Below are positions 1 through 64,000 of a stretch of DNA of 64,000 nt, one piece after another (position 1 is the first letter of the stretch; every line of letters starts with the position of its first letter). A program made the position numbers and the translations under genes. The notes under the pieces are model-generated. The model saw nothing but the letters and a program-made list of their open reading frames with translations, was not told the origin of the DNA and did not search any database. The stretch is from contig NZ_JBDVMZ010000008.1 in NCBI RefSeq assembly GCF_039969895.1, forward strand, positions 66,262-130,261, given 5' to 3'. This DNA is from Algoriphagus sp. Its GTDB lineage: Bacteria > Bacteroidota > Bacteroidia > Cytophagales > Cyclobacteriaceae.

Positions 1-1
1 C

Positions 2-67
2 GAACTAGTCTGTATTGAGCTTGCAAATGATGATTTTGAAACCTGTAAAACTTACGAGGTACTATGA
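2..67 (+). CDS. 3' end of a gene entering the window (...ELVCIELANDDFETCKTYEVL*)
   Basis: Open frame from base 2 to TGA 65-67, which overlaps the ATG (64-66) of the next ORF (ATGA coupling). Confidence 0.45.
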   Translation, partial: ELVCIELANDDFETCKTYEVL

Positions 68-306
68 AAAATATAAAACGATTAGAACAGTTTTCGATAG
101 TAATAGCTGTTGCGGTGATCTTTTGTGCATTGATAATAAGGTCTATTCCTATTGCATTATGCATCTTGTTTTTTGGAGTTTTAATCCAAGGCTATATTTA
201 CTTTTTGTACCAAAAAGAGAATATGGGGACAAAGTTTCTAAGAAGTAAAATTGGACCTTTAATTGTTGGGGTTTGTTTTATTATATTCTTCTTGATAAAA
301 GATTGA
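64..306 (+). CDS. Small hypothetical membrane protein (80 aa, about 3 TM segments)
   Basis: ATG start coupled to upstream stop; three hydrophobic stretches separated by basic residues; AT-rich. Confidence 0.7.
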   Translation: MKNIKRLEQFSIVIAVAVIFCALIIRSIPIALCILFFGVLIQGYIYFLYQKENMGTKFLRSKIGPLIVGVCFIIFFLIKD

Positions 307-461
307 TTTATTAAATAATGAGCAACCGAATAAGAAAAGATCAAGATTGCTAAGCAGTCATTTGATTTAGCACTTTTCTCCCAAGGCTTGCTTACAGGTA
401 AAGATTTTACTGTTTGTTAAGAAGGATGGGGTTGCTTACATAGGGGTTGACCCTTGGGGGT

Positions 462-783
462 TTCCAAAACCTCAAAAGTTAAATACGCTGCGCCGTCGCG
501 TCGCCGCGAGAAACAAATTATCAGAATCTAAAACCTTCGAGGTTCGAAAAAAACATCAAAGGTTAAATACGTTGCGCCGCCGTGGGAAACAAACCTTCAG
601 AATTCAAAACCTTTGAGGAGGTCCTGAAGTCTTCTACGTTCGGGATAACCTACCTACGACAGGCAGGCACTTCAAATGTTAATCCGCTTCGCTGCGCCGC
701 CGCGCCGTTGCGGGAGGCTTTACTCCAAAACCTTCGAGGTCTGAAAAAGACCTCAAAGGTTACCTGCCTGCAACAACCCCAGC
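462..783. repeat. Mosaic of REP-like palindromic and short GC-rich repeats
   Basis: AAAACCTTCGAGG-type motif recurs near 466, 531, 607 and 727. Hairpin AACCTTCGAGGTC-N7-GACCTCAAAGGTT at 729-761. (T/C)TGCGCCGCCG blocks occur three times. CCTACCTACGACAGGCAGG palindrome-like block near 649-668. Confidence 0.65.
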
Positions 784-1562
784 TTCCTGTTAATCTCCGA
801 GATCTCTATCCCCACTTGCTGCAGCGTCAGCGGCTCCTGCGGGAATTCATCACTCATATAGTATTCAAATTTCCAGATCTCCCGAATTTCCTCTGCCGGC
901 ACTTCATAAGGCGTGTAAATAGGATTCAGCGAGCGTAGCAAAAAGCTTCTCTCCTCGGCCTGAAAACTCAGCATCTTAAAACTCAGCCCTTCACTTGCCG
1001 TCACCACCACGCAGGGAGTCTCTTTGGCAAGTCGCCACTCGGATAAATAAGACCCGATCACATAGGCTCCATCCGCGATTGGCAGCATGCTGTCTCCCTC
1101 CGTTTGGAACATGCGGTACTTTTTATCCTTGGGTAAATTGGGAAGTGAAAATACAGGCAGCGTGCTCAGATACTCCGGATCTCCAAAACCTCCCAGATAT
1201 CCAGCTTTCGCCTTAATCGGCACCAGCTCGATATTGTCCTCATTACTTGAGCTCACCGTCGTAGCGAGGATCCGAACTTTCGACCCGCTCAGAAAAACGT
1301 CATTCCCAGCCTCCAGATCAGCAATTTTCAGTTCGCTGAGTTTGGACAGATCCACCCGAAGCAGCGTATCCACACTCATCCTGAAGTAATCCGCACACAG
1401 CAGCAAATCCTCAATTGCCGGCGATTTGCTATGTCCATTTTCATGTGCATTCAACTTGGCGCGCGTCATGCCAAGATTTTCGGCCAGCATGTCCTGACTC
1501 AATTTGCGTCGTTTTCTGAGAAATTTCAGATTAGTAGACCAGAAAAAGCTTTGAGATCCCAT
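753..1562 (-). CDS. XRE-family HTH + peptidase S24 (LexA/CI-like autocleaving repressor)
   Basis: N-terminal NLKFLRKRRKLSQDMLAENLG HTH; Ala-Gly cleavage site (KAKAGY); GDSM catalytic Ser and SFK Lys. ATG 1562 preferred over TTG 1577. Confidence 0.9.
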   Translation of the reverse strand: MGSQSFFWSTNLKFLRKRRKLSQDMLAENLGMTRAKLNAHENGHSKSPAIEDLLLCADYFRMSVDTLLRVDLSKLSELKIADLEAGNDVFLSGSKVRILATTVSSSNEDNIELVPIKAKAGYLGGFGDPEYLSTLPVFSLPNLPKDKKYRMFQTEGDSMLPIADGAYVIGSYLSEWRLAKETPCVVVTASEGLSFKMLSFQAEERSFLLRSLNPIYTPYEVPAEEIREIWKFEYYMSDEFPQEPLTLQQVGIEISEINRKLGLLQAGNL

Positions 1563-1569
1563 TTTTAAT

Positions 1570-1615
1570 TGATACAATTAGTGACAGTAAAATGATATTA
1601 ATAGTATCAAATATA
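1570..1615. promoter_or_regulatory. Divergent promoter with two candidate operator boxes
   Basis: TGATA-caattag-TGACA (1570-1586) and TGATA-ttaatag-TATCA (1593-1609). Minus-strand TATATTTG (1608-1615) matches the Bacteroidota -7 element TAnnTTTG. Confidence 0.45.
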
Positions 1616-1631
1616 GGAAAGAATCTGAGAA

Positions 1632-2780
1632 ATGGAAAGGCATATCGTGCATTTGGATTTGGACACGTTTTTTGTGTCCGTGGAGCGGTTGAAAAATACT
1701 GCCTTGTTGGGAAAGCCGGTGATCATCGGCGGAAGTTCCGACCGTGGGGTGGTAGCTTCCTGCAGTTACGAAGCGCGGAAATTCGGCGTGCATTCTGCCA
1801 TGCCGATGAAACTGGCGCGGCGACTTTGCCCTTCGGCCTTTTACGTCAAAGGGGATTTTGATAGCTACAGCAAAAGTTCGCGGCTGGTCACCGAGGTGAT
1901 TCAGGAGCAAGTTCCACTGATGGAAAAAGCCTCCATAGATGAGTTTTACATTGATATGACGGGAATGGATCGCTTTTTTGGCTGTGAGAAATTCACCAAA
2001 GAACTGCGGGAAAAGATCGTCCGGGAGTCGGGCTTGCCGATTTCCTGTGCTTTGGCAGTGAACAAACTCGTCTCCAAAGTGGCCACCCATGATGCCAAAC
2101 CAAACGGGCAGACGACCATCCCCTTTGGCACAGAGAAACCTTACCTCGCACCTCTTCCTATCAGACGCATGCCCGGCATAGGAGAAAAGACCTCCACGCT
2201 GCTGGAGCGGATGGGGGTGGAGAATATTCGCCTACTCAGTGAGATCCCTCCCCGGATGATGCAGAATCTACTCGGTAAGTGGGGAATAGACCTTTCCCGT
2301 AAAGCCAATGGAATCGACGAGTCTCCTGTCATCCCCTATACCGAGCAGAAGAGTATAGGCACGGAAAATACCTTCGAATCCGATACCATAGACATGAAAT
2401 TTCTACATAGCCAGCTCGTGCGGATGACGGAGAAGGTAGGCTTCGAACTGCGTCAGAAAAACAAGCTCTGCGGCTGCATTACGGTGAAGCTGCGCTATGC
2501 CAATTTCGACACCGTCAGTCGTCAGTGCGTGATCTCTTACACCAGTTCGGACGAAATCCTACTCCAGCGGGCTAAGGAGCTTTTTGCGAAGCTCTATGAA
2601 AAGCGGATGCTCGTGCGCCTCATCGGCGTGAAAGTCAGCCATCTCGTGCAGGGCAATCAGCAGATCGACCTTTTCCAGGACACAGAGCAAGGAGTGAGTC
2701 TGTACCAAGCCATAGACCGAATCAAAAACCGCTACGGAGAGAATAGTCTCACCCGTGCTATCACCCTTACTCCCGCTTAG
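1632..2780 (+). CDS. dinB: Y-family DNA polymerase IV
   Basis: DLDTFFVSVE, SYEARKFG, SIDEFYID and PGIGEKT motifs. Confidence 0.95.
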   Translation: MERHIVHLDLDTFFVSVERLKNTALLGKPVIIGGSSDRGVVASCSYEARKFGVHSAMPMKLARRLCPSAFYVKGDFDSYSKSSRLVTEVIQEQVPLMEKASIDEFYIDMTGMDRFFGCEKFTKELREKIVRESGLPISCALAVNKLVSKVATHDAKPNGQTTIPFGTEKPYLAPLPIRRMPGIGEKTSTLLERMGVENIRLLSEIPPRMMQNLLGKWGIDLSRKANGIDESPVIPYTEQKSIGTENTFESDTIDMKFLHSQLVRMTEKVGFELRQKNKLCGCITVKLRYANFDTVSRQCVISYTSSDEILLQRAKELFAKLYEKRMLVRLIGVKVSHLVQGNQQIDLFQDTEQGVSLYQAIDRIKNRYGENSLTRAITLTPA

Positions 2781-2781
2781 T

Positions 2782-5745
2782 ATGTTTATCAATTGCAAAA
2801 CATGGTTTAGCTACCGGTATGGAACCTACAGCACCGAGGCGCTGGTGGATGCCGCAGCCGAGCAAGGGCTCAGTTCTCTTGGGCTCTGCAATATCAATAG
2901 CACGGCGGACTGCTGGGACTTTGTGGATTTCTGTAGGGAAAAAAACATCAAGCCTCTCATCGGTGCAGAGATCCGAAATGAGGATTCTCTCTGCTACACC
3001 TTACTGGCCAGAAGTGATGCCGGACTGCTGGAGATCAACCGCTTTCTTTCTGAGCATTTACAGGAAAAAAAGGCGTTTCCTGAGCGACCGACTTGCTTTT
3101 CGGAGGTTTTGATTATCTATCCTTTTGGGAGTTTTGCTGCGCAAAGCTTAAAAGAACATGAGTTCATCGGCATCTTAGCAACTGAGCTAAATCGTGTCAA
3201 AAAGCAGGAGGTAGAAGCTTTTCCCAAGAAATGGATCATCCGCCATCCCGTCACTTTTCAAAACAAAACCTACTTCAACGTCCACCGCCTGCTGCGCGCC
3301 ATTGGCAAGAATACGCTGATCAGTAAGTTGGGGGAAAAAGACTTCGCAGCTCCGGACGAGATGTTTATCCCGGAAGCGGCGCTGATGAGTGCTTTCCGGA
3401 ATTTTCCCGGCATGATCAGCAACACACTTCAGCTGATAGATAGCTGTGACATAAAGACTAAACTCCATACGGATAAAAATAAAAAGCATTACAGCGCGAG
3501 TAAGGAAGACGATCGGGTCCTGCTGGAGAAACTTGCCATGGAAGGTTTGCTCTATCGCTACGGAAATAATCCTGTGGCCAAAGCCCGGGTGATCAAAGAA
3601 CTGAAGATCATCGATCAACTGAATTTCAACGCCTACTTTCTCATCGTCTGGGATGTAGTCCGCTATGCCCAAAACCGTGGTTTTTACTACGTGGGCCGAG
3701 GCAGCGGTGCCAATTCCATCGTGGCCTATTGCCTGAAAATAACCGATGTGGACCCTATCAAACTTGATTTGTACTTCGAGCGATTTCTCAACCCCCACCG
3801 AACTTCCCCTCCGGATTTTGACATGGACTTCTCCTGGAAAGACCGAGATGAGGTCATCGATTATATTTTCAAGCGCTACGGCAAAGACCATGTGTCTCTA
3901 CTCGGAATGTACAGTACCTTCCAACGGCGAGCAGTCATCCGTGAACTGGGGAAAGTTTTTGGCCTCCCAAAAGAAGAAATCGACCAACTCGTGCGCGGCA
4001 AAGATCAGCCCATGAACGAGGATAAAATCCAGCGCACCATTCTGAAATACGGACAACTGCTGGAGAATTTTCCCAATCACCAATCCATCCACCCTGGAGG
4101 AATGCTGATTTCCGAAAAACCGATCTATCAGTACACCGTCAATGAGATGCCTCCCAAGGGTTTTTGCACGGCACAGATCGACATGTTTCTGGCGGAAAAA
4201 ATCGGCCTGTTCAAATTGGATATTCTCAGCCAGCGCGGGCTTGGGCATATCAAGGAAGCGATCCGACTGGTGAAGCAAAACAAGGGAATCGATATAGACA
4301 TTCACCGAGTAGAGGAATTTATGAGTGATCCCAAGGTTGCCAGCCAGATCCGAAAAGCGGACACCATAGGTTGCTTTTACATAGAAAGTCCCGCCATGCG
4401 GCAGCTCCTCACCAAACTCAAATGCGACGACTACCTCCGGCTAGTGGCGGCGAGTTCCATCATTCGCCCGGGCGTGTCACAGTCAGGCATGATGAAGCAG
4501 TACATCGAGCGCTTCCACGATCCGAAAAAAATCGTCTATCTCCACCCCAAGATGAAGGAGCTATTGGAGGAAACTTACGGTGTGATGGTCTATCAAGAGG
4601 ACGTGATCAAAGTTGCGCATCACTTTGCCGGCTTGGACATGGGCGAGGCGGATATCCTGCGCCGGGCCATGTCCGGCAAGTATAGATCGCACAATCAATT
4701 CAATGTGATCAGAGAAAAGTTCTTCGCCAACTGCAAAGCCCTTGGGCATGAGGATAGCGTGGCAGCGGAAGTCTGGAGGCAGATCGAGTCCTTCGGTGGG
4801 TATTCCTTTTCCAAGGCGCACTCAGCTTCCTTTGCGGTGGAAAGCTATCAGAGTCTGTACCTGAAGACCTACTTCCCCATGGAATTTATGGTTGCCGTGA
4901 TTAATAATTTCGGAGGGTTTTACAGCACAGAGTTCTATTTCCATGAGCTCAAGCGCACGGGAGCCAAAGTAAATCCGCCCTGTGTCAATCGCAGCGAATA
5001 CCTCACCAACATCAGTGGAGAGGACGTTTTTGTAGGTTTGATCCATATACAGCAGTTGGAGAAGAAGCTCTGTGATTTCATTCTCGAGGAAAGGCAAGCC
5101 AATGGCGCTTACCTGAGTTTGGAGGATTTCATCGAGCGCACACATGCCGGACCTGAGCAACTGAACATTCTGATCAGCGTAGGAGCATTTGGATTTACGG
5201 GTTTGGGAAAAAAGAAACTGCTCTGGAAAGCCAACTTCGCCCAAAAGAGACTGACTGCTATTCCGGATTCTCCAGCCCTTTTCAGAGAACCTGCAATGGA
5301 CTTCACGCTACCGGATTTCCCGGATTATCCACTGGAAGATGCGCTGGACGAGATCAATGTGTTGGGCTTTGCGCTGACGGATATGTTCCGGCTTTGTGCG
5401 CATGACGGCAAAGGAACCGTCTTCGCCGAGCAGCTTCCAAGCTTGCTGGGAAAAAATGTAGAGGTACTTGGACAGTTGGTCGTGACCAAAGACGTGCGCA
5501 CGATCAACCGGGAGCACATGGCTTTCGGGACTTTTCTTGATCCAAAAGGTGACTGGCTGGACACGGTTCACTTCCCTCCTTCGCTGAAACGATTTCCATT
5601 TCAGGGCAAGGGCTTTTACAAATTGCGTGGAAAAGTGGTTATTGAGTTTGGCGCTTACGCTGTAGAGGTACAGGGCATGTGGAAAGTGGGGCTTAGGGGG
5701 AAGAGGGAGGTGGTGAAGACCGCTGACGAACTTGTTATTTCGTAG
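2782..5745 (+). CDS. dnaE2: DNA polymerase III alpha subunit, error-prone DnaE2-like copy
   Basis: GRGSGANS, RTSPPDFDMDF, HPGG, YQED and FSKAHSASF motifs; PHP N-terminus; ends at the OB fold. ATG 2782 lies 1 nt after the dinB stop. Confidence 0.92.
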   Translation: MFINCKTWFSYRYGTYSTEALVDAAAEQGLSSLGLCNINSTADCWDFVDFCREKNIKPLIGAEIRNEDSLCYTLLARSDAGLLEINRFLSEHLQEKKAFPERPTCFSEVLIIYPFGSFAAQSLKEHEFIGILATELNRVKKQEVEAFPKKWIIRHPVTFQNKTYFNVHRLLRAIGKNTLISKLGEKDFAAPDEMFIPEAALMSAFRNFPGMISNTLQLIDSCDIKTKLHTDKNKKHYSASKEDDRVLLEKLAMEGLLYRYGNNPVAKARVIKELKIIDQLNFNAYFLIVWDVVRYAQNRGFYYVGRGSGANSIVAYCLKITDVDPIKLDLYFERFLNPHRTSPPDFDMDFSWKDRDEVIDYIFKRYGKDHVSLLGMYSTFQRRAVIRELGKVFGLPKEEIDQLVRGKDQPMNEDKIQRTILKYGQLLENFPNHQSIHPGGMLISEKPIYQYTVNEMPPKGFCTAQIDMFLAEKIGLFKLDILSQRGLGHIKEAIRLVKQNKGIDIDIHRVEEFMSDPKVASQIRKADTIGCFYIESPAMRQLLTKLKCDDYLRLVAASSIIRPGVSQSGMMKQYIERFHDPKKIVYLHPKMKELLEETYGVMVYQEDVIKVAHHFAGLDMGEADILRRAMSGKYRSHNQFNVIREKFFANCKALGHEDSVAAEVWRQIESFGGYSFSKAHSASFAVESYQSLYLKTYFPMEFMVAVINNFGGFYSTEFYFHELKRTGAKVNPPCVNRSEYLTNISGEDVFVGLIHIQQLEKKLCDFILEERQANGAYLSLEDFIERTHAGPEQLNILISVGAFGFTGLGKKKLLWKANFAQKRLTAIPDSPALFREPAMDFTLPDFPDYPLEDALDEINVLGFALTDMFRLCAHDGKGTVFAEQLPSLLGKNVEVLGQLVVTKDVRTINREHMAFGTFLDPKGDWLDTVHFPPSLKRFPFQGKGFYKLRGKVVIEFGAYAVEVQGMWKVGLRGKREVVKTADELVIS

Positions 5746-5802
5746 ATCATTTTCATAAAATGAACTTCGTAAACGAAATGGAAATAAGAACTCTTAACAA
5801 AA

Positions 5803-5852
5803 TGCAGTCAGGAGACTGCAATATCTTAGGTTCAATTCAGGAGACTTGAACC
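5803..5852. repeat. Twin hairpins sharing a CAGGAGAC core
   Basis: TGCAGTC-AGGA-GACTGCA (5803-5820) and GGTTCAA-TTCAGGAGAC-TTGAACC (5829-5852), between convergent genes. Confidence 0.55.
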
Positions 5853-5868
5853 ACAGCTAAAGTATATA

Positions 5869-7278
5869 TCACCTCACCCGCTCCTTAATCCACTCCAACA
5901 CCACTTCCATCGCTTTTGGAGAGAAGGTCTGCTCTATCTCAGCATACTCGCTTGGTGCGCCAGTTTTAGCTTCTTGGAATAGGTGGTTCAAACCTGGCAA
6001 TTCCATTGTCGTCACTTTGGTGTTTCCGCCTTTTGCTAAGGCAGCTTTTATCGCTTCCAAGTTCTCTTTTGCTGGGACTTGGAGGTCCTTTTCTCCGTTG
6101 ATCGCCAATACAGGACAACTCACTTTCTCCAAGGCTGGAGCTGGATCGTACTTGATGAAATACTGCATCCACGGGGTAGCCAGCGAAGCCATCTGAGCCA
6201 TTTGCTCGTCGACAAATTTCCCCTCCGTCATCCCGCTAGGCAAATTGGCTGTTGGGATATTTCTATACGTCTGAGCCATGTAATTTCGCAGGTCTCCCTT
6301 CAACTCTTCTGTTCCCTGATCTTTGAGCACGATATCGAAGATGCCTCGGTTGAGCATCGCGCTTTCTTCCAACTGATTAGGACTCATGCCTGATACTTCT
6401 CCGATCAGTCTTTGCTGAGCGAGAAGCAATTCATCTCCGCGAATCCCTGTTCCTGCCAGCAGCACAAGAAAGTCAATGTCATCTGAACCACCAGCTACCA
6501 TCGGCGCGATGATTCCTCCTTCGCTATGACCTATCAGACCGATTTTACTTTTGTCGATCTCAGGTCTAGCCTGCAAGTACTGCACTGCCGAAGCTACATC
6601 CGTAGCAAAGTCAACCGAAGTAGCCGCAGCAAAATTTCCTGTAGAAGCTGCCGTTCCCCGATCATCAAAGCGCAAGACTGCAATCCCATTTTTGGTGAGG
6701 TAATCCGACAAGACCAGAAATGGTTTGTGCCCCATCAATTCCTCGTCGCGATTCTGTGGACCAGATCCAGAGATCAGCACTACCGCCGGGTAAGTCCCTT
6801 CCTTTTCGGGCATGGTGAGCGTCCCTGCAAGTAAAATTTCCGCTTGACTATTTTCAAAAATCACATCTTCCGAACGATAAGGAAAAGGCTTTTTAGGTTC
6901 CTGAGGTCTATTTGAACCCAGTTTTGCTATCTCCTTTCTCGATAAGTTCATAGGGAAAGATTGTCCTCCTTGATTGAAAACTCCGATGATGATGTTGTCC
7001 TCTCCCAGCGTTCCTTCGTAGGTGATATTTGCGTTGGTGATCGCGACTTTCAACTTATCATCTTCAAAACTCGCCGCAGTTGCTGGAATCCCGAATGCTC
7101 CCTGATCTGGGCTATCCATGGTGGCACTGTAACCAGTTTCGGATTTCTTGATATTGAATACCAACCTCAGTTGCACTCCGGTTACTTTCAAGACGCCATT
7201 CCATTGACCGGTGATATCTTGGGCGAAAGATGCTAGGGTGAAAAGAAATGCGAGGAGAAATAATGGGAAGATTTTCAT
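5869..7278 (-). CDS. Secreted alpha/beta-fold hydrolase (S9-like peptidase/esterase)
   Basis: Signal peptide MKIFPLFLLAFLFTLASFAQ; SGSGPQNRDE, GHSEGG nucleophile elbow, GEKDLQV Asp, GLNHLFQ His. Start moved to ATG 7278. Confidence 0.88.
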   Translation of the reverse strand: MKIFPLFLLAFLFTLASFAQDITGQWNGVLKVTGVQLRLVFNIKKSETGYSATMDSPDQGAFGIPATAASFEDDKLKVAITNANITYEGTLGEDNIIIGVFNQGGQSFPMNLSRKEIAKLGSNRPQEPKKPFPYRSEDVIFENSQAEILLAGTLTMPEKEGTYPAVVLISGSGPQNRDEELMGHKPFLVLSDYLTKNGIAVLRFDDRGTAASTGNFAAATSVDFATDVASAVQYLQARPEIDKSKIGLIGHSEGGIIAPMVAGGSDDIDFLVLLAGTGIRGDELLLAQQRLIGEVSGMSPNQLEESAMLNRGIFDIVLKDQGTEELKGDLRNYMAQTYRNIPTANLPSGMTEGKFVDEQMAQMASLATPWMQYFIKYDPAPALEKVSCPVLAINGEKDLQVPAKENLEAIKAALAKGGNTKVTTMELPGLNHLFQEAKTGAPSEYAEIEQTFSPKAMEVVLEWIKERVR

Positions 7279-7556
7279 GGGAATTGGAAATAATGTGGCT
7301 TTTCTATCGACTAAAGAAAAGTAAAAGAAACTAGTTGCCAAAATAGAGTCATGAATACTCAGCTCAATGTATTACTGCTAAGACGAAATGATTGCTATTT
7401 GAGGAAATTCTATTTGTGGCGAATTCGTCATAGTTAAAATCTGAATTTTGAACTGACATTCAAATGTCAAAACTCAACCATTTTACTAATAGTGGAATAA
7501 ATAGACATACTCTGATAATGGAAAAGTTCTTCATAAAATGGAAATCCGAAGGACAA

Positions 7557-8614
7557 AGTTTCGCCCCATTCGGGGCTCTAAAAAAAATCAAGGTTTACCT
7601 TACCCCGCACTGCGTACGGGGTCATGAATCGTGACGCTCCTTCGGAGCTATACTTTGGCAATGGAAGAAATGGATTTAAAACCATTTGCCTCTGATAGTG
7701 ATGCTTTTTTTAATTCCGTATTCTCATCGCAGCATTTGCAAAACCATTTAAAATATAGCCGTCATGATAAGAGTTTTCCGAAAAGATCCGAAGGATTGAA
7801 ACCATTCATGACCCTCGGCGAAGCCGGGGGTAATCATAATATAATGTATATGGAAGCCCCGAATGGGGCGAAACTACAACGTATCACCCGTTCTGGCCTC
7901 TTTAAAACTAAGCATTCACCTGCTCAGTACTTTCTACACAGTCATGAAGCGTGACGCTCCTTCGGAGCTATGCTTTGGCAATGGAAGAAATGGATTTACG
8001 ACCAATTGCCTCTGATAGTGATGCTTTTTTTAATTCCGTATTCCCATCGCAGGATTTGCAAAACCATTTAAAATATAGCCGTCATGATAAGCGTTTTCCG
8101 AAAAGATCCGAAGGATTGAAACCATTCATGACCCTCGGCGAAGCCGGGGGTAATCAGAACATAATAGGTGTGTGGAAGCCCCGAATGGGGCGAAACTACA
8201 ACGTGTCACCCGTTCTGGCCTCTTTAAAACTAAGCATTCTCCTGCTCGGTACTTACTACAGAGTCATAAATCGTGACCCTCCTTCGGAGCTATACTTTGG
8301 CAATGGAAGAAATGGATTTAAAACCAATTGCCTCTGATAGTGATGCTTTTTTTAATTCCGTATTCCCAACGCAGCATTTGCAAAACCATTTAAAATATAG
8401 CCGTCATGATAAGAGTTTTCCGAAAAGATCCGGAGGATTGAAATTATTCATGACCCTCGGCAAAGCCGGGGGTAATCAGAACATAATATGTATATGGAAG
8501 CCCCGAATGGGGCGAAACTTCACCGTATCACCCGTTCTGGCCTCTTTAAAACTAAGCATTCTCCTGCTCAGAACTTACTACACAGTCATGAAGCGTGACG
8601 CTCCTTCAGAGCTA
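7557..8614. repeat. Tandem array of three 320-322 bp hairpin-rich units plus a partial fourth, with an inverted 93-bp module at the left edge
   Basis: Units start at 7621, 7941, 8263 and 8585 (GTCAT(G/A)AA). About 20 differences between units 1 and 2 by hand count. Segment 7557-7649 is an imperfect inverted copy of 7784-7875. Confidence 0.95.
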
Positions 8615-8763
8615 GTCTTACGGTTAAAATCAGACACCTAATTTATCTACCCGTTCAATAACCGCTTCTATTACTCTCGCAATCAAAGACAACCATTGCC
8701 TCCCTCATTCTAATTCCCTATTTTCCATCATACAATTAGCAAACCCATCCAAATCCCAACTCA

Positions 8764-10368
8764 GTGCTCACACTTTTTAGTTTTCTAGCCTTTACTGGCT
8801 TTGTAGCAGCCTACTCTACCTTGATGCTGCGCAAACAAAACCTTCAAACTCAAGACGGGTACTTCTTAGGAGGTCGAAGTCTCACTGGAGTAGTCATCGC
8901 TGGATCCATGCTCCTCACCAATATCTCTACCGAGCATCTGGTAGGAATGAATGGCTCAGCCTATAAAAACGGGGCTATCATCATCGCTTGGGAAGTCACT
9001 TCGGCTATTGCGCTCGTGATCGGCGCATTATATTTTATCCCAAAATACCTGAGAATGGGGCTGACCACCATCCCTGAATTCTTGGAAAAGCGCTTTGATA
9101 AAATGACGCAAGCGCTCATTTCCCTGCTATTGATCATCTCTTTTGTCGTGACGCTTTTGCCTATCGTACTCTATACTGGGGCAATCAACATTGAATCTAT
9201 CTTTGGGATATCGGAAACGCTGGGAATTACTCAGGCAGAAGGAATCTGGCTTACGGTAGTTGTGGTGGGTGTAATCGGATCAGTTTATGCAATTTTCGGA
9301 GGACTCAAAATGGTGGCCTATACGGATACCATCAACGGTTTTGGCTTGCTCATCGCAGGCTTACTTGTACCGATTTTTGCACTCTGGGATATTGGGGATG
9401 GAAATATTATTACCGGTCTGACTAAAGTTTTCAATAATGCTCCTGAGAAGTTCAATGTAATTAGTAAAGAACCTTCGATTGGGCCAGGCTCTAGAGATTC
9501 CATTCTGCCTTTCGAAGTGCTATTTACAGGCCTGATCATCAATCAGCTCTACTTCTGGACTATGCATCAATCCATCGTGCAGCGAGCATTGGGCGCGGTG
9601 AGTTTGAAGGAAGCTCAAAAAGGGCTTTTGTTTACAGGAATTCTGAAAATCCTCATTCCGTTGGTGATTGTGCTTCCAGGGATTATTGGGTTCTACTATT
9701 TCGGAGATTCGTTTTTTGATTCTCAAGACAGCGTATATCCAGAATTGGTCAAGCGGGTACTTCCCACTTGGATGACGGGCTTCTTTGTAGCCGTGATCAT
9801 GGGAGCAATTTTGAGTACGTTCAACAGTGCGCTGAATAGTGCTGCGACGATTTTCAGTCTGGATATTTTCAAGGTTTATATCAACAAAGCCGCTAAGGAA
9901 ACGCAGCTCGTTCGGATAGGAAAGTGGACTTCGGCGATTTTAGCTTTAGCAGCGATTCTTGTTGCGCCTTTTGTAGCCAATGCTCCTGCAGGACTTTACC
10001 AACTTTTGCAACAGCTGAACGGCATCTTTTTTATCCCCATGGCCACTGTGATTATTGCCGGATTCTTTTTCCCCAAAGTATCTGCTGCAGGAGCCAAAGC
10101 AGGACTACTCTTTGGGCTTGCCTTCTATATTTTGATGGATTTGGTATTCAAGGTAGATATTCACTTTGTCCACATCTGGGGAATTGAGTTTGTGCTTAAC
10201 CTTATCGTTATGCATTTGGTATCTGCTAAGTATCCGGTCACCGGGCCGTTTGTGATGGCGGACTCTGGCAAACTGAGCATCGCCCCTTGGAAACATGCCA
10301 AAACTCTAGGCTGGATCTTGATTGCGATCACGGTAATTATTTATGTAATTTTAGGTACAATCGCTTAA
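8764..10368 (+). CDS. Sodium:solute symporter (SSS family), probable myo-inositol/sugar uptake
   Basis: DGYFLGGRSL, SMLLTNISTEHLVG, TTIPEFLEKRF and QSIVQRALG motifs; about 14 TM; GTG start; directly upstream of MIOX. Confidence 0.92.
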   Translation: MLTLFSFLAFTGFVAAYSTLMLRKQNLQTQDGYFLGGRSLTGVVIAGSMLLTNISTEHLVGMNGSAYKNGAIIIAWEVTSAIALVIGALYFIPKYLRMGLTTIPEFLEKRFDKMTQALISLLLIISFVVTLLPIVLYTGAINIESIFGISETLGITQAEGIWLTVVVVGVIGSVYAIFGGLKMVAYTDTINGFGLLIAGLLVPIFALWDIGDGNIITGLTKVFNNAPEKFNVISKEPSIGPGSRDSILPFEVLFTGLIINQLYFWTMHQSIVQRALGAVSLKEAQKGLLFTGILKILIPLVIVLPGIIGFYYFGDSFFDSQDSVYPELVKRVLPTWMTGFFVAVIMGAILSTFNSALNSAATIFSLDIFKVYINKAAKETQLVRIGKWTSAILALAAILVAPFVANAPAGLYQLLQQLNGIFFIPMATVIIAGFFFPKVSAAGAKAGLLFGLAFYILMDLVFKVDIHFVHIWGIEFVLNLIVMHLVSAKYPVTGPFVMADSGKLSIAPWKHAKTLGWILIAITVIIYVILGTIA

Positions 10369-10372
10369 TACT

Positions 10373-11191
10373 ATGGAGACTACGGAAAAAGAATTCAGAA
10401 ACTATGACCATGTAGATGTCAAAGCTGCTGTGAAGGAACACTACCGCAAAATGCGCATGTATCAGACGTATGACTACGTGCAAAAAATGAAGGAAAAATA
10501 TCTCACGTTTGACAAACCCATGAATCTCTGGGATGCAATGGAAAAGCTCAATTCACTAATCGATGTAAGTGATCCTGACTTGGACTTGCCCAATGTGCAG
10601 CATCTAATCCAGTCAGCAGAAGCGCTACGTGCTGATAATCGTGCAGACTGGATGCAGCTGGTAGGTTTGATTCATGACCTGGGAAAAGTGATGTATTTAT
10701 TCGGAAGCGATGAAGATGGCACCAGCCAAGCAGAGCAGTGGGGCTTGGTCGGCGATGTGTTCGTAGTCGGGGCCAAATTGCCTGACACCTGCGTATATCC
10801 TGAGTTCAACGAATTGAATCCTGACATGAAAGATCCGCGCTACAATACAGAGCTGGGGATTTACGAAAAAGGCTGCGGCCTAGACAACTTGCAGTTAGCC
10901 TGGGGACACGACGAGTATTTTTACCAAGTTTTAAAAAACCATCCTACCAACACAATCCCTGAAGCAGGTATGGTGATGGTTCGCTATCATTCGTTTTATC
11001 CTTGGCACAATGGCGGAAGTTACGCGCAGTTTGAAGCTCCTCAAGATGCGCAATACAAGGAGTGGATTTTGGATTTCAATCAATATGACCTTTATACCAA
11101 GTCTCCAAAAATGTATGATCTGGAAGACATGAAGGATTACTACCTACCGATTGCTGAGAAATACCTGGGTAAGGGGCCGCTCTTCTGGTAA
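10373..11191 (+). CDS. miox: myo-inositol oxygenase (MIOX, HD-domain di-iron)
   Basis: IDVSDPD, QHLIQSAE, IHDLGK, WGHDEY, RYHSFYPWH and FNQYDLYTK motifs of the MIOX family. Confidence 0.9.
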   Translation: METTEKEFRNYDHVDVKAAVKEHYRKMRMYQTYDYVQKMKEKYLTFDKPMNLWDAMEKLNSLIDVSDPDLDLPNVQHLIQSAEALRADNRADWMQLVGLIHDLGKVMYLFGSDEDGTSQAEQWGLVGDVFVVGAKLPDTCVYPEFNELNPDMKDPRYNTELGIYEKGCGLDNLQLAWGHDEYFYQVLKNHPTNTIPEAGMVMVRYHSFYPWHNGGSYAQFEAPQDAQYKEWILDFNQYDLYTKSPKMYDLEDMKDYYLPIAEKYLGKGPLFW

Positions 11192-11203
11192 AAAAATTAG
11201 TAT

Positions 11204-11242
11204 AAAAAAAGGCAGACACTTAGAATTGATCTGCCTTTTTTT
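11204..11242. terminator. Bidirectional intrinsic terminator
   Basis: A7-GGCAGA-loop-TCTGCC-T7 between convergent genes. Confidence 0.8.
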
Positions 11243-11268
11243 GGTTGGATAGTTTCTATTTGGCTTTA

Positions 11269-11712
11269 CTAATCGTGGAATTGTCCTAGAAACATTGTGC
11301 CTTTGCCTATATTTATTTCGTTCAGTCCTCCACCATTTTTCTCTGACACCCCGAAAAAGAGATTGTAAACGCAGTTATCCTTGAAAGTAACCTCAGATGT
11401 GCCACTTTGGATAGGATTACCGAGTGTCACACACTTGCCTTCAATCTTCACGCTGAGGGTATTATTGGCAAATACTTCAAATTCCCCAACTGTCCCATCA
11501 GGATACGGACTTTCTGCAGTCGCATACTGCATGGTTAATGTGTATTTCCCTACTACTGACGGCGCTACTGTGCCGGCTGATTCACCGCTGGCGATAGTAC
11601 TTTGACATACCGTGTTGCAGTCTCCCAGTTCGGGTTCGTCATCGTCGGAGCAAGAAAAGCTAAGCCCTGCGAATAGCAAGCATGCAACTAAAAATAGTTT
11701 TGAGTTTTTCAT
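11269..11712 (-). CDS. Hypothetical lipoprotein
   Basis: Lipobox LSFS-C followed by acidic SDDDE (Bacteroidota surface-export-like signal). Confidence 0.85.
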   Translation of the reverse strand: MKNSKLFLVACLLFAGLSFSCSDDDEPELGDCNTVCQSTIASGESAGTVAPSVVGKYTLTMQYATAESPYPDGTVGEFEVFANNTLSVKIEGKCVTLGNPIQSGTSEVTFKDNCVYNLFFGVSEKNGGGLNEINIGKGTMFLGQFHD

Positions 11713-11810
11713 AATGATAAGTGATTTTGATTACTCAAAAATCCACCTATCTCAGCTCCTGGTAAATACGACAAATGCACTAGATGAAAGCCACATCCTA
11801 AAAAATCAAA

Positions 11811-12098
11811 TTACTTCTTTGATCCTTTCTTGATAGCCTCTACTTGAAGCTTTATAAGATTAAGCTGGTCTTGGGTTTTTTCTTTGATTTGAGAGAGGTT
11901 TCCTACTTGAGTGCTTAGTCCTTGCGAGCGTTTGATCTCAGTTTGGACCAAGCCCTCCATATCTTTTAAACGCTTTTTTTGGATCCTATCTTGACGGACA
12001 TACTCACGAAACAACAGGATATGCAACAAGGCAATACTGCCAAGCACGAGCAGAATTAAAATCCCAAGTAGGTGAGTTTCAAAAATGGAGGAGACCAT
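11811..12098 (-). CDS. Small single-TM coiled-coil protein
   Basis: One hydrophobic segment followed by a charged heptad-like tail; co-oriented downstream of the kinase. Confidence 0.7.
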   Translation of the reverse strand: MVSSIFETHLLGILILLVLGSIALLHILLFREYVRQDRIQKKRLKDMEGLVQTEIKRSQGLSTQVGNLSQIKEKTQDQLNLIKLQVEAIKKGSKK

Positions 12099-12191
12099 TG
12101 AGCATAAGGAAAAAAGATCTTTCCAAAACTACTCATTAGGTATTCAGGAGGTAATACGGCAAATGGACTATATCCAAACCCAGTTCACTCC

Positions 12192-14150
12192 TTACACATC
12201 TGTTTGGTTAGAATTATTCGGCAATCTGAGCGTGACTGCTGTTCCTTTTCCAGACTGTGACTGAATCTCCAACTTTCCACCAAGTTCCTCAGCCCGCTTC
12301 CGCATGTTGTAAAGGCCATTTCCTGCCTTGACCTGTGCCTCATCGAATCCCGTCCCATTATCTTTAATTGTGAATTCCAATCCATCTGGCTGTTGAAAAA
12401 CACCCACATATAGCTGGCTGGGATAGGCATATTTGAGAGAATTCTGAATGGCTTCCTGCACGATTCTATAAATCTGAATTCCTTCAGATGAAACCATGCT
12501 AAAGTCTAAATCCAAACCTTTTTCCACCTCAAAATCAAAGGTAATTCCGCGTGTGGAAATGTCAGCTCGCTCCAGGTAATCTGAAATCCTGACGGAAAGC
12601 TGACCCAAGGTGATATGCCCAGAGTTCATCGCCCATATCGTATCTCTGAGCTCCGTGATGGTCTGTTTGGTGAAGTTCGCGATGGAGTCATATCGATGTG
12701 TAAGCGTCTCTTTGATCGGGTCAAAGTACTTAAGGTTTTCGATCGCAGAGATGATAAAAGTGAGTTGCGCACCAATGTTATCATGAAGATCCCGAGAAAT
12801 GAGCATTCGTTGCTCTTGCAGTTTATTCTGAGTTTCTATTTGTCCTAAAGCTGATCTGAGTTTAGCTTCCTGTCTGAGTTGCTGATTTTTTAGTTTTTGC
12901 TGGGAATAAAGCAAATACCCTACGATCGCCAGAATCAAAGCAAGCGCTAAGGATCCAAATAGTTGTAGATTTTTGGTACGAATGGCTAATTCTTTTTCCG
13001 CCAGCTCCCTGTCTTTTTTCTCTGTCTGATAGCGTGCTTCCAAATCAGATGTCAGCTGTAGGATTTCTTGTTCACTTAGCTTTCGTAGCAAAGAAATGTA
13101 TGCATCGGTGTAGTAAGCAGAGCTATCAGGCATATCAAGAGCTGCATATACTGGCGACATCAGCAAATACATAGTCATGATGTCTTCCTCTGCATTTTGA
13201 GATTTGAAGCCAGAGACTGCTTGAAGATAATACTGTCTAGCTGTTTCAAATTCTTTAAGATCGGAATAGGACTGGGCGAGGTTGGATTCCAGCAAAGCAT
13301 AATCATATGCGGCTCCAGCCTGCTCTGCCAATTCCAGGCCTTTCATCGCATATTCTACAGCTGCCTGACTTCTTTTCTGACTATTATAAAGTGTAGCCAA
13401 GTTATTGTAAGTCGTCGCTAAATAATATACGTCTTCGTATTCAGTAAGAATATCAAGGGCTTTGAGATACACTTCTTCGGACTTTTCCTCTTGCTCTAGG
13501 TGGCGATAGATCGCTCCGAGGTTATTGTAAGTCATCGCAAGACTATAGTAGTCCTCATTTTCCTCCCGATATGCCGCTACTTTTTCTAAAATATCGCGGG
13601 CTTTAGTATAGTTTTTTAACTCCGAATAAATCACCCCGATGTTATTTCGAATGAAGTCCACGTTTTGCTCATTGCCAGTTCGCTCAAAAAAACTAAGTGC
13701 TTTGAGATAGTTTACCATTGCGGAATCGGACTGAAAATCACGCTGATAGACAGAACCTAGGTTTGTGATAGTCCCGTAGATTTTGACAGAATCCCCAGTC
13801 TCATATCGCAAGTTCAGCGCATGTTGATAATTATTCCTCGCGTCTATCAGCTCTCCTTTTTCCATATACGCATAGCCCAGGTCGCTGTAAGCTTGACTGA
13901 GCAGAATAGGGTCATCAAGTGAGGATGCTAAGGCCACATTTTCTTTGCCATAAGCGATCGCTGTATCATGAGAAACTGGCACATAATACCAAGTCAGCTC
14001 GGAGAGGATGAGCGATCTATCCGTCGGTTCTTTAGTGCTAGAAAGTTCAGATTTTAGACTGTCTAAAAGTTCGTATGTAGTCTGGGCAGAAAGTAGCTGA
14101 CTTGTCAAAAGAAAGACAGTTATACCCACGAATCTGTAGAATTTACTCAT
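12192..14150 (-). CDS. TPR-containing sensor histidine kinase (HisKA_3 + HATPase)
   Basis: Signal-like N-terminus, repeated TPR helices (YNNLGAIY, YNNLATLY), TM, ISRDLHDNIGAQL, EAIQNSLKYA, DNGTGFD, GNGLYNM. Start moved to ATG 14150. Confidence 0.92.
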   Translation of the reverse strand: MSKFYRFVGITVFLLTSQLLSAQTTYELLDSLKSELSSTKEPTDRSLILSELTWYYVPVSHDTAIAYGKENVALASSLDDPILLSQAYSDLGYAYMEKGELIDARNNYQHALNLRYETGDSVKIYGTITNLGSVYQRDFQSDSAMVNYLKALSFFERTGNEQNVDFIRNNIGVIYSELKNYTKARDILEKVAAYREENEDYYSLAMTYNNLGAIYRHLEQEEKSEEVYLKALDILTEYEDVYYLATTYNNLATLYNSQKRSQAAVEYAMKGLELAEQAGAAYDYALLESNLAQSYSDLKEFETARQYYLQAVSGFKSQNAEEDIMTMYLLMSPVYAALDMPDSSAYYTDAYISLLRKLSEQEILQLTSDLEARYQTEKKDRELAEKELAIRTKNLQLFGSLALALILAIVGYLLYSQQKLKNQQLRQEAKLRSALGQIETQNKLQEQRMLISRDLHDNIGAQLTFIISAIENLKYFDPIKETLTHRYDSIANFTKQTITELRDTIWAMNSGHITLGQLSVRISDYLERADISTRGITFDFEVEKGLDLDFSMVSSEGIQIYRIVQEAIQNSLKYAYPSQLYVGVFQQPDGLEFTIKDNGTGFDEAQVKAGNGLYNMRKRAEELGGKLEIQSQSGKGTAVTLRLPNNSNQTDV

Positions 14151-14384
14151 AAAGCAGTGATTTGAGGGGAAATAAAACAAAAAACTCTTCAAGCGCAAGA
14201 TGCAATTTAAAGCTGCTAATAGCACGATGGAGATCAGAATACCATGACCAATCCTGAAAACACTTATTTATTTGATCGATAAAGGATTAAAATAAAAATA
14301 TACTACGGAATCACGCGATTTGTTGAATCCGAACTATTTCCGAATCTTAGGGTTTGAATAACGATAGTAAACCCAAATATCCCT

Positions 14385-15527
14385 ATGCTAAATTTCACTC
14401 AAAACGAAAATCAACGAATGATCGCCCAGATGATTCGTGATTTCGGAGCCAAAGAGATCACCCCATTTCGTAAAGACTGGGACGACAGATCTCATTTTCC
14501 TTTGGAACTTTTCAAAAAACTAGGCGAACTCGGCCTAATGGGCGTATTGATCCCTACCGAATACGGAGGCTCTGGATTTGGATACATGGAATATGTAACG
14601 GCCATCGTGGAGCTCTCCAAACTTGACCCATCCGTAGGCCTTTCCATGGCAGCACATAATTCTCTTTGCTCTGGACATATTATGATGTTTGGAAATGAGG
14701 AGCAAAAAAAGAAATATCTACCTAAACTAGCTACCTGCGAATGGCTAGGTGCGTGGGGATTGACTGAACCAAATACTGGCTCTGATGCCGGAAATATGCG
14801 GACTGTTGCTAAAAAAGAAGGCGATAATTGGATTATCAACGGAGCCAAAAACTTTATTACCCATGGCGCCTCTGGTGACGTAGCGGTAGTGATTGCCAGA
14901 ACTGGCGAGATTGGAGATTCGCACGGAATGACAGCATTCATTGTGGAAAGAGGAACTCCTGGTTTCAAAGGAGGGAGAAAAGAAGACAAATTGGGAATGC
15001 GTGCTTCGGAGACGGCCGAGATGCTTTTCGATGACTGTATCGTTCATGAGAGTCAAGTGCTGGGCGAAGTCGGTGATGGTTTTATTCAATCTATGAAGAT
15101 CTTGGACGGTGGAAGAATTTCAATAGCGGCATTGGGTCAAGGAATAGCCGAAGGAGCTTTGGAAGCTGCCATACAATACTCCAAAGAACGTCATCAGTTC
15201 AACAAACCGATCAGTTCTTTCCAAGGTATTTCCTTCAAGTTGGCAGATATGGCTACCCAAGTCGAGGCTTCTAGCCTACTTATTTTAAAAGCAGCTGATC
15301 TGAAAAACCGAGGTGAAAAAGTGACTTTGGCAGGAGCACAAGCCAAGTATTACTCTTCAGAAGTAGCCGTTTCAGTTTCGAATGAAGCCGTTCAGATTTT
15401 TGGCGGATATGGTTTCACCAAAGATTATCCAGTAGAAAAATTCTATCGTGATTCTAAGCTTTGCACTATTGGCGAAGGAACTTCAGAGATCCAGAAATTA
15501 GTGATCGCACGAGAGATTTTAAAATAA
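14385..15527 (+). CDS. Acyl-CoA dehydrogenase
   Basis: WGLTEPNTGSDAG, INGAKNFIT, QIFGGYG and TIGEGTSEIQ motifs. Confidence 0.95.
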   Translation: MLNFTQNENQRMIAQMIRDFGAKEITPFRKDWDDRSHFPLELFKKLGELGLMGVLIPTEYGGSGFGYMEYVTAIVELSKLDPSVGLSMAAHNSLCSGHIMMFGNEEQKKKYLPKLATCEWLGAWGLTEPNTGSDAGNMRTVAKKEGDNWIINGAKNFITHGASGDVAVVIARTGEIGDSHGMTAFIVERGTPGFKGGRKEDKLGMRASETAEMLFDDCIVHESQVLGEVGDGFIQSMKILDGGRISIAALGQGIAEGALEAAIQYSKERHQFNKPISSFQGISFKLADMATQVEASSLLILKAADLKNRGEKVTLAGAQAKYYSSEVAVSVSNEAVQIFGGYGFTKDYPVEKFYRDSKLCTIGEGTSEIQKLVIAREILK

Positions 15528-15552
15528 TAAGTGTAGTAGTTAGCTTAAAATT

Positions 15553-15586
15553 AAAGCCTGAGATCTGTAAAGATTTCAGGCTTTTT
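15553..15586 (+). terminator. Intrinsic terminator
   Basis: AAAGCCTGAGATCT-GTAA-AGATTTCAGGCTTTTT. Confidence 0.8.
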
Positions 15587-15659
15587 CGATGTAGGTGACT
15601 ATTTAGTGATCGTAATCACCAAAAATACCAAAACCGGAATTTACTTAGACTTCACTTTT

Positions 15660-15968
15660 TCAGCTAGAGGCTAGTTTTTGGTAGAGGGAATTTGGGTTTT
15701 GTCGTGTGTCCCAAAAGATTAATAATTTGATACTATTTTTCTCTGGCATGTAAAACAATACTACGTTCTGGTGAATCAATACTCTCCTTATATCAGGGTA
15801 TTCAGTCTTTTCACCCAAATAAGGATAAGTTAAAAGGGATTCTAACTTTTGATCAGTAAGGCTAATAAACTTATCTACAATTATATGCCACCATTTATGA
15901 TCCAGAAAATAAACACACTCATAAAAGGACTCTAATGCAAGAGGAGTCCAAAAAATTTTGAGCTTCAT
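15660..15968 (-). CDS. RelE/ParE-family toxin
   Basis: KIFWTPLA...YPYLGE...IRRVLI...VLFY...KLLIFWDTRQNP pattern; about 100 aa; overlaps upstream small ORF (ATGA). Confidence 0.8.
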   Translation of the reverse strand: MKLKIFWTPLALESFYECVYFLDHKWWHIIVDKFISLTDQKLESLLTYPYLGEKTEYPDIRRVLIHQNVVLFYMPEKNSIKLLIFWDTRQNPNSLYQKLASS

Positions 15969-16177
15969 TTCCTGTTCAACAATTCTCTTACCGAGGTATG
16001 AGGGATCAACTTCTCGTCAGGAGTAGATTTTGCAAGTTCCAATAGCTTCTTGATAGGGTCAGGTAAAGATTGCTCTCGTTTATTCTTTCGAAAATCTGCA
16101 AGAGAATCCACAAGATTTTCATCCTCTAACTCTGTGATCCATTGAATCAATTCAATTTTCTTCTGCGCGATAGTCAT
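15965..16177 (-). CDS. Putative cognate antitoxin
   Basis: 70 aa, KIELIQWITELEDENLV N-terminal helix; stop overlaps the toxin start. Confidence 0.65.
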   Translation of the reverse strand: MTIAQKKIELIQWITELEDENLVDSLADFRKNKREQSLPDPIKKLLELAKSTPDEKLIPHTSVRELLNRK

Positions 16178-16246
16178 ATTGGTACGTTATGTAGTGAAAT
16201 GCTCAATTTACAAACTTAAAACTCCTAGTCCCCTAGCGAAAGTTCC

Positions 16247-16981
16247 TCAAGATCCAGCCACCAAATACAATCCTGCCGCCAAGGCTGCTCCTACACAAGG
16301 CCCCAAAATAGGTACCCAAGCATAGCCCCAATCCGAACTTCCTTTGTCCTTTATAGGTAGTATCGCATGCATAAGTCTTGGCCCAAAGTCTCGCGCTGGA
16401 TTGATCGCATAGCCGGTAGTCCCTCCCAATGACAACCCGATCACCCACACCAGAAATGCTACTGGAATAGCACCAAGTGAACCCATGCCTATTGGGGTGC
16501 TTTCTGTATCGCCTATCTTAACTCCATCATTGTACAAAATCACTATAATTAAAACAAAGGTACCAACTACCTCCGAGAAGAAGTTTAAAGGCAAATTCCT
16601 AATCGCTGGGGAAGTTGCAAAAGGTGCTGCTTTCAGACCCGCATCGTCGGAAGTATCGTAGTGATCCTTGTAAAAAAGCCAAGCAATCCCAACCCCAATC
16701 ATGGCCCCAATAACCTGAGCAAGGATATATCCAGGGGCTAAAGCCCACTCGAACTGCCCCGTCAAGGCTAGTCCAACAGTTACTGCTGGATTCAAATGAG
16801 CCCCGCTATACGGTCCTGCCACAACAACTCCAATAAAAACCGCCAATGCCCATCCTGTACTTATAGCCATAATTCCTCCCCCATTGCCTTTGGTCTTAGG
16901 CAGAAGCATATTGGCAACAACGCCCGATCCCATCAATAACAAAAGTCCAGTCCCAAGTAATTCTGCAAGATATACGTTCAT
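16247..16981 (-). CDS. glpF: Glycerol uptake facilitator (MIP family)
   Basis: [10 protein letters not shown] and [12 protein letters not shown] motifs; ATG 16981 overlaps the glpK stop. Confidence 0.95.
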
Positions 16982-18480
16982 GATTCTACCCAGTTTTTTG
17001 AGCGCTTTACCGCTTTGTGCCAAAATTGTATCAACTTCTTTTGCTCTTTTTTATCCATGTTTGGAACAAAGCTTTTATCTGCATTCCAGAGCGCTGCTAT
17101 TTCTTTCTGATCTTTCCAGAAGCCAACTGCTAAGCCTGCTAGAAATGCAGCTCCTATGGCCGTGGTCTCGATGATCTTTGGACGTTTGATTTCACAGTCC
17201 AACAAATCCGCTTGAAATTGCATCAAGAAGTTGTTAGCCGTAGCTCCACCATCCACACGAAGCTGTTGAGTGGGTTTGCCACTGTCTTTTTCCATAGCTT
17301 TGAGGACATCAAAGACTTGATAAGCGATCGCTTCGAGTGCAGCTCTAGCCATGTGGGCTTTGGTGGTACCTCGGGTGATGCCAAAAAAAGCACCACGTGC
17401 GTCCTGATCCCAATGCGGAGCTCCCAACCCAGAAAGCGCCGGCACAAAGTAAACCCCATCATTTCCCTCTATGCTCTCTGCCATACGCTCACTTTCACGT
17501 GCATGCTTGAAGAGTTCCAAACCATCTCTCAGCCATTGAATAGCTGCTCCACCTATGAAAACAGATCCTTCCAAGGCATAATTAATCTCATCTCCGATTT
17601 TCCAGGCTATCGTAGTAAGCAACTGATTCTTTGAGCTTACTGCTACTTTGCCTGTATTCATCACCAGAAAGCAACCTGTTCCATAGGTAGTTTTGGCCAT
17701 TCCTGGCTCTGTGCAAAGTTGACCGAAAAGTGCTGCCTGCTGATCTCCGGCGATGCCAGCAATAGGTATCTTCACTCTAAGGACGTCTCCTGCGGTTTCA
17801 CAATAAACCTCAGAGCAGGATTTGACTTCAGGCAAAACTGAAGCTGGTATTTCAAACAAATCTAATAACTCCTGATCCCACTCTTGGGTGTGAATGTTGA
17901 AGAGCATGGTGCGACTGGCATTGGTAATATCAGTGATATGCGATTTGCCAGAGGTAAGATTCCAAATCAGCCAAGAATCCACGGTGCCGAAAGCAAGCTC
18001 TCCTGCCTCAGCTTTTTTACGCGCGGTATCCACATTGTCGAGAATCCATTTGATTTTAGTGGCAGAAAAATATGCGTCGATAATGAGTCCAGTCTTCGAA
18101 ACCACCAGCTCTGAATGCCCCTTTTCTTTAAGCTCATTACAGTAACTCGCAGTTCGCCTATCCTGCCAGACGATGGCGTTATGTATTGCTTTACCGGTTT
18201 TCCTATCCCAAACAATCGTCGTTTCGCGTTGATTGGTGATTCCTATTGCTGCCACCTCATCAGCTTTAATTTTCTTATTGACCAAGGCTTCTATCATCAC
18301 GGAAGACTGAGAAGTCCAGATTTCGTCGGGATCGTGCTCCACCCAGCCTGCTTTGGGAAAGTGTTGCTTGAAATCTTTTTGTGCCACCGAGACGATTTCT
18401 CCTTTTTTGTCAAAAAGTATGGCTCTAGAACTGGTAGTACCTTGATCCAGAGCCATGATGTATTGTTTATTTTGGCTCAT
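16978..18480 (-). CDS. glpK: Glycerol kinase
   Basis: [33 protein letters not shown] and KTTYGTG motifs. Confidence 0.97.
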
Positions 18481-18489
18481 TTTGGGTTA

Positions 18490-20052
18490 TTATTTTATCA
18501 AATATTTCGAAGCAGTCTTGTTAAAATCCGCCAATTCAGACGCTATCCATTGTTCATCTTTCTGCATTTCTTCAGCCATCAGTTGAGCGACTATTGGAGC
18601 TGTGTCTATGGCCGCCTGGGCATCCAGAATCAGCATACGTATTCTTCTGGAAAGAACATCCTCCACTTTCATAGCCATTTCCTCACGTACGGCCCAGATG
18701 ACTTCCGCTGCTATGTTGGGAAAATCCGGGTGCAGCCTCCTCGCCCACTCTTTATTTTCTTTGGACAACTCCTGAATAGGCTGAGCATCAAATCCATAAA
18801 CCCCCCAGTGTCCTTCAGGAACATGATTGGTGGCACCGTGAATTTTCATATCCAGGGATCTACTTTCTTTAAGTTTTTCACCTGTGACTTTGGTGAAATA
18901 CTCCACCGTATCCTCACCCATCTTTCGGAAAGTCGTCCATTTGCCTCCAGTCAATGTCACTAGCCCTGAGTCGGATAAGATAATTTTATGTGATCTAGAA
19001 ATTTCCTTGGTCTTGGTACTGCCTTCCTTCGGTCTAGCGAGAGGTCTGAGACCAGCAAAAACCGACTTCACATCTGCTCGGGTTGGTGATTTGGCTAAAT
19101 ACCCAGCAGCCGTTTCCAGCACAAAATCTATTTCCCGCTGTAGGGCTTCTGGTTCCAACTTAGGCTTTTCACGAAGTGTATCTGTAGTGCCTACAACCAA
19201 TTTTCCATGCCATGGAACTGCAAATAACACTCTGCCATCTCGAGTTTCGGGGATCATCAACGCATCTTTACCTCCTAAAAAATCAATATCTAGAACTAAA
19301 TGAATTCCTTGACTGGGCTGGATCATTTTTGGCGCGGTTGGATTATCCATTTGCAAAATTTTATCCGCAAATACTCCTGTGGCGTTCACCACCATTTTGG
19401 CTTTTACTTCATATCGTTTTCTGGTGAGTTTGTCCGAAACATTCAATCCAATAATCTTTCCTTTTTCATTTTTGACCAAGCTGTTTACGCTCACATAATT
19501 AAGCACACAGGTGCCAGCTTCATCTGCAGACTGGGCGAGATTCAGCGCAAGTCTAGCATCGTCAAACTGCCCATCGTGATAGACCACGCCTCCATAAAGT
19601 CCTTTAGATTTCAGACCGGGAATTCGCCTGAGTGTTTCTTCTTTAGAGATAAATTCTGATTTGCCCAGGCTCAATCTACCCGCCATCCAATCGTACATCT
19701 TCAATCCTACACTGTACATGAGACGATCTTTCCAACTGAAAATTGGAATGATAAACGGCTGATCATGAGCTAGGTGAGGCGCGTTTTTCAGCAGTTTCCC
19801 GCGCTCCTTTAGCGCTTCAAACACCAACCCCACATCGCCTTGGGCAAGATATCTGACCCCTCCATGGACAAGTTTGGTACTTCGGCTGGACGTTCCTTTA
19901 GCGAAATCAGCTTTTTCGAAAAGCACCACTGAAAGGCCTCTGGATATCGCGTCTAATGCTACTCCGAGGCCTGAAGATCCACCGCCAATGACGGCGATAT
20001 CCCAAATTTTACTTTTATCCTGTAGTTGACTGAGGTTTTCTTGGCGATTCAT
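18490..20052 (-). CDS. glpD: FAD-dependent glycerol-3-phosphate dehydrogenase/oxidase
   Basis: IGGGSSGLG, GTSSRSTKLVHGGVRYL, FAGLRPL and GGKWTTFR motifs. Confidence 0.95.
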   Translation of the reverse strand: MNRQENLSQLQDKSKIWDIAVIGGGSSGLGVALDAISRGLSVVLFEKADFAKGTSSRSTKLVHGGVRYLAQGDVGLVFEALKERGKLLKNAPHLAHDQPFIIPIFSWKDRLMYSVGLKMYDWMAGRLSLGKSEFISKEETLRRIPGLKSKGLYGGVVYHDGQFDDARLALNLAQSADEAGTCVLNYVSVNSLVKNEKGKIIGLNVSDKLTRKRYEVKAKMVVNATGVFADKILQMDNPTAPKMIQPSQGIHLVLDIDFLGGKDALMIPETRDGRVLFAVPWHGKLVVGTTDTLREKPKLEPEALQREIDFVLETAAGYLAKSPTRADVKSVFAGLRPLARPKEGSTKTKEISRSHKIILSDSGLVTLTGGKWTTFRKMGEDTVEYFTKVTGEKLKESRSLDMKIHGATNHVPEGHWGVYGFDAQPIQELSKENKEWARRLHPDFPNIAAEVIWAVREEMAMKVEDVLSRRIRMLILDAQAAIDTAPIVAQLMAEEMQKDEQWIASELADFNKTASKYLIK

Positions 20053-20139
20053 AGCGATTAATATACCGTTTTAAGGTAGGAAAAAAATCAGGAAAGAATA
20101 ACCTAAAACGATAGAAGAATCCTCTTGACTGAAAGCGAC

Positions 20140-20634
20140 TTAAAAATCCTTATAAAGCTTTTCTGATATTTTGATCTCGTTTGAAATTAGCTCTACTACA
20201 TAGAGTTTGTTGTATTCATCGTCTGAAAAATCTTTATAAATATCTCCTTTATCCAAAAGAATATTGACCAATTGACTTACCGTGTTGCTATGTCCTACGA
20301 CAAGTACATTTCCCTCAATTGTTCTTAGCTTCTTTGCCAATTCTTCCTGATCTCTCGGGTCATAGCTTTCAATCTCAATCCCGGCTTGACTTGCAGTAGG
20401 GCCGGCCGTGAGCCGAGTTCTCTTATAGTCAGTGCTAAAAATATGAGTGATTTTCTTGTCAGCCAGGATCTGCGCCAGCTTCTTGGACCGTGCTGTGCCC
20501 GCTACCGAGAGCTCAGGATCATTGCCCGTTAGCTGCTTTTCGGCATGACGGACGATGTAGATGGTTTTTGGCTCTGGCTTGCTACCGCAGGCAGCAATAA
20601 ATAATACAAGTAAAAAGAGTAGGGTATATTTCAT
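20140..20634 (-). CDS. Histidine phosphatase family (SixA/PGM-like) lipoprotein
   Basis: IAAC lipobox; YIVRHAEK, STDYKRT and VGHSN motifs. Confidence 0.85.
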   Translation of the reverse strand: MKYTLLFLLVLFIAACGSKPEPKTIYIVRHAEKQLTGNDPELSVAGTARSKKLAQILADKKITHIFSTDYKRTRLTAGPTASQAGIEIESYDPRDQEELAKKLRTIEGNVLVVGHSNTVSQLVNILLDKGDIYKDFSDDEYNKLYVVELISNEIKISEKLYKDF

Positions 20635-20742
20635 CCTGAAAAGTTAAACAATTCTATAAATGAAATTTAGTCATGTATAAAAAATGAAAATCCGGAGAAA
20701 AAAAAGCTTGCCTTTGAAAGAGAGAAGCTAAAGTCCAATAAT

Positions 20743-20828
20743 CTCTGCGCCTTCTCTGCGAAAATCTTTGTGGCCTTTGCGGTTAAAAACATAAAAAAAC
20801 CTTCGAGATTTTTTAAATCTCAAAGGTT
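20743..20828. repeat. REP-like repeat, same hairpin family as 729-761
   Basis: CTCTGCG twice, CTTTG twice (the second as CTTTGCGGTTAAA), then AACCTTCGAGAT-N7-ATCTCAAAGGTT (20798-20828). Confidence 0.55.
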
Positions 20829-20834
20829 ATGAAC

Positions 20835-21569
20835 TTATCCGCTAAAGGAATTATCCAAGTGTTGGTCTTTCGTTTTTATGGTTTCGAACTCCAAGAATTG
20901 CTCCCAGAATTCCTCCTCTGGCACTGCCGCGCGTAGGTACAGTTTTTCCTTTTTGATCGGGTGAACGAAGACCAGATTAAATGCGTGAAGGTTAATACTC
21001 GCGTCAGGATTTGGCTTTGCGAAGCCATACTTAATATCTCCTCGGATCGGGCAACCCATAGATGCAAGCTGCACTCGGATCTGATGTGGACGACCGGAAA
21101 CAGGGCGTACTTCGATCAGCCAGTGATCATTCATGAAGCCCAAGGTCTTGTAATTCAACTCTGCTTTTTGTGAACCTGGCACCTCTCGGTCATGAGCTGT
21201 CACTACGTTTTTCTGCTCGTCCTTCACGAGGTAATGAGTCAATTTTCCGCTTTCTTCCCTCGGCTTTCTTTTCACCAAAGCCCAGTAAACCTTGTGAATT
21301 TCTCGCTTCCGGAAAATCTCCATCATCCGCTCCAGTCCTTTGGACGTACGGGCAAAAGCCACCAAACCACTAACCGGACGATCCAGCCTGTGAATCGGGT
21401 GTAGGAAAACTGCTCCCGGCTTATCGTATTTCTTCGCAATGTAATCTTTGAGGTAATCCGTCAACGTCTTATCCCCAGTCTTATCTCCCTGCACGAGTAT
21501 TCCGGCAGCCTTATTTACTATCAACAGGTGATTGTCTTCATAGACAACTGTGAATGGTTTCTTTTTCAT
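20835..21569 (-). CDS. RluA-family pseudouridine synthase
   Basis: VNKAAG, HRLDRPVSG (catalytic Asp), GRPHQIRVQ and IRGDIKYG motifs. Start moved to ATG 21569. Confidence 0.92.
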   Translation of the reverse strand: MKKKPFTVVYEDNHLLIVNKAAGILVQGDKTGDKTLTDYLKDYIAKKYDKPGAVFLHPIHRLDRPVSGLVAFARTSKGLERMMEIFRKREIHKVYWALVKRKPREESGKLTHYLVKDEQKNVVTAHDREVPGSQKAELNYKTLGFMNDHWLIEVRPVSGRPHQIRVQLASMGCPIRGDIKYGFAKPNPDASINLHAFNLVFVHPIKKEKLYLRAAVPEEEFWEQFLEFETIKTKDQHLDNSFSG

Positions 21570-21693
21570 CTGTTTATACTTGTTTTTCAATTGACTGATA
21601 GCTAGTCCCAATAATTCTTCGGGAAAATTTCGAAGTGAATTTATCCTTTCACTTGGTGGCTTTCAGAATAGTGTTCAATTTGACAATGAGTCA

Positions 21694-21701
21694 CAAAGGT
21701 A
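21694..21701 (-). promoter_or_regulatory. Bacteroidota sigma-70 -7 element for the rluA-like gene
   Basis: TACCTTTG on the minus strand matches TAnnTTTG. Confidence 0.5.
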
Positions 21702-22012
21702 GGTATTTAGTAGGAGTTGAGTTACTGATTTTTAAGACGCTTCGCAAAAGTGGCAGAGTTCCTATAGGCCGTGGTGGATTTGACTGGATTTATCTAATAC
21801 GCTTCTGCACAAATAAGCAATAGACAAGGAATGGTATGCGCTCATCGACTAGGATCGGTCTGTAAGAGAAATTGGTCTTAAGAAGTGATCAGCCATAGAA
21901 TTACGCGGTTTACGTATGATTTTCATACTTTTTACGAAAGGTTAAAAAAACCAATAATTGCCTTAATCGGTCTGATTCTTGATATTCAAAGGAAAATTAG
22001 ATTTCGACAACT

Positions 22013-22486
22013 ATGAAAAGCCTCTTGACCTTACTAGCCATTTGTGCTAGCCTATCATTGATTACTTCCTGTTCCAATAGCCCAGAAAACACGGATACAC
22101 AAGCGGAAGTGACTAGTGAAGAAAAAATCACAGAGAAAACACCACTTTACAAAGGGGATAATTCGGCCACTTCTTTAGACTGGAATGGTTCTTACAAGGG
22201 AACCGTACCCTGTGCAAGCTGCGAAGGTATAGAAACAGTTCTTACATTGAATCAGGATATGACATTCAAATTATCCACGCATTACCTCGGAAGAAATGAT
22301 GCTTTGGAAGAGGATGTAATGGGAAATTTCAAATGGGATGATACAGGCTCTATCGCCATTTTGGAAAATGTAAAAAACAGACCTAATCAATTTAAGGTAG
22401 GCGAAAATAAAATCTGGCAACTTGATATGAATGGGGAAAGAGTCACAGGAGATTTGGCAGATCACTACATCCTTACCAAACAGTAA
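22013..22486 (+). CDS. NlpE/CutF N-terminal domain lipoprotein
   Basis: LITSC lipobox; SLDWNGSYKGTVPCASCEGIET motif. Confidence 0.87.
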   Translation: MKSLLTLLAICASLSLITSCSNSPENTDTQAEVTSEEKITEKTPLYKGDNSATSLDWNGSYKGTVPCASCEGIETVLTLNQDMTFKLSTHYLGRNDALEEDVMGNFKWDDTGSIAILENVKNRPNQFKVGENKIWQLDMNGERVTGDLADHYILTKQ

Positions 22487-22489
22487 TTC

Positions 22490-23422
22490 CTATTTGAATC
22501 GCACTACTTTGCCATGGGCTTTGGAAGTCATCCCCTGAGGAATGGAATTGGTAATTTCCTTAAATAATAGCTCCACGAGTTTTTGCTTGAGGAAACTTCG
22601 GTTTAAAATAATACTGACTTCCCGAGTAGGCGGAGTGCCTTCAAAGGGTCTCAGCCTGGATTTCTCCTCCTCAGAAAGTTCCAATGTCGCCAGCTCGGGC
22701 AACAGCGTCACGCCTTTGTAGCGGTTGACCATATTCTTCAAACCTTCGAGGGAACCACTTTCGTAGTGGAAATTTTCCGGACCACTTTGACTTTGATCGC
22801 ACAGATTGAGCACTTGGTCGCGGAAGCAATGGCCCTGCTGAAGCACCCAAAAGTCCTCCTTCATTACCTTCGCCGGATCAAAAACTGACTCTTTGAGCAA
22901 GGGGTGATCTTTCGACAAATAGGCATAAAACTTCTCATAAAACATCGGCTTTTCTACCAGGCCAGCTTCTAGAAGTGGCGTCACAACGATACCCAAGTCC
23001 AGCTCATCATTTTTCAGCTTTTTCACCACCTCCTCAGTCACCATTTCCTGCACCTGAAGCTTTACGTTTGGATACTTCTCCAGGAATTTTCGGATGAAAA
23101 GATGAAGCAAATAAGGAGCAAGCGTGGGAATGATACCCAACTTGATCACCCCGGAAATGTCGCCCTTCATCTGAGCAATCAATTCTAAAATCCCTTTACT
23201 TTCTGACACTACCTTTTTGGCCTGCTCGATCACTAGGGTACCCATCTCTGTAGGAATCACGGGCATTTTACTCCGATCAAAAAGAATCACACCCAGATCC
23301 CGCTCCAGCTTGCTGAGCTGAGCACTCAGAGTAGGTTGGGTGACAAAGCAGCTCTCAGCCGCCTGGCCAAAATGCCTATGTTTATCGACTGCAATAAGGT
23401 ATTCAAGTTGTTGGATGGTCAT
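22490..23422 (-). CDS. oxyR: LysR-family hydrogen peroxide sensor
   Basis: HFGQAAESCFVTQPTLS HTH; GHCFRDQVLNLC redox Cys pair. Confidence 0.9.
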   Translation of the reverse strand: MTIQQLEYLIAVDKHRHFGQAAESCFVTQPTLSAQLSKLERDLGVILFDRSKMPVIPTEMGTLVIEQAKKVVSESKGILELIAQMKGDISGVIKLGIIPTLAPYLLHLFIRKFLEKYPNVKLQVQEMVTEEVVKKLKNDELDLGIVVTPLLEAGLVEKPMFYEKFYAYLSKDHPLLKESVFDPAKVMKEDFWVLQQGHCFRDQVLNLCDQSQSGPENFHYESGSLEGLKNMVNRYKGVTLLPELATLELSEEEKSRLRPFEGTPPTREVSIILNRSFLKQKLVELLFKEITNSIPQGMTSKAHGKVVRFK

Positions 23423-23600
23423 AGCTTCTGGATTATAAGGCTCAAAAATATAAATTTTAAGAAAGAGTTAGCCGGGACAATTTTTCTCCAACACCCCCTC
23501 CTGCCAGATGGCCTTTCAAATATTTTTCTATAGTTTACAAAATCAGAATGAAATTTTAACCAGACCTAGCAATACAACATAAATCTCTACTCCATACCTA

Positions 23601-24902
23601 ATGAACAAATCCCATTTTACCCGCAGGAAGTTTCTAAGCGCTTCCATTTTGAGTACCGTAGGCCTGACGGCAATTCCCAATTTGAGTTTTGGTAAAAATG
23701 CTATGGCAGCTGATTCATCCAAAATCCGCCTAGGCTTCATTGGAGTTGGAAGGCAAGCGATGGGTTTGCTTGGCAATTTCATGAAAAACCCCAGCGTAGA
23801 TGTTGTCGCCGGTGCCGATGTCTATGAGATCAAATTGGATAGATTCAAAGAACGTGTGGCCAAGCTTTATGTGGATGAAAAAAGAGAGGCTCCAGCGATG
23901 AAAGTTTATGCTGATTACAAGCAATTGCTGTCAAGTCCAGACGTAGATGCAGTGGTGATCGCCACTCCAGACCACTGGCATGCGATGATGGCAATAGACG
24001 CCTGCCAGGCCGGAAAGGATATTTACCTGGAAAAGCCGCTCACATTCACCATTCATGAAGGCAAAGAATTGATCAAGGCAGTACGTGCCAATGGTACTGT
24101 GCTCGCAGTGGGAAGCATGCAGCGCTCGGGGGCAAACTTCCAACATGCCGCCCGCATGGTGCAAAAAGGAATGCTGGGGGAAATCAAACAAGTCCTAGTA
24201 AATGTGGGAACTCCTCCTCATCCTAAACCTTATGATCTGCCAAAGCAACCTGTCCCTGCCGGCTTAAATTGGAAAACCTGGACAGGCCCACTACCGGCAA
24301 TTCATTACAATGAGGAGCTCAATCCACCCATCAGCATGAATCCTGAGCAAAATGAAAAGGTCTGGGGAGCTTGGAGATGGTACAAAGAAACAGGCGGCGG
24401 ATTGATGACCGATTGGGGAGCACACATGATTGATATAGCTCAGTGGGGATTGGGAATGGATAGAAGTGGACCAGTGGAGGTGATCCCTGCTACCGATTCT
24501 ACTCCTTTGACATACAGGTATGCCAATGGCATAGAAATGCTGATTACGCCATTCGACGAAGGAAGACAAGGAGTGAAATTCATAGGAGAAAAAGGATGGA
24601 TCAAAGTATCCCGCGGTCAATACGATACGGATGTGGTAGCTTGTGAACGAACCTTCGACAACGAGGAACTTGGATTTGGGGCACACCATTTGGATTTTAT
24701 CGATTCAGTAGTGAGACGTAAAGACCCTATCGTACCAGTAGAGGTCGGTCACAATACTTGCTCTATTTGCACCATTGGTAATATTGCGCATGAATTAGGC
24801 AGACCATTGAAATGGGATCCTATCGCCCAAGTTTTCTCTGATGATTGGGAAGCGAACACCAAACTTCACTACACTTACCAAAATGGTTTTTCACTGGGAT
24901 AA
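23601..24902 (+). CDS. Tat-exported Gfo/Idh/MocA oxidoreductase
   Basis: TRRKFL twin-Arg signal; GFIGVG, ATPDHWH, YLEKP and DWGAHMID motifs. Confidence 0.93.
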   Translation: MNKSHFTRRKFLSASILSTVGLTAIPNLSFGKNAMAADSSKIRLGFIGVGRQAMGLLGNFMKNPSVDVVAGADVYEIKLDRFKERVAKLYVDEKREAPAMKVYADYKQLLSSPDVDAVVIATPDHWHAMMAIDACQAGKDIYLEKPLTFTIHEGKELIKAVRANGTVLAVGSMQRSGANFQHAARMVQKGMLGEIKQVLVNVGTPPHPKPYDLPKQPVPAGLNWKTWTGPLPAIHYNEELNPPISMNPEQNEKVWGAWRWYKETGGGLMTDWGAHMIDIAQWGLGMDRSGPVEVIPATDSTPLTYRYANGIEMLITPFDEGRQGVKFIGEKGWIKVSRGQYDTDVVACERTFDNEELGFGAHHLDFIDSVVRRKDPIVPVEVGHNTCSICTIGNIAHELGRPLKWDPIAQVFSDDWEANTKLHYTYQNGFSLG

Positions 24903-24953
24903 AATCTCACCTCTCAAGGAATAAAAGCTATCCAGCTAACTGGATTTTAAAAG

Positions 24954-24974
24954 TTATACAGTTAAATTGTATAA
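24954..24974. promoter_or_regulatory. OhrR operator
   Basis: TTATACAGTT-A-AATTGTATAA, one mismatch to the B. subtilis OhrR box TACAATT-N-AATTGTA; 18 nt upstream of ohrR. Confidence 0.7.
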
Positions 24975-24992
24975 AAGATAAATCTAGTTGCT

Positions 24993-25427
24993 ATGCTTCC
25001 TATTCATCAGCTTTCTCTCTCGCTTTATTCCAGCTCGAGATTACTCATTCAGCTCATACAAGGTTCTTTGAATGAGTTGAATCTTACTTATCCGCAATTT
25101 CTTGTCCTCTCAGTCCTGTGGGAACAGGATGGTCTAAAAGTAAATGAAATAGGAAAGCGGCTTTATCTGGATTCTGGCACGCTGACTCCCTTGTTGAAAA
25201 AACTAGAAGCCATGAACTATGTGAAAAGACAGCGGGGCGAATCAGATGAAAGAACTGTGCATGTGGAGCTCACCTACCCCGGAAAATCCCTTCAAACCAA
25301 AGTGCTAGAAATCCTATCTTCTATCAACGAAGAGTTCGCGGAGAGGGGGGAATCAAAATTGGCCGACTTAAACCATTCACTGGTAAACTTGTTAAAAGAA
25401 ATTGAAACGATAAAAAAATCATCTTAA
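24993..25427 (+). CDS. ohrR: MarR-family regulator, OhrR-like
   Basis: LTYPQFLVLSVLWEQDG, LDSGTLTPLLKKLE and DER motifs; directly upstream of ohr. Confidence 0.85.
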   Translation: MLPIHQLSLSLYSSSRLLIQLIQGSLNELNLTYPQFLVLSVLWEQDGLKVNEIGKRLYLDSGTLTPLLKKLEAMNYVKRQRGESDERTVHVELTYPGKSLQTKVLEILSSINEEFAERGESKLADLNHSLVNLLKEIETIKKSS

Positions 25428-25429
25428 AA

Positions 25430-25852
25430 ATGGAAAAATTAACTATTGACTATACCGCAGTGGCTGTCAACTCTGGTGGAAGAAAAGGACATGTAAAAAC
25501 TGATGATGGTCTGCTGGATTTTGACGTGGCTATGCCAAAAGAAATTGGCGGAGAAGGCGGAAAGACCAATCCTGAGCAACTCTTTGCTGCGGGTTACGCA
25601 GCCTGTTTCGGGGGTGCCTTGGGAGCTGTTGCTGGCAAGACTAGCTTAAGAGATTCTGAAATTACTGCAAAAGTTCACTTGGGAAATTACGGCCCAGGAA
25701 GCTTTGGATTGGCAGTGGATATCTTTGTAAAGATCCCTCATGCTTCCACACTTGAAGAGGCACAAAAGCTAGCGGATGCAGCTCATGAAGTATGTCCTTA
25801 CTCTAAAGCTACCCGTGGAAATATTGAAGTAAACGTGAAAGCAGTTTCCTGA
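25430..25852 (+). CDS. ohr: Organic hydroperoxide resistance protein
   Basis: GGRKG, TNPEQLFAAGYAACF and HEVCPYSKATRGN motifs. Confidence 0.93.
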   Translation: MEKLTIDYTAVAVNSGGRKGHVKTDDGLLDFDVAMPKEIGGEGGKTNPEQLFAAGYAACFGGALGAVAGKTSLRDSEITAKVHLGNYGPGSFGLAVDIFVKIPHASTLEEAQKLADAAHEVCPYSKATRGNIEVNVKAVS

Positions 25853-25897
25853 CATTAATTCAATCTTCAGACTGAGATGAGCGCTCAGTCTGAGGAT

Positions 25898-26536
25898 TTA
25901 TCGAACACTCTGTGTATGTGCTATTTGCACCACAGCTAAGACTTCCATATTGATTTTTTGCGCCATAAGAGCATCCGCTCTAGCCCCATCAGCATCCCCC
26001 AATTCGCTTTTGTATTTGGCTCTCATCGTGTAGTACACCGGGTCGTAAGGATACTCCTTGATCGCATCATCATAGGTTTTGACTGCCTTTTCGAGCTTGC
26101 CTTTCTCCTCATACTTTTTGGCCATCGCATGATAGTCCAGAGGAAGAGCATTGTAGAAAATCTTATAGCTGAACACGAGCAAATACTCTCGTTCCACAGG
26201 CCGACCTCCCACTTTGCTCGGCTTCCAGTTTGCTGTCAATTTATCTATTGCGGCCTTTGCCGGATTGGCCAGCAAATCAGAAACCCGGTCCTTGGGAGTA
26301 ACTGATACCAGCTTTCCATTCTCATCAATCACTAACAAAAACGTAACATATCCCTCCGTGCCGTTCAAAGCAGCTTCTTTGGAATAGCTCAAGTCTTGAC
26401 TAAGAATACTAATCAAGTTGCCTCCAGCGTAGGTCGCCTTGACAAAATCAGGTTCTGTATCAGGGTTGAAAGGAGTTTGTGCAAATGAAAAAAAGGAGAC
26501 TAGAAATAAAGAAGATAAAAGGAGACTTTTAAGCAT
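25898..26536 (-). CDS. TonB C-terminal domain + TPR protein
   Basis: Signal peptide; YSKEA...EGYVTFLLVIDENG...WKP...GRPV TonB_C-like region, then TPR helices. Confidence 0.78.
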   Translation of the reverse strand: MLKSLLLSSLFLVSFFSFAQTPFNPDTEPDFVKATYAGGNLISILSQDLSYSKEAALNGTEGYVTFLLVIDENGKLVSVTPKDRVSDLLANPAKAAIDKLTANWKPSKVGGRPVEREYLLVFSYKIFYNALPLDYHAMAKKYEEKGKLEKAVKTYDDAIKEYPYDPVYYTMRAKYKSELGDADGARADALMAQKINMEVLAVVQIAHTQSVR

Positions 26537-26608
26537 GGGTGAGAGTTGGTTTGAAATGGTAGGCAACTTTAGTTCTTACGAGGAGATTACGAACTTGTTT
26601 AGTTAAAA

Positions 26609-27583
26609 TCATATCCACACGATTCCCTTCGAAAAATTGTTTCGATCCAGTAGTGTCATTAGTGCCTGTTTTGCGTTTTCAAATTGGTAGGAAACAGCTG
26701 TCTTTCCGGATAATTTCCCTTCAGCAAACCAGTGGTAAAGCTGCTCTAAGTTACGCTTGTTTTGATCCGCCTCTAGTGTAGAAAACCTACCCCAAAACAC
26801 GCCGATGATAGAGCAGCCCTTGAGCAAAGGCAGATTCATGGGGATTTGTGGGATACCACCATTGGCAAAACCGACGATCAAGTATCGACCCTTCCAGGCT
26901 ATTGCCCTCAATGCTGGCTCGGTGTATTTTCCCCCCACAGGATCCAGTACCACGTCAACTCCCCTACCATCGGTCAAGTCCTTTATTCTAGCTTTTAAAT
27001 CTTCCGATTCATAATTGATTATTGCGTCTGCGCCTTTTTGTCTAGTAAGTTCAAGTTTTTCATCAGAGGAAGCCGCAGCGATCACTTTTGCTCCCATAGC
27101 CTTAGCAAGTTCTACCGCCGCCAATCCCACTCCTCCAGCCGCACCTAGTACTAGGATAGTTTCTCCTGCCTGTAGCTGAGCCCTATCTTGCAACGCATGC
27201 AAGGAAGTACTGTAAGTGTATAGTGAACCAGCGGCCGTTTCGGTAGCTATACCGCTAGGGATCATAAAAATTCGATCGGTATCCACAGCGACTTTTTCGG
27301 CAAATCCACCCCATCGACAAAGTGCTAATACACGATCTCCTACAGTTAGATGAGATACATTTTGTCCTAATTCTATTATCCTCCCCACTACTTCGCCACC
27401 TGGCGAGTAGGGAAGTTCCGGCTGGAATTGGTACTTATTTTCAAGAATGAGTAAGTCAGGATAGCTAACTCCGCAGGCCTCTACGGCCACTATTACCTTA
27501 TCTTTGGTGGGTTTGGGATCAGGTAGTTCTCCCAGTTCTAACTTTTCAAGCGAGCCAAATTCTTTACAGATAATTGCTTTCAT
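26609..27583 (-). CDS. NADPH:quinone oxidoreductase (MDR/zeta-crystallin family)
   Basis: PYSPGGE, LVLGAAGGVG and GVDVVLDPVGG motifs. Confidence 0.92.
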   Translation of the reverse strand: MKAIICKEFGSLEKLELGELPDPKPTKDKVIVAVEACGVSYPDLLILENKYQFQPELPYSPGGEVVGRIIELGQNVSHLTVGDRVLALCRWGGFAEKVAVDTDRIFMIPSGIATETAAGSLYTYSTSLHALQDRAQLQAGETILVLGAAGGVGLAAVELAKAMGAKVIAAASSDEKLELTRQKGADAIINYESEDLKARIKDLTDGRGVDVVLDPVGGKYTEPALRAIAWKGRYLIVGFANGGIPQIPMNLPLLKGCSIIGVFWGRFSTLEADQNKRNLEQLYHWFAEGKLSGKTAVSYQFENAKQALMTLLDRNNFSKGIVWI

Positions 27584-27840
27584 AGTAGTTTCAATTGCTC
27601 GATTTCAGGGATTGACTCGGAATAATAGGTGTATTTGAAAGTATAAGGAATGCCCAAAATTCTATATTCATACAACCCGACCGGCGCCCAAAGCGAATAT
27701 TCAATTAATCACAAGAATATTTCTGGGAGACAATGAACCGATTTACTATTGAGCTCAGGATAGAATTGAATTACCTACCCTGATCAACATTTCTGAATTC
27801 CAAAACAGAGAAGTATCGCAATACATTGGGCCTATTGGCT

Positions 27841-28662
27841 TCAATCCATTTGTCTGACAACTTCTTTGATGATCGATGCCATCACTGGCTCAGCCTTGGC
27901 AGCAGCAGCCAGTACATCGGCAATGGAAACAGGCTGTATTTTACCCTCCACACCCAAATCCGTAATTGCCGAAAGGCCAAAAACTTCTAGTCCCATCTGC
28001 CTGGCTACAATCACCTCCGGCACAGTGCTCATCCCCACGGCATCAGCACCGATGCTTCTGATGTATTTGTATTCCGCAGGTGTTTCCAGATTGGGACCTT
28101 GCACACCTGCGTACACGCCAGTGTGAACACGAAAAGCATTTGCCTTGGCAAAACCCAATGCAATAGCTGTCAAATTCTGAGAGTAAGCATCGCTCATGTC
28201 TGGAAATCTAGGTCCGAACTCTTCAAAGTGCTTCCCCCGAAGAGGACTTTCAGGAAAGAGATCAATCTGATCACGGATGATCATCACGTCACCGACTTCC
28301 TGCGCAGGATTCAATCCTCCACAAGCATTGGAGACCAAGAGCGTTTTTACTCCTAGCTTTTTCATTACTCTGACAGGAAAAGTTACCTCCTGCATAGAAT
28401 AGCCTTCGTAGTAATGAAAACGGCCCTTCATTGCCATCACTTTTTTGCCAGAAAGCTCCCCAAAGATCAATTTCCCTGAGTGACTTTCCACTGTAGAAAT
28501 GGGAAAATGCGGGATATCTGAGTAATCAATTTCCTTTTCAACACTGATCTGATCTCCCAATCGACCTAGTCCTGTGCCGAGAATGATGGCGATTGAGACT
28601 TCACTTGTATATTGCGATTGGATAAAAGAAGCTGCTTCTGAAATATTAGTTAGGTAGTTCAT
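27841..28662 (-). CDS. punA: Purine-nucleoside phosphorylase
   Basis: ILGTGLG, GRFHYYEG, SNACGGLN, GPNLETPAE and GMSTVPE motifs. Confidence 0.95.
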   Translation of the reverse strand: MNYLTNISEAASFIQSQYTSEVSIAIILGTGLGRLGDQISVEKEIDYSDIPHFPISTVESHSGKLIFGELSGKKVMAMKGRFHYYEGYSMQEVTFPVRVMKKLGVKTLLVSNACGGLNPAQEVGDVMIIRDQIDLFPESPLRGKHFEEFGPRFPDMSDAYSQNLTAIALGFAKANAFRVHTGVYAGVQGPNLETPAEYKYIRSIGADAVGMSTVPEVIVARQMGLEVFGLSAITDLGVEGKIQPVSIADVLAAAAKAEPVMASIIKEVVRQMD

Positions 28663-28756
28663 AGGATGTAATTTGCCTGTCCTAAAGATATAAAATACAG
28701 CAAAGCATCAAACAATTAGAATAGCAAGAATGTCTTCTGTTCAGAAAAAACACAAC

Positions 28757-29281
28757 ATGATCAAGATAATCATCGGAACCAACCGCAGGAATTCTGTTTC
28801 AAAAACTATTGCTGAGCTGTATCAAAGCATTCTAAAAGAGAAGGGAGAACAATCGGAAATCCTAGAGTTAGAAGATTTACCCGGTGACTTTATAGATAAT
28901 GCACTCTATGAAAATAATGGGAAACATGAGTTGTATAATAAATTCCACGATCAACTAGTGGACGGGAAAAAGTTCGTATTTATCGTCCCTGAGTACAATG
29001 GATCCTTTCCGGGAATCCTAAAAACCTTTATCGACGGGATGACCTACCCTAATACATTTAGGGGCAAAAAATGTGCAATGGTGGGATTATCATCTGGAAT
29101 AGGCGGGGGTGGCATCGCTATGAGCCACCTTACCGACATCTTCCATTATCTGGGAATGAACGTCCTTGCTCTTCAACCAAAACTGGCTAAAATAGAACAA
29201 AATATGTCAGATAACCTGCTCACCAACAGGCTGTACATGGACTTGCTTCAAACCCAGGCAGACATGCTGCTAGAATTTTAG
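28757..29281 (+). CDS. NADPH-dependent FMN reductase
   Basis: GTNRRNS and PEYNGSFPGILK motifs; start moved to ATG 28757. Confidence 0.9.
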   Translation: MIKIIIGTNRRNSVSKTIAELYQSILKEKGEQSEILELEDLPGDFIDNALYENNGKHELYNKFHDQLVDGKKFVFIVPEYNGSFPGILKTFIDGMTYPNTFRGKKCAMVGLSSGIGGGGIAMSHLTDIFHYLGMNVLALQPKLAKIEQNMSDNLLTNRLYMDLLQTQADMLLEF

Positions 29282-29284
29282 GAC

Positions 29285-30979
29285 TTAGTCCACATTATCG
29301 TGCAGGAATCTATTATTACCTAGAATCTCATTCTCATCGCTCAAGTTGTACTTGCTGATGCTTGGCTCTGAGCTATGCTGAGGTTCGTTCAACACAACAT
29401 TCTTACGCTGATAAGCCGGTACTTCCATTTTTTCCTTCAATTCCTCAGGAGTTGGATTGAAAGCACGGTTGCCCTTTAGCTTTTCGAAGCGCTCGTGAGC
29501 TCTCTGAATTGCCTTCTGCTTCATTTGCTCATAGTAATCATTAGCAAATGCCGGAGTAGCTGCCTCCTCTTCTTTTTTAGGCTGTTCTACATTTTTCTTC
29601 TCTTCCTCTTCTTCGAAAAGATCATGAACGATTTTCTCCTGTCTTGGCTTAGGCGCTTCCGCTTTCACTTCTTCTTTAGGCTTCATGAAAGAGAAAATGC
29701 TTTCTTTCTTGACAGCAGGCTTAGGAGCTTCGATTGGCTCTTCTACTTTCTTTGGTGCTTCTGCAGCTGGTCTCACTTCGGCAATTGGAGCAGCTACTGG
29801 AGCTTTAGGCAGATTGAACGTAAAAGTAGTTCCGTTCCCTACTGATTCTTCCTTCACTTTCTCAGATTTACCAGAGTCAAGATTAATTACCGTTTTTTCT
29901 TCTTCTACCTCGGCTATTGGAGCACTTGGAACTGGGGCAGGAGCAGGAATAACTACCGCCTTTTGAGTTTCTACTACTTTGGATGAACCTTGAAGTCTGT
30001 CCATTTCAAAACCAGTGGCAATCACTGTCACTCGGATAGCTTTGCCCAATTCTGGATCTATACCCTGACCGAAAATCACTTCAGCATTGTCACCTGCTTT
30101 CTCCTGGATGTACTCAGTGATTTCGCTCAATTCGTCCATAGACAATTCCTCGTCCTCACCAGACATGATGGAAAGTAGAATTTTCTCAGCACCTTTAATA
30201 TCCACATTGTTCAGCAATGGTGACGAGATAGCAGCACCGGCAGCGCGTATCGCACGTCCTTCACCTTCCTCAGTGGAAGAACCCATCACGGCAGCACCAG
30301 CATCTTTCATTACAGTCTTCACATCTTCAAAATCCACGTTGACATCCTGATGAACAGTAATGATCTCAGCGATGGATCTCGCAGCAGTAGATAAAATATC
30401 ATCCGCTTTGCTGAAAGCTGTTCTGATGGCCAAGTTGCCATAGATCTCTCTCAGTTTATCATTCAAAATAACCAGCACGGTATCGCAGTTTTCGCGAAGC
30501 GCTTCAATACCTGCCTGAGCTACATTCATTTTCTTCTTTCCTTCGAACATGAATGGAGCGGTCACAATACCCACAGTCAGGATATTCAACTCTTTCGCAA
30601 CTCGAGCTACCACAGGAGCTGCACCAGTACCGGTACCTCCACCCATTCCAGCAGTGATGAATACCATTTTGGTATTGTCTGCTAATAGTTCTCTGATCTC
30701 ATCCTCAGATTCTATTGCTGCATTTTTTCCTTGCTCAGGATTTGCGCCAGCACCCAACCCTTCAGTCAAATTGGCGCCAAGCTGCAATCTAAGTGGAACT
30801 GGGCTAGACTTAAGTGCCTGCGCGTCGGTGTTGACTACCACGAACTCAACGTCCTTAATTCCTAGACCGAACATGTGGTTTACGGCATTGGAGCCGCCTC
30901 CACCTACACCGATTACTTTAATAATCGACTTCGGATTTTTGTGTAAATCAAATCTGTAATCTTTCATGTTATCTGACAT
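29285..30979 (-). CDS. ftsZ: Cell division protein FtsZ
   Basis: GVGGGGSNA, GMGGGTGTG and NVDFED motifs; long Ala/Pro/Glu linker; VPAYQR tail. Confidence 0.98.
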   Translation of the reverse strand: MSDNMKDYRFDLHKNPKSIIKVIGVGGGGSNAVNHMFGLGIKDVEFVVVNTDAQALKSSPVPLRLQLGANLTEGLGAGANPEQGKNAAIESEDEIRELLADNTKMVFITAGMGGGTGTGAAPVVARVAKELNILTVGIVTAPFMFEGKKKMNVAQAGIEALRENCDTVLVILNDKLREIYGNLAIRTAFSKADDILSTAARSIAEIITVHQDVNVDFEDVKTVMKDAGAAVMGSSTEEGEGRAIRAAGAAISSPLLNNVDIKGAEKILLSIMSGEDEELSMDELSEITEYIQEKAGDNAEVIFGQGIDPELGKAIRVTVIATGFEMDRLQGSSKVVETQKAVVIPAPAPVPSAPIAEVEEEKTVINLDSGKSEKVKEESVGNGTTFTFNLPKAPVAAPIAEVRPAAEAPKKVEEPIEAPKPAVKKESIFSFMKPKEEVKAEAPKPRQEKIVHDLFEEEEEKKNVEQPKKEEEAATPAFANDYYEQMKQKAIQRAHERFEKLKGNRAFNPTPEELKEKMEVPAYQRKNVVLNEPQHSSEPSISKYNLSDENEILGNNRFLHDNVD

Positions 30980-31076
30980 ATTTATTGTTATTGGTGAAAT
31001 TTCTTATGGTTTTTTTAGTGGTTTTTTAAATAGGGAAATTGACAGCAAAGCCAGCAATCTCCCCTAATCATAAGCC

Positions 31077-32405
31077 CTAGTAGTTAGTATCGTCTCCGAT
31101 GTCATCGCTGAGAATGCCTTTCAGTTTCCCAGCTATTTTTTCGAATATATCTTTTGGATTAATGTCAATATTTTTTGCTCGCTTCACTGTTTTGCCGTTA
31201 GCTGTACGATTCGCATATCCCTGTTCTCTGTCGTCCAATGCTTTGAAGCCTGCAAGCACCAGACCCACAGAAGTAGCATACATGGGGCTTTTCACCTCTT
31301 CCACTACCGACTTGCCCAGATGCTCATTAGGATATCCTATTCTGGTATCCAGCCCAGTCATGTATTCGAAGAGCTGGCTGACAAACTGCAGTTGTGCTCC
31401 ACCGCCAGTGAGAACTATCCCTCCAGCCAGCTTCTTGTAGTGTCCGCTTTGCATGATCTCATTCTGAACGATCTCGATGATTTCCTCCATTCTTGCCTGA
31501 ATGATTGAAGCTAGATTTCGAATAGAAATCTCCTTTGGAGCTCTATTTCTCAAGCCGGGAATCGATACGATTTCATTTGGATTTGCCTCCTCGGTGATGG
31601 CTTTGCCAAATTTGGTTTTGAGAAGTTCCGCTTGGTTGTGCATTACCATGCAGCCTTCTTTGATGTCTTTAGTGATAATATTTCCTCCCAAAGGAATCAC
31701 AGCCGTATGACGAATAATGTTTTCATAGAAAATGGCGATGTCTGTAGTTCCGCCTCCTATGTCCACCAGGCAAACGCCTGCTTCTTTTTCATCGTCACTC
31801 AGCACAGAAAGTGAACTTGCTAACGGCTCCAGAATCAGTTGCTTGGAAACTAAATCTGCGCGGCGAACACATCTGTTGATATTATTAATGGCGGTAGTCT
31901 GAGCGGTGATGATATGGAAATCAGCTTCCAGACGAGTACCAGAATGACCTACTGGGTCTTTGATCCCACCTTCGTAATCCACCGTGTAATCCTGTGGCAT
32001 CACGTGAATGATAGTATTTCCCGGAGGGATTAGGATGTTTTCCATTTCACTGGAGAGTCTCCTCACATCTTCGATGGTGATCTCATCTTCCGTCGGGTGA
32101 CGCATGATGCTACCGCTCTGGATTTTACTCTGGATATGCTGGCCAGCGATGCCCACGATGACATCCGCGATGTCCACATTGGCCATTTCTGACGCTTCCT
32201 CTACTGCTTTTTCGATGGCGTGCACAGTCTTGTCGATATTGGTCACTACTCCACGATCAACTCCGTCCGAAACGGCTTTGCCCATGCCTAGCACCTCGAG
32301 TTTGCCATACTCATTTTTACGACCTACGATGACACAGATCTTAGTTGTCCCAATATCCAGTCCTACAATCAATTCTTTGTTTTCCATTTCCAAGCTATTA
32401 TTCAC
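31077..32405 (-). CDS. ftsA: Cell division protein FtsA
   Basis: GLDIGTTKI, VDIGGGTTD and VLTGGG motifs. Confidence 0.97.
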   Translation of the reverse strand: MNNSLEMENKELIVGLDIGTTKICVIVGRKNEYGKLEVLGMGKAVSDGVDRGVVTNIDKTVHAIEKAVEEASEMANVDIADVIVGIAGQHIQSKIQSGSIMRHPTEDEITIEDVRRLSSEMENILIPPGNTIIHVMPQDYTVDYEGGIKDPVGHSGTRLEADFHIITAQTTAINNINRCVRRADLVSKQLILEPLASSLSVLSDDEKEAGVCLVDIGGGTTDIAIFYENIIRHTAVIPLGGNIITKDIKEGCMVMHNQAELLKTKFGKAITEEANPNEIVSIPGLRNRAPKEISIRNLASIIQARMEEIIEIVQNEIMQSGHYKKLAGGIVLTGGGAQLQFVSQLFEYMTGLDTRIGYPNEHLGKSVVEEVKSPMYATSVGLVLAGFKALDDREQGYANRTANGKTVKRAKNIDINPKDIFEKIAGKLKGILSDDIGDDTNY

Positions 32406-33156
32406 AGACTATTTGATCCTTAAACTTCACACTTACCCGATCGTAAGTATTCCAGCCCTTGCGGGCCAATATTTCCTTATAGAAGACCGAAATCCGGTCA
32501 AACTTATTTGCTATATCATGTGCATCCCCAAACTCAATGACTTGTCTTCCCACTTGTTGAAAAAGGCGAATGTTATCCTTTGAATTCACTTCTAGCTCGG
32601 TGATCTGCGCATTCCAAAACTCATCTTCAGTGATGAACTCTATCAATTCCATCAGCTCAGGCATATCCGCATTGATGTCTCCTTTATCCATCAGCTTTTC
32701 CGCATAATCACCTTCCAAAATCAACACACGACTCGTATATGAAGTGGAAGTTGGAATCACCTTTCCTTCAGTGGTGATGTATCCGTCAGCTCCCATCGGT
32801 TGTGCAATTCTCGCTATCGGCTGATGCTGGCTAATCTTTAAATTCAAGATGCCTTTTTGCCCCAGCATCGCTTCCACCGACTTCACAAAGGGATGTCCGA
32901 GCAGTCTAGTTTCTATGGCTTTCATCGGCACTTGCTCCAGCATCAATCCAGCTTTCAACTCAGGGAATGCTTCACTTAGAATTTTAGTAATCTCTGCATC
33001 TTCTACGAAATACACTCCGCTTACTCCTTCTATATCTATCTCCGTTCCTTGGAAGGTCTTATACAGCGTCTGCTTTTCTACAAAGCCTATAAAACCAACC
33101 AACACCAATGTGAGCACTACAAAAGCCGCTATTTTCTTTAGGTTAGCCTTATTCAT
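32398..33156 (-). CDS. ftsQ: Cell division protein FtsQ/DivIB
   Basis: N-terminal TM, POTRA-like region; position between murC and ftsA. Confidence 0.9.
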   Translation of the reverse strand: MNKANLKKIAAFVVLTLVLVGFIGFVEKQTLYKTFQGTEIDIEGVSGVYFVEDAEITKILSEAFPELKAGLMLEQVPMKAIETRLLGHPFVKSVEAMLGQKGILNLKISQHQPIARIAQPMGADGYITTEGKVIPTSTSYTSRVLILEGDYAEKLMDKGDINADMPELMELIEFITEDEFWNAQITELEVNSKDNIRLFQQVGRQVIEFGDAHDIANKFDRISVFYKEILARKGWNTYDRVSVKFKDQIVCE

Positions 33157-34565
33157 AATGCGTATCGGTTAAGTCCCTCTTTCATCCAAGATGCAATCTC
33201 AGGCACCAGGCGGTCTATATCACCAGCACCCAGTGTCACCAAAACTTCCGGAGAGGTCTGCTTCAAATGACCCATCAACTCCTCTTTACCTACTAATTCT
33301 TTATGAGCTGTATTAATCCCTTTCAGTAGCATCGCTGATGTCACTCCCTCGATAGGAAGTTCCCGCGCAGGATAGATATCCAGCAAAATCACCGAGTCAG
33401 CCAGGGATAGACTTTCTGAGAAGCCTTCGGCAAAATCCCTGGTACGAGAAAACAAGTGCGGCTGGAAAATCACCGTTAATTTCTTCGTAGGAAACATTGC
33501 CCGAACAGAACTCAAGCAAGCTCTGATCTCCTCAGGATGATGGGCGTAGTCATCGATAAAAACATGATTACCTTCATTCACATGAATCTCAAATCTTCTC
33601 TTCACTCCTTTAAAAGAGCTTAATCCTTTTCTGATCTGCTCTTCAGAAATCTGATGATCCAATGCAATAGCGATAGCTGCCAACGCATTTTCCACATTAT
33701 GAAAACCTGGAATAAATAACTCCAAGCCCTTTATTTCATTCTTACCGTCTATATAGTCAAACACAAATGATCCCGGTCTCGCTTGAATATTCTCAGCACT
33801 GATTCCAGATGACCTCAAGCCGTATTCGCGCGTAGCCACTTTCGGAAGTTTGCCTTCTCCAAGTCTTTGCCCAGCCTGCTGCTGTATGTATAATCTTCCT
33901 TTTTTATCTACCAAATTGACGAACTCAAGGAAGCCATCCAAGATGTGCTGCTCGTCTCCATAGATATCCAGGTGATCCGGATCGGCACTTGTCAGCACTA
34001 TTTCATTTGGGTGAAGTCTGAGAAATGAGCGATCAAATTCATCCGCTTCCACCACAACTAAGGTTGGTTCCTTGGATTTTTTTCCACCCAAAATCAGATT
34101 GCTCTGATAGTTCTGAGTGATGCCACCTAGAAAAGCCACCACAGGTTTTCTCGCTGATTTCAGCATGTGGGCGATCATGGAAGAAGTGGTCGTTTTGCCG
34201 TGAGTCCCGGCAACGGAAATGGTGTAGTACGTGCTCGTCACTATACCTAGCACTTCAGATCTTTTCTTGAGTTGGAAGTTATTCTCTTTGAAGAAATTCA
34301 GTTGAGCACTTTCCTTAGGCATCGCCGGAGTCCAGATAATTAGTGATTTCTCAGGGTTGTCGATGACCTTACTTGGAATAGTAGCCTTGCTATCCTCAAA
34401 AGAAATCTGCATTCCCTCGGTGATCAATTCATCCGTCAGCGGCGAAGGCGTGCGGTCATAGCCGGACACAGCGTATCCTTCATGGCGGAACCAGCGAGCC
34501 AAGGCACTCATGCCTATGCCGCCTATACCGATCAAGTGGACGCTATTTATACCTTCGAAACTCAT
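33153..34565 (-). CDS. murC: UDP-N-acetylmuramate--L-alanine ligase
   Basis: IGIGGIGMSA, AGTHGKTTT, EADE and DDYAHHP motifs. Confidence 0.97.
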   Translation of the reverse strand: MSFEGINSVHLIGIGGIGMSALARWFRHEGYAVSGYDRTPSPLTDELITEGMQISFEDSKATIPSKVIDNPEKSLIIWTPAMPKESAQLNFFKENNFQLKKRSEVLGIVTSTYYTISVAGTHGKTTTSSMIAHMLKSARKPVVAFLGGITQNYQSNLILGGKKSKEPTLVVVEADEFDRSFLRLHPNEIVLTSADPDHLDIYGDEQHILDGFLEFVNLVDKKGRLYIQQQAGQRLGEGKLPKVATREYGLRSSGISAENIQARPGSFVFDYIDGKNEIKGLELFIPGFHNVENALAAIAIALDHQISEEQIRKGLSSFKGVKRRFEIHVNEGNHVFIDDYAHHPEEIRACLSSVRAMFPTKKLTVIFQPHLFSRTRDFAEGFSESLSLADSVILLDIYPARELPIEGVTSAMLLKGINTAHKELVGKEELMGHLKQTSPEVLVTLGAGDIDRLVPEIASWMKEGLNRYAL

Positions 34566-35671
34566 ACAATCAATTGCTCTAATTCTTCCACTATGGCGAT
34601 TGCCGCATTCGGCTTAGCCAGATTCTTTATATTTTTTCCTAATGCTTCAGACAGTTGTGCGTCTTTCATTAGCTCAGTTACTTTTTGTTCCAACCTGCCT
34701 ACGGCTTCAGAATCCTTCAAAAGCAACGCTGCATCATGGCTGACATAAGCCATGGCATTTTTGGTTTGATGGTCCTCGGCTACATTTGGAGATGGGATAA
34801 AGATGACCGGCTTACCCACGAGCGAAAGCTCAGAAACCGACAATGCGCCAGCTCTCGACACGATCACATCAGCTGCAGCATAAGCAAGATCCATCTCGCG
34901 AATGAACTCATTGAGATGAATAGTTGTCAGGCCAGATTCAGCCAGCTTGGATTTCATTTCCTGGAAATAAAACTTGCCACACTGCCAAAGAACCTGATAG
35001 CCCTCAGCCTCCAACTTTCGCATATCTGCGAGTACCGCATTATTCAGCGTCCTAGCTCCCAGCGATCCACCCAATACCAAAAGCGTTTTTTTTGCTAGAT
35101 CAAGTCCAAAATGGGCAATTGCCTTTTCTCTTTTTCCTGACAAGTCAAGAATATCCTTGCGAACAGGATTGCCTGTATAGGCGATTCTGTCAGCTGAGAA
35201 AAAACGGTCCATGTCAGGGTATGCAACACAGATTTTCTTGGCTCGTTTAGCCAAAATTTTATTGGTCAAGCCAGCATAGGAGTTTTGCTCCTGCACCAGC
35301 GTAGGAATTCCAATTTTTTGCGCAGCATAGAGAACAGGTCCACTTGCATAGCCGCCTACTCCTACCACAGCATCAGGTTTGAATTCCTTTATTATTTGCG
35401 AAGCTTGAGTTAGGCTTTTCAAGAGTTTGAAAGGAAACTTCAGGTTTTCCAAAGTCAGGCTTCTCTGCAATCCAGCCACTGGAAGACCTTTGATTCGATA
35501 CCCAGCCTCTGGCACCTTCTGCATTTCCATCTTGCCCAAAGCACCCACAAATAAGATCTCGCTGGCAGGATGTTTTTCCTTCCAAGCATGGGCAATAGCG
35601 ATAGCCGGATAGATATGCCCTCCGGTACCTCCACCACTGATCAAAATGCGATATGTGCGCTGTGCGTTAAT
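34562..35671 (-). CDS. murG: Undecaprenyl-PP-MurNAc-pentapeptide GlcNAc transferase; start uncertain (ATT 35671 proposed, TTG 35644 in ORF track)
   Basis: SGGGTGGHIYPA, GGSLGA and SRAGA motifs; in-frame upstream codons read INAQRTYRIL. Confidence 0.95.
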   Translation of the reverse strand: MNAQRTYRILISGGGTGGHIYPAIAIAHAWKEKHPASEILFVGALGKMEMQKVPEAGYRIKGLPVAGLQRSLTLENLKFPFKLLKSLTQASQIIKEFKPDAVVGVGGYASGPVLYAAQKIGIPTLVQEQNSYAGLTNKILAKRAKKICVAYPDMDRFFSADRIAYTGNPVRKDILDLSGKREKAIAHFGLDLAKKTLLVLGGSLGARTLNNAVLADMRKLEAEGYQVLWQCGKFYFQEMKSKLAESGLTTIHLNEFIREMDLAYAAADVIVSRAGALSVSELSLVGKPVIFIPSPNVAEDHQTKNAMAYVSHDAALLLKDSEAVGRLEQKVTELMKDAQLSEALGKNIKNLAKPNAAIAIVEELEQLIV

Positions 35672-35673
35672 AA

Positions 35674-36843
35674 TTATGCGGTTTTAAGTCTAGATCTATT
35701 TCCTATTGTTGAGGTGCTGGCATGCGATTCGTCTTGGTGATCTCCTCGACTAACCGACAGGATAATCCCAAGGGAAATCCCTGTAAATACCAGCGATGTC
35801 CCACCCATGCTGAGGAGCGGAAGTGGCAAACCTGTGATTGGTCCCAGCCCAACTGCGACAGCCATATTGACTAATGCTTGGATTACCAATGCGAAACTCA
35901 ATCCCGCAGATAGCAATCCTCCAAATGCTTTATTGGAATTTGCCACGATCCGCATGCCTCTGTAAAGCAGCGCGAGGTAGAGGAACAGCACAGAGAATCC
36001 TCCGATCAGTCCATATTCCTCGATGATGATGGCATAGATAAAATCAGAATAAGGATGCGGAAGTGAATTTCTCTGCTCAGAGTTCCCTGGACCTTTTCCT
36101 CCAATTCCTCCAGTTGCGATAGCGATATAAGACTGCTCAGCCTGAAAGGGAACCTCATCTTTATTGAGAAAATCCTCCACTCTGGAAACCAGTGTAGCAC
36201 CTCTTTGGCCGATGAATCCGGCAGCGGTTAATCCCAGCGCGCCGACCAGTAAAACCATGGCCAAATACTTCACTGGAACTCTGCCAATAAACATGATTAA
36301 AAGGCAGGTAAGCAAAAGCAAAATCGCTGTTGAGAAATTCGCCATGGCGATCAATCCACTGATCAACCCTATCGCAATAATGATCGGTACAAACGTGCTT
36401 TTAAAGTCTTTGATATTATTCTGTCTTCTTGCCAGCATCCCAGCAATCGAAGCAATCAAGGCCAGTTTTGCCAAATCTGAAGGCTGGAATGCCTGATTGA
36501 TTACCGGAATGGTAATCCAGCGATTTGCTTCATTGATATTGGAACCAAAAAGGTACGTCACCAACAAAAGAGGAATAGAAATAATGACGCCCAAACGTGC
36601 GTAAACGGCGTATTTTCTATAGGGAATTTTATGCGCTCCCCACATGACCACAAGCGATACTAGAATTAGCATAGAATGCCTGATCAAGTAGATCTCGGTA
36701 TTTCCACCGGCATACTTGTACGCCAAGGAACCCGTAGCGGAATACACTACCAGAATACTGAAAAGCGATAATAGAATGACAATGCCCCAAATGATTGGGT
36801 CGCCTTTGAAATTTCTATCTATCCATGCCTTAAACTGATTCAT
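35674..36843 (-). CDS. ftsW: SEDS-family cell division protein FtsW
   Basis: ANRWI, QPSDLAK, GGKGPGNS, HPYSDFI and LPLLSMGGTS motifs. Confidence 0.95.
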   Translation of the reverse strand: MNQFKAWIDRNFKGDPIIWGIVILLSLFSILVVYSATGSLAYKYAGGNTEIYLIRHSMLILVSLVVMWGAHKIPYRKYAVYARLGVIISIPLLLVTYLFGSNINEANRWITIPVINQAFQPSDLAKLALIASIAGMLARRQNNIKDFKSTFVPIIIAIGLISGLIAMANFSTAILLLLTCLLIMFIGRVPVKYLAMVLLVGALGLTAAGFIGQRGATLVSRVEDFLNKDEVPFQAEQSYIAIATGGIGGKGPGNSEQRNSLPHPYSDFIYAIIIEEYGLIGGFSVLFLYLALLYRGMRIVANSNKAFGGLLSAGLSFALVIQALVNMAVAVGLGPITGLPLPLLSMGGTSLVFTGISLGIILSVSRGDHQDESHASTSTIGNRSRLKTA

Positions 36844-38189
36844 GCGATGGCTTTCGGTTTTAGGTTCTCTACCGCGGTGCGGAATTGCCTCCCGCGATCC
36901 TCATAATTTTTAAATAAGTCGAAGCTGGCGCAGGCTGGGGATAGCAAAACCACATCTCCTGACTCTCCAATTTCTTGTCCCCAGATCACAGCTTCAGCGA
37001 TATCTTGAGTTTCCCGGATATCTTTGATCTGAGCAGCAAATGCTTTTTTCAATTTCTCATTGTCCTTTCCTAGACAAATCAGGCTTTTCACTTTTTCGGT
37101 CAATGGGGAAAGGACCGTGTAGTCATTTCCCTTGTCCACACCTCCAGCGATCCAGATTAATGGATTTTCGTAGCTCGCTAAGGCATATGCCGTCGCCTCT
37201 ACATTGGTTCCTTTGCTGTCGTTGATGAATTTCACTCCATCGACCTCTCTGATCAGCTCCATGCGATGAGGGGCGTTTTTGAACGTCGGGAAAGCCAGCA
37301 TCAAATCCACCTCGCTCACTCCGGCGATCAAAGCTGCAGAACCGGCACATAGCGAATTCAGCAGGTTGTGTTTCCCTTTGAGCGAAAGAGTATCCACTGG
37401 GACACGAACTGATTTTTCCGCAATCGCAAAAACCAATTCCTCACCATTCGTCCAAGCTCCAGCATTCTGTACTTCCAAAGCAGAAATCCACAGAATAGAA
37501 GCGTTTATCTCATTTGTCTTCAGACCTTTTTGCGTCAGCTCATCTTCTGCAAAAAGAATGGCTTGATCCTCTGAAGTCATATTTTTGAAGATCCCAAACT
37601 TAGAATCTATGTAATTCTCAATCTTGTATTCGTAGCGATCCAAGTGATCAGGAGTGATGTTGCAAAGAATCGCCACTGAAGGTTTGAAGTTGACAAAACC
37701 GTCAATCTGGAAACTGCTACACTCAATCACCCACCAAGCATGATCTGTATCTAGCAGTTGACCTGCCCAGCTCTGGCCTACATTTCCAGCCAATCCCACA
37801 TCCAGACCAGCTTCCTTCATCAGATGATAAGTGAGTAAAGTCGTGGTAGTCTTGCCATTGGTCCCGGTGATTGCGATCACTTTTCCTGAGCTATAGCCAA
37901 AAGCAAATTCCAACTCATCGATGATTGGAATGCCTGTCAAAGCTGCCTTAGTGACCATTTCAATCTTCGGAGAAATGCCTGGACTTTTGATGATCAGATG
38001 AGCACTTAGGATTTTATCTTCCGAATGGTTTCCCTCTTCAAAGTCAATTTCCAATCGCTCCATTTCAGCTTTTCTAGCTGGAGAAATCTGTCCTCCATCT
38101 GAAACGAAAACGGCATAGCCCTTCTGTCTGGCAAGCATTGCTGCTCCCAATCCGCTTTCTCCTGCGCCCAGAACGACTAGTTTCTTCAT
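36840..38189 (-). CDS. murD: UDP-MurNAc-L-Ala--D-Glu ligase
   Basis: [28 protein letters not shown] and SPACASFD motifs. Confidence 0.97.
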   Translation of the reverse strand: MKKLVVLGAGESGLGAAMLARQKGYAVFVSDGGQISPARKAEMERLEIDFEEGNHSEDKILSAHLIIKSPGISPKIEMVTKAALTGIPIIDELEFAFGYSSGKVIAITGTNGKTTTTLLTYHLMKEAGLDVGLAGNVGQSWAGQLLDTDHAWWVIECSSFQIDGFVNFKPSVAILCNITPDHLDRYEYKIENYIDSKFGIFKNMTSEDQAILFAEDELTQKGLKTNEINASILWISALEVQNAGAWTNGEELVFAIAEKSVRVPVDTLSLKGKHNLLNSLCAGSAALIAGVSEVDLMLAFPTFKNAPHRMELIREVDGVKFINDSKGTNVEATAYALASYENPLIWIAGGVDKGNDYTVLSPLTEKVKSLICLGKDNEKLKKAFAAQIKDIRETQDIAEAVIWGQEIGESGDVVLLSPACASFDLFKNYEDRGRQFRTAVENLKPKAIA

Positions 38190-38194
38190 TTCTA

Positions 38195-39406
38195 TTACCT
38201 CAGTTTTAATGTTGCCAAAGTGATTACTGCCAATAGAATTCCCACAATCCAGAATCGGGTTACGATTTTGGCCTCTGGGATATTTTTCTTCTGATAATGA
38301 TGGTGAAGCGGGGACATCAGGAAGATCCTTCTGCCTTCCCCATATTTTTTCTTAGTGTATTTAAAATAACCCACTTGGAGCATTACACTTACATTTTCAA
38401 TCACAAAAACTCCACACATCACAGGGATGAGCAGTTCTTTGCGAAGCGTCAAAGCCAACACTGCGATCACTCCTCCGAGCATCAAACTGCCCGTGTCGCC
38501 CATGAAAACCTGCGCCGGATAGGCATTGTACCAAAGGAATCCCACGCATGCACCTATGAATGCTGACGCAAAAATCACCAGCTCGCCCGAGTTGGGGATG
38601 TACATGATATTGAGATAGGAGGAGAAAATGGCGTTGCCAGAGATGTAGGCGAAAATCGCAATCGTCAATCCAATGATGGCCGAGGTTCCTGCAGCCAAAC
38701 CATCTATTCCGTCGGTGATGTTGGCACCGTTGGAAACGGCCGTGATGATGAAAGTCACCACGAAAATGTATAGAATCGGAGTCATCGCCTCGCCCATGAA
38801 GCCCAACAAAGTCTCGTAGTTCAGTTCGTTGTTTTTAGTGAAAGGAATAGTAGTCTTCGCCACTTTCACGTCACGATAAGTTGGAGTCTCTACCACGCCT
38901 TCCTCGATGGAAACTGGATTGGTGAACTCACGGATAACTACACTTTCATTAAAATAAAGCGTGGAACCCACGATAATACCGATGCCGATTTGGCCGATGA
39001 TTTTAAATCTTCCGGCAAGACCTTCTTTGTTTTTCTTGAAAACCTTGATGTAATCATCGATAAAACCAATCGTGCCTAGCCAAACTGTAGTGATCAGCAA
39101 AAGGATGATGTAGATATTATTCAGATCTGCGAAAAGCAACGTAGGAATCAAGATCGCAGCCATGATCATCAAGCCACCCATAGTAGGTGTACCTTTTTTC
39201 TCCTGCTGACCTTTCAAACCTAAATCTCTTACTGTCTCTCCGATCTGCTTATTTCTGATCCAGGCGATGATTTTGTGACCAAATGAAATAGTAATGACCA
39301 ATGAAAAAACCGCAGCCATTCCCGCACGAAAGGAAATATAGCGAAACACCCCTGCGCCAGGCAGATCCATCACTTTGTCCAAATAGTCAAAAAGTGGGTA
39401 TAACAT
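38195..39406 (-). CDS. mraY: Phospho-MurNAc-pentapeptide transferase
   Basis: [23 protein letters not shown] and PLHHH motifs. Confidence 0.97.
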
Positions 39407-39407
39407 T

Positions 39408-40871
39408 TCAGTTCTGTGTCAATTGTTGTAAAAATTCAGTTACTACTTCAGCATCGTCAAAGTGGTGTTTCACTCCCTTGATTTCCTGATAATCCTCATG
39501 GCCTTTGCCGGCAATGAGGATGATATCTCCTTTTTGGGAAAGCATACAAGCTGTCTTAATTGCCTCTCTGCGATCCACGATGGATAATGTTTTTCTGATT
39601 TCAGACGGACCTACGCCTGCCTGCATATCTTTTAGTATTTCTTCCGGAACTTCGAAACGTGGATTGTCGGAGGTCAGAATAGCTTTGTCACTTTCCTGAA
39701 CAGCAATTTTAGCCATGATAGGACGCTTGGTTTTGTCACGATTTCCGCCGCAACCCACAACAGTAATTAGTTGCTCGCCACCTGTTCTTGCTCCGTTGAT
39801 TGTCTTGAGGACATTTTCTAGCGCATCCGGAGTATGTGCATAATCCACGATTGCGGTAATTCCCGCAATGGAAATTCTATCAAATCGCCCCTTGGCTCCA
39901 CGAATTCCCGACAGCTCACGAAGAACTTCATCCTCTTCCTCATCTAATAATACCGTGACTCCCAGTACTGCCAGAAGATTGTAGGCATTGAATGCCCCGA
40001 TCATTCTAAACCAGATCAACTTACCGTTGATATCCAACTCCAATCCTTCGAGGGTATTTGAGATGATTTTGGCTTTGAATTCAGCTGGGGATTTTAGCGC
40101 AAAATATTGGTGGGAAGCTTTGCAATTCTGAAGCATCACTGCACCTCTCTTATCGTCACCATTTACCAGTGCAAATGCGTCTTTTGGAAGCTCATCAAAC
40201 AGCTTTTTCTTCGCCTTGATGTACTCGTCGAATGTGCCATGATAATCCAAATGATCATGACTAATATTTGTAAAAACTGCTCCAGCTAGCTTCAAACCTG
40301 CAATTCTTTCCTGCACGATCGCATGCGAACTCGCTTCCATGAAGCAGTGCGTACATCCTTCCTCCACCATTTTGCGAAGTAATGCCTGTACACTCACTGC
40401 GTCTGGCGTAGTATGAGTAGCATGAATTACCGTCTCGTTAATCTTATTTTCTACCGTGGAAAGCAAACCCGTGCTATAGCCCATTCGCATAAATAGCTGA
40501 TGCAGAAGCGTAGCAGTAGTCGTTTTACCATTTGTACCGGTAATCGCCACTACTTTGATATTTTCCGAAGGATTGTCAAAATAGTTGCTCGCCATAATTC
40601 CTAATGCACGAGCAGAATTCACCACTTCCACGTAGGTAATCCCTTCTGCTAGTTTCTCTGGCAATTGCTCGCAAACGATGCTCTGAGCGCCAAGTGCTAT
40701 AGCTTTCTCTATGAATTCATGACCGTCAACCTGCGTTCCTTTGATCGCTACGAAAGCACTTCCTTCAGTCACTTGACGACTGTCGAAGACAATATCCTTC
40801 ACACCCAATTCCATGTCTCCGGTAGTCGAGGTAAGTGATACTTTATATAATATGTCTTTCAGTATTTTCAT
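39408..40871 (-). CDS. murE: UDP-MurNAc-dipeptide--meso-DAP ligase
   Basis: [26 protein letters not shown] (DAP specificity) and GKGHE motifs. Confidence 0.97.
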
Positions 40872-42980
40872 TTATCCTAAAACCAGGTTGATGGTTGCAT
40901 TTGGTGTTAATTCTGATCCAGCGGAAATCGACTGCGCTTTCACTCGACCTTTTCCAGTGTAGTTGACCTTCATCCCTTTATTTTCCAGGATAAAAAGCGC
41001 ATCCCGAAGCGGAAGTCCTGAGACATCCGGGACAAGGGATTTGTCGGTGTCATTGACGCTCATCTGCACGCTTGCATCCTGAGCTACGGTCTTCACCCAT
41101 TCCTCAGGATTGGCTGGAGATGCTTTCAATCCGAATTCTTCAAATATTTCTTGAAGCTCTTCTGCCTTGCCTGCTCTTACATAGGGATATTGGGAGCCTT
41201 CTAGCTCAGCTCTCACTATCTGCTGTTGATTACCAGGATTTAGCTCTATGTCAAGCGCATAGATTTTGTCCGCGATCTCTTTGAAAACCGGCGCTGAGAC
41301 ATCACCTCCGTAGGCGGCGAATCCCTTTGGACTATCGATCACGACAACCATTGAATATTTAGGATTGTCCGCAGGGAAATAGCCTGCGAAACTGGTGTAG
41401 TAAATTCTAGAATACTGCCCGTTGATCAGTTTCTGCGCGGTACCTGTTTTACCTGCAATTTTGTAATCCGCATTGGCGATGTTTTTGGCGGTACCATTTT
41501 CCACTACCCCTTCTAAAAGTCCTTGAAGGAGTTTTATGGTTTTTTCGGAGGCGATCTGCTTTCTGATCACTTCGGGCTGATATTGCTCCTCGATGATGGT
41601 TCCTTTGGAAATGGACTGCACGATATAAGGCTTCATCATTTTGCCACCGTTCGCTACGGCATTATACAATGCAAGCGTATGCAGTGGATTCAGCTTTACT
41701 TCATAGCCGATTGAAATCCACGGAAGAGAAACGCCTGACCAGCCTTTTTCTCCTGGCTTGTTAAAATATGGTCTGCCCTCGCCTATTAGCTGAAAGCCAA
41801 AAGGCTCACGAAGTCCTACTTTATCTACATAAGCCATGAATTTGGATGGGCTAGCGCCAAAATGTTCATCTACCAATTTAGAGACCGCCACATTGGAAGA
41901 TTTTTCGAAAGACTCACGAATAGTCAAGGTGCCGTATCCGCCGTTTTTGGCATCGCGCATCGTACGATTATAGAATTTGTGAGCGCCATTCCCGGTTTCT
42001 ATGGTTTCTTCCAGCGTGATTTTATTTTCTTCCAAAAGCGCCAGCATGGAAAGTAACTTGAAGGTCGAGCCCGGCTCTGTATTTCCCTGATCTCCTATGG
42101 CGTAATTGTAATTCTCGCCGTAGCCATTTCCGCTACTATTTCTCTGCAAATTGGTAATCGCCTTGATCGCGCCTGTTTTCACTTCCATCACAATCACAGA
42201 ACCGAATTCTGCATCACGATCGGTCAACTGACGTCGCAAAGCAGTTTCTGCCACATCCTGAATATTCACGTCCAGCGTAGTGGTGACATCGAAGCCATTC
42301 TCTGGCTTCACATCTTCCGCATCAAAAACAGGCTTCCAACTTCCTCCAGCTAAGCGCTGAAAAAGTGCCTTACCATCTTGACCTTGGAGGTAGTTATTGA
42401 AACTATATTCGATTCCAGCACCATAGTCGTCTTCATTCAAAAAGCCAACGGTACGGCTGGCAAGGGAATTAAACGGTCTGTATCTTTTCTCAACCTTCTC
42501 GAAGATCACTCCCCCTCCCAGTCTTCCGTTTCTGAAAATCGGCCAGTTGGACATCTCCTGCATCCCTTGGTAGCCGATTTGCTGCCTGTTCAAAACCAAG
42601 TATCGTTTGTTATCAAGCCTCGCATCGTTGATCATTCTCTTATAGGAGGCCGCAGACTTATCCTTGAAGTAAGCAGAAAGTTTGTTTGCCAACGAATCGA
42701 TCCCCGCTTTGTAGGTATCGGACTTGGCGATGGTTGGATCAAGTGCTACTCTATAGAAGGGTAAACTAGTCGCTAGCAAACTCCCATCTGCTGCGTAGAT
42801 ATTACCTCGAGTAGCTGGTACTTCACGGTACTGGAAGTTGATAGTTTCGGCTTTTTCACGCCATATGTCTCCATCCGCCATTTGCAACTTGGCGACTTTG
42901 TACGGGATAGCAGCTGAGCACAGCGCTATGAGGATGAAAACCACCCGTACTCGGATCAATATGGATCGCTTGAAATTCAC
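40872..42980 (-). CDS. ftsI: Peptidoglycan transpeptidase PBP3 with PASTA domain
   Basis: EPGSTFK (SxxK), SSN (SxN), KTGT motifs; VPDVSG PASTA; GTG start. Confidence 0.93.
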   Translation of the reverse strand: MNFKRSILIRVRVVFILIALCSAAIPYKVAKLQMADGDIWREKAETINFQYREVPATRGNIYAADGSLLATSLPFYRVALDPTIAKSDTYKAGIDSLANKLSAYFKDKSAASYKRMINDARLDNKRYLVLNRQQIGYQGMQEMSNWPIFRNGRLGGGVIFEKVEKRYRPFNSLASRTVGFLNEDDYGAGIEYSFNNYLQGQDGKALFQRLAGGSWKPVFDAEDVKPENGFDVTTTLDVNIQDVAETALRRQLTDRDAEFGSVIVMEVKTGAIKAITNLQRNSSGNGYGENYNYAIGDQGNTEPGSTFKLLSMLALLEENKITLEETIETGNGAHKFYNRTMRDAKNGGYGTLTIRESFEKSSNVAVSKLVDEHFGASPSKFMAYVDKVGLREPFGFQLIGEGRPYFNKPGEKGWSGVSLPWISIGYEVKLNPLHTLALYNAVANGGKMMKPYIVQSISKGTIIEEQYQPEVIRKQIASEKTIKLLQGLLEGVVENGTAKNIANADYKIAGKTGTAQKLINGQYSRIYYTSFAGYFPADNPKYSMVVVIDSPKGFAAYGGDVSAPVFKEIADKIYALDIELNPGNQQQIVRAELEGSQYPYVRAGKAEELQEIFEEFGLKASPANPEEWVKTVAQDASVQMSVNDTDKSLVPDVSGLPLRDALFILENKGMKVNYTGKGRVKAQSISAGSELTPNATINLVLG

Positions 42981-43357
42981 TTTTCTACCTCGATTTTTAT
43001 AGGTGGCTGATTGAGTTCATAAATTCCTTGCGCAGCTACTCGCTTCGCAACTTCTGACTGCATACTACTCAGCATGTATTCTGCTTCCAACGTCGTGACA
43101 TCAGCTCGTAGATCTTCCACTTCTTGCTGAGCTTTTTCTATCTGGCGCACCATATTTTCTGCGCGGTGGTTGCTCCAGATGTAGATTAGTGCCAATAAAG
43201 CCACAAATCCAACCGGTGGAACCAATTGGACAGGCACTCCCTCACCCAAAATCCCAGTGACATCCAGCTTCTCTTCGATCCAGCTGAAAATGGATTTGCG
43301 AGGACCACCTTTCGGTTTATTGCCTGACTTTAGCTTCTTTTTAAATGTATTGCTCAT
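42977..43357 (-). CDS. ftsL: FtsL-like cell division protein
   Basis: Basic N-terminus, one TM, coiled coil; between rsmH and ftsI. Confidence 0.85.
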   Translation of the reverse strand: MSNTFKKKLKSGNKPKGGPRKSIFSWIEEKLDVTGILGEGVPVQLVPPVGFVALLALIYIWSNHRAENMVRQIEKAQQEVEDLRADVTTLEAEYMLSSMQSEVAKRVAAQGIYELNQPPIKIEVEK

Positions 43358-44265
43358 CCCCCTGTCTTCTTCGCTATTCTTAATTTTGCACTTCTTGCTC
43401 TTGGATTAGATGCGATTTCTTCTGCATCTGCGATCACAGCTCCTCTGCTGATCGGCTCTAATGGACGAATAAGATTCCCGTAAAAATCCTTCTCCACCTC
43501 GCCTTGAAATCTCCCTTTGATCATCAGGTTTTTCACTAGTCGATCCTCCAGGCTATGGTAGCTCATCACTACCAAGCGACCTTCCGGCTTCAGCACTTCT
43601 ACCGCTTGTAGCAGCATATCTTCCAAAGCACCCATCTCATCGTTAACCTCAATTCTCAACGCCTGAAAGACCTGAGCGTAGTACTTGAAATCTTTGCCTT
43701 TCGGCGCATATCTTTTCAAAAAAGCAGTAAATCCTTCGGTAGTCTCAAATGGTTGAGCAGCTCGTTCGGAGACGATAGCTTGAGCCAAAGTCTTCGCATT
43801 TTTCACCTCACCATACATCCCCAGGATCTTATGAAGCTGAGCTTCATTGTATGTATTGAGCACTTCTTTGGCAGAAATATCTGCCGACTGATTCATTCGC
43901 ATATCCAGACTTCCGCTGAACCGTGTCGAAAAACCCCTGCTCGGCTCATCGATCTGATGGGAAGAGATCCCCAAATCAGCCAAGACTCCATCTACTTTCT
44001 TCACGCCGTGTAGTCTCAGGTATTTTTTCAAATCCCGAAAATTGGCAGCAACGAAAGTGAAATTGTCACTAGCCGGAATATTTGCCTCAGCATCCACATC
44101 CTGATCGAAGCCGTATAGATGGCCCTTGTCCAGCTGCTTCAGAATCTCCCGAGAATGTCCACCTCCACCGAAAGTCACGTCCACATAGATCCCATTGGGA
44201 TCAATAGACAAGCCTTCAGTGCATTGGGCTAGCATCACTGGGATATGGTAAACTGACTCTGTCAT
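43354..44265 (-). CDS. rsmH: 16S rRNA m4C1402 methyltransferase
   Basis: YHIPVM, DVTFGGGGH, DLGISSHQ, SYHSLEDR and NPRARSAKLR motifs. Confidence 0.97.
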   Translation of the reverse strand: MTESVYHIPVMLAQCTEGLSIDPNGIYVDVTFGGGGHSREILKQLDKGHLYGFDQDVDAEANIPASDNFTFVAANFRDLKKYLRLHGVKKVDGVLADLGISSHQIDEPSRGFSTRFSGSLDMRMNQSADISAKEVLNTYNEAQLHKILGMYGEVKNAKTLAQAIVSERAAQPFETTEGFTAFLKRYAPKGKDFKYYAQVFQALRIEVNDEMGALEDMLLQAVEVLKPEGRLVVMSYHSLEDRLVKNLMIKGRFQGEVEKDFYGNLIRPLEPISRGAVIADAEEIASNPRARSAKLRIAKKTGG

Positions 44266-44269
44266 GAGG

Positions 44270-44704
44270 TTATATGAGATGCTTTTCCATCAGACCAGAA
44301 AGGTCTGCCGGATCGACTATGATATTCTTACTATAGTTTTCCTGATTCCAGAATTCTATTCTTCCTCCGTTTCCCACGACGATCACGTCTTTCTCCAGAC
44401 CCGCATAAGCCTGATAGACTTTCGGGATCAAAAGACGACCTGAGCTATCCAACTCTACATCTACTACAGAATTGAAAAAGGAGCGCTGCAGTAAGCGTTG
44501 CTCAGGATTATGGATGGAAAGGGCCTTGATTTTATTCTCAAGTTTCTTGTATTCCACCATCGGATAAAGAGCCAAACATCTATCTTCAGCCATTCGAAGC
44601 ATAAGCGTACCTCCATTAGCCTCCGGAATTGCCGCCTTAATTTTGGCCGGCAATACCAGACGCCCTTTGGGATCTAGCTTGCAATCGTATTGACTGTTGA
44701 ACAT
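44270..44704 (-). CDS. mraZ: Transcriptional regulator MraZ
   Basis: DPKGRLVLP and DSSGRLLIP duplicated AbrB-like motifs; IEFW. Confidence 0.95.
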   Translation of the reverse strand: MFNSQYDCKLDPKGRLVLPAKIKAAIPEANGGTLMLRMAEDRCLALYPMVEYKKLENKIKALSIHNPEQRLLQRSFFNSVVDVELDSSGRLLIPKVYQAYAGLEKDVIVVGNGGRIEFWNQENYSKNIIVDPADLSGLMEKHLI

Positions 44705-44762
44705 AATTTTCTGAACTCTTTAGAATGTTGAGTATGTAGTAAAGACAAAAGTAACAAAATGC

Positions 44763-44802
44763 TCTCCACTTTCTACCACTTTACTCCACAAATTCCCACT
44801 TT
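44763..44802 (-). promoter_or_regulatory. MraZ binding site: four direct repeats, 10-bp period
   Basis: Minus strand AAAGTGGGAA TTTGTGGAGT AAAGTGGTAG AAAGTGGAGA upstream of mraZ, matching the known (G)TGG dcw-box architecture. Confidence 0.8.
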
Positions 44803-45087
44803 GACTTAAAAGTAGGGAAATCTTTATTCCATCCCAATAATTCATCGAAAAAATCAAGGTTTTTTTTAAGGGTATTCTGTTGATTAGAAAGATGTTAGGG
44901 ATTCCCCAAAATGGGGCAAAACCAGTCGTATGGGCGGGTTTTTGAAGATCTTAAAAAATAGAACCGAGGTATAGTGCTGATCTTTAAATGAAAAGTGGGG
45001 GAAATTCCCACAGGTTAGATTCATTCGATCTATAAAGTGTGAGAAATTTCCCCATAACATTATTTCAAGCTGGATAAATTACTCCAT

Positions 45088-45118
45088 AAAAAAAGCGTTC
45101 TCGAGTTGAGAACGCTTT
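45088..45118 (-). terminator. Intrinsic terminator after the csbD-like gene
   Basis: AAAGCGTTCTC-N5-GAGAACGCTTT with a minus-strand U tract. Confidence 0.8.
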
Positions 45119-45139
45119 CAAAATTAGAATTTCTATTGC

Positions 45140-45331
45140 TTACAGGTTATCAATAAAAGACTTTACATCTTCTTTTGTTTTACCTGTTTTCTTCTGGATT
45201 TTACCCAGAAGCTCATCTTCTTTGCCCTCTACATACATCAAATCATCGTCGGTCAAATCTCCGTATTGTTGCTTCAATTTGCCTTTGATTTCGTTCCAAT
45301 TTCCTTTGATCTTATCTCCAAATGCGCTCAT
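45140..45331 (-). CDS. CsbD/YjbJ-family stress protein
   Basis: [24 protein letters not shown]...GKIQKKTG motif. Confidence 0.92.
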
Positions 45332-45554
45332 AATTTTTGAAATTTACTAGTGAATTTTTTTTAATTATAAGCTACTATCCATACCTTATGCCAGCCCTGA
45401 CAGGACATAAAAACTCGCTTTACAAGATCGGAAAGGCTAGTTTTTGGAAAAAGAAATACGCTTGATAGAGAAGAAACACGGCATTTTGGGGAATATAATT
45501 CAGGTTCTGAAAATTATAGTCTGTGAATCTGGCTTCTTTAATAGAATGGTTATT

Positions 45555-46781
45555 TCACACCGTTTTTACCAAGCGAGTGGAAAGCACTTTATAAGCAAAG
45601 TATAAACTTAAGATCATCAATACCGAAGCTAAATAAAACGAGGCTCCTGGTAAGTAAATCGGCGCTTCACTAGAGGTGAAATAGGAGAACAAACTGTTCA
45701 TCATCACTGGCCCCACGATGGCAGTTAAGCTTACCAGGCTCGTTAAAGCACCCTGAAGCTCTCCTTGCTCACTATCAGTAACTTGACTTGAAATAATCCC
45801 CTGAAGAGCGGGACCAGAGATTCCTCCCAAGCAATAAGGAATCAGAAAAATAAAAAGCATCCATCCTGCTGACGCTATCCCGAAACAAAATAAACCTACC
45901 GCTTGTAATGCTATACCCACATAGACTGAATTTGCCTGTCCAAACTTGGGAATCACCACACGAATTAATCCTCCTTGAACTATTGCGACCAGCAAGCCAA
46001 CTACTCCTAAGGAGTAACCAACCATAGCTTCATCCCACCCAAATTTAAACATGGTGAAATACGACCAATTACTCTGTACTGCGTGACCAGCGAGGTAGAT
46101 CAACACCATGGAAACGACCAATCCTGAGACGACAGGATATTTTTTCAAGTGGAGCAATGAACCGATGGGATTCGCTCTTTTCCATTCAAAAGCTCTTCTT
46201 TTTTCCCTATCCAAAGACTCGGGAAGGACAAAAAAGCCATACAACACATTAAGAAGCGAAAGTGCTGCTGCCACCAAAAAAGGAGCTCTAGGCCCAAACT
46301 CCGCACCAGCCAATCCACCGATCACTGGACCTATAATAAACCCCAAACCAAAAGCTGCCCCGATCAATCCGAAGTTTTGAGACCGCTTCTCTGGCGTACT
46401 GATATCGGCAATGTATGCGGTGGCGGTAGTAAAACTTGCACCAAACATTCCTGCAACCAATCTTCCTACAAACAGCCAAAATAAAGTCGGCGCAAACGCA
46501 TGAAAAATATAATCAATACCTAATCCAAACAAGGAAAACAGCAAGACAGGCCTCCTACCAAAGCGATCTGATAGCCCGCCCATGATTGGTGAAAAAAGAA
46601 ACTGCATCGCTGCAAAGGAAAATATCAACCAACCGCCATAGCGTGACGCTGCACTGAGTCCTTCACCTGTGAGTTGCTCTATGAGGCTGGGCACTACTGG
46701 AATAATTACTCCCAACCCGATCACATCCACCAAAATCGTGATGAATATAAAAAGCAAGGCACGACTGGATTTGGCTTTCAT
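45555..46781 (-). CDS. MFS efflux transporter, TCR/Tet (DHA1) family
   Basis: [13 protein letters not shown] motif A; AYIADIS; [10 protein letters not shown] motif C. Confidence 0.92.
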
Positions 46782-46841
46782 ATTGGATTTTTAAAGCCCG
46801 CTATATTAGGGACTTTTAGAAAGATCTTCCCAATTAGGCAC

Positions 46842-46870
46842 AAAAAAAACTCGCCAGAATCAGGCGAGTT
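46842..46870 (-). terminator. Intrinsic terminator after the M56 gene
   Basis: AACTCGCC-N7-GGCGAGTT with an adjacent A tract (U tract on minus). Confidence 0.75.
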
Positions 46871-46926
46871 CTACTATAAATTTCTAATCGAGCTATCTAT
46901 TCAGTTAGCTTCGAAAAAGGGCGAGG

Positions 46927-48915
46927 CTATTTGTTATCGTCCTTAGCCTTCAATGCTTCCTGAAATCTCTTCTGGAATTCCTCGATTTTATGAGCATTTT
47001 CCTTTTGCCAGATTTCCATCTTGCGCTGGTATTCTTCCATCTTAGGCTGCATTTGATCTTCCCATTCCTTGATCTTCATCTCGTATTCCTTCATTTTTGG
47101 TTCATTCGCTTTTTGCCAAGCTTCCATCCTAGCCTCGAACTCCTTCATTTTAGGCCCATTTGTTTTTTCCCACTCAGCCATTCGTTTTTCAAACTCCTTC
47201 AATTTAGGTTCATAGGCTTGCTCCCATTCTTTCATTTTCTTCTCAAACTCTTCCATCTTTGGTTCGTAAGCCTTTTGCCATTTCTCCAATTCTTTCTCGT
47301 ATGCCTCCAAATTCGGCTTCATTTTGGCCTCCCAACTATCCATTTTTTTGGAATAGTCTTCAGTTCGCAGCTCCAATTCTTTTAGCCATTTCTCTTTTTC
47401 AGCCTTGCTTTTATTGATGGTGTCTTTCGGGGAAAACGAATCTGTCCACACATCATAAGCAGGCGGGTTAATCATAAAATCCATGGCTGGCATAGTTCCC
47501 ATGTCGAAGTCCATCGCTGGCATAGTTCCCATGTCAAAGTCCATTACTGGAGCAAGTGCAAAATCCATTACTGGAAAAGGATCTGGTATGAAGTCCGCTA
47601 TCGGCATCATCTCATCAGCAGGAAATACAGGCATTGGCGGAAGATCCATCGTTGGAATATCCGCTAGCATCAGCGTATCTCCATTAGTGATGTATGTGTA
47701 GGTCGTCCTATTAGCAGATTTCACGATGATGGTGTCACCTTTGGTGATGATAGTATCTCCCTTTATATACATTCGAGAGGTAAGGGCAGCTTGCGAATCA
47801 CTTCCTACTGGAATATCAACTAGCTGAATCACATCACTGGTTTCATTCAGCGTTTTCGCTTTTTCTTCAGTGACAGGTACGTCTTGTTGCGCAGTGGCCA
47901 TCAGGCCGGCACTTAATAAGAGAGTTAGTAACATAGGTATAGAAATAATAGGGTTTTGTGGATAAGTTTGGGCGGGGTGGCCCAGAATTCTTTTGATACG
48001 TTGTAGGGTAGGATTTCTTTTTTTGGTGGCTGCGAGTGCAACTTCCGGGGGATTTTGCTTCGCAAAATTCAAGACTTCTGCCAGACTGTAAGCCAGTTCC
48101 ATAGGCGCAATCCCAACCTTCACCGCCAGGTCATCGGCAGCATTTTCTCTCAATTCTTTCACCGTTTGATTCATCCACCAGTAGCAAGGATGATAGAAGA
48201 AAAGCACCTCTAGCGCTGATTGAAGCAGGTTTGCGAGATAATCGTTACGCTTTACGTGTGCCAGTTCATGGGCAATGATTGCCTCTAGCTGAACTGGAGT
48301 AAGGTGAAGAATAAGTCCTGCGGGAATGAGGATAATAGGTTTGAGAAAGCCGAACGTGATAGGAGAAACCCCAAAAGAAGTAAGTCGAATCTCCACCTTA
48401 TTGGAGACATTCATTTTCCCCATCAGCCGATAGAGCATTTTTTCCAACTCAAAATCCTGAGGGTCTGAAGAGGATTTCCTGAGTGTTCTGACTTCTGAAA
48501 GGCTATTGACCAAGCGAAAAAGGAATAGCATCGCCCCAAAAAACCAGACATTCACCAAGAGAGGAAGTTGCAGCTCAATCCATTGGATTGACATAGCAAT
48601 GAAATTCTCTAGGCTAAAGGATGGAGTTGATAGGGTAAATTCCTGCGCCGGAGCTACGTATGCAAGTCGCTCTATTAATGGTGTAGGAGTAAAATTGGAA
48701 ACCTCATAAATAAAAGTGCCCAGTGTCGCCAGCAGGGATATTCCCAAAGTAGCCAAGCTCAGGTTGTACTTGAAAGCAGTGCTGTTTTTCCTAAATATTT
48801 TTAAAAATACCCAAAGGCCCGCACTTAGTATAACCAATTGCCAAAGCGAGTGTACAAGTGTCCAGCCCATCGCATACAGTAAGCTTTCCGAAATCCAGTC
48901 GTTCAGAATATTCAT
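46927..48915 (-). CDS. BlaR1/MecR1-like M56 membrane metallopeptidase with repetitive C-terminus
   Basis: LGWTLVHSLWQ-like N-terminus, SPITFGFLKPIILIP, IAHELAHVKRND, RENAADDLA; no penicillin-binding domain recognisable. Confidence 0.92.
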   Translation of the reverse strand: MNILNDWISESLLYAMGWTLVHSLWQLVILSAGLWVFLKIFRKNSTAFKYNLSLATLGISLLATLGTFIYEVSNFTPTPLIERLAYVAPAQEFTLSTPSFSLENFIAMSIQWIELQLPLLVNVWFFGAMLFLFRLVNSLSEVRTLRKSSSDPQDFELEKMLYRLMGKMNVSNKVEIRLTSFGVSPITFGFLKPIILIPAGLILHLTPVQLEAIIAHELAHVKRNDYLANLLQSALEVLFFYHPCYWWMNQTVKELRENAADDLAVKVGIAPMELAYSLAEVLNFAKQNPPEVALAATKKRNPTLQRIKRILGHPAQTYPQNPIISIPMLLTLLLSAGLMATAQQDVPVTEEKAKTLNETSDVIQLVDIPVGSDSQAALTSRMYIKGDTIITKGDTIIVKSANRTTYTYITNGDTLMLADIPTMDLPPMPVFPADEMMPIADFIPDPFPVMDFALAPVMDFDMGTMPAMDFDMGTMPAMDFMINPPAYDVWTDSFSPKDTINKSKAEKEKWLKELELRTEDYSKKMDSWEAKMKPNLEAYEKELEKWQKAYEPKMEEFEKKMKEWEQAYEPKLKEFEKRMAEWEKTNGPKMKEFEARMEAWQKANEPKMKEYEMKIKEWEDQMQPKMEEYQRKMEIWQKENAHKIEEFQKRFQEALKAKDDNK
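46957..47388 (-). repeat. Eight in-frame 54-bp (18-aa) repeats, WxxxxxPK(M/L)xE(F/Y)ExKMxE
   Basis: TGG codons start at 47388, 47334, 47280, 47226, 47172, 47118, 47064 and 47010 (exact 54-bp spacing). Confidence 0.93.
47481..47540 (-). repeat. In-frame 30-bp tandem duplication (DFDMGTMPAM x2)
   Basis: CCATGGCTGGCATAGTTCCCATGTCGAAGT / CCATCGCTGGCATAGTTCCCATGTCAAAGT, 28/30 identical. Confidence 0.9.
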
Positions 48916-49286
48916 TAGTTCTTGTTTTCAAGTTGGTCTAAAAATGCACGAATTTCATCCAATTCCTCCTTTGATGGGTTTTCTTCACCCAATGCCTGGA
49001 GTACCAATTTCTGCGCAGAACCACCAAAAGCAGTCGTAACCAAATTTTTCAGTAGGGACTTTTGCGTCTCCTTCTGATTGGTAGATGGACTGTAGATATG
49101 CGTGCGCTGAGTTTCATCTCTAGTTACTATTTGTTTTGCATGCATATTCTGCATGGTCTTCAGCGTGGTCGTGTAGCCAGTATCCTTGGTTTCGGCCAGG
49201 CGCTCATGAACCTGACGGACACTTGCCTGCTTCATTTCCCACAATAGGGAAAGTATTTCTAATTCTGATTCGGTTGGTTTATTCAT
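48915..49286 (-). CDS. BlaI/MecI/CopY-family repressor
   Basis: PTESELEILSLLW, SVRQVHE, GYTTTLKTMQNM and HIYSP motifs; start at ATG 49286. Confidence 0.92.
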   Translation of the reverse strand: MNKPTESELEILSLLWEMKQASVRQVHERLAETKDTGYTTTLKTMQNMHAKQIVTRDETQRTHIYSPSTNQKETQKSLLKNLVTTAFGGSAQKLVLQALGEENPSKEELDEIRAFLDQLENKN

Positions 49287-49295
49287 GGAGTTATA

Positions 49296-49365
49296 TACGA
49301 TATCTTTCGTACCAAATATATACGAAGAAAATCGTAGCAACAAATAATCTACGATAAAAATCGTA
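49296..49365. promoter_or_regulatory. Three TACGA-N6-TCGTA operator palindromes around the -7 promoter element
   Basis: Palindromes at 49296-49311, 49321-49336 and 49350-49365; minus-strand TATATTTG at 49313-49320. Confidence 0.82.
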
Positions 49366-49550
49366 TTAAAAAGTGTTAACTAGCTTCATTTCAATGACTT
49401 GTCCAATAGAAAAAAGACAGATTACGCAACGAATTAATTGCTATTTATGCTAGCCCATTAATCTTACAAGACAATACCGAAGCAATGGAACAAAAGCGGA
49501 ACGGTATTAGTTGTATAGACATTGAATTTTGAAAATAAACCAACTACACT

Positions 49551-50663
49551 ATGAATAACGATCAGCCATTGCTTCAACCCATCACCTTATCCAGTGGATT
49601 GGAATTGAAAAACAGAGTTTGGATGGCGCCTATGACTAGAAGTCGCGCGAACAATCCTGAAAACAAGCCATTTGAGATCCATGAAAAATATTACAGCCAG
49701 CGTGCTTCCTCAGGCTTGATCATCACCGAAGGTTCGCAAATTTCTAAGCAGGCAGTAGGGTATATAAATACACCAGGAATTCACTCCAAAGCTCAGGTAG
49801 AAGGATGGAAAGGGGTCACCAAGGCGGTTCATGAAAAAGGCGGAAAGATAGTTATCCAGCTTTGGCATGTGGGAAGGATCTCTCACCCAGACTTCCATAA
49901 TGGTGATCTACCGGTAGCTCCTTCAGCCATCAATCCACACGCCAAATCATTCACTCCTAAGGGATTCAAAGATACCGTCACACCAAAAGAGATGTCGATT
50001 GAAGAGATCAAGCAGACTGTACTTGACTTCAAAAATGCCGCAAAAAATGCTATGGAGGCAGGCTTTGACGGGGTAGAGATCCACTCTTCCAACGGATATC
50101 TTCTCCATCAGTTTTTCAGCCGAACCAGCAATGTCCGCATGGATGAGTATGGAGGAAGTATTGAAAACCGTGCTAGAATTTTATTTGAAATCATTGATGC
50201 GATCAAGGAAGTAATGCCTGAAAATAAAATTGGATTGAGGCTGAACCCATCCCTGAATGGGATATTTGGAATGGAAGCAGATGAGGAGACCATACCAACC
50301 TTTGATTACATTGTGAACAAACTCAATGCGTACGACTTGGCTTACCTTCACCTTTCTGAGCCATTTAATGATGTGAGCGATATCCCCTACTTAGTCAATG
50401 AAATAGCGAAGCATTACCGTCCTATGTATAAGGGAACCTTGGTAATAAATGCAGGATTTGATCGGGAAAAAGGAAACAAATTCATTCTGGAAGGTTTGGC
50501 AGATGCGGTAGCTTATGGCACCTTATACATTGCCAACCCTGACTTAGTAGAGCGATTCGAGCAAGGTGCCGAACTAGCCCAAGCAGACCAAGAGACGTTT
50601 TACACTCCTGGAGAAAATGGATACACAGACTATCCAGCACTTGAACAATCAAAAGTTGATTAA
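49551..50663 (+). CDS. Old yellow enzyme / NemA-like alkene reductase
   Basis: MAPMTRSRA, QLWHVGR, GVEIHSSNGYL, DEYGGSIENR and ANPDLV motifs. Confidence 0.93.
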   Translation: MNNDQPLLQPITLSSGLELKNRVWMAPMTRSRANNPENKPFEIHEKYYSQRASSGLIITEGSQISKQAVGYINTPGIHSKAQVEGWKGVTKAVHEKGGKIVIQLWHVGRISHPDFHNGDLPVAPSAINPHAKSFTPKGFKDTVTPKEMSIEEIKQTVLDFKNAAKNAMEAGFDGVEIHSSNGYLLHQFFSRTSNVRMDEYGGSIENRARILFEIIDAIKEVMPENKIGLRLNPSLNGIFGMEADEETIPTFDYIVNKLNAYDLAYLHLSEPFNDVSDIPYLVNEIAKHYRPMYKGTLVINAGFDREKGNKFILEGLADAVAYGTLYIANPDLVERFEQGAELAQADQETFYTPGENGYTDYPALEQSKVD

Positions 50664-50670
50664 TTACCCT

Positions 50671-50697
50671 AAGGCCGGAAATCCCGGCCTTTTCTTT
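50671..50697 (+). terminator. Intrinsic terminator
   Basis: AAGGCCGG-AAATC-CCGGCCTT followed by T-rich sequence. Confidence 0.7.
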
Positions 50698-50708
50698 ATT
50701 TTTAGCAT

Positions 50709-51473
50709 ATGTGTCTTGTAGCCTTTTCTTGGAAAACTCACCCAGATTACCCTTTGATCATCTCAGCAAACCGTGACGAATTCTTTGAGCGACCGAGCCA
50801 GGCTATGCATCTTTGGAGGAAAGGTTTTTATGCTGGAAAAGATTTGAGAAGTGGCGGAACTTGGATGGGTTTTCACCCGAACGGACGTTGGGCTTTGCTG
50901 ACCAATTATCGAGATTTTGACAATCCTCGATCAGCTCAAATTAGCCGTGGAAAACTAGTCCAAAATTGGCTGGAGGGCACTTTTTCACCTAAGGAATATC
51001 TACAAGAAATCCAGAAGTCACAACATCTATATGATGGCTTCAATTTGCTAGTCAGCGATGGAAAAGTACTATTTTACCTGAGCAACTTTTCCTCAGAAAT
51101 TCTAGAACTTAAGCCAGGGATTTACGGTCTGAGTAATGCCTTGCTAGATACTTCTTGGCCGAAAGTTGAGCTCGCAAAACACCAACTTACTGAATTAATC
51201 AAGTCTAGATTCACTGCGTCTGATCTTCTTACCATTTTGAAATCGAGAGAAACTTATCCGGAAGATCAGCTTCCCAAAACGGGCGTTCCACTGGATATGG
51301 AAATTTCCCTTTCGGCTCAATTGATTCGTATGCAGGGAAAATATGGCACAGTGTCAGCAGCAGCTGTAGTGCAGCATAGCTCTGGACTGATGCAGATTAA
51401 GGAGCGAAGTTATCACTGGAAGCCTAAGCACTATTTCGATTTGGATGTTCAATTTCAAATCGACCAAACCTAA
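50709..51473 (+). CDS. NRDE/TANGO2-family protein
   Basis: MC start, ANRDE, GKDLRSGGTW, SRG and GLSN motifs. Confidence 0.92.
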   Translation: MCLVAFSWKTHPDYPLIISANRDEFFERPSQAMHLWRKGFYAGKDLRSGGTWMGFHPNGRWALLTNYRDFDNPRSAQISRGKLVQNWLEGTFSPKEYLQEIQKSQHLYDGFNLLVSDGKVLFYLSNFSSEILELKPGIYGLSNALLDTSWPKVELAKHQLTELIKSRFTASDLLTILKSRETYPEDQLPKTGVPLDMEISLSAQLIRMQGKYGTVSAAAVVQHSSGLMQIKERSYHWKPKHYFDLDVQFQIDQT

Positions 51474-51479
51474 GAGCAA

Positions 51480-52451
51480 ATGACTAAGAAAATATATGAT
51501 TTACTGATCGTTGGAGGCGGACCAATAGGCTTAGCCTGTGGTGTAGAGGCAGGAAAAGCAGGATTGGATTATGTGATCGTGGAAAAGGGAGCCCTCACTA
51601 ATTCCATCTACAACTATCCGATTAACATGACTTTTTTCTCCACCTCAGAAAAGCTAGAGATGGCAAACATTCCTTTCATGTCTATAGGAAACAAGCCCAC
51701 AAGGACAGAAGCATTAGAATATTACCGCAGGATTTTCTCTCACTTTGAACTCAATGTCAAGCTTTACGAAGCTGTGCAGACCTTAGAGAAAAAAGAGGAG
51801 CTATTTCTCATCAAAACTTCGAAAAGTGAGTACCAAGCAAAGAATATCGTCATGGCAACGGGTTTCTATGACTTGCCAAATTTGATGAATATTCCTGGCG
51901 AAGACTTACCAAAAGTGCAGCACTACTACAAAGAGCCTTGGCCATTTATCAACCAAAAGATTGTGGTAGTTGGCGGAGCAAACTCTGCCGTGGACGCTGC
52001 CTTGGAATGCTGGAGAAAAGGTGCCGAGGTAAGTATGGTTTTGCTAGAAGATGAAGTGGATGAAGCAGTAAAATACTGGGTTCGTCCAGACATCGTCAAC
52101 CGGATCAAAGAGGGTTCTATCAAAGCTTTCACCAAGTCAAGGCCTAAAGAAATCCGCGAACATGAAGTTGTAATCACCACTCCTGACGGAGAAGTGACTA
52201 TAGAAAACGACTTTGTACTAGCTATGACAGGCTACAAGCCAAATTTTGGATTACTGAAACAATTGGGCGTAAAGCTAAGTGAAGACGAGAAATGCCAGCC
52301 AGAATACGATGAGGATAGCCACGAAACTAACGTGCCTGGAGTTTACTTAGCAGGAGTAGTTTGTGGGGGCCTAAATACCCGGGAATTCTTTATCGAAAAT
52401 AGTGTAGTTCATGCGGGGATGATTGTGGGGGATATTGTGGGGAAAAGGTAG
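51480..52451 (+). CDS. ypdA: YpdA-family putative bacillithiol disulfide reductase
   Basis: GGGPIGLAC, NSIYNYP, FFSTSEKLE, KPTRTEALEYY and FIEN motifs. Confidence 0.88.
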   Translation: MTKKIYDLLIVGGGPIGLACGVEAGKAGLDYVIVEKGALTNSIYNYPINMTFFSTSEKLEMANIPFMSIGNKPTRTEALEYYRRIFSHFELNVKLYEAVQTLEKKEELFLIKTSKSEYQAKNIVMATGFYDLPNLMNIPGEDLPKVQHYYKEPWPFINQKIVVVGGANSAVDAALECWRKGAEVSMVLLEDEVDEAVKYWVRPDIVNRIKEGSIKAFTKSRPKEIREHEVVITTPDGEVTIENDFVLAMTGYKPNFGLLKQLGVKLSEDEKCQPEYDEDSHETNVPGVYLAGVVCGGLNTREFFIENSVVHAGMIVGDIVGKR

Positions 52452-52690
52452 TAAAAATTGTAAGTGGTAAGTGGTAAAACCCTGTTACTTAAATGTGTTT
52501 CAAAGCATATTTGATTAGCGATTCACATGAATCTTAAAAAGTCTAAAATGCATGACGACCACTTTTATGCTTTTTTTTAAGATCCAATTTGGAATGTTAA
52601 ATATTTTTTTTAAACTCAAACAGTTCTTTTTAGTTCGTAACATTAGAACACATACTCTATGATATTAAAATTACCTTAAACTTAAATAAT

Positions 52691-52891
52691 ATAAAAAAAT
52701 CATTAGTTTTTATCTGTTTTACTGTAATTAGTTGCTTGTCATTTAGTACCGATGTCTCAGCACTAGCTGAAGGTTATTATGAGCACAGGGAAAGATGCCC
52801 GTTAAAAGATGTTGTAATGAGGTGTAGACCTGCAGAAAAAGCTGAATGCGATCCTTCACAACAAGAAGATTGTCGAGAAATTTGGACTTAA
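52691..52891 (+). CDS. Unannotated secreted Cys-rich peptide (66 aa, ATA first codon), NVEALA-like
   Basis: Hand translation: IKKSLVFICFTVISCLSFSTDVSALAEGYYEHRERCPLKDVVMRCRPAEKAECDPSQQEDCREIWT*. KK + hydrophobic core + VSA/ALA cleavage; four Cys in the mature part; missed by the ORF track. Confidence 0.7.
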   Translation: MKKSLVFICFTVISCLSFSTDVSALAEGYYEHRERCPLKDVVMRCRPAEKAECDPSQQEDCREIWT

Positions 52892-53182
52892 AGTTAATTA
52901 ATGTCTAGATTAGGCCTTCTAAATGTTGAAGATCATCACTCCACGTTAGAGTTGACATTGTTATAAACATTCGCAGACTATGATTCATACTATATTCGCT
53001 GATTAGCTCAAAAATTATGAGGACCATAAATGAATAAATAAGTGTCAATTTTAACACTTATTATTTTTTTAATTCCAAAATTTTTTTTAATATCAGTCAT
53101 TTAATATGACAAGAATTAAAAAGAATATAATCTTACAAATTAAATCTAAGTATATATTTTAACCTATTTTTGATCCCTATTA

Positions 53183-54340
53183 ATGCGTACCGTATTTAAC
53201 TATCTCCAATTTATAATTGTATTTTTTTTACTCTATTCATGTGAAAACAAAAATCAAACCATTGCTGTTGATGTTAATTTAGATTTGGACATTGTTAAAG
53301 AAGGAAAATTTTCAGATATATTCGACTCAATTCAATATGTATTACTCAATGATACAGAATCTCAACCATTAGTTCAGCCGTACAAAATAAAATTTTTAGA
53401 CTCCCTTATATTTGTTGAAGATCAAGAACTTGATAATTTGTTCATTTTTAATGAACATGGTAATTTGAAAAATGTAATTTTTTCAAAAGGAGTAGGACCA
53501 GAAGAATTTTATCAGCTTCAAGATTTTCAACTATCCAATGGTATTATTACAATCATGGATATAGTTAGTGGAAAGTTGATTAATTTTAATTACAATGGTA
53601 ATTTCATTTCAGAAAGAAGACTTTTAAAAACTTCTTCTAATTTCGTCCAAGATTCAACATTTGACCTGTTTTTTTTTAATAACAGACCTCCTGATTCATC
53701 TTATAATTTTTTGTATTCTGATGGATCTGTAAATAGATACAATATGCCTATAAATTCTAATTATGATGGAATTTCATTAACGCATCTAAATGGGTTTATG
53801 TATGAAAGTAGAAATAATGATTATTACATAGATATACCTTTTTCTTATCAAGTAGCTAAATTTTCAGGGATTGGAAATTTAGTAAAAGTAATTGAATTTA
53901 ATTTTGGAAAATATTCCATTACTGACGATGAAAGGTTGGAGATGATCATTAACAGAAATTTATATAATCTTCCTTCAAATAAAATTGGCATGTTAGACTC
54001 ATTTTATCCTATTGGTAGCATATTTTCGGTCTGTTTTTCCAACTCAAATGATAGCTTTATCTATTTATTAGATGATAAACTTAATAAATTATATTCTGGG
54101 AAAAATTTAGAAAATGATATAGATGGTCTCAATATTTTTAAAATGTTGCCATGGACTTATTATAGTGATGGTATTGTTTTTAAATTTCCAGCTTACGTAA
54201 TATTAAACCTTATTTCTAAAAATTCTTTTAAAAATTCAGACAAGTCCAATTTGGAATCATTTTATGAAGAGAATAAAGAGGCCTTACAGGAAGATTTATC
54301 AGTATTAGTTAAAATCAAATTAAAGAACAAGTTTTTATAA
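53183..54340 (+). CDS. Six-bladed beta-propeller lipoprotein (BF3164/TolB-like/DUF5128-type)
   Basis: LLYS-C lipobox; FDSIQYVLL, FIFNEHGN, GVGPEEF, DFQL, NYNGNFI pattern typical of these Bacteroidota propellers; very AT-rich. Confidence 0.85.
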   Translation: MRTVFNYLQFIIVFFLLYSCENKNQTIAVDVNLDLDIVKEGKFSDIFDSIQYVLLNDTESQPLVQPYKIKFLDSLIFVEDQELDNLFIFNEHGNLKNVIFSKGVGPEEFYQLQDFQLSNGIITIMDIVSGKLINFNYNGNFISERRLLKTSSNFVQDSTFDLFFFNNRPPDSSYNFLYSDGSVNRYNMPINSNYDGISLTHLNGFMYESRNNDYYIDIPFSYQVAKFSGIGNLVKVIEFNFGKYSITDDERLEMIINRNLYNLPSNKIGMLDSFYPIGSIFSVCFSNSNDSFIYLLDDKLNKLYSGKNLENDIDGLNIFKMLPWTYYSDGIVFKFPAYVILNLISKNSFKNSDKSNLESFYEENKEALQEDLSVLVKIKLKNKFL

Positions 54341-55021
54341 TGTATTGTGATTTTTTGAATTTACTTTTATTCCTTATTAATAACATTTAGAATCATAAAA
54401 TAGCTCTTTTTTTCGCTTAACAGCCCTATTTTGTTTGTGAAACATAAATTCCTTGTAATGGCTGTTATTTCCTTGCTCATAACAATGTGGGTTTATTGCT
54501 GTGCTAAATCCTACTTGGCACTACCACGAATTTAATGGCATTGATAACTGATTAACTGATGAAGATGGTTTCCAGAGACTAGCATCCGGATGGGTGAGCC
54601 GTTCGGGATTTTCGGTTTTGTACTGAATTGAACATCGTAAAGAAAATGACATAGCTCCCGAGAGTACAAGCCGTTAATGAATCTTTTAGTGGAAGATTTT
54701 AGACTTGGGACTGCCTGAAGAGCAGACTAGATTCAGTCATTTTTAGGTGTGAAATGCAGTAAAAATTCCGCTGTTTACTCAGCATAAAGTAGCAGTACTC
54801 CTCACAGCGAATAGAAAAGACCATTGTTCAGGGCTTTTTGGCCGCCAAAAAGTGACAAAGAAAAACCTATAGAAAATGGGTTATAAATGTTAAGTCTCCG
54901 AAAGAAAAAATGAAGCAATGATAATTATATCCTACACTCTCTGATAGAAACATTAGTTTAAAACCCAACATGCTTTTCCATAAAGTTCAGGGTAAAACCA
55001 TTTTTTCAAAGGTTTAATCTG

Positions 55022-56953
55022 CTACTGCCTTATCTCAATAACCTTGAACTCAGTTCTTCTATTCGTCTGATGTTCTTCCTCGGTTTGAGCATTTTTCACG
55101 ATCAATTGACTTTCTCCATAGCCTTTGGCCACTAGTCTATCACTAGCAATGCCCTGAGATACCATGTAATCCACAGCCGATTGCGCTCTTCTCTGAGACA
55201 GGTCCTGATTGTATGAATCTGAAGATCTATCATCTGTATGTGAACTCAACTCGATTCTGATCGCTGGATTGTCTTTCAAGATCTGTACGAGTTTATTCAA
55301 TTCTACAGCTGCGTCAGGTCTGATGTCTGCTTTATCCAGATCGTAATAAATATTTTCCAATACGATAGAACGATCCAACACCAGCTGATCCAACACGATA
55401 GTAGTATCTAAGGTAATATTGGTCACATCCTGAACTAGTGAAGCAATATCAGGAGTTTTTCCCGTAGTAGTGTAAGGAATAGATTTAGAGAAATAACCGC
55501 TCTTCGAGGCGATGATCGTAAAGTCCGAATCAGGAGTCAAGGTGAATCTCACACGGCCATTCGTATTAGAGAAATCTCCACCAGCTTGCTTATTTAGACT
55601 ATCATATAAAACTACTCTAGTTTGTTCCAAAACAGCATCTTCCGCACCGGCCACTCGCTGCTTAGTATATACATTCAACAAAACGTTGATGATTTTCGGC
55701 TTAGGCGTTTTGTCTTCGAAAAAGTAAATATCATCGTCACCAACTCCGCCATCGCGATTGGATGAGATGAACCCAGCCTTAGGGTATTCGGTGAAGAAAA
55801 GGGAAAAATCATCATTCGTACTATTGAAATTTTCTCCCAGGTTTTTGATCACTTGAGCCCCTGAGGCATCATTTTCCGCTACAAATAGGTCTAATTTACC
55901 ATAGCCTGGATGTCCGTCGGAGCTAAAAAAAAACTTGCCATCCCTCATTGGCCGAGGGAAAAGCTCGTTGCCGGGTGTATTAATAGTAGGACCTAGGTTT
56001 TTGGGATTTCCGAAATCACCGTTTGCCAACTTTGTTGCTTTGTACAAATCAATTCCTCCATATCCGCCGGGTCTATTCGAAGCAAAATATAACTCCTCTC
56101 CATCTTCCGAAAAAGCTGGAGTAGAATTCCACCAAAACTCGTCTTCATTTACGGGCATCCAAATCGGCTGGGTAAAACCTCCACCTCGGAAATAAGAAGC
56201 AAAAAGTGCTGTTTCAGGCAGATCTTTATCCGAAGTAGAATTACCACGCGCATAAATGATAGTGTTCCCATCCGGACTAATCGCAATGGCTGCCTGATTT
56301 AGGCCTTCTTCATTCCTGAATTCTGGAAGAGGTTGGGCTCCTGTCACATCCACTTTCAATCCATCTGCTCTTGCTCTAAACAATTTGGTATAAGGTGAAC
56401 CATCAGCTGGATAAAGCCCACTTGCTTGGCGACCTGTAGTGAAATAAATAAAATCCTCACTTATCACTGGCGCATAATCTGGCCCGGAAGTATTCAACTC
56501 TTTATAATTAACTAGCTCATGATACGGCCAGTAATCTTCTATTCCCTCAGATAATTTTATAGCCTCTAGCTGGCGCTGAGTCTCTGCCAGAAAGGTTTCG
56601 TCCTGTGTATAACCTTTGGCTTTTTCAAAAGCTTCCTTAGCTTCTTCATCTTTATCCTGAGCCTTCAAGCTCAACCCAAGTCTATAAAAGCTTTCGAAAG
56701 TAGGGTCTTCCTCGGTCAATTTTTGGTAATATGGGGCGGCATCTTCTATTCGATTGGACAGCCTATAACTCTCCGCTATAACCTGATTGGCCTCCTTGTT
56801 TTCAGGATCGTCTGCCAAGATCTGAGAAAAAGAATTGATGGCATATTGATACTGACCAGAGAGAAACTGGTCATTTCCTTTTTCCTGAAGACTTTTGCAA
56901 GAGCTCACCCCAACTAGGAGTAAAAGACAAATCCAAAAAAAATGGTTTTTCAT
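55022..56953 (-). CDS. TPR + PD40 + OmpA-domain lipoprotein (PorE-like)
   Basis: VSSC lipobox, TPRs, PD40 repeats (YFASNRPGGYGGIDLY), NIYYDLDKADIR, SHTDDR, NRRTEF. Start moved to ATG 56953. Confidence 0.92.
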   Translation of the reverse strand: MKNHFFWICLLLLVGVSSCKSLQEKGNDQFLSGQYQYAINSFSQILADDPENKEANQVIAESYRLSNRIEDAAPYYQKLTEEDPTFESFYRLGLSLKAQDKDEEAKEAFEKAKGYTQDETFLAETQRQLEAIKLSEGIEDYWPYHELVNYKELNTSGPDYAPVISEDFIYFTTGRQASGLYPADGSPYTKLFRARADGLKVDVTGAQPLPEFRNEEGLNQAAIAISPDGNTIIYARGNSTSDKDLPETALFASYFRGGGFTQPIWMPVNEDEFWWNSTPAFSEDGEELYFASNRPGGYGGIDLYKATKLANGDFGNPKNLGPTINTPGNELFPRPMRDGKFFFSSDGHPGYGKLDLFVAENDASGAQVIKNLGENFNSTNDDFSLFFTEYPKAGFISSNRDGGVGDDDIYFFEDKTPKPKIINVLLNVYTKQRVAGAEDAVLEQTRVVLYDSLNKQAGGDFSNTNGRVRFTLTPDSDFTIIASKSGYFSKSIPYTTTGKTPDIASLVQDVTNITLDTTIVLDQLVLDRSIVLENIYYDLDKADIRPDAAVELNKLVQILKDNPAIRIELSSHTDDRSSDSYNQDLSQRRAQSAVDYMVSQGIASDRLVAKGYGESQLIVKNAQTEEEHQTNRRTEFKVIEIRQ

Positions 56954-57102
56954 GTGTTTAATTTTGGTTTTATACGGCCACATAGCTCGTCCTAATTTTC
57001 ATCGGGAGAATCTCACCTGGTTAACCTCTCAGTTTGTGACGCTTCAATCATGCTCGATTTAATCTGAATGGTGATTGATGATCTATTCTGAATATTACTA
57101 AA

Positions 57103-57591
57103 TTAATTTGGAAAGTATCGGTTCAGCCAACTATTCCCTGCCAAAATCCATACCCTTTCCAGGTCTTTTTTGTTTAGGATCTGCGGATTAATCACCAGAG
57201 TTTGAGCATCTATATCTCCAGAAGTGACTTTTGATTTGATTCCCAGGGCTGAAGCTACATTGATTTCACCCGATTTGGATTTGAAAGTCACCTTCCCCTG
57301 ATCGGTTAGGTTGTTTTTCAGTTCATCTTCTAGCTGGCGCAAAGTCCTGACAGAGCTATCAATGGAGCATCCACTTGCTCCCAACCCAGACTCATCCACT
57401 GCCAAAACTAAAATCTGATCATCCAAAATCTGAAATGAAGTAGGCATTCTATTTCCATGAGTATTCCACCCTTCGCAGAATGTGGTAAGTCTTTCCGCTA
57501 TTAACTCCTTTTCTCTTGTAGAAAATTGACGCGCTGCCTGGTACACCCAAACCCGTGAATCTTCCGATATATCTTCAAATGGAACGTACAT
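57103..57591 (-). CDS. Conserved Bacteroidota hypothetical protein
   Basis: SRVWVYQAAR, WNTHG and ASGCSIDSS motifs; no Walker A. Confidence 0.85.
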   Translation of the reverse strand: MYVPFEDISEDSRVWVYQAARQFSTREKELIAERLTTFCEGWNTHGNRMPTSFQILDDQILVLAVDESGLGASGCSIDSSVRTLRQLEDELKNNLTDQGKVTFKSKSGEINVASALGIKSKVTSGDIDAQTLVINPQILNKKDLERVWILAGNSWLNRYFPN

Positions 57592-57726
57592 ATAGTTGCT
57601 TTTACCTTGGCAAAGAAAAACCCTTTCTACCTAACGGCAAAAAGGGTGAAATTGATTCAATGAAAAACTTACATGGTTATCCGCAACAACGTCAAAGACC
57701 AAGGTTTCTTTGATTTACTGGGTTGC

Positions 57727-57747
57727 AGACGGAAGACCGGAGACCGA
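57727..57747. repeat. Heptamer tandem repeat
   Basis: AGACGGA AGACCGG AGACCGA. Confidence 0.5.
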
Positions 57748-57827
57748 AGCGGCCTCAATCGGTGCATCAACCAGATTTTTACATGCTTTTGACTACTTAC
57801 TGGCAGAAAAACAGCTAATCAAGTAAG

Positions 57828-58619
57828 CTAGATTCCCATGTCTTTGGCGATCATCTCAGCCAAGTCATAGACTTTCACATCAGCTTCCCGCTCTTTGTTT
57901 TTCACCCCATCGGTCATCATCGTCAGGCAGAATGGACAACCAACCGCAATTGCACTGGCTCCCGTAGCCAACGCCTCTTCCGTTCGTTCTATGTTAATTT
58001 CCTTCTTTCCTGGTTCCGCTTCTTTGAACATTTGAGCACCTCCAGCTCCACAGCAAAGCCCTTTGGTTTTGCAGCGCTTCATTTCCACGAGTTCCACATC
58101 AAGGGCTTTTATTACCTCTCTAGGAGCCTCATATACATTATTTGCCCTGCCTAAGTAGCAGGAATCATGGAAGGTGATTTTCTTTCCTTTGAACTCACCT
58201 CCACCTTTTAGCGCTACTTTCCCCTCATTGATCAGTTGCTGGAGGAATTGAGAGTGATGGATCACTTCGTAATTACCCCCCAAAGCCGGGTATTCGTTTT
58301 TGATGGTATTGAAGCAATGAGGACAGGCGGTGACTACTTTTTTGATGTCATAGCCATTCATCACTTGGATATTTGCTACGGCTTGCATCTGGAAAAGGAA
58401 CTCATTTCCAGCACGTCTGGCTGGATCTCCGGTACAGGCTTCTTCCGGACCAAGAACGGCAAAGCTCACTCCGACTTTATTTAAGATTTTGACAAAAGCT
58501 TCAGTTACGGCCTTGTATCGATCGTCAAAAGATCCTGCGCAGCCTACCCAAAATAGCACTTCTGGACTTTCTCCTTTGCCGGCCATTTCGGCCATTGTTG
58601 GTACTTTATATGTGGACAT
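57828..58619 (-). CDS. CCG-domain (Fe-S)-binding protein (GlpC/HdrB/FadF C-terminal-like)
   Basis: FWVGC, EACTG, TACPHC, HDSCYLGR, LCCGAGG and GCPFC motifs. Confidence 0.92.
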   Translation of the reverse strand: MSTYKVPTMAEMAGKGESPEVLFWVGCAGSFDDRYKAVTEAFVKILNKVGVSFAVLGPEEACTGDPARRAGNEFLFQMQAVANIQVMNGYDIKKVVTACPHCFNTIKNEYPALGGNYEVIHHSQFLQQLINEGKVALKGGGEFKGKKITFHDSCYLGRANNVYEAPREVIKALDVELVEMKRCKTKGLCCGAGGAQMFKEAEPGKKEINIERTEEALATGASAIAVGCPFCLTMMTDGVKNKEREADVKVYDLAEMIAKDMGI

Positions 58620-58625
58620 AATTTG

Positions 58626-58691
58626 GATTTACGATTGTTGATTGAAGATTTACGATTGATCAAACATCAGTCACCCGACACCTGACATCCA
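58626..58691. repeat. Heptamer tandem repeats in the intergenic gap
   Basis: GATTTAC GATTGTT GATTGAA GATTTAC GATTGAT, then TCACCCG ACACCTG ACATCCA. Confidence 0.6.
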
Positions 58692-58697
58692 TCTTCA

Positions 58698-60032
58698 TTA
58701 TTTCATTTCTTCTTCTTTAACCTTCTCCGCCCAGTTAAATCTATCTTGAGGGCTAAACTTCCATGGTGCAAAGCTGGTTTCCATGTTTTGGAACATTGCA
58801 TTCCACTGTGGCGGAGTTCCTGATTCTTCCATGGCCACGTAGCGACGCATATCTAGTATGATAGCCAGCGGATCTATATTCACAGGACAAGCTTCCACGC
58901 AGGCATTGCAACTGGTACAGGCATTCAATTCCTCTTTCGTGATGTAATCTCCTAGCAGCGACTTTCCATCTTCTAATCCCTTTCCTCCAGCATCTAAGCT
59001 TTTCCCAACTTCCTCTGCACGATCCCGCACATCCATCATGATTTTACGAGGAGATAGCTTTTTCCCCGTCAAATTAGCCGGACACTCAGCAGTACATCGA
59101 CCACATTCTGTGCAGGAATAGGCATTCATTACATTGATCCAGCTCAGGTCATTGATGTCCTTGGCTCCGAATCTGGCTATTTCTGCAGGTGCTTCGGTCG
59201 AAGTTTCAGCAGGAATTCCCAGCATCATATTGACCTCATTAGTTACCGCAGGCATATTTTCCATTTCCCCTTTAGGCTTCAGGTTGGAATACCAGGTATT
59301 TGGGAAGGCTAGGAAAATATGAAGATGCTTTGAATAGGTCACATAGATGGCAAAAGCTAAAATTCCTACGATGTGAAACCACCAAGCTGCTCTCTCCACG
59401 AAAATCAAAAATTCCGTACTCATATTTTCGAAGATCGGATGAAGCAACCCACTGAAAAATAAATTGCCAACCACCAAGTAATGATCAACTCCTCTGGCAG
59501 CCAGAATTTGATCCGCTGCGTTCATTTTCAATATCGCCATCATCAAAACGATCTCGATAACAAGAATCAGATTACCATCCATAGCCGGCCATCCCTTCAT
59601 CTCAGGCTTGGTAAATCGAGGCACTTTGACCACATTTCTCCGAATCAAAAAGATGATACATGAAACCAAAACAGTGAAGGCGAGAAACTCAAATAGATTC
59701 ATCGCAGCGGTATAGACGCCTCCCAAGAATGGGGCAAATAGTCGGTGCGTACCCAAAATTCCGTCTAGCACAAACTCTAAAACCTCCAAGTTGATCACCA
59801 AAAAGCCCACGTAAACGAACAAATGAAGAAAAGCAGGGATAAATCGCTTGAACATTTTCTGCTGACCAAAGGCAACCAGCAACATTGTTTTCCATCGCTT
59901 CTCAGGTTGGTCGTTTCTAATTTTGGCTTTGCCCAAAAAGATGTTGCGGCGAAGAAATTTAACTCGCTTGATCAAAAAGAAGCTTGCTGCCCCTAAAATG
60001 ATCAAAAATATAAGTTGAGGTAAAAGGCTCAT
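58698..60032 (-). CDS. Membrane (Fe-S) oxidoreductase: NarI/HdrE-like TM region + 2x[4Fe-4S] (FadF N-terminal-like)
   Basis: Multiple TMs with His; SCTECGRCTAECP and ACTSCNACVEACP motifs. Confidence 0.9.
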   Translation of the reverse strand: MSLLPQLIFLIILGAASFFLIKRVKFLRRNIFLGKAKIRNDQPEKRWKTMLLVAFGQQKMFKRFIPAFLHLFVYVGFLVINLEVLEFVLDGILGTHRLFAPFLGGVYTAAMNLFEFLAFTVLVSCIIFLIRRNVVKVPRFTKPEMKGWPAMDGNLILVIEIVLMMAILKMNAADQILAARGVDHYLVVGNLFFSGLLHPIFENMSTEFLIFVERAAWWFHIVGILAFAIYVTYSKHLHIFLAFPNTWYSNLKPKGEMENMPAVTNEVNMMLGIPAETSTEAPAEIARFGAKDINDLSWINVMNAYSCTECGRCTAECPANLTGKKLSPRKIMMDVRDRAEEVGKSLDAGGKGLEDGKSLLGDYITKEELNACTSCNACVEACPVNIDPLAIILDMRRYVAMEESGTPPQWNAMFQNMETSFAPWKFSPQDRFNWAEKVKEEEMK

Positions 60033-60088
60033 AGTTACTTTATTAGCGTGTTTTCTGGGTTTATCTGTTTATTTTTTTCTAAAATGAC

Positions 60089-60118
60089 TTGCTTCAACAA
60101 CTGAAATATTTACCTTTG
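60089..60118 (+). promoter_or_regulatory. Sigma-70 promoter of tRNA-Phe
   Basis: TTG (60089)-N19-TACCTTTG (60111-60118). Confidence 0.75.
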
Positions 60119-60134
60119 CATCACTTTACAACAA

Positions 60135-60207
60135 GGTGATATAGCTCAGTTGGTAGAGCATCGGACTGAAAATCCGTGAGTCGGTGGTTCGAGTCCACTT
60201 ATCACCA
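60135..60207 (+). tRNA. tRNA-Phe (GAA)
   Basis: Acceptor GGTGATA/TATCACC, D arm GCTC/GAGC, loop CTGAAAA, T arm GGTTCGAGTCC; 73 nt; CCA not encoded. Confidence 0.97.
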
Positions 60208-60208
60208 C

Positions 60209-60237
60209 AAGCCCTGAAGCAATTCAGGGCTTTTTTT
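60209..60237 (+). terminator. Intrinsic terminator after the tRNA
   Basis: AAGCCCTGAA-GCAA-TTCAGGGCTTTTTTT. Confidence 0.85.
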
Positions 60238-60293
60238 ATGGGTTCACTTTTTACCGAAGAGGGCAAAAAGTTTTTCACAGCGGGCACAGCTCG

Positions 60294-60377
60294 ATAGGTA
60301 TGCGAAAGATTCGATGCATGCACTCCCTTACTAATTCCTCTTTCAATTACCCTTTTCATCATTTAATCAACTTTCTG
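60294..60377 (-). pseudogene. Possible tyrosine-recombinase relic
   Basis: QKVD*MMKRVIERGISKGVHASNLSHTY resembles the xxKxxxERAGIxKxVxxHxLRHSF segment; short and degenerate. Confidence 0.3.
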
Positions 60378-60611
60378 ATTCTAATTTACAGAATCATTTT
60401 TTCTATAATAGGTAAGCAAATTAAGAAATAGTAGGCATGCATACTATTTACAAGTGTTATTTAGAAGCATTTTAGTCTAACAGGCCTTCATAGCCAACTA
60501 CAACTAGTGTGGAACAACTTGAGCTCTCCAAAGTTGGAGCCTGTTGAAAAAACTTCTCATTTTTTTCTCACTAACTGTAACATTACATTTCGTCATGCAT
60601 TACCGTACTGA

Positions 60612-61103
60612 ATGAAGTCATTTTTTGAAGCACATATCTGGCCGCTAAGAGGCAGGCTCTACCGGCTGGGGTATCTCTGGGTGAGGGATCGGTCTCTCGC
60701 AGAGGACATGCTTCAGAATGTCTTTGAGAAATCTTTCGAACGGGAAGAAGAACTTCAAAAGCATCCGAATCTTATGGGCTGGCTGGTGGCAAGTTTGAAA
60801 AATGAGGCCTTGATGCATTTTCGCCAGACCAAAAAACTGGACTCACTGGAGGGATTGGAGGAATTGAAATTAGAAGAATCAACTTCCGAAGACACCAAGG
60901 ACTCCGTGCGTCAGGTGATGAACCGTGTGAAAGAGCTGCCTTTGCGACAGCAGGAGATTTTTCACCTGAGAGAAGTGGAAGGCTTGAGCTACGAAGAAAT
61001 AGCCGAGCACTTAACTATAAGTTTGGAACAAGTAAAAGTGAACCTTCACCGAGCCAGAAAAAGTATTCGCGAGCGGATGCTCAACCAAAAATCAACCAAA
61101 TGA
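60612..61103 (+). CDS. ECF RNA polymerase sigma factor
   Basis: LAEDMLQNVF region 2; LPLRQQEIFHLREVEGLSYEEIAE...VKVNLHRARK region 4. Confidence 0.93.
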   Translation: MKSFFEAHIWPLRGRLYRLGYLWVRDRSLAEDMLQNVFEKSFEREEELQKHPNLMGWLVASLKNEALMHFRQTKKLDSLEGLEELKLEESTSEDTKDSVRQVMNRVKELPLRQQEIFHLREVEGLSYEEIAEHLTISLEQVKVNLHRARKSIRERMLNQKSTK

Positions 61104-61195
61104 AATCGTGCATGACTAAAAAGTCAAAAATCAAGTTGACTAAAGCCTATGCGATGATTCCATGCGACTATACAAAGCAATCATTTAACACATGA
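61100..61195 (+). CDS. Possible 31-aa bridging ORF (MKSCMTKKSKIKLTKAYAMIPCDYTKQSFNT)
   Basis: ATG overlaps the sigma TGA, and its TGA overlaps the next ATG. Confidence 0.3.
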   Translation: MKSCMTKKSKIKLTKAYAMIPCDYTKQSFNT

Positions 61196-61620
61196 ACCAG
61201 CGAATAGATGAATTACTCGATAAGTACTGGGATGCCGAGAGCAACCTTGCAGAGGAGCAGGAACTGAAAAAGCTACTTCAGTCAGTGGCAGGTTACGAGG
61301 AAGAGAAAGCTATGTTCTTAGGATTTAATGAGCTCTCTAACGAAGAACCAAGAGTCAAAATGCCTACTAAAGTTGTCCCGCTCAAATCCAGAAATTGGAT
61401 GAGTTGGGCTGCATCTGTGGCGATTCTGCTAGGGTCGATTTACGGCTGGAGCGTTTATGAGCAAAAGCAAGCAGAGGAACAGGCATACCTTGAAGTGATG
61501 CAGGCTTTTGCCTTGATCCAAACTAACCTCGCAAGGGGGCAAGCAGAAATGAACGTAATGAGTGATTTGAAATATTTGAACACCCCCAACCAGTTATTTG
61601 GAAACCCATTAACAAAATAA
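61192..61620 (+). CDS. Putative single-TM anti-sigma factor
   Basis: IDELLDKYWDAESNLAEEQEL cytoplasmic helix, WAASVAILL TM; follows the ECF sigma. Confidence 0.78.
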   Translation: MNQRIDELLDKYWDAESNLAEEQELKKLLQSVAGYEEEKAMFLGFNELSNEEPRVKMPTKVVPLKSRNWMSWAASVAILLGSIYGWSVYEQKQAEEQAYLEVMQAFALIQTNLARGQAEMNVMSDLKYLNTPNQLFGNPLTK

Positions 61621-61623
61621 GCC

Positions 61624-62178
61624 ATGAAGAAATTTCTAATGATACCCTTTTTGCTAATTGCCCTTATCGTTCAGGCACAGGCTCAGGATGATGCTATTCA
61701 GCGTTTTTTCTCCAAATACATGGACGACGATCGTTTTTCCAGAGTCTATATCAGCCCAAAGATGATGCAGATGGCAGGAGGGTTTTTGAAAAGTAATGCC
61801 GGATCAGATCAAGACTCCGAGGATTTGGGAGCTTTAATTCAAAAGGTAAAAGGCATTCGAATTCTTTCCTCCGACGAAGTCAATGGAATGACTTTCTACA
61901 AAGAAGCCATGGGTACGCTTACCAAAAACAAGTATGAAGACCTGATGATCGTCGAAGACAAGGGAAGTAGCCTGAAGTTTATGGTGCGTGAAGAAGGGGG
62001 GTTGGTCAAAGAACTCATGATGATCTCTGGAGAAGAAGGTGATTTCACACTCCTCTCGATGCTAGGAAGCTTTACGTACGAAGATCTGAATCTCCTAGCC
62101 GAAAAGACCGACATCCCAGGAATGGACTTGTACGGTAAAGGGTCGAAAGGGCCAAAAGGACCCAAGGGGGTGAAATAA
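61624..62178 (+). CDS. DUF4252-family secreted protein
   Basis: Signal peptide; FFSKYMDDDRFSRVYISPKMM; YEDLM; ELMMI pattern. Confidence 0.82.
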   Translation: MKKFLMIPFLLIALIVQAQAQDDAIQRFFSKYMDDDRFSRVYISPKMMQMAGGFLKSNAGSDQDSEDLGALIQKVKGIRILSSDEVNGMTFYKEAMGTLTKNKYEDLMIVEDKGSSLKFMVREEGGLVKELMMISGEEGDFTLLSMLGSFTYEDLNLLAEKTDIPGMDLYGKGSKGPKGPKGVK

Positions 62179-62272
62179 GTATCAATTTTCAATTCCCGGA
62201 CGAAAGATGTTTCGCCCCTACTGAAAAATCAATTTCAATAATCTCTATATAAAACCACATTTTACAAGCACT

Positions 62273-62758
62273 ATGAAAAAATTAATTCTAACCCTAGCAT
62301 TGATCGGTTCCGTGATGGCGGCACAGGCACAGAGTAAAAGCGTCAAAGCGCTCTATGATAAATACAAGAGTGACGATGACTTCTTCCATTTAGAGCTAGG
62401 AGGAAATTTCCTAAACTTCGCAGAAGGATTCAAAATCGATATTGATGAAAACGACATGGCTACGGTAGCCAAGTCCATCGAAAAGTTGAATTTCTTTACC
62501 CTACCAGACCATGCAGATGATGCTCGCCAAGAATACAAAACCTTGCAAAAGGGCCTGGAAAAAGAACGGTATGAATTACTCATGGAAGCCTCTGAGGGCA
62601 AAGGCGGTTTGATCGTCTATTCCAAAGGAGGTAAAACTATTTCAGATGTAGTCGTATTAGTCGCAGGTGACGAAGGTGACCTAATGGTGGTAGAACTCAA
62701 AGGATCTTTTGATCAAGAACTAGTAGCAAAAGCCACCAATTATACAGGGAAAAATTAG
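62273..62758 (+). CDS. Second DUF4252-like secreted protein
   Basis: Signal peptide; LYDKYKSDDDFF; YELLME; LMVVELKG; weakly paralogous to the previous ORF. Confidence 0.75.
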   Translation: MKKLILTLALIGSVMAAQAQSKSVKALYDKYKSDDDFFHLELGGNFLNFAEGFKIDIDENDMATVAKSIEKLNFFTLPDHADDARQEYKTLQKGLEKERYELLMEASEGKGGLIVYSKGGKTISDVVVLVAGDEGDLMVVELKGSFDQELVAKATNYTGKN

Positions 62759-62780
62759 TAATTACGGCACCTGCATTCTT

Positions 62781-62810
62781 AAGCGGAACTCACCCAGAGC
62801 TTCCGCTTTT
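62781..62810 (+). terminator. Probable terminator between convergent genes
   Basis: AAGCGGAA...TTCCGCTTTT. Confidence 0.65.
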
Positions 62811-62819
62811 CTATTTTAC

Positions 62820-63101
62820 TTAATTCCTAATCTCCACACCTTTCCAAAATGCGACATAGCCTTTGATCTCAGCTGCCGCAGGTTTGGGGTCTGCGTAATA
62901 CCACGCAGCATCTGAATTCAACTTTCCATCCACTACTACATTAAAATAGGATGCCTTTCCTTTCCATGGACAGCTAGTCTGCGTGTCAGAGGGTTTGAAA
63001 AATTCCTTATTTAAAGCCTGTGGAGGAAAATAATGATTTCCTTCTATAACCTTCGTTTCGCTACTTTCAGCTATTAGTTTATTGTTCCAAAATGCTTTCA
63101 T
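62820..63101 (-). CDS. DUF427-family protein
   Basis: IAES...EGNHYFP, TSCPWKGKASY, AAWYYADP, IKGYVAFW; start moved to ATG 63101. Confidence 0.9.
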   Translation of the reverse strand: MKAFWNNKLIAESSETKVIEGNHYFPPQALNKEFFKPSDTQTSCPWKGKASYFNVVVDGKLNSDAAWYYADPKPAAAEIKGYVAFWKGVEIRN

Positions 63102-63373
63102 AACCTGTGATTTTGAAGTGTAAACAAGCCAAAAGAAGAATCGTTCAAAGTTTTTTCCTAACCAAATAAACATTGGTCTTCCCTTGAAATAAGAAAATGA
63201 TGTCGTGACATGATTTTGTAAAATGGAAATTATACCAATTTTATTCTCCACTAGAACAAAAAGCCCAAACATATCGAGTTTCGCGATCGATTGCGAGCAA
63301 TTTTTATTCATTTATCAACGATTCATACATATTGTTACCATATCGTTAACAAATATCTTTTTATGTTGAAATA

Positions 63374-63404
63374 TTTGCAATTAACCGATCTAGTCGTACC
63401 TTTG
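63374..63404 (+). promoter_or_regulatory. Sigma-70 promoter
   Basis: TTTG (63374)-N19-TACCTTTG (63397-63404). Confidence 0.75.
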
Positions 63405-63528
63405 ACGTGTAATAACAATTCAATCGGCCAACCCGATGAATGATGTAACCCAAAATACCCACCTAGAGACATACCTACTGTCTGGCGGTTACACATAAAA
63501 TCAGAACCTATACAAACCAATTAGTAAA

Positions 63529-64000
63529 ATGAAAAAACTATTCACATTGCTTTTTGTAGCGGGGATCGCTGCAGGAGCCTTTGCAAAATCTGAGGAGACA
63601 ACTGTTCTCATCAGAAAAACCGAAACAACTAAAGTGGCGATATCTTTTAATGAAGCTCCACAAGGAACGGTGATCGTCAAAATCACAGATTCAGAAGATC
63701 GTTTGGTCATGAGAGATAGAATCTCAAAGGAAGAAGCTTTTGCAAAAAAATACGACCTTAAAGCTCTTCCTCAAGGAAACTATTCTGTGGAAGTTACAGA
63801 CGAATCAGGTGTTTTGAGAACTGCCTCTTTCAACAACTTTGTAACTGAAACGCCTTCTGTGTTCTCTAGAGTTACAGAAATGGGAGATGATAAGTACAGA
63901 TTGCTGGTGAGCAATATGCAATCTAAGGAGGTAGAAGTGTTGATCTTCGACGGTGATAAATTAATCCACACAGAGAAAATAGATAATCCACAAGGTCTTC
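63529..64000 (+). CDS. Secreted beta-sandwich protein with tandem T9SS-CTD-like domains (runs off the window)
   Basis: Hand translation MKKLFTLLFVAGIAAGAFA-KSEE...KKYDLKALPQGNYSVEV...; signal peptide; absent from the ORF track because no stop codon falls in the window. Confidence 0.82.
   Translation, partial: MKKLFTLLFVAGIAAGAFAKSEETTVLIRKTETTKVAISFNEAPQGTVIVKITDSEDRLVMRDRISKEEAFAKKYDLKALPQGNYSVEVTDESGVLRTASFNNFVTETPSVFSRVTEMGDDKYRLLVSNMQSKEVEVLIFDGDKLIHTEKIDNPQGL

Follow-up and report, generated by a model that had tools for sequence, protein, structure and literature searches.

The locus and its neighbours

The window, meaning the whole stretch of DNA that was analysed, is 64,000 nucleotides long and covers positions 66262 to 130261 of contig C8 in an Algoriphagus genome of 4.63 Mb (26 contigs, 42% G+C). 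Within it, a tandem array of 3.1 units of 320–322 bp lies at 7621–8614 on the plus strand. To its left is an alpha/beta hydrolase gene (5869–7341, minus strand; Pfam) that is transcribed away from the array. To its right are the genes for a sodium:solute symporter (PF00474) and a myo-inositol oxygenase (MIOX; PF05153), which are 4 nt apart and together span 8764–11191 on the plus strand, and the symporter gene starts 150 bp past the end of the array.

The divergent hydrolase gene, the symporter gene, and the MIOX gene stand in the same order in 20 close species. In 11 of these 20, the nearest one included, the hydrolase/symporter intergenic region is only 90–145 bp long. Three genomes (G075, G108, and G051) have long intergenic regions of about 1.1 kb that were considered as candidate repeat arrays, but they hold an inserted gene of 278 amino acids instead. 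The site seems to be permissive for insertions of this kind.

Anatomy of the array

Tandem Repeats Finder reports a single array at 7621–8614 with a period of 322, 3.1 copies, and 93% matches. An earlier note on this DNA, made from the letters alone, had placed the unit starts at 7621, 7941, and 8263, with a 30-nt fourth start at 8585, and both the sequence and the comparison of the units agree with this. The direct repeat that bounds the units is 30 nt long and begins GTCATGAA. The four hairpins that had been read in the second unit lie exactly where they were placed, and the one at 7956–7968 was also found in a separate hairpin scan. The left edge (7557–7649) is, as proposed, an inverted copy of 7784–7875, with 21 nt that are 100% complementary, 50 nt that are 72% complementary, and an nhmmer E-value of 3e-23.

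The array is built as L-core-R-5nt-L'-core-R-5nt-L'-core-R-5nt-L', which amounts to three doublets and one module. The first module, L (7557–7649, minus strand), is an intact A-type arm recognised by its inverted repeats and by nhmmer against the module profile, with hairpin H3 at 7563–7576, H2 at 7602–7622, and H1 at 7636–7648. It is followed by the first copy of the core, or long linker (7650–7783, no strand assigned), whose second and third copies are at 7970–8103 and 8292–8425; in this genome, the core occurs at this locus only. The first R module, a B-type arm (7784–7875, plus strand), has three intact hairpins and scores 93 bits with nhmmer, and its pairing is backed by covariation. The second and third R modules (8104–8197 and 8426–8519, both on the plus strand) were found with the same profile. 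A 5-nt linker at 7876–7880 joins the first R to the first L' (7881–7969, minus strand; nhmmer iteration 3, E = 1e-12), which is a degenerate L with H1 intact and H2 and H3 decayed. The iterated profile also finds L' at 8203–8291 and 8525–8613 on the minus strand, the last of these being an extra terminal module after which the ancestral downstream flank begins.

The claim that a core is bracketed by inverted modules held for the brackets themselves but not for the rest of the unit. The 65-nt unit tail, taken together with the 30 nt that open the following unit, makes up a full-length degenerate L module in the iterated profile search (E about 1e-12), and this is L'. In its outer part, L' looks like L (z about 4) and even more like the single L found at the same site in the genome G124 (z 5.9), the GTTC loop included. 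Directly before L, at 7544–7553 on the plus strand, the letters ATCC-GAA-GGA could be what is left of an R-type module, with H1 only, as far as one can tell from reading the sequence. The same motif also precedes L at the orthologous locus of G092. The modules thus alternate as L, R, L', R, L', R, L', with linkers of 134 nt and 5 nt and a period of 320–322, which is the layout of a BIME or a tandem REPIN cluster.

The units are 93–94% identical in pairs. The earlier note called their differences mosaic; they turn out to be star-like instead, since 28 of the 29 variable columns are private to one unit (7, 11, and 10 in units 1, 2, and 3) and the remaining one is a three-way difference. The 2-bp indel that had been reported between units is real and falls at unit columns 226–227. 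All three L' copies carry identical decayed sequence features, which means that the decay preceded the amplification. In the stems of the three R modules, none of the 36 positions is substituted against 3.2 expected (P about 0.03, post hoc).

The 92-nt module is a dispersed three-hairpin repeat

The module is 92 nt long and, in the consensus of 82 copies, consists of three hairpins (H1, H2, and H3), a conserved single-stranded linker with the sequence AACnnTTCATRACC, and the 3' end GAAACT. BLASTN and nhmmer find the module dispersed over this genome, and a motif pattern finds it across the genus. With BLASTN and nhmmer, about 16 modules are seen at 8 loci of this genome, 7 of them in the array. 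Those outside the array include four copies in alternating orientation on contig C12 and convergent pairs on C14 and C4, and others are on C21, C6, C7, and C3. The motif pattern, made of the H1 loop and the linker, has 13 matches in this genome and is present in 45 of 121 Algoriphagus genomes with 2–31 matches each, while the reversed control gives about 0. The copy number is thus low, at most about 31 motif matches per genome; classical REPs have over 100 copies per genome.

Unlike the module, the 134-nt core and the 65-nt tail have no other site in this genome by BLASTN and nhmmer. The core was also considered as a separate dispersed element, and this was rejected because the core alone has no significant match in 120 genomes of the genus. 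It is recognisable only within an L-core-R segment, in G024, G092, and G127. No second copy of the array was found in the whole genus set of 123 genomes, and two exact-pattern scans of metagenome contigs for other copy numbers in further strains found nothing.

To look for compensatory changes in the stems, 82 distinct modules taken from 30 loci were aligned, and all three hairpins show such changes. Across these modules, 90.6% of the cells are paired, and sliding the partners lowers this share to 35–55%. Double changes are found in 173 cells compared to 73 in shuffles, a score that none of 500 shuffles reaches, and 12 of the 19 pairs have them. The stems contain 140 G-T wobbles against 38 A-C mismatches, and this excess indicates that one strand is the folded one, reading H1-H2-H3-GAAACT.

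The two arms of a doublet consistently differ in their stems. One arm has ATCC/GGAT as its H1 and the other has GCTCC/GGAGC, and there are differences in the H2 stems too, while the linker AACnnTTCATRACC stays constant between them. Convergent R-5nt-L doublets are present on C14, C4, and C12 of this genome, and relatives have many plus/minus module pairs about 152 nt apart. The convergent R-5nt-L doublet is the dispersed unit of the family. As a dispersed hairpin repeat with compensatory changes and an inverted-doublet organisation, the family has the makeup of REP and REPIN elements. Of the tetranucleotides found at the 5' end of REPs, neither GTAG nor CGTC is in the consensus of the 82 modules.

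The partner Y1/HUH gene in relatives

The earlier note had suggested a search for a RAYT- or IS200-family gene flanked by the same hairpins, and the relatives have one. In A. yeomjeoni (G024), an open reading frame of 148 amino acids stands between R and L modules and matches the Pfam family Y1_Tnp (PF01797) with E = 1.9e-21. Among 120 other Algoriphagus genomes, orthologues with at least 60% identity occur as one copy each in 18 species. A module lies directly on both sides of the gene, in inverted orientation, at 15 of these 18 loci. At two of the other loci, only one side has a module (a contig end cuts one of these loci), and the last has modules 150–190 nt off. Of the 12 loci of paralogues at 44–49% identity, 11 are without modules.

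Tandem arrays of the module are found at some of these loci as well. For example, A. halophytocola TR-M5 (G092) has at least 5.4 tandem doublet units of 252/265 nt directly downstream of its Y1 gene (C1:3226163–3229606), and there are module arrays beside the Y1 gene in G096, G116, and G125. The A. halophytocola array has two alternating linker variants.

The cognate protein has the HUH motif NHIH and the Y motif YIKGQKEHH, which fits the signature Y---Q--HH of TnpA-Y1 subclass 1.2. This subclass is of low copy number, occurs in Cyanobacteria and Bacteroidetes, and is listed without an associated REP structure (PMC6006769). In NCBIfam, the cognate protein matches the IS200 model only (62 bits against a cut-off of 55) and has no match to REP_Tyr_transpos at E <=0.01; the paralogous protein encoded on C21 reaches 19.5 bits with that model against a cut-off of 80. 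The nearest solved structures in the PDB are the TnpA proteins of IS608 and ISDra2. The NCBIfam matches, the PDB matches, and the Y motif all leave the partner enzyme outside the class 2 TnpA-REP/RAYT clade. By every genomic criterion tested, the protein nevertheless behaves like a RAYT. Presumably, the enzyme binds and cuts the folded single strand of the modules. Homologues of about 50% identity in Niabella, Chryseobacterium, and a Prevotellaceae genome also have inverted three-hairpin flanks with this layout, which were seen by eye only.

The cognate gene has been lost from this genome

The statement that no cognate transposase lies in the window is correct, as there is no Y1/HUH gene in it. 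A Pfam search of the whole genome finds four Y1 genes: an IS200-type gene at the start of C4 and subclass-1.2-like genes on C12, C6, and C21. By tblastn and Pfam search, the only relatives of the cognate gene in this genome are paralogues of at most 43% identity, and the best match is the C21 gene at 43%.

The place where the gene once stood can be recognised. A cluster of four modules at C12:57470–57912 is flanked by genes whose products are 78–89% identical in amino acids to those flanking the Y1 locus in relatives (G024, G092, G073, G049, and G084 were compared). This synteny identifies the cluster as the orthologous Y1 locus, from which the cognate gene has disappeared in this genome. The genome G078, sister of this one on a tree of the symporter and MIOX genes (SSF+MIOX), is likewise without the gene at the locus. 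The relatives thus combine the repeats, in one genome, with a single-copy Y1 HUH gene that lies between them; this genome does not.

Two of the remaining Y1 genes have repeats of their own. The C21 gene (580785–581228, minus strand) is accompanied by a sister three-hairpin family with the H1 sequence GACCAC-GAA-GTGGTT and the same linker motif. The sister modules form tandem units of about 300 nt at C21:579986–581847 and C3:249937–250324; both stretches are at contig ends, and the array probably broke the assembly. The subclass-1.2-like gene at C6:121281–121721 has on either side a direct repeat of at least 390 nt; these repeats have a period of about 953 nt and carry other hairpins.

Origin and history of the array

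The source of the array can be traced through its core. The core sequence is homologous (z 7–10) in the array, in the orthologous locus of G092, and in the linker that adjoins the Y1 gene of G024 and G127. In the latter two genomes, a whole L-core-R stands beside the gene, and identity is 72–74% over L-core-R. This homology with the linker on the Y1 side means that the segment derives from the Y1 locus.

Partial versions of the insertion survive at the orthologous site in relatives. G092 has a single L-core-R there with a truncated R. In G124, a remnant of the H3 of an R module is followed by a spacer and then by one L, which adjoins the same downstream flank as here; the flank at 8614–8763 aligns with the sequence after this single L. 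The three lineages that have modules at the site do not form a clade on the single-locus tree, which implies either several losses or repeated insertion.

The earlier reading of the locus as a non-autonomous REPIN- or BIME-like element tied to an HUH nuclease has fared well: the module is dispersed, its hairpins covary, and the Y1 gene is bracketed by it in relatives. The array is probably a REP/REPIN-like cluster that began as an insertion derived from the Y1 locus, was amplified by recombination, and, with the cognate gene lost from the genome, is now an immobile relic with no demonstrated function.

The proposed history runs as follows. The family would spread as convergent doublets made of R, the 5-nt linker, and L, and we infer that a Y1 enzyme mobilised them. 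An R(remnant)-L-core-R-L' segment would have come to lie between the hydrolase and symporter genes in an old insertion, before these species diverged, and its outer arm L' (and the outer remnant) would then have decayed. An event confined to this lineage, either unequal homologous recombination or replication slippage at the 30-nt repeats in L and L', would have duplicated the 320-bp interval, and a further round would have produced three units and the terminal L'. The units would since have drifted by about 3% each. With the Y1 gene gone, the array would be left as an immobile and presumably neutral relic between two divergent promoters.

Of the two amplification routes that the earlier note offered, unequal crossover fits best, because 30-nt direct copies of the hairpin region bound the unit. 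Rolling-circle amplification fares worse, because the left arm that was copied had already decayed. Recombination or slippage between the direct repeats in L and L' yields exactly n x (DR+X) + DR, an arrangement that classically marks recombination between direct repeats. The units are 6–7% apart, compared to about 0.21 substitutions per site between this genome and G078 in the neighbouring genes; if the Y1 gene was lost before the split from G078, the amplification took place without the enzyme gene.

Several observations count against this explanation or leave room beside it. The copy number of the family is low, unlike that of classical REPs, and the unchanged stems of the R modules could mean continuing constraint rather than neutral decay. 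Arrays recur in the family, mostly next to the Y1 gene, so that a route by way of the enzyme is conceivable. Also, the paralogous Y1 gene on C21 might, to go by its sister modules and their shared linker motif, act across families. The only evidence that the repeats are cleaved and mobile, as they may be, is that orthologous sites differ in the presence or absence of modules and that L-core-R is found at two non-orthologous loci.

Could the array have arisen or persisted in another way?

The first alternative concerns the nature of the enzyme. The IS200-branch Y1 enzymes of Bacteroidota (subclass 1.2) may be true domesticated nucleases of the REP type that move multi-unit blocks, and the arrays would then be either by-products of the enzyme or selected. 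As a by-product, an array may arise from a nick and re-initiation at the TTCATGAC linker. We consider this unlikely, though it would change the meaning of the locus: the array would be a preserved record of enzyme activity and not an accident of recombination.

A related and slightly less probable proposal is that a Y1/HUH enzyme, and not host recombination, built this particular array, acting either as the cognate enzyme before its loss or as the C21 paralogue. Possible routes are the repeated insertion of excised single-stranded copies beside a copy already in place and a rolling-circle-like re-initiation at a nick in the conserved linker. Doublet arrays do recur beside the Y1 gene in the four relatives described above and around the paralogue (C21 and C3), the unit boundary (GTCATGAA) falls inside the most conserved single-stranded linker, and the presence of an L-core-R segment at both the Y1 locus and this site is evidently due to movement between the two. 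However, every copied unit contains a decayed L', with H2 and H3 destroyed, as well as 134 nt of core that is not module, and such a unit is a poor substrate for the enzyme. The array unit also occurs nowhere else in the genome, its n x (DR+X) + DR structure points to direct-repeat recombination, and the cognate gene is missing both here and in G078, although the units have diverged so little.

The array could instead be functional in cis or as RNA and be kept by selection, as a source of structured transcripts or, between the divergent hydrolase and symporter/MIOX promoters, as a spacer, an insulator, or a platform for protein binding. Its three units have persisted at 93–94% identity without collapse, the unsubstituted R stems are a weak hint of constraint, and the bias of G-T over A-C means that the folding of one strand matters. 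In E. coli, REP elements have documented effects on neighbouring mRNAs (10.64898/2026.03.23.713779). Set against this, the same strand bias is equally expected if single-stranded DNA is what is recognised, and 11 of the 20 close species, the nearest one among them, manage with the short intergenic region. The earlier suggestion of an array of structured noncoding RNAs found no support in Rfam, where nothing matched at the gathering score and the only two matches with E <=1 (0.27 and 0.33) were at chance level and fell far short of the gathering scores of their families. Simple scans for terminators and promoters likewise found nothing beyond chance: sigma-70-like promoter sites are not enriched, and T-runs after the hairpins fall on no consistent strand, though Bacteroidota promoters lie outside the models that were scanned. 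A selected function is therefore improbable, and more so than construction by an enzyme.

The array could also be an artefact of assembly, with one unit over-collapsed or over-expanded. Tandem repeats are often mishandled in short-read assemblies, and the public runs contain no single contig that covers the whole array. In this case, however, 29 positions distinguish the units, and unitigs from four public runs of one study (possibly the assembly's own data) match the unit-specific stretches and the junctions between units 1 and 2 and units 2 and 3 with zero differences. The depth of the array unitigs is about that of the single-copy flanks. With exact junctions at about flank depth, an artefact is very unlikely, and the array is treated as real.

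Finally, the idea that each unit encodes a small protein, which one open frame across each unit might suggest (7631–7954, 7951–8337, and 8273–8641, with GTG starts and GTGA stop/start overlaps), is effectively refuted, since all dozen or so differences in the first 70 codons alter the amino acid, units 2 and 3 are thrown out of frame by the 2-bp indel, a Pfam search gives no match, the homologous cores of G024 and G092 share 65–75% DNA identity but almost no peptide identity, and module hairpins make up half of the frame.

What the locus adds, and how it compares with known systems

To our knowledge, REP/REPIN-RAYT partnerships have been studied almost entirely in Proteobacteria. The present locus is a Bacteroidota counterpart, with an enzyme of the IS200 branch and a large three-hairpin repeat whose arms differ in stem sequence with the structure kept. 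Here the array is found away from the Y1 gene, in a genome that has lost that gene. In such a natural "orphan", the decay of repeats and the growth of clusters can be measured with the enzyme absent. It is also a warning to annotators not to take the open frames in arrays like this one for genes. The array in itself is what direct repeats ordinarily give rise to, with no shown effect on the inositol genes next to it.

The array as such is of a known kind, with tandem REPIN clusters as its counterpart and BIME-2 as the classical E. coli analogue. The differences lie in the branch of the enzyme, the three hairpins and the asymmetry of the module, the small number of copies, and the orphan state. 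In the literature searched, no description of REP-like partners for IS200-branch Y1 enzymes in Bacteroidota was found beyond the 2018 survey of Y1 subclasses.

The closest match in layout is Pseudomonas fluorescens SBW25, in which REPINs form tandem clusters that include flanking sequence, the largest consisting of four REPINs and one REP in over 700 bp (Bertels and Rainey 2011, PMC3116915). The array described here, with three doublets and one module in 1.06 kb, is of similar design: inverted hairpin doublets follow each other head to tail together with flanking sequence, and clusters of the family are also found beside the Y1 gene. It differs in that the modules are 92 nt long with three hairpins, rather than about 20–40 nt with one, and in that the arms consistently differ in stem sequence. 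The family also numbers in the tens and not in the hundreds, and its partner enzyme, missing from this genome, is of the IS200 branch and not a class 2 RAYT.

Like the BIME-2 and REPtron elements of E. coli (PMC3333891, PMC2817692), the array has modules in alternating orientation, regular short and long linkers, and a variable number of tandem units, but it has no conserved GTAG/CGTC tag at the module end. The family resembles the E. coli TnpA-REP system (Ton-Hoang et al. 2012; Nunvar et al. 2010) in its link to a Y1 HUH gene that occurs as a single copy with the repeats on either side, in this case in relatives. Unlike TnpA-REP, its enzyme is not a REP_Tyr_transpos protein by NCBIfam and is closest in structure to the TnpA of IS608 and ISDra2.

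With subclass 1.2 (Quentin, Siguier, Chandler, and Fichant 2018, PMC6006769), the enzyme shares the motif YIKGQKEHH, a length of 148 amino acids, low copy number, and its occurrence in Bacteroidetes. The subclass as surveyed has no REP structure, whereas the gene here is bracketed by dispersed three-hairpin modules. With the IS200/IS605 family and its PATEs and MITEs, the common ground is subterminal hairpins, Y1 recognition as single-stranded DNA, and gene-less derivatives. An IS200/IS605 element carries its own tnpA between its hairpin ends and is usually present in several copies; here the window has no Y1 gene, and the frames in the units are under no coding constraint. Across species, the Y1 gene is single-copy at a syntenic locus and not multi-copy, and the ends are inverted copies folded on opposite strands instead of the same-strand LE and RE hairpins of IS200/IS605.
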